Assembly (NCBI GenBank): GCA_036446855.1
Contig: JAZFTU010000050.1
Span: 1 to 32,545, forward strand
Length of the DNA: 32,545 bases
Source: Candidatus Hydrothermarchaeaceae archaeon
Lineage (GTDB): Archaea; Hydrothermarchaeota; Hydrothermarchaeia; Hydrothermarchaeales; Hydrothermarchaeaceae
Direction of reading: 5' to 3'
This document shows positions 1 to 32,545 of the stretch, piece after piece. Made by a program: the position numbers and the translations under genes. Under the pieces are notes generated by a model. That model ran no database searches. It saw only the letters and a list, made by a program, of their open reading frames with translations, and had not been told where the DNA came from. Within the stretch, counting starts at the first letter, position 1; the number at the start of each line of letters is the position of its first letter.

Positions 1-459
1 GGTATGGCATTTAGCACAGAAATCCTGTTTTTTCAGATTCTCCCGTCCAGGTTTAAATTTTTTCTCGTGAGTTTCTGTTATGGGTACACCTGAAATCACC
101 GTTCCATGGCAGGTCTCGCAGTTCACGCCTTCGTTGACCTCCTTGCTGCCATGGCAGGCATAACACATCTCCTCCCCCATCATGGCATCGTACATGGAAA
201 TATCTGTAAACTTGTCTTTAAAATCGAGAAAGCCTTCACCTACTGTTGCTACCGCGTGGCGTGAATTTTTGGACCACTGATCGTATATTTCCGGGTGGCA
301 AGAGGCGCAAAATTTGGCCCCCTTGTGTTCCCCGACCTCATAACGAGGCTCTTTTCCAGCTTGCAGGTCTTTATACATACCACTAGAGGCGACAGCACCG
401 ACTGTTACTATCAGAAACACTATTAGCAGCGCAAAAAAGATTAACTTTCTATTTTCCAA
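1..459 (-). CDS. Multihaem c-type cytochrome, N-terminal part (gene runs off the left edge of the window)
   Basis: The minus-strand frame is open from nt 459 to the window edge. The translation LENRKLIFFALLIVFLIVTVGAV... gives an N-terminal hydrophobic anchor. Four CxxCH haem-binding motifs follow: CASCH (nt 295-309), CYACH (151-165), CETCH (106-120) and CAKCH (4-18). The only in-frame start after the upstream TAG is TTG at 459, preceded by GGGTG. It is missing from the ORF track because it is truncated by the window. Confidence 0.8.
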   Translation of the reverse strand, partial: MENRKLIFFALLIVFLIVTVGAVASSGMYKDLQAGKEPRYEVGEHKGAKFCASCHPEIYDQWSKNSRHAVATVGEGFLDFKDKFTDISMYDAMMGEEMCYACHGSKEVNEGVNCETCHGTVISGVPITETHEKKFKPGRENLKKQDFCAKCHT

Positions 460-507
460 GTTTAATACACCCTAAGTTCAGCTTTCCCTTTAATTAGGTA
501 CCCTTTT

Positions 508-744
508 TCATTTTTCAATTGCCTTCTTCATATCTGCATATTGATCATTAGTTATCTCGCCCTTTGCGTATCTTTTTTTAAGGATGTCTAAGGGGCTTTC
601 AGTTTGAGTAACTGCCTGAGGACCCTTAATCTGCTTGAAGAGCCAGACTATAAGGAGTATTATGGCAGTCAAGAACAGTATCATAAATACCCACCCCATG
701 AGCATCCCACCTGAGCCCATCATCCCTCCAGTTCCGTGCATCAC
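508..744 (-). CDS. SHOCT-domain small membrane protein
   Basis: 78 aa with a Gly/Met-rich N-terminus and one hydrophobic helix (WVFMILFLTAIILLIVWLF). The C-terminal LKKRYAKGEITNDQYADMKKAI matches the SHOCT short C-terminal domain signature. GGAGG lies 8-11 nt upstream of GTG(744)/ATG(741). Confidence 0.75.
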   Translation of the reverse strand: MMHGTGGMMGSGGMLMGWVFMILFLTAIILLIVWLFKQIKGPQAVTQTESPLDILKKRYAKGEITNDQYADMKKAIEK

Positions 745-921
745 ATAAATCGCCTCCGATCACAGTTATTTTTTTTAACTCGTAAGTATACAGTCAAGCA
801 TGAATATAAATAATTAGGTGTTGTTTTTCTTTGATTTTAAAAAGGGGGCCCTTCCCATCAGCATAGGTAACAATGCCGTTAAATCGAAAACGTTTAATGC
901 CCTGCCGCACATTCTATCCCA

Positions 922-1962
922 ATGGACATAGAAGACATCACCAAACAAGTGCAGGCGAACTGCGAATTATCGGACGCAAAGCACTGGGGCTCATACACAA
1001 TATGCGGCCTGCTACTAAGGCTGACGGACCTTTACAGGTGGACAGAGGGCATAGAACACGGAGTAAAGATTGACAACTCCGAGCTTATGGATTGGATAGG
1101 GGAAAAGGAGAAAAGGTGGAAAAAAATCCGTGGAAAGAAATACAAAAAAATTAAAATCGATGGTAGAAATTTTGACCCATTTGACCTCGCCGGGATAAAC
1201 GAGCTTCTAGAGCCTGAGGGGTTTATCTACGGTGCAGGATACGTCGCTGCAATGAAGCCCTCCTTTTTCCTCGCAGAAAAAAGGGAATCCCGAATGGAGG
1301 ATGGACACAAAATCTTTGTACTTGGAAGGGAGTTTGCAAGAGACCTTATCACTTCTCCCGCCCTTCTGCAAGAGGAAAGCATTTTTGTGAGAACCATGCC
1401 AGCTAGGTCCTTTTTCTGGCACAAGATAGAGGAGTACAAATTTACAGGGAAAGACGTACTTAAGCGCGCATTTTCCCATTACGGAATTGACCTTGATAAT
1501 CTTAAAGATGTCCGAGACGTTGATCGGGTAATTGAGGGGGAGATTGAGTCGTTCATCCACCACGAGATAGGCGAGGCCAAGGACCGGATATTTCCCGAAG
1601 AAAAGTGGGAAGAGATAGTAAGTGCATTTCCTTCGACGCACACGGAAAAATTTGCAAGGGCGGTAAAGGACGTTTTGGCAGATACAAATGAGCACGGCAC
1701 GCTCAAGTTCATAATCAACAACAAAAAGCACGGATCCCTTGCATTTTATACCGCATTTATCGATGGATTTAGGAAGATGATCTTTCCAGAGGTTGCTTTG
1801 GCATTTGAATCGTTTGAAGGGGATTGGGGAATCATTGATACTGCAAGACAGTCCGGGAACAAAAGGGCCAGAGGATATGCAAAAAGGCTTATTGAATTGT
1901 ACGAAAATGGCAGCTCAAATGAAAAGATTGAAGAGGAGCTCATAAGGCCGTTTGGGATTTAG
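922..1962 (+). CDS. Conserved-looking hypothetical protein (346 aa, soluble, function unknown)
   Basis: Long ORF with protein-like composition and no domain I can name with certainty. The N-terminal CELSDAKHWGSYTICGLLLRLTDLYRW reminds me of the uncharacterised Sfum_1244-type family, but this is an unverified recollection. The 3' end overlaps the convergent radical SAM gene by 23 nt. Confidence 0.65.
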   Translation: MDIEDITKQVQANCELSDAKHWGSYTICGLLLRLTDLYRWTEGIEHGVKIDNSELMDWIGEKEKRWKKIRGKKYKKIKIDGRNFDPFDLAGINELLEPEGFIYGAGYVAAMKPSFFLAEKRESRMEDGHKIFVLGREFARDLITSPALLQEESIFVRTMPARSFFWHKIEEYKFTGKDVLKRAFSHYGIDLDNLKDVRDVDRVIEGEIESFIHHEIGEAKDRIFPEEKWEEIVSAFPSTHTEKFARAVKDVLADTNEHGTLKFIINNKKHGSLAFYTAFIDGFRKMIFPEVALAFESFEGDWGIIDTARQSGNKRARGYAKRLIELYENGSSNEKIEEELIRPFGI

Positions 1963-3181
1963 CCTTGTTGATTTTCTTTACCTCGGCCCACATATAATCT
2001 GCAAGTTTAATGTACTCTTTTTTTGGAATCCCCCGGGGCAAGTACAGCTTTCCCCCCGTTCCATGGCCGCGGAATTTTGACACCCAGTTTTCGTGTGGTT
2101 CTATGTACGGCCCACCCCAAAGCTCGGTTCCAGGGTATGCGGTGGCAAGTGACAGGAGCACCTGGTCTGGCATCGTGCCATGTAGAAATTTTACGGTCTC
2201 CTCGACACTTTTTCTTGTTTCCCCGATGAGTCCAAATGTTACGTAGGCCCTTGAACGTAATTTGTGTTTCCTTATCCTCTCAAAGGCCGTTTTTAATGCC
2301 AGCGTGTCCATTTTTCGCCCGTTTTTGTCTAGAACGTCATCACAGGCAGAGTCCACGCCGATGCATATCAGCGTGCAGCAAGCATCAGCAAGTGCTTCTA
2401 AGAGCTCATCGTCTACCGCATCTGCCCGTGTTTCACAGCTCCAGCTTATGTTTGGGACTTCCTCTTTTATCAGGGCGCAGATTTCCATTGCACGCTTTTT
2501 ATCCAGGGTAAATGTGCTGTCCATAAATCTTATGAGATTAAATCCAAGGTCCACTATCTCTTTTAATTCCTCGACAACGTTTTTGGGGGAGCGGTATCTA
2601 ACCCTCCTCTCCCAGAACCTTGCAGCGCTACAGTAAGAACAGGAGAACGGGCATCCGCGGCTAGTCACTATCGACATGATGCCGTACTTATCTACGGGAA
2701 AAAACTCATGGGCAGGGAAAGGCAGGGCATCAAGGTCCAAAGCAAGTTCTCTGTCAGGGTTATGAACGATTTTTCCATCATCTGACCAGGATATGCCATT
2801 TATATCTTCCATGGGGCGGCCTTCAACAATGTCCCTGAATGTTGCCTCGCCCTCACCCCTCACGACGATGTCCGCACCAGAATTTAAGGGCTCGTCCGGC
2901 ATAAATGTTGCATGCGTGCCCCCCAGCACTATTTTTGCATCCGTTCCCCTCAAAGCTTCTACTATTTGCATCGCCCTCGGAAATGAGGGGGTTGTTGCAG
3001 TAATCCCGATAATGTCAGGGTTTATCCTCCTTACTCTTTCAATTGAGAATTCTTCTAGATTCTCGTCAATGACCGTTATCTCGGAAATATCTCTTACTGC
3101 ACTCGCGAGGTAACCAAGACCAAGTGGGAACAGGTCCCGGCCCCGATACGGAAATTTTGGATGGATAAGCAGAATTCGCAT
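1940..3181 (-). CDS. B12-binding domain radical SAM protein (class B radical SAM)
   Basis: 413 aa. The N-terminal Rossmann-like cobalamin-binding region (MRILLIHPKF...IIGITATTP...KIVLGGTHAT) is followed by SRGCPFSCSYCS, the CxxxCxxC radical SAM cluster motif. Confidence 0.9.
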   Translation of the reverse strand: MRILLIHPKFPYRGRDLFPLGLGYLASAVRDISEITVIDENLEEFSIERVRRINPDIIGITATTPSFPRAMQIVEALRGTDAKIVLGGTHATFMPDEPLNSGADIVVRGEGEATFRDIVEGRPMEDINGISWSDDGKIVHNPDRELALDLDALPFPAHEFFPVDKYGIMSIVTSRGCPFSCSYCSAARFWERRVRYRSPKNVVEELKEIVDLGFNLIRFMDSTFTLDKKRAMEICALIKEEVPNISWSCETRADAVDDELLEALADACCTLICIGVDSACDDVLDKNGRKMDTLALKTAFERIRKHKLRSRAYVTFGLIGETRKSVEETVKFLHGTMPDQVLLSLATAYPGTELWGGPYIEPHENWVSKFRGHGTGGKLYLPRGIPKKEYIKLADYMWAEVKKINKAKSQTAL

Positions 3182-3286
3182 ACTATTTTTCCACTCTGGG
3201 TGAGATAAAAGTGTTTTCCTATTGGCACAAGGTTTATTAACCTACAATGCCGAATTCTGTATACCAAACAAAAAAGGGTGAAGAAA

Positions 3287-3640
3287 ATGGCTGAAATAAC
3301 TGATGTTAGAATATACAAAGTAGAGGGGACCGGAAATCTGAGAGCGTATGCTGCCGTGACAATTGATGAGTCCTATGTGGTCCACGGCTTGAGAGTCCTG
3401 GAGGGAGAAGCAGGATTGTGGGTAGGAATGCCCGCCTCAAAGAACAAGAAGGGAGAATTTAAAGATATATTTCACCCAATAACCAAGGATGCGAGGGACG
3501 TTCTAGTAAAGACCGTTATAAGTAAATACGAAAAGGAGTCGGGTGGAGAGACTCAGGCAACGGAAACTTCAGAACCGGCAGAAGAGAAAGCATCTGAAGA
3601 CTCTGAAGGAGAAGCCAAAGAAGAAAAGGTCGAAGAGTAA
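3287..3640 (+). CDS. spoVG: SpoVG family protein with acidic C-terminal tail
   Basis: MAEITDVRIYKVEGTGNLRAYAAVTIDESYVVHGLRVLEGEAGLWVGMPASKNKKGEFKDIFHPIT aligns by eye along its length with bacterial SpoVG (MEVTDVRLRRV...[32 protein letters not shown].HPI). AGGGTG lies 6 nt upstream of ATG 3287. The ORF track's longest start is GTG 3278. The Glu-rich tail spans about nt 3540-3637. Confidence 0.85.
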   Translation: MAEITDVRIYKVEGTGNLRAYAAVTIDESYVVHGLRVLEGEAGLWVGMPASKNKKGEFKDIFHPITKDARDVLVKTVISKYEKESGGETQATETSEPAEEKASEDSEGEAKEEKVEE

Positions 3641-3645
3641 CTGTA

Positions 3646-3840
3646 ATGTGGGGATTAAAAAGTTTCCTCAGTTTAGATAGAGCCCAGGTAAGTCTTGAGT
3701 TTATACTTCTTACAGGAGGGGTTGTAGTTGCAGCTCTTGCAATCTTCTCTTTGCAGGGCACTATAAGTTCCTTTGCAAACGTGTCTTCAAGCTGGGTGGA
3801 GACCGAAAGAAATAGCACGATTACAAAGATTACAAGATAA
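3646..3840 (+). CDS. Very small class III signal peptide (archaeal type IV pilin-like) protein, 64 aa
   Basis: MWGLKSFLSLDRA-QVSLEFILLTGGVVVAALAIF has a short basic leader, then the Q-x-S-x-E motif and a hydrophobic helix, typical of DUF361-type archaeal prepilins. It starts 5 nt after the spoVG stop. Two N-x-S/T sequons (NVS, NST). Confidence 0.65.
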   Translation: MWGLKSFLSLDRAQVSLEFILLTGGVVVAALAIFSLQGTISSFANVSSSWVETERNSTITKITR

Positions 3841-3863
3841 GTTTTATAACTGAATGTTGCCTG

Positions 3864-4967
3864 ATGATAGAAGAGCTTTTTGTGATTTTGGCAATTGGAG
3901 GGGGCATCATTGCTTCTGTTACTGACATAAAGTCAGGGATAATACCAAACCGGATGACATTTCCCCTAATCTTAATCGGCATTTTTGGATATCTTGCACA
4001 TGGGATCGTTTTGGGAAATCTCTCAACGTTTTTTGCATTATTAAAAGGCATCGTCGTAATTTTCATAGCGGGGTACCTGATGTGGGTACTTCGTGCATGG
4101 AGCGCAGGAGATGCAAAAGAGTTTTTATTCATAGCGGCGCTTATCCCGGTATATCCTGCGTTCCTTAACGGAACACTTAGCCCAACCATCGCAAGCTACC
4201 CCTTTGTAGTCACCGTGTTCATAAACACATTCCTTTCCATATTCCCTTTCATTTTTATTTACTCGATTTATGTTTCGCTGAAAAAAGGGCTCGCCTCCCA
4301 ATTCTTTTCACCGCTCAAGAGCATTCGAGGGTATATCAAAACCGCGTTTCTGTTAGTTGCGGCACTTGCCATTTCAAAATTCTTTGGGATATGGCTTTTA
4401 ACACCACTCGCCCTTTTTTTGCTCTACCGGGTACCTTACGGGAGTGGGGTAAGCGCACTTGTTATATCGGCCGATATATTTACTACGGGCACCTCTGTTT
4501 ATTCCCAGTTCCAATCCACCTTTTCGTATTTTTTTATATCGCTTCTGATTATTGTTGCAATCGGCCTGCTTAAAAACTCAATAAGCATTATCAGAAGCAA
4601 GGCACTTATTGAAGAGATTAAAATCACAGACCTAAGTGAGGGGGAGATAGTTGCGGAAGAAATTTATATCCAGGGTGATGAAGTATTAAGAGATAAAAGA
4701 AGCATGATAGAGAAGATAAAAGATGCCGCAAGGGATGGGGCCCATCAAAATTTATTTCAGAGGAAAAGCGTTGTGGGCACTGGCGCAGCAGGGGTTACGG
4801 GCGAAGAGGTAAAGCTCCTCCAAGGATATGTTAAAGATGGAAAGCTCAAAGATAGGATAAATGTAAAAAAGAGCATGCCCTTTGCTCCCGTTATCCTTGC
4901 TGGGCTTTTAATATCTCTAACGATAGGGGATGCTATGCTTGCGCTTAAGACGTGGTTATATGGGTGA
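3864..4967 (+). CDS. A24-family prepilin/preflagellin peptidase (EppA/FlaK-like) with extra C-terminal module
   Basis: Polytopic membrane protein. The first catalytic-Asp context is IIASVTDIKSGIIPN and the second is WSAGDAKEFLFIAALIP (GxGD-like), as in archaeal aspartyl prepilin peptidases. It is embedded among prepilin genes. Residues about 250-340 form a charged soluble insert before a last TM helix. Confidence 0.8.
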   Translation: MIEELFVILAIGGGIIASVTDIKSGIIPNRMTFPLILIGIFGYLAHGIVLGNLSTFFALLKGIVVIFIAGYLMWVLRAWSAGDAKEFLFIAALIPVYPAFLNGTLSPTIASYPFVVTVFINTFLSIFPFIFIYSIYVSLKKGLASQFFSPLKSIRGYIKTAFLLVAALAISKFFGIWLLTPLALFLLYRVPYGSGVSALVISADIFTTGTSVYSQFQSTFSYFFISLLIIVAIGLLKNSISIIRSKALIEEIKITDLSEGEIVAEEIYIQGDEVLRDKRSMIEKIKDAARDGAHQNLFQRKSVVGTGAAGVTGEEVKLLQGYVKDGKLKDRINVKKSMPFAPVILAGLLISLTIGDAMLALKTWLYG

Positions 4968-5556
4968 TGATAGAGGGCAGCTGACAATTGAAGGCATCCT
5001 TTTGATGGGATTTTTCATTCTGATATTTGTCGGCATAACTTTTCCTGCAGCACTTCGGGTGTCAAGCTCGAGTGAAGATATCGCATCAATACTGGAGGCA
5101 CAAAGCAACCTTGATAGGATATCAAGCGCAGTTGAGGCTGTTGCCGCAGGGCAGAAGGGGACGGTAAGGACGGTTACAATAGTTTCAAACATGGGCAGCT
5201 GGGAATTGAATACGAATGCCCCAACAGACGGCATCAACCCAACGCCCAAAAGACCGATACTTAACTATGAAATCGGCATCTGGGGTTCAGTGGGGGATGT
5301 GCCAGGACAGTTATACAGAATCCGCCCTGGATGGGGCGCAATTACAGTCCTGGACATACCGGGGGTGAGTAATGGGGAGTCGGCAAGTCTTGACGAGAGG
5401 ACATGCAGTCACTCTTTTGACGGAGAGGGCACATGGGACATAAGAATCGAAAACGCTGCAAATACTTCTGCCCCCTACATAGTATTTGATCCCAGCGATA
5501 CATCTGCTAACTGCACTGCCTCAAACACAACGATTAACATGTACCTGGTGGGGTGA
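4960..5556 (+). CDS. Class III signal peptide pilin-like protein
   Basis: MGDDRG-QLTIEGILLMGFFILIFVGITF (QxTxE plus hydrophobic helix). ATG 4960 overlaps the peptidase stop by 8 nt. The longer track ORF from 4930 has no support. Three N-x-S/T sequons cluster at the C-terminus (NTS, NCT, NTT). Confidence 0.75.
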   Translation: MGDDRGQLTIEGILLMGFFILIFVGITFPAALRVSSSSEDIASILEAQSNLDRISSAVEAVAAGQKGTVRTVTIVSNMGSWELNTNAPTDGINPTPKRPILNYEIGIWGSVGDVPGQLYRIRPGWGAITVLDIPGVSNGESASLDERTCSHSFDGEGTWDIRIENAANTSAPYIVFDPSDTSANCTASNTTINMYLVG

Positions 5557-5560
5557 TGAC

Positions 5561-6124
5561 ATGGAACGGGGACAGATAACAATAGAGATGATTTTGATTT
5601 TCGGGTTGTTCATTTTATTAATCTTCACTGTCTCTTTTCCCACCGCGCTTTTAGGGGATAGGAATTCAAGGGAAGTACAGATTGTGTCGGATGCAAAATT
5701 CGCATCAGACAGGCTCGCAACCTTCGCTGCAAGCATATCAAACCCGTCCGAAAAAAGGGAGGTGGAGATATATATGCCCGGATTTACCTCCGCCGGAAAT
5801 GCCTCAAATGATAAGCCCATTATCTGGTCTGCCATGTGCATCACGTCTGAAGGAAGCTTCCTTAATACCTCAATTGCCATAATCACAAGAACCAACGATG
5901 GTACTATCGTCAAACAGGAAACCTACAGTTTTTCTAAGAACCTGGGCAGGGGGAACTGGAAGACCTACGTAAATACAGGAAGCGGCTATAGCGAGGGGGT
6001 AATTGTCGAAGACCGCGGAAGTAAATATAACATTTCGATTTCGTGGGAGAATATCACATCAAATACGGTGCCCAAATATTTATCACTGACTAACTGCAGC
6101 GCCGTATCCACGCTGGGGACCTGA
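5561..6124 (+). CDS. Class III signal peptide pilin-like protein
   Basis: MERG-QITIEMILIFGLFILLIFTVSF. ATG 5561 is preceded by GGTGGGGTGA and lies 4 nt after the upstream stop. Five N-x-S/T sequons (NAS, NTS, NIS, NIT, NCS). Confidence 0.75.
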   Translation: MERGQITIEMILIFGLFILLIFTVSFPTALLGDRNSREVQIVSDAKFASDRLATFAASISNPSEKREVEIYMPGFTSAGNASNDKPIIWSAMCITSEGSFLNTSIAIITRTNDGTIVKQETYSFSKNLGRGNWKTYVNTGSGYSEGVIVEDRGSKYNISISWENITSNTVPKYLSLTNCSAVSTLGT

Positions 6125-6125
6125 T

Positions 6126-6587
6126 ATGAAGGGTCAGATATCTATAGAGGCGATAATGGCCCTTGGGATAGCGATAGTAATCCTTGCGTCATTTACAAAC
6201 ATAACCTGGGAGAGGTATCAATCGGCAAAGGAGATTGGGGAATCTGGAGAGGCGAGGATGACAGGAGAGCTTTTGGCAGCCGCAATAAATATCGGTTACT
6301 CAAATGGGGAAGGGTTTCGCCTCTACCTGGGCAGCAACAAATTGAACTTCTCAAAACTTGACGATATGGGCGTTAAGCTTCCGATAGTTATTAACAGTGC
6401 CAATAGGACGATAGACATTACAAAGAACGTGACGCGTGCAGGGGGCGCTCTGTGGAATGTGTCTGTTGGGATAATCCCTGCAAATTTGTTGAAAAATTCT
6501 ACTTCTCAATATCCAGAGCTCACAGTCTTAAATAACGGCACCCATGTAATTATTTATGCGGGGGAGTCAAATATTGCAGTCCAGTAG
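6126..6587 (+). CDS. Class III signal peptide pilin-like protein
   Basis: MKG-QISIEAIMALGIAIVILASF. It starts 1 nt after the upstream stop. Seven N-x-S/T sequons in 153 aa (NIT, NFS, NRT, NVT, NVS, NST, NGT). Confidence 0.75.
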   Translation: MKGQISIEAIMALGIAIVILASFTNITWERYQSAKEIGESGEARMTGELLAAAINIGYSNGEGFRLYLGSNKLNFSKLDDMGVKLPIVINSANRTIDITKNVTRAGGALWNVSVGIIPANLLKNSTSQYPELTVLNNGTHVIIYAGESNIAVQ

Positions 6588-6595
6588 GTGAACAT

Positions 6596-7309
6596 ATGGG
6601 CCATATCGAAGATGTAGGCGAGGCAATTCTAACGTTTATAAGCAGGACTATTTACCACACGATAGGCTTTTTGATATGGATGCTCAAGTTTTTAAGGCCG
6701 CTTGAAAGAAATATAAAAATATATCCATATTTTGAGAAACGCAACATTGAGCTTAAGGATTACGTGGTCCTGAAGGCCCAGACGGCAACTTTAATTTTCC
6801 TGATGTCTTCTGTGGTTTTTGTCTTCGGGTTCTTAAGTTTCAAAAATCTCGCTTTTTTATTTATCGTATTTGGGGCATATTCCCTGCACATTACACTGGT
6901 GCAGTTAAAAGAGCACTTCTCAGGTGACTATCCGGCATACAAAATGTTTTTCTTATCATACCTTGCAATATCTGTATTGCTCGTGGTTGTCAAGCTGGCA
7001 AAACCTACCGTGAAAATCGTCTTTCCTCTTTTTCACCTGCTGCTCCTATCGATGGTCTTTGTTGGAGCAGTGTCATTTCTGTTCAAGCGTAAATTCGGTA
7101 GAACCTACACACTTGGCCGGGTATTAAAAAGCGGTGATGAGATCGTCGTGAAGGTAAATTACGACCTTCGCTCGGGAGTAAAGCCGGGCGTACACACCTT
7201 TGAGAACAAGTTGAAAGCTAAAGAAGGGGACCACGTAAAGCTTTTAGTTGAGAGCAGCAGGTTTAATCTTCGCGGGAGCAGGGTCGTTGGACTTATGCCG
7301 GTGGAGTAA
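6596..7309 (+). CDS. Membrane protein (about 5 TM helices) with soluble beta-rich C-terminal domain; last gene of the pilin operon
   Basis: 237 aa with hydrophobic segments through about residue 165. The C-terminus reads YTLGRVLKSGDEIVVKVNYDLRSGVKPGVHTFENKLKAKEGDHVKLLVE. AGGTGA lies 6 nt upstream of the ATG. Possibly the archaeal DUF2101 family (recollection, unverified). Confidence 0.65.
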   Translation: MGHIEDVGEAILTFISRTIYHTIGFLIWMLKFLRPLERNIKIYPYFEKRNIELKDYVVLKAQTATLIFLMSSVVFVFGFLSFKNLAFLFIVFGAYSLHITLVQLKEHFSGDYPAYKMFFLSYLAISVLLVVVKLAKPTVKIVFPLFHLLLLSMVFVGAVSFLFKRKFGRTYTLGRVLKSGDEIVVKVNYDLRSGVKPGVHTFENKLKAKEGDHVKLLVESSRFNLRGSRVVGLMPVE

Positions 7310-7331
7310 GGTAAGAATTTATAATTCAAAT

Positions 7332-7796
7332 TTATTTGCCACTTAGCGCCATCTCTACGGCCTCTCTTGGAGTCTTTGCAAAGATTACGCCAGGGACATC
7401 AGCAGGCGGTCCAACTCCCTGATTTTTAAGGACCACCACCCGCTTTTTAGACTTTAATCCGAGGGCGATTTCCGAAAGAGTGCCGTATTCCCCCCCAACT
7501 GCAATCAAGGCATCTGCGGTACTTGCAATTATCGCATTTCTCGCATGGCCCATTCCGGTGACTATCTTTATGTCGATGTATCTGTTTGCATCGCCCCCAT
7601 TCGTTCCAGGGAGTATCCCAACGGTAGTTCCTCCATTTTCCCTGGCCCCCTTTGCCGCTGCCTCCATCACTCCTCCAAGTCCCCCGCATATCAATATACT
7701 GCCCGACTTTGCTATTTCCCTCCCGACCTCCTCTGCCAATGTGCAAATATCTCCGCTTCCTGCGCCGGCGCCTATCACCGCTATCTGCCTAGGCAT
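7332..7796 (-). CDS. TIGR00725-family / LOG-like (SLOG superfamily) Rossmann protein
   Basis: IAVIGAGAG...ILICGGLGGVMEAAAKGARENGGTTVGILPG...IVTGMGHARNAIIASTADALIAVGGEYGTLSEIALGL is the characteristic pattern of this family. The start overlaps the ABCE1 stop by 8 nt. Confidence 0.8.
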   Translation of the reverse strand: MPRQIAVIGAGAGSGDICTLAEEVGREIAKSGSILICGGLGGVMEAAAKGARENGGTTVGILPGTNGGDANRYIDIKIVTGMGHARNAIIASTADALIAVGGEYGTLSEIALGLKSKKRVVVLKNQGVGPPADVPGVIFAKTPREAVEMALSGK

Positions 7797-9549
7797 AATA
7801 GTACTCTCCCTTTGCCTTTTGACTTTTGTCCTTCTGGCTCCCAGGCTTGTTTGCCCTGGGCCTCCCGGTATCCTGGTCCCTTCTGAAGGTCACGTTAACG
7901 TCCTCAAGAAATGTATTCATCCCCTTTCGCATTTCAAGGATGGTTGTAGAAACTCCCCTTATTCCGGACTCACCCTCAAAGACCATCAACCTATCTGAGA
8001 TATAATCAATGAAAAGTATGTCGTGGTCAACGATTATGCCTGTCGCCTTCTTCTTTTCCATTATCCGCCTTATCATCTTTGCAGTGCTAAGTCTCTGCTC
8101 AACGTCAAGGTATGCCGATGGCTCGTCAAGCATGTATATCTCCGTGTCTCTTCCGAGACACATGGATATTGCAACCCTCTGGAGTTCACCTCCGCTCAAT
8201 TCATCCAGGGGACGGTTTAAGAGCTCTTCGATTCTAAGGGGTCTTGATATTTCAGCTTGGAAAAAGGCAGAGTCTAAATCAGTTATCCTTAGTAAAGTCT
8301 CCTGCACGGTCTTTTTTGACTCCGGCTTTATGTACTGGGGCTTGTAAGAAACCTTAAGATCCGTATCTATCCTCCCTTCATCTGCTTCTATTTCCCCTGA
8401 AAGGACTTTAACAAAAGTGGTCTTGCCAGTGGCATTTGGGCCGAGCACCCCTAGTACTTCCCCAGCTCGTATCCCCCCGCCCTTCACATCGAGGGTGAAA
8501 TGTTTATAATTCTTTTTAATATCTGTGAATTTTAAGAGGGTTTCTCCCCCCCATGCCTTCGCAGGGGGCCTTACCTCAAACCGCATTTCCTCAGTCCTAA
8601 ATCTTATGTTTTCTTCCTTTAGGTAGCCGCCAAGATATACATTGATGCCCTTCCTGACCGTCCTTGGGTGGGATACAATGCCATAGCTCCTCACTTTGCC
8701 GTACATCATGGTTACATAGTCTGCGAGGTAGTCGAGGACTACTAGGTCATGTTCTACTACAAGGACCCTCTTTTCACTCGCAATCCCCCTGATAATCCCT
8801 GCAACCTTAAGCCTCTGCCGAACGTCCAGGTAGCTTGAAGGCTCGTCGAATATGTAGATGTCTCCTTCCCGGAGGATGGCAGCTGCTATTGCAACCCGCT
8901 GAAGTTCCCCTCCTGAAATCTCTTTAATATCCCTTTCAACAGTGTTTGTTAGTTCAAGTCCTGCTACTACCTCGTCCAGCTTGCCCCTTTCATCTGCTTT
9001 TATTAAAAGGGATTTTACCTTACCTTTTACCGCCTTTGGCAGGTAGTCGACATACTGGGGCTTGTGAATCGCTTTTAAGTTTCCAAAATATAGGTCTTTG
9101 AAATAGTCTGAAAACTGGACTCCGGAAAAGTACTCGATTACTGCATCCCTGCTGCTGGTTTCTAGGTCCCCAAAATTTGGAACTATGTCCCCGGAGAGTA
9201 TCTTTACTATCGTTGTCTTTCCTATCCCGTTTTGCCCGATTATGCCGGTTACCGATTTTTCCCGGGGGTAGGGAAGCCGGAAAAGTCTGAAGGCGTTTTC
9301 CCCATACTGGTGAATCAAATCTCGTTTAAGCTCCTCTGGAAGGCCCACTATGGAAATCGACTTAAAGGGGCACTTCTTTACACAGATGCCACAGCCAGAG
9401 CAAAGCTCTTCAGATATTTCTGGTTTTCCCTTTGAATCAACAAAAACTACAGTCTCGTCCCCCATTCTAACGCCAGGGCAAAACCGTATACATTCCATTG
9501 AGCACTTCCTCGGCTGGCACGTATCTGGGTCTATGATTGCTATTCTCAT
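7789..9549 (-). CDS. abcE1: ABCE1 / RNase L inhibitor (RLI) ribosome-recycling ATPase
   Basis: 586 aa. The N-terminal region has two 4Fe-4S ferredoxin-type cysteine clusters (CQPRKCSMECIRFCP, CSGCGICVKKCP). Two ABC cassettes follow (GQNGIGKTT, LSGGELQR; GPNATGKTT, LSGGELQR). Confidence 0.95.
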   Translation of the reverse strand: MRIAIIDPDTCQPRKCSMECIRFCPGVRMGDETVVFVDSKGKPEISEELCSGCGICVKKCPFKSISIVGLPEELKRDLIHQYGENAFRLFRLPYPREKSVTGIIGQNGIGKTTIVKILSGDIVPNFGDLETSSRDAVIEYFSGVQFSDYFKDLYFGNLKAIHKPQYVDYLPKAVKGKVKSLLIKADERGKLDEVVAGLELTNTVERDIKEISGGELQRVAIAAAILREGDIYIFDEPSSYLDVRQRLKVAGIIRGIASEKRVLVVEHDLVVLDYLADYVTMMYGKVRSYGIVSHPRTVRKGINVYLGGYLKEENIRFRTEEMRFEVRPPAKAWGGETLLKFTDIKKNYKHFTLDVKGGGIRAGEVLGVLGPNATGKTTFVKVLSGEIEADEGRIDTDLKVSYKPQYIKPESKKTVQETLLRITDLDSAFFQAEISRPLRIEELLNRPLDELSGGELQRVAISMCLGRDTEIYMLDEPSAYLDVEQRLSTAKMIRRIMEKKKATGIIVDHDILFIDYISDRLMVFEGESGIRGVSTTILEMRKGMNTFLEDVNVTFRRDQDTGRPRANKPGSQKDKSQKAKGEYYYA

Positions 9550-9593
9550 GCTTTCACAACTAATTTATGCTGAAATACAGATAAAATTCACTG

Positions 9594-10475
9594 ATGGGAA
9601 ATATAAAGGTAGCAATTCTAATCGCACTTTCTCTTGCCCTCCCAGTTTTTTTCCTGAAATTTCCACTTTACGTATCGATAAGCTTTGATTTGGAGCGCGA
9701 CCCGCCGGCAATCAACCAGGGGATGACATCTTTTGAGGGTGTCGGAAAGGTTGCGGACATCCTAGATATTTTGGAACGGCACGATGCACGCGGAACATTC
9801 TTTTTTACCGGGAGGGTGGTAAAAAGGTTCCCTACAACCGTATTGGGCATCTGGGAACGCGGACACGAAGTTGCCGCACACGGAGGATTTTACCACGACG
9901 AGAGTATTTTTGGCCTCCCGGCAGGTGAGCAGAAGGAAAAAATTTCAAGGACAAAAAAGAGAATAGAGAATATTACAGGCGTTAGAGTTCATGGATACCG
10001 CGCGCCCGGACATAGAATTGACAAAGCCACATTCATTGCCCTAAAAGAGCTTGGATTTGCATACGACTCCAGCATAGTTCCAGGTATTGGAGGATGGGTA
10101 CTGTACAATCACATGATTTTTTCGCCTGTTTCCCCCTATCGCCCTAATATTGATGGCCGCATCTTTTCAGAAAGTTTGGACTTTCTAGAAATTCCCATAT
10201 CTCCCCTATTTATTAACGGAAATCTCGATTCCCTCCTTGCCTATCAGGGGCAAACGATAACAAAAATCGAGCTTTTTTTCACCGCCGTAAAGTGCAAAAT
10301 TCAAAGGCGTCCCATGGTCCTGTACCTGCACCCGGGGCTTATGGTCGACCTTCCCAATGAGCCATCAGATTACAGGTCGGGAGAATACCTGATGGATGAA
10401 TTTGATGATGCGCTTTCCTTTTTGGATATGCTTGGCGCAAGATACGTAGCACTGGAAGAAATTAAATCCCTCTAA
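9594..10475 (+). CDS. Polysaccharide deacetylase (CE4 / NodB-homology) with N-terminal membrane anchor
   Basis: N-terminal hydrophobic helix, then ISFDLERD, ARGTFFFTG, HEVAAHG and YRAPGH motifs typical of NodB-type deacetylases. Confidence 0.8.
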   Translation: MGNIKVAILIALSLALPVFFLKFPLYVSISFDLERDPPAINQGMTSFEGVGKVADILDILERHDARGTFFFTGRVVKRFPTTVLGIWERGHEVAAHGGFYHDESIFGLPAGEQKEKISRTKKRIENITGVRVHGYRAPGHRIDKATFIALKELGFAYDSSIVPGIGGWVLYNHMIFSPVSPYRPNIDGRIFSESLDFLEIPISPLFINGNLDSLLAYQGQTITKIELFFTAVKCKIQRRPMVLYLHPGLMVDLPNEPSDYRSGEYLMDEFDDALSFLDMLGARYVALEEIKSL

Positions 10476-11127
10476 AAAGCCTTATTCCAAGCCTCTTGGG
10501 AAGTCCCGCTTTCATAATCGCACTCGATGTCTTTTCTATGTCATAACCCACCCTTTTTATTTTGACTTCCTTTTTTTCTGTGTCCAAAAGGGCATAGCTT
10601 GCCCGGGGGTCAGAGTCTCTTGGCTGTCCGACGCTTCCAGGGTTAAAAATCAGCTTTCCCTCGATTTTCTTAACAAAGGGAATGTGGGTGTGGCCCAATA
10701 TTATTATGTCCCTATTTGTATAGTTGAAAAAGTCAGAAAAAACATAGTCAGGGTCACCTGGGAATATATACCCTTCCAGCGGGTTTTTCGGGCTTCCGTG
10801 TACCATGTAAAACTCATTTTCATGTGTCATGGGGAGTGCCTTCAGAAAACTTCGGTTTTCTGGGGTAAGCTTGCCTGCCGTCCATTCGATTGCCTTTATG
10901 GCCTCTGAATTGAACCAGCCGGTGTCTCCCGTCAAAACGGCCCGGTCGTGATTTCCTAAAAGTGAGGTAGCATTATTAGTTCTTATGAGGTCAATTGCCT
11001 CGTTTGGAAATGTATTGTAACCCACAAGGTCGCCACAGCAGAATAAAGGCATCCTCGAAATATCCTCTAAAACCTTCTCAAGCGCAGGAAAATTCGCATG
11101 TATGTCTGAAATAACTGCAACCTTCAT
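10462..11127 (-). CDS. Metallophosphoesterase (YfcE/MJ0936-like)
   Basis: MKVAVISDIHAN, CCGDLVGY, GNHD, VHGSP and GHTHIP form the complete calcineurin-like phosphoesterase motif set. I place the start at ATG 11127. The track's 61-codon N-terminal extension to 11310 is Pro/Cys/Arg-rich, non-homologous, and overlaps the divergent gene. Confidence 0.85.
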   Translation of the reverse strand: MKVAVISDIHANFPALEKVLEDISRMPLFCCGDLVGYNTFPNEAIDLIRTNNATSLLGNHDRAVLTGDTGWFNSEAIKAIEWTAGKLTPENRSFLKALPMTHENEFYMVHGSPKNPLEGYIFPGDPDYVFSDFFNYTNRDIIILGHTHIPFVKKIEGKLIFNPGSVGQPRDSDPRASYALLDTEKKEVKIKRVGYDIEKTSSAIMKAGLPKRLGIRLFRGI

Positions 11128-11150
11128 CAATGACAATATTTTTCTGTGGG

Positions 11151-11160
11151 AATTTAAAAT
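11151..11160. promoter_or_regulatory. Quasi-symmetric TATA-like element (AATTTAAAAT) between or inside divergent genes
   Basis: Centred about 28 nt from the phosphoesterase ATG (11127, minus strand), suggesting a leaderless transcript. It lies between the two candidate starts of the plus-strand glycosyltransferase gene. Confidence 0.35.
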
Positions 11161-11168
11161 CATTGCAT

Positions 11169-12800
11169 ATGAAGAGGCATGAGATTTTTTTTCTGGCAGC
11201 GGTGTACCTCCTGGGCCTCTACTTGAGACTTTTTCCCAGGCTTGAGATAGACCCGCACCTCTTGACGTTTCAGGGGGACATCTGGTACAGGCTGTGCATG
11301 GCGCAGTCAATTTTAGACAACCACGTGCTGCCGGAACCGGACATCCGGTATCTCGCTTACGGCTATGTGCCGATGTGGTACCCGCCGCTCTCCCCCATGC
11401 TTTTTGCGCTCGGAAGCTTCGTCTCGGGTCTTGATGTTGCGACGTTTAGCTCCAGGATTGTTCCATTTTTCGAGGCGGCTACGCCGCTTTCGATATACTT
11501 TTTGGCCCGCTATCTATACAACGGGAAAGCGGCCATTATTGCGACTTTGGCACTTGCGATGACGCCATCCTTCGTGTTCTGGTCTGGCATTTCAGACCCC
11601 CAGTCGTTCACGCTTTTTGTGCTCCCCCTCCTGGTACTCTTCTGGATATGGCACTCGGGGCAGGATGCAAAAAATAAGAACATGAGGCTACTTGCGATGG
11701 GGATGATTCTTGCAGTAAATTTCCTCATGCACCTATCATACTTTTTAGAGGTCCTGATTTTATTTGCAGTAACGCTTGCACTGATTATAAACAGAGAGGC
11801 CAAAAAAGGGCTTATTGTAGATTTTTTTAAGGTAGTGCTCATATCGCAGGCCATAACTGCATTTTGGTGGCTCCCAAATGGCCTCTACTTTTGGTGGATA
11901 AATGCGCTTGTGACCTCAAGCGGCATGTACGAGGCATCAAAGCACCTTTCAGAATACGGCATATTTGCAGGGATTCTTGGGGTTTTCTCCTTCCTTTATA
12001 TCTCCCATGGGTATTTCTTCAGACGCAGGCTAAGGCACCTTATATTAATACTCTGGGCCCTGCCGATATTTTTGGAAACGCAAAATGAAAGCATAATCTG
12101 GATGCTGGGAAAAATAAATACTGACTGGTATAACACGCTCGTCTGGTCGACGGTGGGTAAGCCCCTCGAGGGATTTAGGTTTTACTGCTTTTTAGCGCAG
12201 CCCCTCTCGCTTGCCATAGGAGTATTTGCAGCCGAGCTTTCTGAAGTGGCAGGAAGATACCGAAGGAACCTGGGCATTTTCGTGATAATACTCTTTATCT
12301 TCGGTTTTGCCTGGGGACTCTCGGATTATCGGTATGACGTAAAATTCCAGACATCAGGGATTACCCCCCAGGAATATGAAGCCGCCCAGTGGTTTCGGGA
12401 AAACTCTAAAAAAACAGACAGGATAATAGCTGATTACTACCGCGCCCAGATGTTCTGTGCGGTCTCTGGCGGAAAGGCCCTTTTGGGTGGCATGTTCCCG
12501 CTCAGAAACGTTGACTATCCCTATATCAAGGCCCCAGGAGAAGTGCAAAACGACCTCTACAAACTCTATAAGGCGGATGGGCCCAAGGAGGCGTCCATGC
12601 TCGCAAAAAGATACGGCGCAACGCACATCTTCTACTCTGACAACATGAAAAGATACGGAAATCTCCTGTCGTATCAAAAGCCGGCCTCACAATATGGCGT
12701 TGACATAGATGAGAAAAAATTCTCTAGCGAAGAATTTTTTGAGTTCGTTTACAGGGAACAATCTCCATATGGGGAAGTTGTTATTGTGCAGGTGAAATAA
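11169..12800 (+). CDS. Polytopic membrane glycosyltransferase, GT-C fold (STT3/AglB- or PMT/ArnT-like), with C-terminal soluble domain
   Basis: About 13 hydrophobic helices. The first loop, GDIWYRL...PEPDIRY, resembles the DxD/DPxYxxR loop of GT-C enzymes. A soluble domain of about 170 aa follows. No canonical WWDYG is present; the nearest matches are AWGLSDYRY and IIADYYRAQ. The start could be ATG 11169 or ATG 11130. Confidence 0.5.
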   Translation: MKRHEIFFLAAVYLLGLYLRLFPRLEIDPHLLTFQGDIWYRLCMAQSILDNHVLPEPDIRYLAYGYVPMWYPPLSPMLFALGSFVSGLDVATFSSRIVPFFEAATPLSIYFLARYLYNGKAAIIATLALAMTPSFVFWSGISDPQSFTLFVLPLLVLFWIWHSGQDAKNKNMRLLAMGMILAVNFLMHLSYFLEVLILFAVTLALIINREAKKGLIVDFFKVVLISQAITAFWWLPNGLYFWWINALVTSSGMYEASKHLSEYGIFAGILGVFSFLYISHGYFFRRRLRHLILILWALPIFLETQNESIIWMLGKINTDWYNTLVWSTVGKPLEGFRFYCFLAQPLSLAIGVFAAELSEVAGRYRRNLGIFVIILFIFGFAWGLSDYRYDVKFQTSGITPQEYEAAQWFRENSKKTDRIIADYYRAQMFCAVSGGKALLGGMFPLRNVDYPYIKAPGEVQNDLYKLYKADGPKEASMLAKRYGATHIFYSDNMKRYGNLLSYQKPASQYGVDIDEKKFSSEEFFEFVYREQSPYGEVVIVQVK

Positions 12801-12802
12801 GA

Positions 12803-12814
12803 AAAATATATATT
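12803..12814 (+). promoter_or_regulatory. TATA-box-like element upstream of the KaiC-fusion gene
   Basis: AAAATATATATT is centred about 29 nt upstream of ATG 12838. That spacing fits an archaeal TATA-to-TSS distance with a leaderless or near-leaderless mRNA. Confidence 0.4.
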
Positions 12815-12837
12815 CTACATCTTTCATCCTTTTGATT

Positions 12838-14901
12838 ATGAAGGAGTTTCCTGAAAAGTATACCTCGGTACTCACAGGGCCTCCGGGTGTCGGAAAGCAT
12901 ATATTCGTGCTGGATTTGGTGAAGTTCTATCTCGAAAAGGGGGAGAGCGTAACATACATCACGACCGAGCGCAGTCCCAAAGAAATCAAAGACATTGCAA
13001 AGAAGGCCGGCCTGGATTTGGACAAGTACGAGGGGAGCAAGTTCATCTTTATAGACCTATACTCCCATTCCACGGGGGGGAGATATGACAACGGATTTAG
13101 CATAGACAACCCTGCAAATTTAAATCTCATTACCGTAAATTTGACAAAGGCCGCAGACATCGTGGGAAAGCCTACGAGGATATTTTTCGATTCTCTTTCC
13201 ACGCTGTTTCTCCACGCCCCTGAACCCGAAATTAAAAAGTTCTTTGGGGTGCTTTCGTCGAGGGTGAAGACAGATTACGGTTTCATAATATACACCCTCC
13301 AGGACGAGATGCACAATGAGCAGACAGTTACTGCGCTAAAACACATGGTAGACAGCGTTCTGGAAATGCGATTCGATGAAGGTCCCCCCTTAAAAAATTT
13401 GTTTCGGGTGCATCATGCGAAAGGCATGAAAACCAGTCCCACCTGGCTTGAATTTGAAGCAGGCGAAGAAGGATTCAAGATACTTGGGGAGTTTGTTTCA
13501 GCTCAGGTGGCACCAGCGCCATCTCCAGTAGCAGCCGAAAAAGCGGCACCATCAAGTAGCGTGATAAAGTTTGGTGCAATCGGTGTCGTTTTACTATTGG
13601 TGGCAGGTGGAATTTTTATGATAAAGGGCGGTGGAGATGAGATCGAGCAAGGTACAGATGAAGGGCCGGTGGTGATAAAGAATTTTTATTCGCTTAAGAT
13701 GGACAAGACCGTAAATGTGAACGGAAAAGAGGAGCCTGCAGCAATAGATATGAAAACCCGCATAGATTCGAAAGCGCCTGATAAAGGATGGCTTTTGATT
13801 GAAAATCCATTCTATAAGATAGAACTGAACCTTGACCACCCGTATTACCGCCTCTATGACAAGATTACTGGAAAGGAAGTTACCATGTTCAATGATAAAG
13901 TGGATAATCAGATAGACATGATTACGGGCTCTGACATCGGATACGCAGACCACTCCGGAGAAAATAAGGTTCAATTCTCGACAACGGCACTGCACGATGT
14001 AGACGGCATCATCAGGCAGACGATTGTTTATGAAGATAAGGAAAATGGTTTTGTACTTTTAAATACGGAGGGATGGGATTTTATTCCCAGGGACCCTGCA
14101 TCAGGCTATGATGCAGAGGCAGAAGTCATGCTTGGCCTGTTTGCAGACAGGCCGTACTATATAGATGCAATGGAATTTAACAACCTTCAGATGCTAGGTT
14201 ATGTCATGCAGCGGTCCTCAAGAGACCCTGACGAAATCGTCAGGTCGTGGGTGCTTTCACCAGATTACAAATCCGCAGTTATCAGAGGCGGGGACTCAGA
14301 GCATTTAAACAAAGTGATTTACGAAGACATCTATCAGGTGCAGGGGATTTCTGATGTGGCAAGAAAGCCTTACCACTTTGGTTCTGCTGCCATTTCAAAG
14401 ATGTTTCCAGATGATGTGCTCTTTGGAGACAAGCAGGGGGGCGCCATAGTATTTACCCTGCCACAGGGGAGGGCAAGATGGGATGACTCAAAGGGCATCT
14501 GGGGAGAACAGGTGAGCGGGGAGTACATACTCTACGTTGAAGAGCCTGAAAATGCAATAGCATGGACGATTGAGCCTGTAAATGAACTTGAATTTCTCTA
14601 CGATATTGTAGAGTTTACCACAGTACCCGGTTATCAAGAGTCCCTAAAAGAGATAGTGGAGAGATATGGAATGGAATATCCCGGAGGAGTTATTAGCGCC
14701 CACAACTGGACAACGAAAAGAACCGCATATGTAATAACTCTGGTTCCTCCAGGGTGGTACGATGCAGCGACAAATAAACCTACTGAAGGGACATGGGGCC
14801 TTGTAGATTCGGCACTGGAAGATTACAAGAGGTATGAGGGCATCATTTACACGCAGCTAGAATCGACAAAGCCTGTTGCCGCAATGCTGCTTAGAAGATA
14901 A
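12838..14901 (+). CDS. KaiC/ArlH(FlaH)-like RecA-superfamily ATPase domain fused to one TM helix and a ~425-aa extracytoplasmic domain of unknown fold
   Basis: Walker A is GPPGVGKH (nt 12877-12900, GGA AAG CAT) and Walker B-like is PTRIFFDSLS. The rest of the KaiC-like domain runs to about track residue 220. An AQVAPAPSPVAAEKAAPSSS linker follows, then the TM helix FGAIGVVLLLVAGGIFMI (about nt 13564-13623). The remaining ~425 aa carry no motif I recognise. ATG 12838 lies about 29 nt from an AAAATATATATT box; the track start is TTG 12832. Confidence 0.75.
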   Translation: MKEFPEKYTSVLTGPPGVGKHIFVLDLVKFYLEKGESVTYITTERSPKEIKDIAKKAGLDLDKYEGSKFIFIDLYSHSTGGRYDNGFSIDNPANLNLITVNLTKAADIVGKPTRIFFDSLSTLFLHAPEPEIKKFFGVLSSRVKTDYGFIIYTLQDEMHNEQTVTALKHMVDSVLEMRFDEGPPLKNLFRVHHAKGMKTSPTWLEFEAGEEGFKILGEFVSAQVAPAPSPVAAEKAAPSSSVIKFGAIGVVLLLVAGGIFMIKGGGDEIEQGTDEGPVVIKNFYSLKMDKTVNVNGKEEPAAIDMKTRIDSKAPDKGWLLIENPFYKIELNLDHPYYRLYDKITGKEVTMFNDKVDNQIDMITGSDIGYADHSGENKVQFSTTALHDVDGIIRQTIVYEDKENGFVLLNTEGWDFIPRDPASGYDAEAEVMLGLFADRPYYIDAMEFNNLQMLGYVMQRSSRDPDEIVRSWVLSPDYKSAVIRGGDSEHLNKVIYEDIYQVQGISDVARKPYHFGSAAISKMFPDDVLFGDKQGGAIVFTLPQGRARWDDSKGIWGEQVSGEYILYVEEPENAIAWTIEPVNELEFLYDIVEFTTVPGYQESLKEIVERYGMEYPGGVISAHNWTTKRTAYVITLVPPGWYDAATNKPTEGTWGLVDSALEDYKRYEGIIYTQLESTKPVAAMLLRR

Positions 14902-14923
14902 GAAAGCTATTTAATTGAGCAAG

Positions 14924-15724
14924 ATGGAAAAATTTACAATGATTGAAAAAACTCCTACGGGAATTGAAGGATTGGACGAAATGCTGGATGGCGGGGTACC
15001 AAAAGGATACACCATCCTCGTTGCGGGAGGTCCCGGCTGCGGGAAGAGTACATTTGCCATGCAATTTTTGAAAAATGGCGTTGAGCAGCACGGAGAGAAT
15101 GGTATTTACATATCACTTGAAGAACTTGCAAAAGACATGGTGAGAAATTTTTCCGGATACGGCTGGGACTTGAGCAAAATAAAGATTGTCAGCATGATTC
15201 CACAAAAGGCAAGCACTGTTCAGGAGACAAAATACGTTGAGCTTTCTGACGTTATTGAAAAAAAACAAGAAAAGCTAAATGCCGTAGAACTGAAACCCAA
15301 AAAGTTTTCTGTCGATCTGGTAAGAGATATAATCAAAGAATACGTAAAGGAGGTTGACGCAAAAAGGCTCGTTGTTGACTCCCTTGCGGCCCTCTCGGTC
15401 CAGCTTGAGGATGCCTTTTCAATCAGGCAGGAAATTTTGGGCCTTAGCAATCTTTTGACCGAACTTGGCTGCACATCCCTGCTGCTTACCGAAATGCCGG
15501 AAGGTCAGAAAGGGATAAGCAGATACGGCATAGAAGAATTCATCTGCCAGGGCGTTATTGCACTCTACAACATCAGGAAGGGGAGCGAGAGGGTAAGGGG
15601 CCTTGAGATTCTAAAAATGAGGGGAACAAAGCACAGCCAGAAAATCTGTCTCATGGAAATGGGAGCCCAGGGAATTATAGTATACCCGAATGAAAATCTG
15701 CACAGCGGCACATCTGGATTTTAA
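14924..15724 (+). CDS. Single-domain KaiC-like / RadA-like ATPase (soluble)
   Basis: TGIEGLDEMLDGGVPKGYTILVAGGPGCGKSTFAMQF (canonical Walker A), RLVVDSLAAL (Walker B), and LEILKMRGTKHS, typical of KaiC-family members. It lies 22 nt downstream of the preceding gene. The track start is TTG 14915. Confidence 0.85.
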   Translation: MEKFTMIEKTPTGIEGLDEMLDGGVPKGYTILVAGGPGCGKSTFAMQFLKNGVEQHGENGIYISLEELAKDMVRNFSGYGWDLSKIKIVSMIPQKASTVQETKYVELSDVIEKKQEKLNAVELKPKKFSVDLVRDIIKEYVKEVDAKRLVVDSLAALSVQLEDAFSIRQEILGLSNLLTELGCTSLLLTEMPEGQKGISRYGIEEFICQGVIALYNIRKGSERVRGLEILKMRGTKHSQKICLMEMGAQGIIVYPNENLHSGTSGF

Positions 15725-17214
15725 GCCGAGGACTGTATCTTTTTCAGAACTTCATCAGAGTCTTTGTAATAGTCCTGAATCCACTTGTAAACAACGTCCA
15801 ATTTTGTTATGCCCTTCCCAGCAAGGTAGTCCAAGACAATCGTCCTCTTCTCAAGCTCAATGTTAAGCTCTTCACCGCTGATTCCAGCCTTTTTTGCAAT
15901 ATCCTGCTTAAGCCTGCTGGGAGTTCCAGTGGCCTTTACCTTATCCTCTTTGGGGTCATGCTCGTAAATCTTGTTTAAAAGGACCTTATCAAGCTCGGTT
16001 CCTGCAATCTCTGCAATCTCTGTAACTCGCCTTCTCACCTTCCCGCCGACAGAGATTCTATTTTGCATTATTATCATGTCCATTGCAGGTATCATAATGA
16101 GGGGAACGTTCATCGGGGCATTTATGAGCCTTGTCACCGTCTCGTTTGCAGTGTTTGCGTGCGCAGTGCCCATGCAGCCGTCGTGCCCTGTGTTCATTGC
16201 GACAAAAAGGGTTGACGCCTCCTCTCCCCTCACCTCTCCAAGAATCAGGCGGTCGGGCCTCATTCTAAGCGTGTTTATAAGGAGCTGATTAAAAGAAAGT
16301 CCGCCCTTTCCCTCTACGTTTGGAGGCTTTGTCTCAAGCCGTATCATATGTTGGAGTGGAAGCTGCAATTCTGCGGTATCTTCTATCGTAATTACCCGCT
16401 CTCTTTTAGGGATAAATAGTCCCAGACAGTTTAGCGTTGTAGTCTTGCCTGAGCCCGTACCTCCCGATACCAGTACGTTTGCAGGCTTTACCCCCATGCC
16501 GTCTACGGCAAGCCACATAAATGCAGCGACTTCAGAAGAAAACGTCCCAAAGTTAATAATGTCAATTATGGTAAGTGCCTCTGCCTTAAACTTTCTGATT
16601 GTAATTGTAGAGCCGTCTAGCGATGCAGGTTTTAGGGTTGCATTAACCCTGCTTCCGTCTGGAAGTCTTGCGTCCAAAAGAGGATTTGCGATATCAATTT
16701 TTCTCCCGGAGAATCTGCCAATCTTCTCTATTATCCTCTGGATGTCCATATCGTTTTCGAAGACAATGTTTGTAGGAATGGCACCGTGCTTCCTGTGCGC
16801 AACATAAACAGGAGCTCCTACCCCGATTACCATGACCTCTTCGAGGGCGTCGTCATTGAGGAGTGGCTGAATTGCGCCGTAACCTATCATGCTGTTGACT
16901 ATTATTTCTCCCATCTGGAAGAGTTTATTGCTGTCTGGCTCCTCAAAACCTTTCCGCTTTTTGACGCCGGATTTAAATACCTCGATTTCTCCAGCCATCA
17001 TCTCTGAAACTTCTTCTCTGAGCTTTTCTTTTCTGGTCTCTTGATCTGTTATGCTGTCCAGATTAATAGACATTTCCCTGATTGCCCGGTCAGTGACATC
17101 TATCATGAACTGTCTATCAGCAGGGGTCAAATCAGGCAGATTAACTTTGTAAAGCAGTTCTTTTTCTTCGTCTTCTATAATCTCAAAGTTTTCCCCTGAT
17201 TCCAAAGCTGCCAT
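15721..17214 (-). CDS. Type II/IV secretion-system family ATPase (archaeal ArlI/FlaI / PilB / VirB11-like)
   Basis: 497 aa. Walker A is VSGGTGSGKTTTLN, with ITIEDTAEL, Walker B DRLILGEVRGEEA and the His box GHDGCMGTAHAN. These are the hallmark motifs of the GspE/FlaI family. Confidence 0.9.
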   Translation of the reverse strand: MAALESGENFEIIEDEEKELLYKVNLPDLTPADRQFMIDVTDRAIREMSINLDSITDQETRKEKLREEVSEMMAGEIEVFKSGVKKRKGFEEPDSNKLFQMGEIIVNSMIGYGAIQPLLNDDALEEVMVIGVGAPVYVAHRKHGAIPTNIVFENDMDIQRIIEKIGRFSGRKIDIANPLLDARLPDGSRVNATLKPASLDGSTITIRKFKAEALTIIDIINFGTFSSEVAAFMWLAVDGMGVKPANVLVSGGTGSGKTTTLNCLGLFIPKRERVITIEDTAELQLPLQHMIRLETKPPNVEGKGGLSFNQLLINTLRMRPDRLILGEVRGEEASTLFVAMNTGHDGCMGTAHANTANETVTRLINAPMNVPLIMIPAMDMIIMQNRISVGGKVRRRVTEIAEIAGTELDKVLLNKIYEHDPKEDKVKATGTPSRLKQDIAKKAGISGEELNIELEKRTIVLDYLAGKGITKLDVVYKWIQDYYKDSDEVLKKIQSSA

Positions 17215-17280
17215 GGAGAAACTTTAATCTATCAGGCACATAAAAGTTTTTCTGCAAGGGATGGTTTTTAGTGGGAACGG

Positions 17281-18270
17281 TCACTTTTCAATTGGATACT
17301 TGTACGAGCCGTCAGTATTTTTAGTGTTTGCCCATTCGTCCCAGGATCCATCGTAGTTTCTTACGTTCTCATAGCCTAAAATCTCTTTTAGCGCAATTAA
17401 GGTGTGGGAAACTCTGATGCCCCCCTGGCAGTATATTATAATTTCCTTGTCCGAAGTGACACCAATTGCCTCGTACATATTTTTCAGCTCTTCTTCTGAC
17501 TTGAACGTATAGTCTGGATTCATAACATCTCTCCAGTTGAGGAAAACGGCTCCAGGTATGCGCCCGCCCCTCTCAGAGCCAAATTTTTTCTTGCCGTCAT
17601 ACTCTTCTTTAGCGCGGTTGTCTAAAATCACAATATCGCTGTTGTCAAGATTTTCGAGAACGTAGTTCCCCGTGGCCCTCGTGCCAGCGTCCGGCTCGTC
17701 TGCCGTATACACTGCCGGAGTTACAGTTGGCGAGCCCCCGCCTTGCGTTTCCCTTCCATCACTTGTCCACTTCTCTATTCCACCATCTAAAATCCCAATA
17801 TTCTCGTGTCCATAATACTTGAGCGTCCACCACATTCTGGCAACCCATGCAGCGTCCCAGGCTCCGCTGTATTTCCCATAGACGACGACTACATCTTCAT
17901 TGGAAATTCCATTATCGCCCATTGCCTTCTCGAATTTTGCCTTGCTTGCCACGATTCCAGAACTGCCCTTTGTCTTGGGAGATTCCATTATATCGTTGGC
18001 ATCAATGAAAATGGAACCGGGTACGTGCTCTTTTGAGTAGCTTGATTTGGCACCTCTTCCCGTGCCCACGTAAACGATGCGCAAATTTGTGGCGCCCAGA
18101 TTTTCAGCCAGCCAATCTCCATTAACAATTGGGTCTACCCCTTCCACAGGCGATTGAGTGGGTTGTGGAGGTTCGGGAGGGGGAGTCGTGCACCCGGATA
18201 ATACGAAAACCGCCCCCAAAAAAACTATTGTGATAAATGCGAACTTGATACTAAACTTTCCTGTGTTCAT
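17281..18270 (-). CDS. Secreted/lipoprotein tandem-rhodanese sulfurtransferase (thiosulfate/3-mercaptopyruvate type)
   Basis: The signal peptide has a lipobox-like VLSGC followed by the Pro-rich linker TTPPPEPPQPTQSP. Two rhodanese domains follow. The C-terminal active-site loop is IIIYCQGGIRVSH. AGGAGG RBS upstream. Confidence 0.85.
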   Translation of the reverse strand: MNTGKFSIKFAFITIVFLGAVFVLSGCTTPPPEPPQPTQSPVEGVDPIVNGDWLAENLGATNLRIVYVGTGRGAKSSYSKEHVPGSIFIDANDIMESPKTKGSSGIVASKAKFEKAMGDNGISNEDVVVVYGKYSGAWDAAWVARMWWTLKYYGHENIGILDGGIEKWTSDGRETQGGGSPTVTPAVYTADEPDAGTRATGNYVLENLDNSDIVILDNRAKEEYDGKKKFGSERGGRIPGAVFLNWRDVMNPDYTFKSEEELKNMYEAIGVTSDKEIIIYCQGGIRVSHTLIALKEILGYENVRNYDGSWDEWANTKNTDGSYKYPIEK

Positions 18271-18431
18271 CCAAATCCTCCTTTAAGTTTATAGAACTTA
18301 ACGTTGATGGGGTATTTAAAATTTGCCAATGGGGCAGCCTTTCACAATAAGTAGATTTGAGAGTAGCCTCTTTCCCGTGAATACTCTTATATACTTCTAG
18401 AACTTAAATATTAATTAAAGGTGGTGGCCTT

Positions 18432-18767
18432 TTGAGGAAACGTATAGCAGCAGCTTTTATAGTGGCATTTTTGCCGTTATTAATCATTGTGCCCCTCATA
18501 ATGGGGACAGTTACACATGAATCATTACACTATGCTCTATCGAAGATAGACAGTCGCGTTGAACCGGAAGGAGTTTACTTCTTTTCTGGTTGTGAAACAA
18601 AAAACGCAATTTCATGTGTTCGAAGTCGCTGGACTACAGACGACATCAATGAGCAGGAGGCGTGGACAGCGGAAAGTGATAAAAGAGAAAAAATTGTCGA
18701 TTTTGTGGATTTCACTGTCACAACTGCTGTTTCTATTGCTATGGTTATAGGTGCTTTGAAAGTATAA
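18432..18767 (+). CDS. Small two-TM membrane protein carrying an HExxH motif
   Basis: 111 aa with a TTG start 6 nt after GGTGGTGG. The MRKR N-terminus is followed by a TM helix, then THESLHYAL (HESLH at nt 18516-18530) just after TM1. A middle region of about 55 aa contains two Cys, and a C-terminal TM helix closes the protein. Coding status is moderately supported only. Confidence 0.5.
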   Translation: MRKRIAAAFIVAFLPLLIIVPLIMGTVTHESLHYALSKIDSRVEPEGVYFFSGCETKNAISCVRSRWTTDDINEQEAWTAESDKREKIVDFVDFTVTTAVSIAMVIGALKV

Positions 18768-19017
18768 ATATTAAGGGTGGAATCTCTTGAGACCAATATC
18801 CTTGGTATTAGAAAAAAAATGCAAATAAAAAGAGGAATATCCAACCGTTTTTGCCACAAATCAGCTTTTTCATTTATAACGCCTTCAAAGTCACTCAAGT
18901 ACAAGACCTGAAAATATTAGTCTTTTCTATATTGACAGTTCCTCTGCGTCGATATATATTTTCCCACGACTTTAACTCCCAGCACCTCAGCAAAAGTATT
19001 GTTGCCATAAAGCCAAG

Positions 19018-19362
19018 ATGGTGACAGAAATGAAATGTCCGATGTGTGAAAAAGGTAACCTGAGGAACGGAGAAGGTGAAGAGGAGATGTTCGGGGTAGC
19101 CCTGGGAAAATTTCCGGCAGAAATCTGCGATAAATGCGGTGAGTCTTTTCTAGACGAAGAAGCAATGCAGAAAATCGAACATAAGGCAAAGGAGATAGGA
19201 ATCTTTGGCCTTGAAAGAAAGGTCAAAATAAGAAAGTCCGGGAACTCTCTTGTCGTTACCATACCACCGGAAATTGCAAAGTATACTAACATGAAAAAGG
19301 AGACCCTTGTAAGCCTAATACCTACGGGGAAAGGAAAGATAGAGATTGAAATAGCCGGGTGA
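19018..19362 (+). CDS. YgiT/MqsA-type zinc-ribbon fused to AbrB/SpoVT (MazE-like) DNA-binding domain; antitoxin-like
   Basis: MKCPMCEKG...(20 aa)...CDKCGESFLDEEA matches the MqsA N-terminal zinc-ribbon pattern. The C-terminal KVKIRKSGNSLVVTIPPEIAKY is the SpoVT/AbrB swapped-hairpin signature. The start is ATG 19018 or ATG 19030. Confidence 0.7.
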   Translation: MVTEMKCPMCEKGNLRNGEGEEEMFGVALGKFPAEICDKCGESFLDEEAMQKIEHKAKEIGIFGLERKVKIRKSGNSLVVTIPPEIAKYTNMKKETLVSLIPTGKGKIEIEIAG

Positions 19363-19382
19363 AGGAAAAGTCACCATACTCC

Positions 19383-19787
19383 CTACTCAGATGGGAGGGT
19401 CTCAAACCCCATTTGAGAGAAATGCAGATCAAATGCCCTCTCTATTTCCAGTTCTTTCATCACCACAAAACTCGTGCAGTCCGTAAAACTCAGCTCGTTA
19501 TCATCGTGATTTTTAAATATGTCCCATGCAGAATCTTCGATGCCCTCGTCAATTCTAATAATTTTCAAACTTTTTGATTTTCTTACCTTATCTCCAAAAC
19601 CGACCGCCTCTTTATGTCCGACCTTAAATAGGAACAATGTCAATGCCTCATTAATGATGTTGTTTGTAGTGTAGAGAAGGCCATACTTATTTTTAGCAAT
19701 ATCTGCTTTTACCAAAGAAGCAGTGTTGTGATTTACGTCTGTTTGGACTTCCATGGCATAAAAGGCACTGGTATCAATGAAGATCAT
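19383..19787 (-). CDS. vapC: PIN-domain toxin VapC
   Basis: MIFIDTSAFYAME (first conserved Asp), ...FTDCTSFVVM..., and a C-terminal acidic residue give typical VapC architecture. I place the start at ATG 19787, 4 nt after the antitoxin stop. The track's extension to 19814 would overlap the antitoxin. Confidence 0.8.
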   Translation of the reverse strand: MIFIDTSAFYAMEVQTDVNHNTASLVKADIAKNKYGLLYTTNNIINEALTLFLFKVGHKEAVGFGDKVRKSKSLKIIRIDEGIEDSAWDIFKNHDDNELSFTDCTSFVVMKELEIERAFDLHFSQMGFETLPSE

Positions 19788-19791
19788 GCAT

Positions 19792-20013
19792 TCACCTGTA
19801 CAGGTATGCATCATGTTTTATTGAACCATTTTTTGGTCCCTTCTTTGCCACAGGTTCAGAGAAAAAAGAGTCATCAGGATCAACTTTTTCCATTTTCACA
19901 TAAGTCTTAATCGCCTCTTTGACCGTGCTCTTAATTGTGCTATTCTTCTCTGAGGCTATTTGTATAAGCAGGGCATATTCTAAATCACTCACTTCCGTTT
20001 GTACCACTTTCAT
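19792..20013 (-). CDS. vapB: VapB-type antitoxin (ribbon-helix-helix-like)
   Basis: 73 aa, immediately upstream of and co-oriented with the PIN gene. The N-terminal beta-strand plus helices (VVQTEVSDLEYALLIQIASEKNSTIKSTVKEAIKTYV) fit an RHH fold, and the tail is disordered. Confidence 0.65.
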   Translation of the reverse strand: MKVVQTEVSDLEYALLIQIASEKNSTIKSTVKEAIKTYVKMEKVDPDDSFFSEPVAKKGPKNGSIKHDAYLYR

Positions 20014-20067
20014 GTTTCATCACTAATGTACCATGTAAACTGTACCACGTACACTATTTTCAAAAAA

Positions 20068-21207
20068 TTAAAGTTCTTTCAAAATCTCTTCTAAATCCTT
20101 GATAAACCCCTTTACACTCTCCTCGGTCACATGAGGCATAATAACTAGCCTAATCTCTCCTTTTGTAGTATTGGAAATGCTCCAGCCATTATCAGCAATC
20201 TTTCTTGAAATCACATCCTGATTTTTATGCCCGAATACAAGGATGTTCATGGTTGGCCTTATGACCGGGAGATCAAGCTTTTTCAGCTTTTTGTATAATG
20301 TCATTGTGACGTCCATGCATTTTTTCACGTTTTCTTTGTATCCTTCTCTCCCTAGCAGACTATAAACCGCGTAAACCGCAGCCGCGGAGGCGCCAGTCCT
20401 TGTCCCTGTGAGGGTGTACTGCTTTTTTTCTGTAAGATATGGGGAGCGTTTTTCTATGCAGTTGACATAGGACCTTTCCCTTACAAGGAGGCACCCCGCA
20501 GGGATTGGCGAAAGCCCCATTTTGTGGGGGTCAATTGTAATCGATGAGACTCCATCCAAAGAGAAGTCAAATTTCCCGGCTTCATAACCGAGTTCTTTTA
20601 GGAAGGGTATTACGAACCCGCCAAATGCAGCGTCTACATGCAAAAATATGTCCTCCTTAGAAGCAACTTTGGAGAGTGCCGCTATATCATCTATGGTTCC
20701 GTATTCTGTACTTCCGCCAATGCCCACGATTGCAACTGTATCCTCATTTACTTTTGTTCTTACGTCGGAGACGTCTACACAGCGCTCCTTAACTTTCGCC
20801 TTTACCAGCTTGAGCCCGAGCATGTCAGATGCTTTGTCAATCGAGAAATGTGCAGTTTCAGGTGCTATGATCTCTGGACGTTCCCTCTGTTTCATGTTTC
20901 TTGCAATCCAGAGGGCCATTATGTTTGCCTCGGTCCCTCCAGAGATTATAAAACCACTTGCATCCGATTTCCCCAAAAGACTTCCGAGCATTTCAATGGC
21001 CCTGTTTTCCAGCTCCTTTGTGCCTTTGAAAAGACCTGCATCCCCTAGATTCGTATCCGAAAAGAGTTCGTACGCCTTCCTGGCAAACGGGTGTGGCGAG
21101 GTGCACATCGAACTTAATATTTTACCGTCAGAATAGTGCCAATCCTTTTTGCTTGCGTCAAAAAGGCTCTTTAAAATCTCTTCTTCACCCATGACCTTCT
21201 TTTGCAT
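20068..21207 (-). CDS. mfnA: L-tyrosine/L-aspartate decarboxylase MfnA (PLP-dependent; methanofuran/CoA biosynthesis)
   Basis: SDGKILSSMCTSPHPFARKAYELFSDTNLGDAGLFKGTKELENRAIEMLGSLLG...ISGGTEANIMAL...DPHKMG closely follows the archaeal MfnA pattern, including the PLP-lysine motif HK. ATG 21207 is preferred over the track's TTG 21225. Confidence 0.85.
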   Translation of the reverse strand: MQKKVMGEEEILKSLFDASKKDWHYSDGKILSSMCTSPHPFARKAYELFSDTNLGDAGLFKGTKELENRAIEMLGSLLGKSDASGFIISGGTEANIMALWIARNMKQRERPEIIAPETAHFSIDKASDMLGLKLVKAKVKERCVDVSDVRTKVNEDTVAIVGIGGSTEYGTIDDIAALSKVASKEDIFLHVDAAFGGFVIPFLKELGYEAGKFDFSLDGVSSITIDPHKMGLSPIPAGCLLVRERSYVNCIEKRSPYLTEKKQYTLTGTRTGASAAAVYAVYSLLGREGYKENVKKCMDVTMTLYKKLKKLDLPVIRPTMNILVFGHKNQDVISRKIADNGWSISNTTKGEIRLVIMPHVTEESVKGFIKDLEEILKEL

Positions 21208-21252
21208 AGGATTTAGTACTCCCAAATAGAATAAAAAAGTTGGGAGGGTAGC

Positions 21253-23544
21253 TTATCTTGTTGCACTTTCCAGAAGAATCCGCTTCTCTGTTCTCGAAAC
21301 AGTCTCCCTCACTGTCTGCACGGCGTCAGGGTTCGCAGAGACGCTGCTTATACCGAGCTTTACAAGAATTTTTACGACGTCAGGGTAGCTTCCGGCCTGA
21401 CCGCAGATTGACGTATCAACGCCCGCTGCCCTGCACTTTTTTATTACCATCTCTATCAGTTTTAACACGGCAGGGTGCTTTTCTGAAAACAGCTTTTGGA
21501 CCCTCTCGTTATTTCTGTCGATTGCGAGGGTGTACTGCGTAAGGTCATTAGTTCCGAAACTTACGAAATCGAGACCTTCTTTTATAAGATCATCTATTAT
21601 CAAAGCGGAAGCTGGCGTTTCGACCATTATGCCGAACTGCACATCCTTGTGAGGTATCAGGCCAACTTCTACTGCCAGCTTTTTTGCCTCAACCAGCTCT
21701 TCTGGCTGTTGGACCAGAGGTATCATCACGCCAATGTTCGTATATCCCTCGTCCACAAGTCTTTTTATGGCCTTGAACTCGGCTTTTAATAGCTCTGGCT
21801 GGTCTATTCCTCTCCTAATCCCTCTCCATCCAAGCATGGGATTGTGCTCTATGGGCTCTTCTTCTCCACCTTTCATGCCTCGAAACTCATCTGTTGGTGC
21901 ATCGAGAGTCCTTATATATACAATCCCATTTGTCTTGTAGAATGCATCGACGACAATTTTAATGTCCGATGCGAGTCTTCTAATGAACTCTTCTTCATCA
22001 CCCTTTGATATGAAGTCTATAGGGTGCCTGCCCATGCCAAGGATTATGTGCTCTACCCTCAAAAGTCCCACGCCATCCGCAATATTGGCCATTTTTGTTG
22101 CGATTCGTTCATCAGGCACTGCAAGATTCACTTTCACCTCGGTAGCAGTGATTATCTTTTGGGGCGCCGTAGAAACGACTTCAGGGGACTTTTCTTCAGT
22201 CTTGGTCAGACCCCTGTACACAACACCCCTGGAACCGTCGACTGATATCTCCATGCCATCTTTTAGAACTTCTGTTGCATTGCCTGTACCAACAACGCTG
22301 GGAATGCCAAGTTCCCTTGATATTATGGCAGCATGGCATGTCATCCCCCCGTCTTCTGTTACGATGGCGCTTGCCCTCTTCATCGCTGGCACCATGTCAG
22401 GATTTGTCATCGTTGTTACCAAAACGTCATTTTTCTGCACTTTGTCGAGTTCTTCTATGTTGAATATTATTTCGACTTTTCCACTACCTACTCCAGGAGA
22501 GGCACCATGCCCTTTAATGAGTATCTCCCTTTCTTTGAAATCTTTCTCTTCTTTCCCTTTTTCCTCGTCAAATAATGCAGTTATTGGACGGGACTGCACC
22601 AAAAACACCTTGCTATCTTCTATGGCCCACTCTATATCCTGTGGAAAGTTGTAGTGTTTTTCTACATCCATACTAAATTTAGTGATCTTTTTCATTTCAC
22701 TTTCAGTTAGTACTTGTGCAGTACTTTTTTTCCCTTTAATCTTCACTTCCACTGTTTTCCCTGTCTTTTTGTCCTTGGTGAACATCATATCCTTCTTTCC
22801 TATCTCTTTTTCAACAAGCTTTAGGTTATTTTTGTCAATCACATAATGGTCGGGGGTAACTGTGCCAGATACCACTCCCTCGCCAAGTCCCCAGCCCGCC
22901 TCAATTATAAGCTGGTCAGAATTTCCAGTCATCGGGTTTGCGGTGAACACAACTCCCGCTTTTTCTGAATTAACCATTTTCTGCACAACCACGGCCATAG
23001 AAACCGTATCGTGCTCAAAACCCTGTTTTTCTCGATAGAATATTGCGCGGGGGGTAAAAAGCGATGACCAGCATTTCTGCACACTATCTATCAAATCCAC
23101 ATTAGAAATGTTCAAAAACGTTTCCTGCTGGCCGGCAAAGCTTGCACCTGGAAGGTCTTCTGCCGTAGCAGAGCTTCTTACGGCGACAAACTCATTTTTT
23201 TTGCCGGTCAATTTGCATAATTTTCTATAATTCTCTCTTACGGTCTTTTTTACGGCATCGGGCATTTTTGTTTTCATCATCATCTTGCGTATCTTTTTTG
23301 ATGAATTCTGAAGTTCCGAGGTTTTGTCCACCTGTGTATTATCAAGCACTTCGTTGATTTTCGGCCTAAGGCCGCTCTCGTCCAGAAATCTCTTGTATAC
23401 CTGTGCTGTGATTACAAAACCCGGCGGCACTGGAAGTTTTGAACTTACCATCTCCCCTAGATTAGCTCCTTTACCTCCAGCAATGTCCACATCTTCTTTT
23501 TTCAAATCTTCGAACCATACAACATCCATTGATTCCACTTCCAT
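21253..23544 (-). CDS. ppsA: Phosphoenolpyruvate synthase (pyruvate, water dikinase)
   Basis: 763 aa. ATP-grasp N-domain (GGKGANLGEM), swivel phosphohistidine domain (GGMTCHAAIISRELGIP) and a PEP-utilising TIM-barrel C-domain (GIMVETP, SFGTNDLTQY). Confidence 0.95.
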   Translation of the reverse strand: MEVESMDVVWFEDLKKEDVDIAGGKGANLGEMVSSKLPVPPGFVITAQVYKRFLDESGLRPKINEVLDNTQVDKTSELQNSSKKIRKMMMKTKMPDAVKKTVRENYRKLCKLTGKKNEFVAVRSSATAEDLPGASFAGQQETFLNISNVDLIDSVQKCWSSLFTPRAIFYREKQGFEHDTVSMAVVVQKMVNSEKAGVVFTANPMTGNSDQLIIEAGWGLGEGVVSGTVTPDHYVIDKNNLKLVEKEIGKKDMMFTKDKKTGKTVEVKIKGKKSTAQVLTESEMKKITKFSMDVEKHYNFPQDIEWAIEDSKVFLVQSRPITALFDEEKGKEEKDFKEREILIKGHGASPGVGSGKVEIIFNIEELDKVQKNDVLVTTMTNPDMVPAMKRASAIVTEDGGMTCHAAIISRELGIPSVVGTGNATEVLKDGMEISVDGSRGVVYRGLTKTEEKSPEVVSTAPQKIITATEVKVNLAVPDERIATKMANIADGVGLLRVEHIILGMGRHPIDFISKGDEEEFIRRLASDIKIVVDAFYKTNGIVYIRTLDAPTDEFRGMKGGEEEPIEHNPMLGWRGIRRGIDQPELLKAEFKAIKRLVDEGYTNIGVMIPLVQQPEELVEAKKLAVEVGLIPHKDVQFGIMVETPASALIIDDLIKEGLDFVSFGTNDLTQYTLAIDRNNERVQKLFSEKHPAVLKLIEMVIKKCRAAGVDTSICGQAGSYPDVVKILVKLGISSVSANPDAVQTVRETVSRTEKRILLESATR

Positions 23545-23958
23545 TTAACTTAAAGAATTTTTCAAAATCTTTGCCCTTGATTTTTGGTAGCCCTTTTCAC
23601 TGAGTTTAGAAATTAGATTTAAATTGTCTGAAGAGACGTTCAGCCGTAGTAACAATAGTTTCAGATTGGGCAGGTTCATAATCTTTATCTCATTTAATGC
23701 CTCTAGATCCCTCATCACCTTCGCCAGAGCGACAAGCTCGGAAAACTTCCTTACGAAAGTGAACGTTGGACATATTGCCCCATTTTCTATCCTTGAGACG
23801 GTCTCCCTTCTCAGGCCCAAAAGGGTGCCCACATCCTCCTGCCTTATACTAAGAGAGTTCCTGATACATTTGATTTTAAGGCTGGGATTTTCAGAGGATA
23901 ACACGGCCCCTCCAGTGTCTCTCATGTATCTCTCATATTCTTTTTTAGGAAGGTACAT
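23545..23958 (-). CDS. XRE/Cro-type helix-turn-helix transcriptional regulator
   Basis: IRNSLSIRQEDVGTLLGLRRETVSRIENGAICPTFTFVRKF is a clear HTH_3/XRE signature. Its stop TAA is directly followed by the ppsA ATG (TAAATG). Confidence 0.75.
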   Translation of the reverse strand: MYLPKKEYERYMRDTGGAVLSSENPSLKIKCIRNSLSIRQEDVGTLLGLRRETVSRIENGAICPTFTFVRKFSELVALAKVMRDLEALNEIKIMNLPNLKLLLLRLNVSSDNLNLISKLSEKGYQKSRAKILKNSLS

Positions 23959-24049
23959 TCTTTCAACACCCAGACATTTAAGCCATGATAGTTTTCTATA
24001 TCGATATATAAATAGTTTTTGAGAAAATGTTACGTATGATGTAACAAAT

Positions 24050-24607
24050 CTATTTTACATCCGTAAGCAGCCGCTTGAAGTCCTCTTCTTGGGAGGCTCT
24101 TGCAATCGCCCTGTTTAATACCTCAAGTATCACGTATTCTGTAAAGTGCTCCTGGGAACAGTGTGGGCATGGCTTTAGAGATTTTGCGACGCTAGATATC
24201 TCTCTTCTGTAGTTTTTGACGAGTTTTTCTGCAAATTTTTTCACCTCCTCACTAGTTTCTTTGATAGCGTCCTCAAGCCTCTCGTCAAAGTCTTCTGGCG
24301 CCCTGTGCTCCATTAAGCGAACGTTTGAAGCATAGTACTTCAAAACTCCCCCGCGTGAATCCACAAGCTTTGTAAGCTCAACAAGCCCTGCCTTTTTTAG
24401 CATGTCCAGATGATGCCTGACAGTTGTTTCTGCCAGGGAAATCCCCTGTTTTTCCAGCTTCGCCTTAATGTCAGAAATTGAGCCCGCCTGTTTTGATAGG
24501 ATATGAATCATAGCTGACCTTACAGGGTCGCCAATCGCCCTGGACCTTCCCGGGTCTGTCACTACAACCCCTACTTGCCTGACATTCTTCTCAAATATCT
24601 CTGCCAT
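24050..24607 (-). CDS. ArsR-family winged-helix regulator with C-terminal extension carrying a CPHC motif
   Basis: DPVRSAMIHILSKQAGSISDIKAKLEKQGISLAETTVRHHLDMLKKAGLVE is an ArsR/SmtB-type wHTH. A helical C-terminal half of about 90 aa follows, with KPCPHCSQ (CPHC at nt 24158-24169). Confidence 0.8.
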   Translation of the reverse strand: MAEIFEKNVRQVGVVVTDPGRSRAIGDPVRSAMIHILSKQAGSISDIKAKLEKQGISLAETTVRHHLDMLKKAGLVELTKLVDSRGGVLKYYASNVRLMEHRAPEDFDERLEDAIKETSEEVKKFAEKLVKNYRREISSVAKSLKPCPHCSQEHFTEYVILEVLNRAIARASQEEDFKRLLTDVK

Positions 24608-24618
24608 TCCTACCTCTG

Positions 24619-24648
24619 TAGTATACTATAAAAATTGTACTATTACAA
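24619..24648. promoter_or_regulatory. Divergent promoter/operator region between the ArsR gene and the thioredoxin-ccdA operon
   Basis: Perfect 10-bp palindrome TAGTATACTA (24619-24628). TATAAAAA box (24627-34). Inverted repeat TTGTA-N4-TACAA (24635-24648). TATACTA recurs at 24665-24671. Confidence 0.45.
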
Positions 24649-24685
24649 AAAATATTGTAATGGTTATACTAATTTAATTAAAGAG

Positions 24686-24943
24686 ATGCTGGAAATTGAG
24701 GTAATTACGGCACCGGGTTGTATGAAGTGCGGGCGTACAAAAGAACTCCTAGGTGAAGTTCTAAAAGACTACGGAGGAGTTATTCTCAAAGAGGTAAGCG
24801 TGGTGGATATCCCAGAACGCATAGTCGAGCTTGGCATAATGACGACCCCGGCAGTAATTATGAACGGAAAACTGGAGTTTCGGAGTAAACCTAAAGAGGA
24901 GGAGCTGCGAAATAAAATAGAAGAATATTTGAAAAGTGATTAA
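24686..24943 (+). CDS. Small thioredoxin-fold protein (redox-active disulfide protein 2 type)
   Basis: MLEIEVITAPGCMKCGRTKELL...MTTPAVIMNGKLEF has a CxxC active site and the cis-Pro context TTPA typical of the Thioredoxin_3 family. ATG 24686 is preferred; the track extension from 24635 lies in the AT-rich promoter. Confidence 0.75.
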   Translation: MLEIEVITAPGCMKCGRTKELLGEVLKDYGGVILKEVSVVDIPERIVELGIMTTPAVIMNGKLEFRSKPKEEELRNKIEEYLKSD

Positions 24944-24945
24944 AA

Positions 24946-25620
24946 ATGGTGCTTGCAGACCTTTTGGTACTCCCTTTATTTTGGGGGCTTATTGGCTCTG
25001 TTGAGCCGTGCTCCATTGGCATAAATTCTATCTTTTTGGCTCATACAAACAAGTTTGAAAGGTCCAGAAGAATTCTGGAGGCCTTAAAATTTACTTTGGC
25101 AAGGGCGCTAATTCTTGCCTTAATAGGGCTAACAGCAGCCTTTGCTGGAAATAGATTCTTTTCATTTCAGAGTTCCTACAATATTGCCTTTGGAATTTTT
25201 TACATATTCTTAGGGATAGTTCTGATAATCAGCAGGAAATGGTCTATTCCGATGCCGAATATCGATATATCTCAAATTCTCAAAAGAAAAACTTTTTCAG
25301 AGGGAAACAAGACACTTGCCATGGGTGCGGCATTTGGATTTGCAATACCTGTCTGCGCAGTTCCATTTATAGCTGCCCTTCTGGGAAAGTCGCTTCTTTC
25401 TGGAGACCTATTTTTTGGCTTTTTATCCCTTTTCATATTTGGAACAGCGCTTTCGCTTCCTCTGCTTCCGCTCAGTTATTCTGAAAAAGGACACGCCATT
25501 ATGGGAAAAATCGCCAAGAAATCATACCTCACCTATTACATCGGGGGTTTGGCCTTAATTGTTCTTGGAATATTTACAATATATAGCTGGGTTTTTGTTT
25601 ACCCAAAGTATTTACCTTGA
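24946..25620 (+). CDS. ccdA: CcdA/DsbD-family thiol:disulfide electron-transfer membrane protein (cytochrome c biogenesis type)
   Basis: Six-TM protein with the two conserved membrane-embedded Pro-Cys motifs (SVEPCSIGI in TM1 and AIPVCAVPF in TM4). It starts 2 nt after the thioredoxin-like gene. Confidence 0.75.
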   Translation: MVLADLLVLPLFWGLIGSVEPCSIGINSIFLAHTNKFERSRRILEALKFTLARALILALIGLTAAFAGNRFFSFQSSYNIAFGIFYIFLGIVLIISRKWSIPMPNIDISQILKRKTFSEGNKTLAMGAAFGFAIPVCAVPFIAALLGKSLLSGDLFFGFLSLFIFGTALSLPLLPLSYSEKGHAIMGKIAKKSYLTYYIGGLALIVLGIFTIYSWVFVYPKYLP

Positions 25621-25651
25621 TGATTGTAGTATTTTAGGGGACTTTGTTAAG

Positions 25652-26263
25652 ATGAAAGGCAATAAAAAGTGGACTATTTTTCTGTTTGTCATTTTGATTG
25701 TACTATCCATTAAATACCTGAGTTTTTTTGCCGACCCAAGTTTTTTTTCTTCGGTATGCTTAACCTACAGTAGTTACATACCTTTCATCATCATCGCAGC
25801 TATGATAATACAATCTATTGTGGTCCCGCTTCCTTCTTCTGCTATAGCGCTAAGTGCCGGCGCCCTATGCGGCATTTTTCTGGGCTCTCTTTATATATGG
25901 ATAGGGGCTCTGATTGGGGCCTCTCTATGTTTTTTCATCTCGAAAAAGTATGGCAAGTCATTGCTCAAAGGAAAATTTAGCCCAGGTAAAACAGAAAAAA
26001 TCAATAATTTCATGGCCAGTTACGGATTCTTTGCAATACTAGTTGCACGCCTAATCCCACTAATATCGTTTGACATAGTAAGTTACGGTGCAGGTCTCAC
26101 AACCATAAGTTTCAGGAGATTTTTCATTGCCACTGCAATTGGCATTATCCCCGGCACACTTTTTTACACATGGCTCGGCCTAACAATTTTAAGATTTGAG
26201 ACGTTGGGCCTTGTTTTAACTTTAATTATGATATTGGCCATGGTCTATTACTTGAAGTCGTAA
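25652..26263 (+). CDS. DedA / TVP38-TMEM64 (SNARE-associated) family membrane protein
   Basis: VVPLPSSAIALSAGALCGIFLGSLYIWIGALIGASLCFFISKKYG...LIPLISFDIVSYGAGLT is the characteristic DedA/VTT-domain pattern. ATG 25652 is preferred; the track extension from 25559 overlaps ccdA. Confidence 0.75.
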   Translation: MKGNKKWTIFLFVILIVLSIKYLSFFADPSFFSSVCLTYSSYIPFIIIAAMIIQSIVVPLPSSAIALSAGALCGIFLGSLYIWIGALIGASLCFFISKKYGKSLLKGKFSPGKTEKINNFMASYGFFAILVARLIPLISFDIVSYGAGLTTISFRRFFIATAIGIIPGTLFYTWLGLTILRFETLGLVLTLIMILAMVYYLKS

Positions 26264-26264
26264 A

Positions 26265-26792
26265 TTAAAGCTTTAAGAGTTCTTTTCCCTTGTCAATGGA
26301 AATCCTGCATGGCATGGGAATCTTGTGCGACGCTCTTATGAGGGCAGTTTTGGCCGCCTTAAAGTGTGCCGATTCTGTGCAAAGTGTGGCGAGCTTCTGG
26401 CCCTTTTTTACACTTGCGGCGAGGGACACAGGTTTTCCAAATGAAAGTCTCATCCCATCTGATACCCTGTCAGCACCTGCACCCGTTGCCATTTTATTTT
26501 CCCGTAAAATTTCATGGGGGTATACTCTATACTTCATATAGTATCCTACAGGACCGACAATCTTTGATATGTACCTGTTTGAGGAAATTCTTGCAGCCTC
26601 AAGTGCATTGTGTGTTATCTGTCCAGCTTCCTTTGCTACAAGCGAAAGCTCAATCTCAAAATTTTCTGCGTTTTTAAGGTCCCCCATATCAAATATTGTT
26701 ATCTTCGATTGGGGGGTTCCCCTCATATACTCTTTTCTTGTATACGAGCGGGGTTTTGCTGTCCTATAAACTCTTCCGGGTCTTATTCCCAT
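26265..26792 (-). CDS. rpl10e: 50S ribosomal protein L10e (uL16)
   Basis: [38 protein letters not shown]... is the unmistakable archaeal L10e N-terminus. 175 aa. Confidence 0.95.
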
Positions 26793-26864
26793 ATTAAAGC
26801 ACCTTTATGCGAGTGAGAAAGTTTACGCTAAACAAATATAAAGTTTGCTGTCAAAAAAAGGCGC

Positions 26865-27212
26865 ATGGCAATTGTCTTCCGGGGTGATTTGAGGATATGC
26901 AGGGCCAAAGTGGCATCAAATTTTTTTTCCAGGGCCAGGGGGCTGATGCTAAAAGGGCGCCTTAAAAAAGGAGAGGGCCTTCTTATCGAGTTTTCCAGTC
27001 GTCTGAAATCGCGCTCGGTTCATTCTTTTTTTATGAGATTCCCCATAGATTTGATATTTATTGATGAGGATATGGAAGTTGTCGACCTAAAGACCCTGGC
27101 ACCATGGGGAATATATAATCCTGCTGGGCAATGCAAATTTGTACTTGAGGTGGATAAGGGAACCATCGATGAGAATAATATGAAGGTTGGAGATAAATTG
27201 GGAGTTGAGTAG
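26865..27212 (+). CDS. DUF192 family protein
   Basis: ARGLMLKG...GLLIEF...SVHSFFMRFPIDLIFIDEDMEVVDL...KFVLEVDKG matches the DUF192 (COG1430) pattern. Confidence 0.7.
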   Translation: MAIVFRGDLRICRAKVASNFFSRARGLMLKGRLKKGEGLLIEFSSRLKSRSVHSFFMRFPIDLIFIDEDMEVVDLKTLAPWGIYNPAGQCKFVLEVDKGTIDENNMKVGDKLGVE

Positions 27213-27220
27213 ATTTTCAA

Positions 27221-27841
27221 TCAGTCTTTCTTATCATCGTCCGACTTCACCCTGGCACGTTTAAGAGCTTTTGTGTGCACCTCCCCTGCTAGATGCAGTG
27301 GGGCCTTTTTTGATTTTCCAATGTCGAAACCTACCGAGGCTTGGCAGAGGAACTGGACCTCAAGTGCTATTCTGGATAGTGCATCTTCTGTTTTCATCCC
27401 CCTTACCTTCTCTGCTGCGGTCCAAGTAGCGCCGCATGGGGCTCCTTTTATAACTTTTATATCCTCAATTGTGCCATTCTTTTCACAAACTTCGAATACT
27501 GGATAGCCGAATTTTTCGAAACCCTTGATTTTATCACTAAGTATTAAAGAGCAGCAGATTCTGGGGTTTAAGGCGCCTTTTACATTCGTTCCAGGAACGA
27601 TTATCGGAACATCTTTTTTTTTCGCAATCTTTACAAGATATTCGGTTAAATCCCTGTGGTGAAGGTGGTCAAAAATCAGGTCTGCCTCAAAATCCGCGTC
27701 AATAAAATCCTGAGGGTCGTCGATAATTTCTGGAAGAGTTTCATCAACAGTAAAACTTTCGACTTCTATATTACTATGCTTTTTCAATCCCTCTATTATA
27801 TGGTTTGCATAGCCTTTTCTTTGGAAGACAATTACTTTCAT
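27221..27841 (-). CDS. Conserved archaeal Cys-containing protein, possibly DUF166 family
   Basis: 206 aa with good coding character and the motifs ICCSLIL and GAPCGATW. The family assignment is from memory only. Confidence 0.5.
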   Translation of the reverse strand: MKVIVFQRKGYANHIIEGLKKHSNIEVESFTVDETLPEIIDDPQDFIDADFEADLIFDHLHHRDLTEYLVKIAKKKDVPIIVPGTNVKGALNPRICCSLILSDKIKGFEKFGYPVFEVCEKNGTIEDIKVIKGAPCGATWTAAEKVRGMKTEDALSRIALEVQFLCQASVGFDIGKSKKAPLHLAGEVHTKALKRARVKSDDDKKD

Positions 27842-27933
27842 TTACGGCCTCGCTCGGGCGCAGCAGTTCAAGAGTTCATCACCAGGGCATCCAATAATCT
27901 CAAGAAGCGCTCAGTTCTATCGCCTTCTCATTC

Positions 27934-28293
27934 TTACTTTTTAATGGTCCTCTTTAAAAGGTCATACCAGGTATAAATGAGTAGAAGGACGGGCACCAGA
28001 AAAAGAGTCATTGTTATCTGGGAGAGCCCTTTTATACTCCAGAAACGGTCAGAAGCCATAGCGATTTCATGGATGACTAAAGTTGCCCCTACAAGCGTTG
28101 AGTTTACCCATATCTTTCTTATAAAGGCCTCTTTTAAAAATAACTGGGCTTTCAAAAGTTCCGTGTTCACCGATTTTACCATAATAAGCATACCAATTCC
28201 TATGGCGACGATGGCGAAGGTAATCCCAAGATTTATAAATTCGATTATTAAACTACCTGTCACGTATCTACCTCCGGCAATGTTTTCCTGCAA
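27934..28293 (-). CDS. Small membrane protein (3 predicted TM helices), unknown function
   Basis: 119 aa with three hydrophobic segments (LIIEFINLGITFAIVAIGIGMLIMV, WVNSTLVGATLVIHEIA, ITMTLFLVPVLLLIYTW). Confidence 0.6.
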   Translation of the reverse strand: MQENIAGGRYVTGSLIIEFINLGITFAIVAIGIGMLIMVKSVNTELLKAQLFLKEAFIRKIWVNSTLVGATLVIHEIAMASDRFWSIKGLSQITMTLFLVPVLLLIYTWYDLLKRTIKK

Positions 28294-28394
28294 AACTTTC
28301 TATACATCTCCAAGTCCTCTAAATTTGACAGTTATTTATATCTATCGCACTATATTCGATTAAATTATAAATACCGGGCATCCAATGGATTATC

Positions 28395-28628
28395 ATGGCC
28401 AGCATGGACATTGAAAAAGATGCAGAAAAAGTCCTAAAGGAGCTTTCAGAGGCATTGGGAGATATAGACCTTGCTGAGACATACTACGTAGTTGATGACA
28501 TAAACGTCACGCGCAAAAGCAAAAAACCTTCAATCGACAAAAAGTTTGAAAAACAGGCAAAAAAGAATGCCCCACATTTAGACGAAGACGGAAGCTTTGT
28601 CATGGAAATAGGGAAGTGGGTAGAGTAG
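28395..28628 (+). CDS. gatC: Asp/Glu-tRNA amidotransferase subunit C (archaeal GatC-like)
   Basis: 77-aa acidic/basic small protein immediately abutting gatA (TAG ATG). Position and size fit GatC, but the sequence itself is weakly diagnostic. Confidence 0.65.
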   Translation: MASMDIEKDAEKVLKELSEALGDIDLAETYYVVDDINVTRKSKKPSIDKKFEKQAKKNAPHLDEDGSFVMEIGKWVE

Positions 28629-29942
28629 ATGGAAAGCGCCGTAGAGAATGTCTCTCGATACCTGGAGAAAATCAAAAAGGACAAAACAAATTCCTTTCTC
28701 AAGATAAATAAAAACGCTCTAAAAGATGCAAAGGAAATTGACAAAAAAGAAGGCAAGGCAGGAAAGCTTGCAGGACTTGCCATAGCAATCAAGTCAAACA
28801 TAAACGTTCGCGGGCTCCATGCCACGTGCGCATCAAAAACACTGGAAGATTACATTTGCGGATATGACGCAACAGTCATAGAGCGTATAAAAAGAGAAGG
28901 GGGGGTCATAATAGGAATGACAAACATGGACGAGTTTGCCTGCGGAAGCTCTGGTGAGACATCCTGCTTTGGTCCGACACAAAATCCTGCCGCAAAGGGC
29001 AGAATTCCTGGTGGCTCTTCCTCTGGCTCTGCCGCAGCGGTAGCTGGAGGCCTGTGTGACATTGCTCTGGGATCTGATACGGGAGGCTCGATTAGAAATC
29101 CTGCATCCCACTGTGGGGTCGTGGGGCTCAAACCCACCTATGGCCTCGTCCCCCGATATGGACTAATTGACCTTGCAATGAGTCTTGACCAGATAGGTCC
29201 TGTTTCGGGCGACGTTTACAAAGCTGCACTAATGCTGGAAATTATCTCTGGTCCGAGCAAATTGGAGGGAACAACTCAAAAAATCAGTAGCAGCTATTCC
29301 AAAAACCTCAACTCTGATATCTCCGGCTATACGATTGGCATTGCCGAGGAATTTCTTGAGCTTACGGACCCAAGCATCATGGCCGAGATTAATAAGTCAA
29401 TAAAAAAGCTTGAGAGAATGGGCGCGGAGATAGTAGATGTCACTCTCCCCAACCTGGATAAGGGGCTTCCCACATATTATCTAACTGTATTTGTTGAGTT
29501 CTTTTCTGCTACTAGAAAGTTTGACGGTAGAAGATACGGAAAAAAGATAGAGGACGTGTGCGGAAAGGAGGTACTGAGGAGAATTCTGCTTGGAAAATAC
29601 ATAAGCCAAAAGGAGTTTACCGAAAAGTACTACAAAAAGGCCCTGCAATTCAGATCGCTTATAAAAGCTGACGTACAGGAGGCCCTAAAGAACGTGGACG
29701 TAATAGCAGGTCCAACAGTCCCTAAACTGCCTCATAAACTCGGTGAGGAGATAACTGACCCGCTTGTAATGTATGCATATGATGTCATGACGGTGCCTGC
29801 AAACCTTGCCGGAATTCCTGCCGGAGTAATAAAAGGTGGCGAAGTAAGGGGAGTTCCAGTAGGGCTGCAAATCCAGGGAAGGGCGCTTTTTGAGCAGAAG
29901 ATTTTGAACGTCATGCATGCGCTTGAAGGGGGGGTAAAATGA
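28629..29942 (+). CDS. gatA: Asp/Glu-tRNA amidotransferase subunit A
   Basis: Amidase signature GGSSSGSAAAVAGG...GSDTGGSIRNPAS. 437 aa. Confidence 0.95.
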   Translation: MESAVENVSRYLEKIKKDKTNSFLKINKNALKDAKEIDKKEGKAGKLAGLAIAIKSNINVRGLHATCASKTLEDYICGYDATVIERIKREGGVIIGMTNMDEFACGSSGETSCFGPTQNPAAKGRIPGGSSSGSAAAVAGGLCDIALGSDTGGSIRNPASHCGVVGLKPTYGLVPRYGLIDLAMSLDQIGPVSGDVYKAALMLEIISGPSKLEGTTQKISSSYSKNLNSDISGYTIGIAEEFLELTDPSIMAEINKSIKKLERMGAEIVDVTLPNLDKGLPTYYLTVFVEFFSATRKFDGRRYGKKIEDVCGKEVLRRILLGKYISQKEFTEKYYKKALQFRSLIKADVQEALKNVDVIAGPTVPKLPHKLGEEITDPLVMYAYDVMTVPANLAGIPAGVIKGGEVRGVPVGLQIQGRALFEQKILNVMHALEGGVK

Positions 29943-31318
29943 AAACGGTCATCGGCTTTGAAATTCACGAGCAGGTAAACACGCCAACAAAACTATACTG
30001 CGATTGCCCCACAAATTATAGAGATGCCCAACCTAACACAAATATCTGCGAGGTCTGCACCGGAATGCCAGGTTCAAAGCCGTTTCCGATAAATCAGGAT
30101 GCCATTGATGCAACAATAGAAATTGCAATGATGCTGAACTGCGAGATTATAAAGGACCCGGTGTACATCCAGAGGAAGCACTATGACTACCCAGACCTCC
30201 CATCGGGATATCAGCGAACTTCTCTCCCCATAGGAAAAAACGGGAGCTTGCTTGGGGTGGGCATATGGGAAGTCCACCTGGAAGAAGACCCGGGAAAATA
30301 TGACCCAATCAGTGGAAAAGTGGACTACAACCGTTCTGGCGTGCCCCTCGTTGAAATCGTAACTGCACCGGAGATTTATAGCCCTGAGGATGGGAGGAAT
30401 TTTATGCGGGAGCTTTTAAAGGTGCTCAGATATACGGGAAAAGTAAGGACCGAGGGAGGCACTATGCGTATGGACACTAACATCTCGCTTGAGGGGGGCA
30501 CGCGTGTCGAGATAAAGAATATTAACTCGATAAAGGGGTCCTACAAGGCGCTTAAGTTTGAGATTACCCGACAGAAAAATCTTGCGAGACGTGGCAGGAA
30601 GATAAAGCGTGAGACACGTGCGTTCCTTGAAGCGCAAATGATAACCAAAAGTATGAGGGCAAAAGAAGAGGCAGATGAATACAGGTATATCCCGGACCCC
30701 GACATCCCCCCGCTTTTAGTAACAGATGCAAAGGTCAAGGCGATAAGGGGCATTATGCAGGAGGCCCCGCACCTGAAGGAGGGAAGATTTGTAAAGGACT
30801 ACGGCGTCAAGACAGACGATGCAAAGATAATCGCAAGCGAGCTCGAACTTGCAAACGCCTTTGAGGAAATAGCAAAGGACGTCGATCCAAAATATGCTGC
30901 GAACTGGATTCGAGACGAGCTAAAGCGCGTGCTTTTGTACAACAAAAAGACTTTTGCTGAAAGTGGCGTTAAAACTAAGCACATAGTGGACCTTTTGAAG
31001 CTGATGCGCAGTGATATCCATTCAACGATAACGGCTACAACAGGGCAAAAAGTCCTAGAAGTCATGGTCGAAAGTCCTGACTCTCCAGAAAAGATCGTCA
31101 AAGATCTCGGCCTGGTCAAGATTACAAAAAACGACGTTTTAGAAAATGCGGTATCTGAGGCAATGAAAGAAAACCAGAAGGCCGTGGATGATTATCTTGG
31201 CGGGAAGGACGAGGCCCTAAACTTTGTCGTCGGGCAGGTCATGCGAAAGACTAGGGGCAGGGCGGACCCAGAGACAATACTAACCATGCTGAAGAAAAGG
31301 CTTGGGCGGGAGAATTAG
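29939..31318 (+). CDS. gatB: Asp/Glu-tRNA amidotransferase subunit B
   Basis: VIGFEIHEQVNTPTKLYCDC...LPSGYQRTSLPI...VEIVTAPE follows the GatB/GatE catalytic domain, and a C-terminal YqeY-like tail is present. ATGA overlap with gatA. Confidence 0.95.
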   Translation: MKTVIGFEIHEQVNTPTKLYCDCPTNYRDAQPNTNICEVCTGMPGSKPFPINQDAIDATIEIAMMLNCEIIKDPVYIQRKHYDYPDLPSGYQRTSLPIGKNGSLLGVGIWEVHLEEDPGKYDPISGKVDYNRSGVPLVEIVTAPEIYSPEDGRNFMRELLKVLRYTGKVRTEGGTMRMDTNISLEGGTRVEIKNINSIKGSYKALKFEITRQKNLARRGRKIKRETRAFLEAQMITKSMRAKEEADEYRYIPDPDIPPLLVTDAKVKAIRGIMQEAPHLKEGRFVKDYGVKTDDAKIIASELELANAFEEIAKDVDPKYAANWIRDELKRVLLYNKKTFAESGVKTKHIVDLLKLMRSDIHSTITATTGQKVLEVMVESPDSPEKIVKDLGLVKITKNDVLENAVSEAMKENQKAVDDYLGGKDEALNFVVGQVMRKTRGRADPETILTMLKKRLGREN

Positions 31319-31378
31319 AATCCGAGCATATATTGAAGTTCTCATTTTTAGGGCATTAAGTTTTGAACTCTGCGAAGG

Positions 31379-31387
31379 TATATATAA
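31379..31387 (+). promoter_or_regulatory. TATA box upstream of the TPR gene
   Basis: TATATATAA is preceded by the purine-rich CGAAGG (BRE-like), about 50 nt upstream of ATG 31435. It follows a T-run (TCATTTTTAGG, about 31343-31353) that could terminate gatCAB. Confidence 0.4.
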
Positions 31388-31434
31388 CCGGGACAAATCC
31401 TTTTCAAATGGTCTAATGTGAAGGATATCTCAAG

Positions 31435-32545
31435 ATGGAGGACAAAAAATCAAAAATAATAGCTCTTGCGGAAACGGGGGCGGTAGATAGGGCCATAGAG
31501 AAGGCAGGGAGTGACTTAAAGCTTCTAAACGATTTGGGTGCACATTTTGGAAAACAAGGGAGTCCTGCCGGAGAATTTTTTTTAAAAAGGGTCATAGAAT
31601 TAGACCCTAGTTATGCCCTGGCCCACAATAACTTGGGCATCATATTGGCAGATATCGGGAACACAAAAGAGGCAGAGAGAGAATACAGAAAAGCAATTGA
31701 ATTGGACCCAGAGGATGCAACATCCCATTACCATCTGGGCTTCCTGCTTGCAAAGACTGGGCGCATAGAAGAAGCAGAGAGAGAATACAGAAAGGCGATC
31801 AAGCTGGACCCTAAAGACGCAACAGCCCACTACAATCTAGGAAATTTTTTGGCAGATACCGGGAACACAAAAGAGGCAGAGAGAGAATACAAGAAAGCAA
31901 TCGATTTAGACCTAGGGGACGCAACAGTCCACAATAATCTTGCCATTATCTTAAAGGACACCGGGCGCATAGAAGAAGCCGAGAGAGAATACAGAAAGGC
32001 AATTGGTATGAACTCCAATGACGCCATGGCCCATTACAACCTGGGCATCCTACTTGCAATAACCGGGCAATTAGAAGAGGCAGAGAGAGAATACATAAAA
32101 GCAATCGAGCTGGACCCAAAAGACGCAACCTCCCATTACAACCTGGGCATTATACTGGAGGATGCGGGACGTATAAAAGAGGCAGAGGGAGAATATAAAA
32201 AAACAATAGAATTAGACCCAAGTTATGCTCCGGCCCCAATTAACCTTGGCATCATTTTAGGAGATGAGGGACGAACAGAAGAAGCAGAGAGAGAATACAG
32301 AAAGGCAATCAAGCTGGACCCAAAAGACGCAACCTCCCATTACAACCTGGGCATCCTACTTGCAAAGACTGGGCGCATAGAAGAGGCAGAGAGAGAATAC
32401 AGAAAGGCAATCAAGCTGGACCCTGAGGATGCCCCGGCCCACAACAATCTGGGGGCTCTCCTAAGAAATACGGGACGTACAGAGGAAGCAGAGAGCCAAT
32501 ATAGAAAAGCGACCGAATTAGACCCTGGTTACTCCCCGGCCCACA
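31435..32545 (+). CDS. Tetratricopeptide-repeat (TPR) protein, N-terminal part (runs off the right edge)
   Basis: The frame is open from ATG 31435 to the window end. At least 9 consecutive 34-aa units have the consensus A.AH.NLG..L...GR.EEAEREYRKAI.LDP.D. It is absent from the ORF track because no stop lies inside the window. Confidence 0.9.
   Translation, partial: MEDKKSKIIALAETGAVDRAIEKAGSDLKLLNDLGAHFGKQGSPAGEFFLKRVIELDPSYALAHNNLGIILADIGNTKEAEREYRKAIELDPEDATSHYHLGFLLAKTGRIEEAEREYRKAIKLDPKDATAHYNLGNFLADTGNTKEAEREYKKAIDLDLGDATVHNNLAIILKDTGRIEEAEREYRKAIGMNSNDAMAHYNLGILLAITGQLEEAEREYIKAIELDPKDATSHYNLGIILEDAGRIKEAEGEYKKTIELDPSYAPAPINLGIILGDEGRTEEAEREYRKAIKLDPKDATSHYNLGILLAKTGRIEEAEREYRKAIKLDPEDAPAHNNLGALLRNTGRTEEAESQYRKATELDPGYSPAH
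31609..32545 (+). repeat. Tandem 102-bp (34-codon) coding repeats of the TPR gene with near-identical copies
   Basis: nt 31747-31812 and nt 32359-32424 are 64/66 identical (offset 612 = 6 x 102). nt 32101-32150 and nt 32305-32354 are 49/50 identical (offset 204 = 2 x 102). Confidence 0.9.

Follow-up and report, generated by a model that had tools for sequence, protein, structure and literature searches.

A conserved archaeal gene set combining a membrane-anchored pseudo-KaiC protein, a soluble KaiC-like ATPase and a secretion-type ATPase

KaiC-like ATPases were reportedly described by Makarova, Galperin and Koonin in 2017 as archaeal signalling hubs, in an account said to include inactivated 'iKaiC' domains. 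Type IV pilus ATPases of euryarchaea are encoded in operons with TadC, examples being the CpaF-family ATPase of Thermococcus and PilB3-PilC3 of Haloferax. For the archaellum, two studies describe an interaction between ArlH and ArlI that is governed by nucleotide and by autophosphorylation (PMC5019145; bioRxiv 10.1101/2021.03.19.436134). Two further papers, both of which cite the 2017 account, treat KaiC-family ATPases as known companions of the type IV pilus ATPases of archaea (PMC4858521) and inactivated KaiC domains as known parts of archaeal signalling proteins (PMC5847659); the KaiC fusions that they describe are soluble (REC, HalOD1, MEDS and others).

Here we describe a gene set from an uncultured hydrothermal archaeon, found in a window of 32,545 nucleotides (the whole stretch of DNA that was analysed), in which a membrane-anchored KaiC-fold protein (gene A), a soluble KaiC-like ATPase (gene B) and a convergent ATPase gene of the T2SSE family lie together (Table 1). 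As in the ArlH-ArlI system, a single-domain KaiC-fold gene, here gene B, stands beside the gene for a T2SSE-family hexameric ATPase; unlike in that system, there is no archaellin, ArlC-G or ArlJ, the gene order is another one, and the locus encodes an additional protein of the KaiC fold that is anchored in the membrane. With the iKaiC signalling hubs, as the citing papers describe them, the locus shares the fusion of a degenerate-P-loop KaiC domain with further modules, as well as the placing of KaiC genes next to those of type IV pilus ATPases. Cyanobacterial KaiC has the RecA/KaiC fold in common with A and B but carries CI plus CII, whereas A and B have one domain each. In the literature we found no KaiC described as anchored by a single membrane pass and bearing a large ectodomain, the 2017 account being represented by the papers that cite it, so that a prior mention there is possible. 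The anchored pseudo-KaiC with its new ectodomain family, the soluble KaiC and the T2SSE ATPase may together connect the cell surface to an ATPase machine in the cytoplasm in a way so far undescribed. In the most likely reading, to which we give not quite an even chance, the three genes form one conserved functional module that couples a surface glycan-binding domain to the KaiC-T2SSE pair.

Table 1. Features of the locus and its surroundings (positions are those of the window; topology, fold and promoter-like element are predictions)
Feature	Coordinates	Strand	Remarks
Prepilin peptidase gene	3864-4967		Within window
Three pilin-like genes	4930-6587		Within window
Upstream context gene: multi-pass membrane protein with PMT_2 (GT-C glycosyltransferase-like) region	11130..12800	+	Directly 5' of gene A
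AT-rich TATA-like element aaaaatatatatt	12803..12815	+	About 25-30 nt 5' of gene A ATG; read from sequence
Gene A ORF in ORF list	12832/12838-14901	+	
Gene A	12838..14901	+	687 aa; single-pass membrane protein of type II (N-in/C-out) with pseudo-KaiC domain, then linker, TM helix and ectodomain
Cytoplasmic KaiC-superfamily domain, residues 4-216	12847..13485	+	Pfam PF06745
Degenerate Walker A GPPGVGKH, residues 14-21	12877..12900	+	His21 at usual Ser/Thr position
Ala/Pro/Ser-rich linker, residues 217-244	13486..13569	+	Least conserved segment
Single TM helix FGAIGVVLLLVAGGIFMI, residues 245-262	13570..13623	+	Kyte-Doolittle
Extracellular domain, residues 263-687 (425 aa)	13624..14898	+	Galactose-mutarotase-like beta-supersandwich, then C-terminal helices (predicted)
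Gene B: soluble single-domain KaiC-like ATPase, canonical motifs	14924-15724	+	Pfam KaiC
Gene B canonical Walker A GGPGCGKST	15026..15052	+	From translation
Convergent T2SSE-family hexameric ATPase gene	15721..17214	-	TadA/CpaF/GspE2-like, PilB3_C tail

Because homologues of gene A, gene B and the T2SSE gene are many, all three are real genes and not chance ORFs. Gene A has 50 homologues, the full-length ones at 40-100% identity, and since their N-termini read MKEFPEKY or MQEFPEKY we place its start at the ATG at 12838. Homologues of gene B begin M(I/M)EKTxTG, so that the ATG at 14939 is as good a start as that at 14924; the 22-nt spacer between A and B given in an earlier note on this DNA holds provided that gene B starts at 14924. 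The overlap of stop codons described in that note is 2 nt long (gene B, 15722-15724; T2SSE gene, 15721-15723). Upstream of gene A, the product with the PMT_2 region scores 27.7 bits against a Pfam cutoff of 26.1, and its orthologue in locus L003 scores 22.6 bits, under the cutoff; such a gene lies 5' of gene A in L003/L013 and in L011 and is missing in L001, being kept there only in the closest relatives. The window also encodes a polysaccharide deacetylase.

The N-terminal part of gene A belongs to the Pfam KaiC family (PF06745: E 8e-18, 65.1 bits against a gathering score of 26.6) and also scores 36.9 bits against DUF7504 (cutoff 27). The profile of the gene A family matches KaiC CI (E 2e-17), SSO2452 (E 2e-16) and ArlH structures (3e-6 to 3e-5); the N-terminal TGIxGLD strand that canonical KaiC-like proteins have is missing from the domain, whose alignment to SSO2452 begins at residue 21 of that protein. 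The histidine that the earlier note had picked out in the Walker A motif is part of a family-wide pattern: in the 34 KaiC-bearing relatives aligned the Ser/Thr position is occupied by H, Y, K, F, L, R or Q (S or T in 0 of 34), and four of the 34 read GEK instead of GK, with the Lys displaced. The relatives retain Asp118 of Walker B as well as Glu44, and a single Glu (TTER) stands where an EE pair is usual; among the features of a competent KaiC (Walker A GxxxxGK[ST], Walker B Asp, Glu pair), only the Asp is kept. Identity to the window protein across relatives is 41-90% in the KaiC domain, 43-83% in the ectodomain and 6-67% in the linker. Because the Ser/Thr is gone throughout the family while the domain is no less conserved than the ectodomain, the KaiC domain of gene A looks like a selected pseudo-ATPase, and we propose from its motifs that the P-loop would be unable to coordinate Mg in the usual way, with the fold and the other motifs kept. 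The same KaiC subtype is joined elsewhere to other ectodomains, tentatively CBM11-like, or to an AAA+ module. An assignment of A as CII-like and B as CI-like was dropped, as the gene A family profile also aligns best to CI.

The earlier note had given the order of gene A as KaiC domain, Ala/Pro linker, one TM helix and about 425 unassigned residues, and this order agrees with the Pfam boundaries, the hydrophobicity profile and the lack of any Pfam or PDB match to the last region. The best 19-residue Kyte-Doolittle mean in the protein, 2.39, falls at FGAIGVVLLLVAGGIFMI, with no other segment near it, and every architectural variant with an intact N-terminal part has one TM helix at the equivalent place. 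The N side of the helix is net positive (K233, K244), the C side is acidic (five D/E residues), and gene A has no N-terminal signal peptide; from this charge bias and the missing signal peptide we predict the N-in/C-out topology that had been suggested. N-glycosylation sequons are not enriched in the ectodomain, and therefore lend no added support to its surface exposure.

In sequence the ectodomain is isolated. A Pfam scan of 14 family members gave zero matches even at E<=10, including to Aldose_epim, a PDB sequence search with the ectodomain profile found no relative, and the family is tiny (18 clusters among 1.84 billion representative proteins). Its AF2 model (pLDDT 91.8, pTM 0.92) was matched by Foldseek to aldose 1-epimerases and to supersandwich domains of GH38, GH36, GH2, GH94 and PL26 (E 3e-6 to 1e-4), and the top matches are all carbohydrate enzymes or their supersandwich domains. 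The entries 3ty1, 3q1n, 3mwx, 4bze and 1snz are matched with probability 1.00, E 4e-6 to 4e-5 and target-normalised TM of 0.46-0.54; with TM of 0.35-0.54 at 7-11% identity over the matches, the likeness is at the level of fold only. The model has the supersandwich fold of aldose 1-epimerase/galactose mutarotase, and the region, in which the earlier note could assign no motif, matches no characterised family. It forms a new family by sequence, and its predicted fold is galactose-mutarotase-like and thus of a carbohydrate-related type that serves to bind or process sugars. It shares the predicted fold with mutarotase-like domains (aldose 1-epimerases; accessory domains of GH2, GH36, GH38, GH94 and PL26), and differs from them in the lack of sequence similarity, in about 100 extra residues including the C-terminal helices, and in being membrane-anchored and, by the predicted topology, extracellular.

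The ectodomain family has 49 invariant columns, many of them D, E, H, N, Q, R, W or Y (His513 and Asp and Glu residues among the invariant ones), and since these polar and aromatic residues sit on a fold of the sugar-enzyme type, an enzyme or a fixed envelope ligand fits as well as a sensor does. The same ectodomain is found with four kinds of cytoplasmic tail, including a zinc-ribbon or a tail of about 40 aa with no KaiC, so that it probably has a surface function of its own and is not a pure sensor. Control might run inside-out, with KaiC and T2SSE using ATP to switch or position the ectodomain as an extracellular glycan-modifying enzyme or adhesin, by analogy with the way in which FtsEX-type systems govern extracellular hydrolases or Wzc-type ones the assembly of polysaccharides. 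The invariant residues and the version anchored with a short tail, with the intrinsic outside function that it implies, speak for such control, as do the PMT_2-like GT-C and polysaccharide deacetylase genes of the window, GT2 and GT4 genes that overlap the stop of the fused gene (L004), an O-antigen-polymerase-like gene (L008) and a UDP-sugar dehydrogenase gene (L005) at other loci, and a T2SSE that, lacking its usual TadC partner, may act on something else. However, the ectodomain is not related in sequence to any enzyme family, genomes commonly contain glycan genes and those near the trio vary by locus, and force passing through one TM helix and a flexible Ala/Pro linker is mechanically hard to picture; we consider inside-out control unlikely.

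Gene B is the canonical single-domain KaiC that it had been taken for (Pfam KaiC E 5e-65, 219.4 bits), with PDB matches to KaiC CI and PH0186 at E 1e-52 to 3e-65; its alignment to cyanobacterial KaiC runs along the whole CI domain at E of about 1e-49. It carries all the features of a competent KaiC (GGPGCGKST, LEEL, VVDSL), and 11 orthologues show no variation at G35, G36, G38, G40, K41, S42 and T43. The convergent ATPase has a T2SSE domain (PF00437: E 8e-47, 160 bits against 24.9) with the Walker A motif GGTGSGKTT, which places it in the T2SSE/TadA-CpaF family; a PDB sequence search returned 2oap (A. fulgidus GspE2, 7e-76), CpaF (1e-74) and FlaI (7e-55). It has a PilB3_C tail. The label ArlI/PilB-type in the earlier note needs correcting, in that ArlI (FlaI) is rejected (NF058587 301.5 bits, far under its cutoff of 550, with GspE2 and CpaF ranking above FlaI). 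ArlH (FlaH) is rejected for A and B (NF052589 26.6 and 31.2 bits, respectively, against 215), and archaellins, ArlC-G, ArlI and ArlJ are absent from the window and related loci; the ArlH/ArlI parallel drawn in that note thus serves as an analogy only. Circadian KaiC was also rejected for both proteins, each being single-domain (NCBIfam PRK09302 37 bits for A and 177 for B, against 408); no KaiB-like gene occurs among the window ORFs scanned, and no KaiA or KaiB genes lie nearby. PADLOC defence models gave only weak generic P-loop matches to mad8 (gene B 2.9e-9, ATPase 7.9e-5), and none for gene A.

An association of KaiC with type IV pilus ATPases is known (PMC4858521), and the pseudo-KaiC might be a static scaffold or stator that serves a type IV pilus-like machine only by anchoring its KaiC-T2SSE motor to the membrane and, by way of the ectodomain, to the envelope, in a role like that of ArlX/ArlCDE plus ArlF/G of the archaellum, with TadC and pilins encoded elsewhere. 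Its pseudo-ATPase character would suit a structural role, and the prepilin peptidase and three pilin-like genes of the window lie 6-9 kb upstream of the trio; but in L003, the relative with the longest context, these genes are not syntenic with the trio, and TadC is missing from every locus examined. No match to the TadC/PilC platform (T2SSF) was found in the called genes of six loci or in the window ORFs, nor by tblastn with Thermococcus TadC over 560 kb. The nearest relative of the ATPase checked outside Hydrothermarchaeota comes from Thermococcus (53%; CpaF-family proteins there are 53-54% identical to the trio ATPase with its PilB3_C tail), where two T2SSF/TadC genes follow directly downstream of the ATPase gene, in the place of the KaiC pair here. 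Since this relative has the classical ATPase-TadC-TadC operon with no KaiC, the module departs from ordinary pilus loci, and we regard a purely static scaffold as quite improbable.

The trio co-occurs in Hydrothermarchaeota relatives, at gene A identities of 42-87% over these loci. The small soluble KaiC is present in 14 of the 15 fused-gene loci with enough context, and T2SSE in all 12 loci whose contig runs on past the small KaiC. The latter is on the strand of gene A in nine loci and on that of the ATPase, adjoining the ATPase gene, in four; one trio locus has an inserted cold-shock gene and another has the KaiC-T2SSE pair 3-5 kb off, and at every locus the small KaiC and ATPase genes abut or overlap. 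The identities of A, B and the ATPase drop in step locus by locus, as expected for co-inheritance. Ectodomain genes without a fused KaiC have KaiC and T2SSE nearby in only 1 of 14 loci (L019, whose KaiC bears an extra N-terminal extension), and a paralogue that is likewise a membrane-anchored KaiC, but whose P-loop reads canonical GKS, has neither soluble KaiC nor T2SSE as a neighbour.

These counts bear on whether the three genes have any functional link, or are adjacent through genome kinship alone and work separately. All loci, every one from an uncultured genome, belong to one archaeal lineage and its neighbours, and in the closest relatives flanking synteny reaches past the trio (Metallophos, ABCE1 and SLOG genes), both of which speak for mere kinship. 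Yet the trio is kept where its flanks are not, and it persists where B is inverted, where other genes are inserted and where identity has fallen to 42%; moreover, the KaiC/T2SSE neighbours track the fused KaiC domain and not the ectodomain by itself (14/15 fused against 1/14 non-fused loci). Kinship alone therefore seems to us a highly improbable explanation, and the co-occurrence in relatives that the earlier note had proposed to check holds across gene rearrangements.

In the favoured reading, that of a module coupling the surface domain to the KaiC-T2SSE pair, the anchored pseudo-KaiC would associate with the competent soluble KaiC in a mixed ring or in stacked rings at the membrane, and gene B would dock on the hexameric secretion-type ATPase much as ArlH docks on ArlI. 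Such a cytoplasmic stack would have its oligomeric or nucleotide state coupled, via six single TM helices, to the ligands of the ectodomains, the likely ligand being an envelope or extracellular glycan. We lean towards outside-in control, in which the state of the surface glycan would tune KaiC and hence the ATPase. Whereas the architecture, the degenerate P-loop throughout the family, the fold and the conserved linkage of the three genes are computational results, the contact between A and B, that between B and the ATPase, the binding of glycan and the direction of signalling are what we infer. The idea put forward in the earlier note, that an active soluble subunit is paired with a degenerate one anchored in the membrane, is favoured by the loss of the Walker A Ser/Thr in 34 of 34 relatives and by the lack of such neighbours beside the GKS paralogue; a hetero-oligomeric ring that gates the ATPase in outside-in sensing would go one step further. 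Shuffling of ectodomains and tails is typical of signalling proteins and supports a coupler. The short-tail and zinc-ribbon versions show that the ectodomain can do without KaiC, which speaks for an autonomous role at the surface and weakens a reading as pure sensor. That the proteins represent a new receptor class, in which a pseudo-KaiC ring reads surface glycan via a mutarotase-fold ectodomain and the soluble KaiC gates a TadC-independent ATPase, strikes us as rather doubtful; if true, it would be an archaeal transmembrane receptor built on KaiC and not on histidine kinases or MCPs.

The TATA-like box that had been seen in front of gene A corresponds to the AT-rich element aaaaatatatatt. 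Its spacing from the ATG is one that suits an archaeal TATA box with a leaderless mRNA, and, judged by its letters and position, aaaaatatatatt is possibly the promoter of a leaderless A-B transcript.

The region holds three genes, of which gene A (the fused gene) and gene B (the small KaiC) are co-directional and the third, encoding a secretion-type ATPase, is convergent with them. The start of gene A was set at the ATG at 12838 because its homologues open with MKEFPEKY or MQEFPEKY. Pfam matches and hydropathy bear out the order of parts described in the earlier note (KaiC domain, Ala/Pro linker, one transmembrane [TM] helix and an orphan C-terminal part), and we read the same letters in the degenerate Walker A motif; DUF7504 also scores above its own cutoff on this protein. 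The segment at residues 245-262 is the sole strongly hydrophobic stretch of the protein by the Kyte-Doolittle scale, and no N-terminal signal peptide was found. Given the Lys on the N side of this segment and the five acidic residues on its C side, the positive-inside rule predicts an N-in/C-out topology. At the extreme C terminus (window 14840-14898), the motif ...ESTKP[VL]xAxLL with basic residues is kept family-wide, with Pro679 invariant; this tail is shorter than a TM helix needs.

Gene B, for which ATG 14939 is an alternative start, encodes the canonical soluble KaiC that had been claimed downstream of gene A (Walker A, GGPGCGKST), and its stop codon (15722-15724) does overlap that of the minus-strand ATPase gene. 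The TATA-like box noted ahead of the pair is likewise present as an AT-rich run, and by its composition and position fits a candidate archaeal TATA box with a leaderless transcript. Compared with the CI domain of KaiC, some 30 extra residues are inserted in gene B and its orthologues (window ~15180-15330, residues ~86-136); PDB alignments of gene B break at this insertion, which could be a partner-binding surface.

Features of the three-gene region and of neighbouring genes in the window
Feature	Position	Strand	Basis or remark
Prepilin peptidase	3864-4967		Peptidase_A24 and Arc_PepC
Three small pilin-like genes	4930-6587		class III signal peptides ...DRGQLTIEG, MERGQITIEM, MKGQISIEA
DUF2101 predicted membrane protein	6596-7309		directly after the pilin-like genes; no T2SSF match
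Polysaccharide deacetylase	9594-10475		upstream of gene A
Metallophos ORF	10462-11310	-	far-upstream TTG start
PMT_2-like multi-pass membrane protein	11130-12800	+	upstream of gene A; barely over the Pfam cutoff
AT-rich run aaaaatatatatt	12803-12815		~25-30 nt upstream of gene A start; sequence reading
Gene A	12838-14901	+	687 aa
KaiC domain PF06745	gene A residues 4-216		Pfam E 8e-18
Walker A GPPGVGKH	gene A		sequence reading
Ala/Pro/Ser-rich linker	gene A residues 217-244		composition
Hydrophobic stretch FGAIGVVLLLVAGGIFMI	gene A residues 245-262		Kyte-Doolittle 19-residue maximum 2.39
Gene B, full-length single-domain KaiC	14924-15724	+	Pfam E 5e-65
T2SSE-family ATPase, 497 aa	stop 15721-15723	-	PilB3_C tail (Pfam)
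Tandem-rhodanese protein	17281-18270	-	lipoprotein-like N terminus ...FLGAVFVLSGCTTPPPEPPQP; same strand as the ATPase gene and upstream of it

Relatives of gene A, 50 in all, were drawn from a search of 5.8 billion proteins, and those with names carry the taxon labels Hydrothermarchaeota, Hydrothermarchaeales, Hydrothermarchaeaceae or generic Euryarchaeota. In the alignment used for motif columns (38 sequences, 34 of them KaiC-bearing), the P-loop Lys is followed by H, Y, K, F, L, R or Q, and in none of the 34 by Ser or Thr; in four proteins GEK stands where GK is usual. Both the Walker B Asp118 and Glu44 are retained, whereas Arg, Lys, Gln, His or Glu may fill the second position of the usual EE pair. 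Relative to SSO2452, the domain begins at the position equivalent to residue 21 and therefore lacks the N-terminal TGIxGLD segment, which is present in gene B. Across relatives, identity to the window protein is 41-90% for the KaiC domain and 43-83% for the ectodomain, and falls to 6-67% in the linker and TM region. Because the KaiC domain equals or exceeds the ectodomain in identity despite the loss of its motif, the alignments point to a P-loop degeneracy that is old and to a domain under selection; it behaves, judged in this way, as a pseudo-enzyme serving a structural or regulatory purpose would. Against the PDB, the A-family profile matched KaiC CI (2e-17) and SSO2452 (2e-16) over the full length and ArlH at 3e-6; the ArlH model scores gene A at 27 bits and gene B at 31 bits, against a cutoff of 215. 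The idea of a split KaiC, with B as the CI-like and A as the CII-like half, was dropped because CI gives the A-family profile its best full-length alignment; single-sequence evidence is mixed, with NCBIfam and some PDB matches placing A on the CII half.

The last 425 residues of gene A, in which no motif had been assignable at first reading, gave no Pfam match at E ≤ 10 (14 diverse members scanned) and no PDB sequence relative by profile search (the sole match, at 0.086, is spurious), and NCBIfam had no match on gene A outside the KaiC part. Among 1.84 billion cluster representatives, a profile search picked up only 18 proteins, namely the family itself, all at E ≤ 5e-14 and with no weak tail; by these searches the ectodomain family is small and isolated in sequence. 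The AlphaFold and Foldseek search proposed in the earlier note led to a confident AlphaFold2 model, built from a 43-sequence alignment (single domain, pLDDT 91.8, pTM 0.92), which is mainly beta with C-terminal helices and has a predicted mutarotase-type supersandwich fold. Foldseek found 81 matches to this model in the PDB at E ≤ 1e-3, and all those listed among the best 50 are carbohydrate-active enzymes, matched via the galactose-mutarotase-type supersandwich: aldose 1-epimerases (3ty1, 3q1n, 3mwx, 4bze and 1snz) reach target-normalised TM scores of 0.46-0.54, and the supersandwich domains of GH38, GH36, GH2, GH94, GH129 and PL26 enzymes also match. Identity to the Foldseek matches is 7-11%, so the likeness to mutarotases holds at the level of fold only. 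Invariant columns number 49 within the family and include D414, D425, E427, H513 and R547; many of the 49 hold Asp, Glu, His, Asn, Gln, Arg, Trp or Tyr, which suggests a defined pocket. The ectodomain is enriched neither in Cys nor in N-glycosylation sequons, of which there are 0-4 per ~420 residues, a number uninformative on surface exposure.

Co-occurrence in relatives of the fused gene, the soluble KaiC and the secretion ATPase, which the earlier note had proposed to examine, was found throughout most of the loci that we gathered (by exact protein look-up, from GTDB species representatives and from metagenomes, with the parts placed by tblastn). Of the 15 loci with a fused gene and usable context, 14 carry the small KaiC, and the T2SSE ATPase is found in all 12 loci whose contig runs on past the small KaiC, with gene A identities from 87% down to 42%; a metagenome scan with the ATPase added one further locus (L037) carrying the same trio. 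The three genes are a conserved module. That they are merely an inherited adjacency seems to us quite improbable, as the trio survives gene rearrangements: gene B lies on the strand of gene A in nine loci and on that of the ATPase gene in four (L001, L011, L012 and L021), where it abuts the ATPase gene in an operon-like manner; in L005 a cold-shock gene is inserted between B and the ATPase gene, and in L004 the B-ATPase pair lies 3-5 kb upstream. Genes flanking the trio vary beyond the closest relatives, and sequence identity (by tblastn) drops in step for all three proteins from locus to locus.

One N-in TM helix always precedes the ectodomain, and the cytoplasmic part varies: it consists of the pseudo-KaiC alone; of a zinc ribbon, TPR and pseudo-KaiC in that order; of one or more zinc ribbons and a helical module (here with a PKD/Ig domain outside); or of ~40 residues only, in genomes labelled Methanophagales, Methanospirareceae, Methanomicrobia and others. 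The lineages, all uncultured, are Hydrothermarchaeota and, for the ectodomain, also ANME-1 relatives. Only 1 of the 14 loci without a fused KaiC has a KaiC and a T2SSE gene nearby. In this locus (L019 4682-10155) the ectodomain gene encodes a zinc ribbon, TPR, helical module, TM helix, PKD domain and ectodomain with no fused KaiC. Downstream of it, after ~1 kb, come in order a 403-aa KaiC, extended by 150 aa at its N terminus, and a same-strand T2SSE gene, a set that may represent the module in unfused form. Proteins P0046-P0048 (loci L035 8001-9497 and L036 8001-9488) combine gene A's KaiC subtype, here with a canonical GVGKS P-loop, with a TM helix, a Pro/Thr-rich stalk and a different beta-sandwich ectodomain of ~180 residues, tentatively CBM11/CIA30-like; the assignment is only tentative because P0047 was modelled with low confidence (pLDDT 63; Foldseek E-value 5e-4). 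No soluble KaiC or T2SSE gene was found at the loci of these canonical anchored paralogues. Taken with the single case among the 14 loci, this indicates that the two partners accompany the degenerate anchored KaiC specifically, which also speaks against inherited adjacency. An unannotated gene of ~280-290 codons always lies directly upstream of the P0046-P0048-type gene, and in L035 genes for a polysaccharide deacetylase and a C5-epimerase-like protein are close by. The same KaiC subtype occurs in P0049 (signal peptide, helical ectodomain, multiple TM helices, C-terminal KaiC domain) and in the soluble P0050, followed there by a Vps4/katanin-like AAA+ ATPase.

The convergent gene had been described as an ArlI/PilB-type ATPase; the T2SSE family and PilB3_C tail stand, and the ArlI assignment does not (301 bits against a FlaI model cutoff of 550). 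The protein has its nearest relatives in A. fulgidus GspE2 (7e-76) and CpaF (1e-74), with FlaI farther (7e-55). Thermococcus CpaF-family proteins are among those that share 53-54% identity with it; in T. pacificus two T2SSF (TadC) genes come next after the CpaF-family ATPase gene, which has no KaiC gene beside it. No T2SSF gene was seen near the ATPase gene in any Hydrothermarchaeota locus examined, and tblastn with Thermococcus TadC over 560 kb of window and related-locus DNA gave no match, a search of low sensitivity because TadC proteins diverge fast. The window ATPase seems to have swapped its usual TadC neighbour for KaiC partners. A longer T2SSE paralogue of the same lineage (818 aa, 52% identical to the window ATPase; in L038 1-16457) lies without TadC nearby between giant NosD/beta-helix surface proteins (3188 and 1375 aa). 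The window's pilin-like proteins are rich in N-X-S/T sequons; there is no TadC beside them or the prepilin peptidase, and in L003 this type IV pilus-like cluster shows no synteny with the trio.

Architecture, degeneracy, fold and linkage are computed results, from which we infer, as the most likely reading although with slightly less than even confidence, that the trio is a transmembrane coupler. The anchored pseudo-KaiC would keep the active soluble KaiC at the membrane, the soluble KaiC would contact the secretion-type ATPase on the model of ArlH and ArlI, and the state of this stack would be tied to whatever the ectodomains bind outside, probably a glycan. Published work reports that ArlH contacts ArlI (PMC5019145; 10.1101/2021.03.19.436134), that KaiC-family genes associate with archaeal pilus ATPases (PMC4858521) and that 'iKaiC' domains were already found in archaeal signalling proteins (PMC5847659). 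Domain shuffling on both sides of the membrane, together with the latter two precedents, fits a signalling role for the module. The ectodomain probably has a surface function of its own, given its short-tail versions and enzyme-like conservation, and on these grounds two serious rivals to the coupler reading stay in place: control of the ectodomain from the inside out, which we consider possible if somewhat unlikely, and a static anchor role for the gene A protein, which we consider unlikely. A reading as a defence system was dropped, since PADLOC gave generic matches only.

Already known are the placement of KaiC genes beside pilus ATPases, the existence of KaiC domains that are inactivated, and the precedent of ArlH and ArlI. 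A single-pass membrane-anchored pseudo-KaiC, an orphan mutarotase-fold ectodomain and a conserved trio without TadC appear undescribed; our literature search on membrane-bound KaiC and Hydrothermarchaeota pili, which excluded the central 2017 KaiC-hub paper, found nothing relevant. KaiC-like ATPases are among the most expanded and least understood archaeal protein families and have been proposed as signalling hubs, and to our knowledge the way in which signals enter such hubs is largely unknown. The module offers a concrete, testable input route, in which an extracellular carbohydrate-fold domain and a KaiC-fold domain are linked within one single-pass protein. It also provides a natural pseudo-ATPase/ATPase pair for the study of mixed KaiC assemblies and an ectodomain family that is new, isolated in sequence and already modelled with confidence; a secretion ATPase with KaiC partners in the apparent place of its TadC neighbour is a further point of interest.

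Among the other neighbours, the tandem-rhodanese gene is not kept beside the trio in other loci. Glycan genes are found by the fused gene elsewhere as well and vary from locus to locus: L004 has GT2 and GT4, L008 an O-antigen-polymerase-like gene and L005 a UDP-sugar dehydrogenase. The Metallophos ORF overlaps the PMT_2-like gene by 180 nt; because its Pfam match opens at residue 62 (MKVAVISDIH...), the gene probably begins at that residue, which would make the overlap an artefact of ORF listing.
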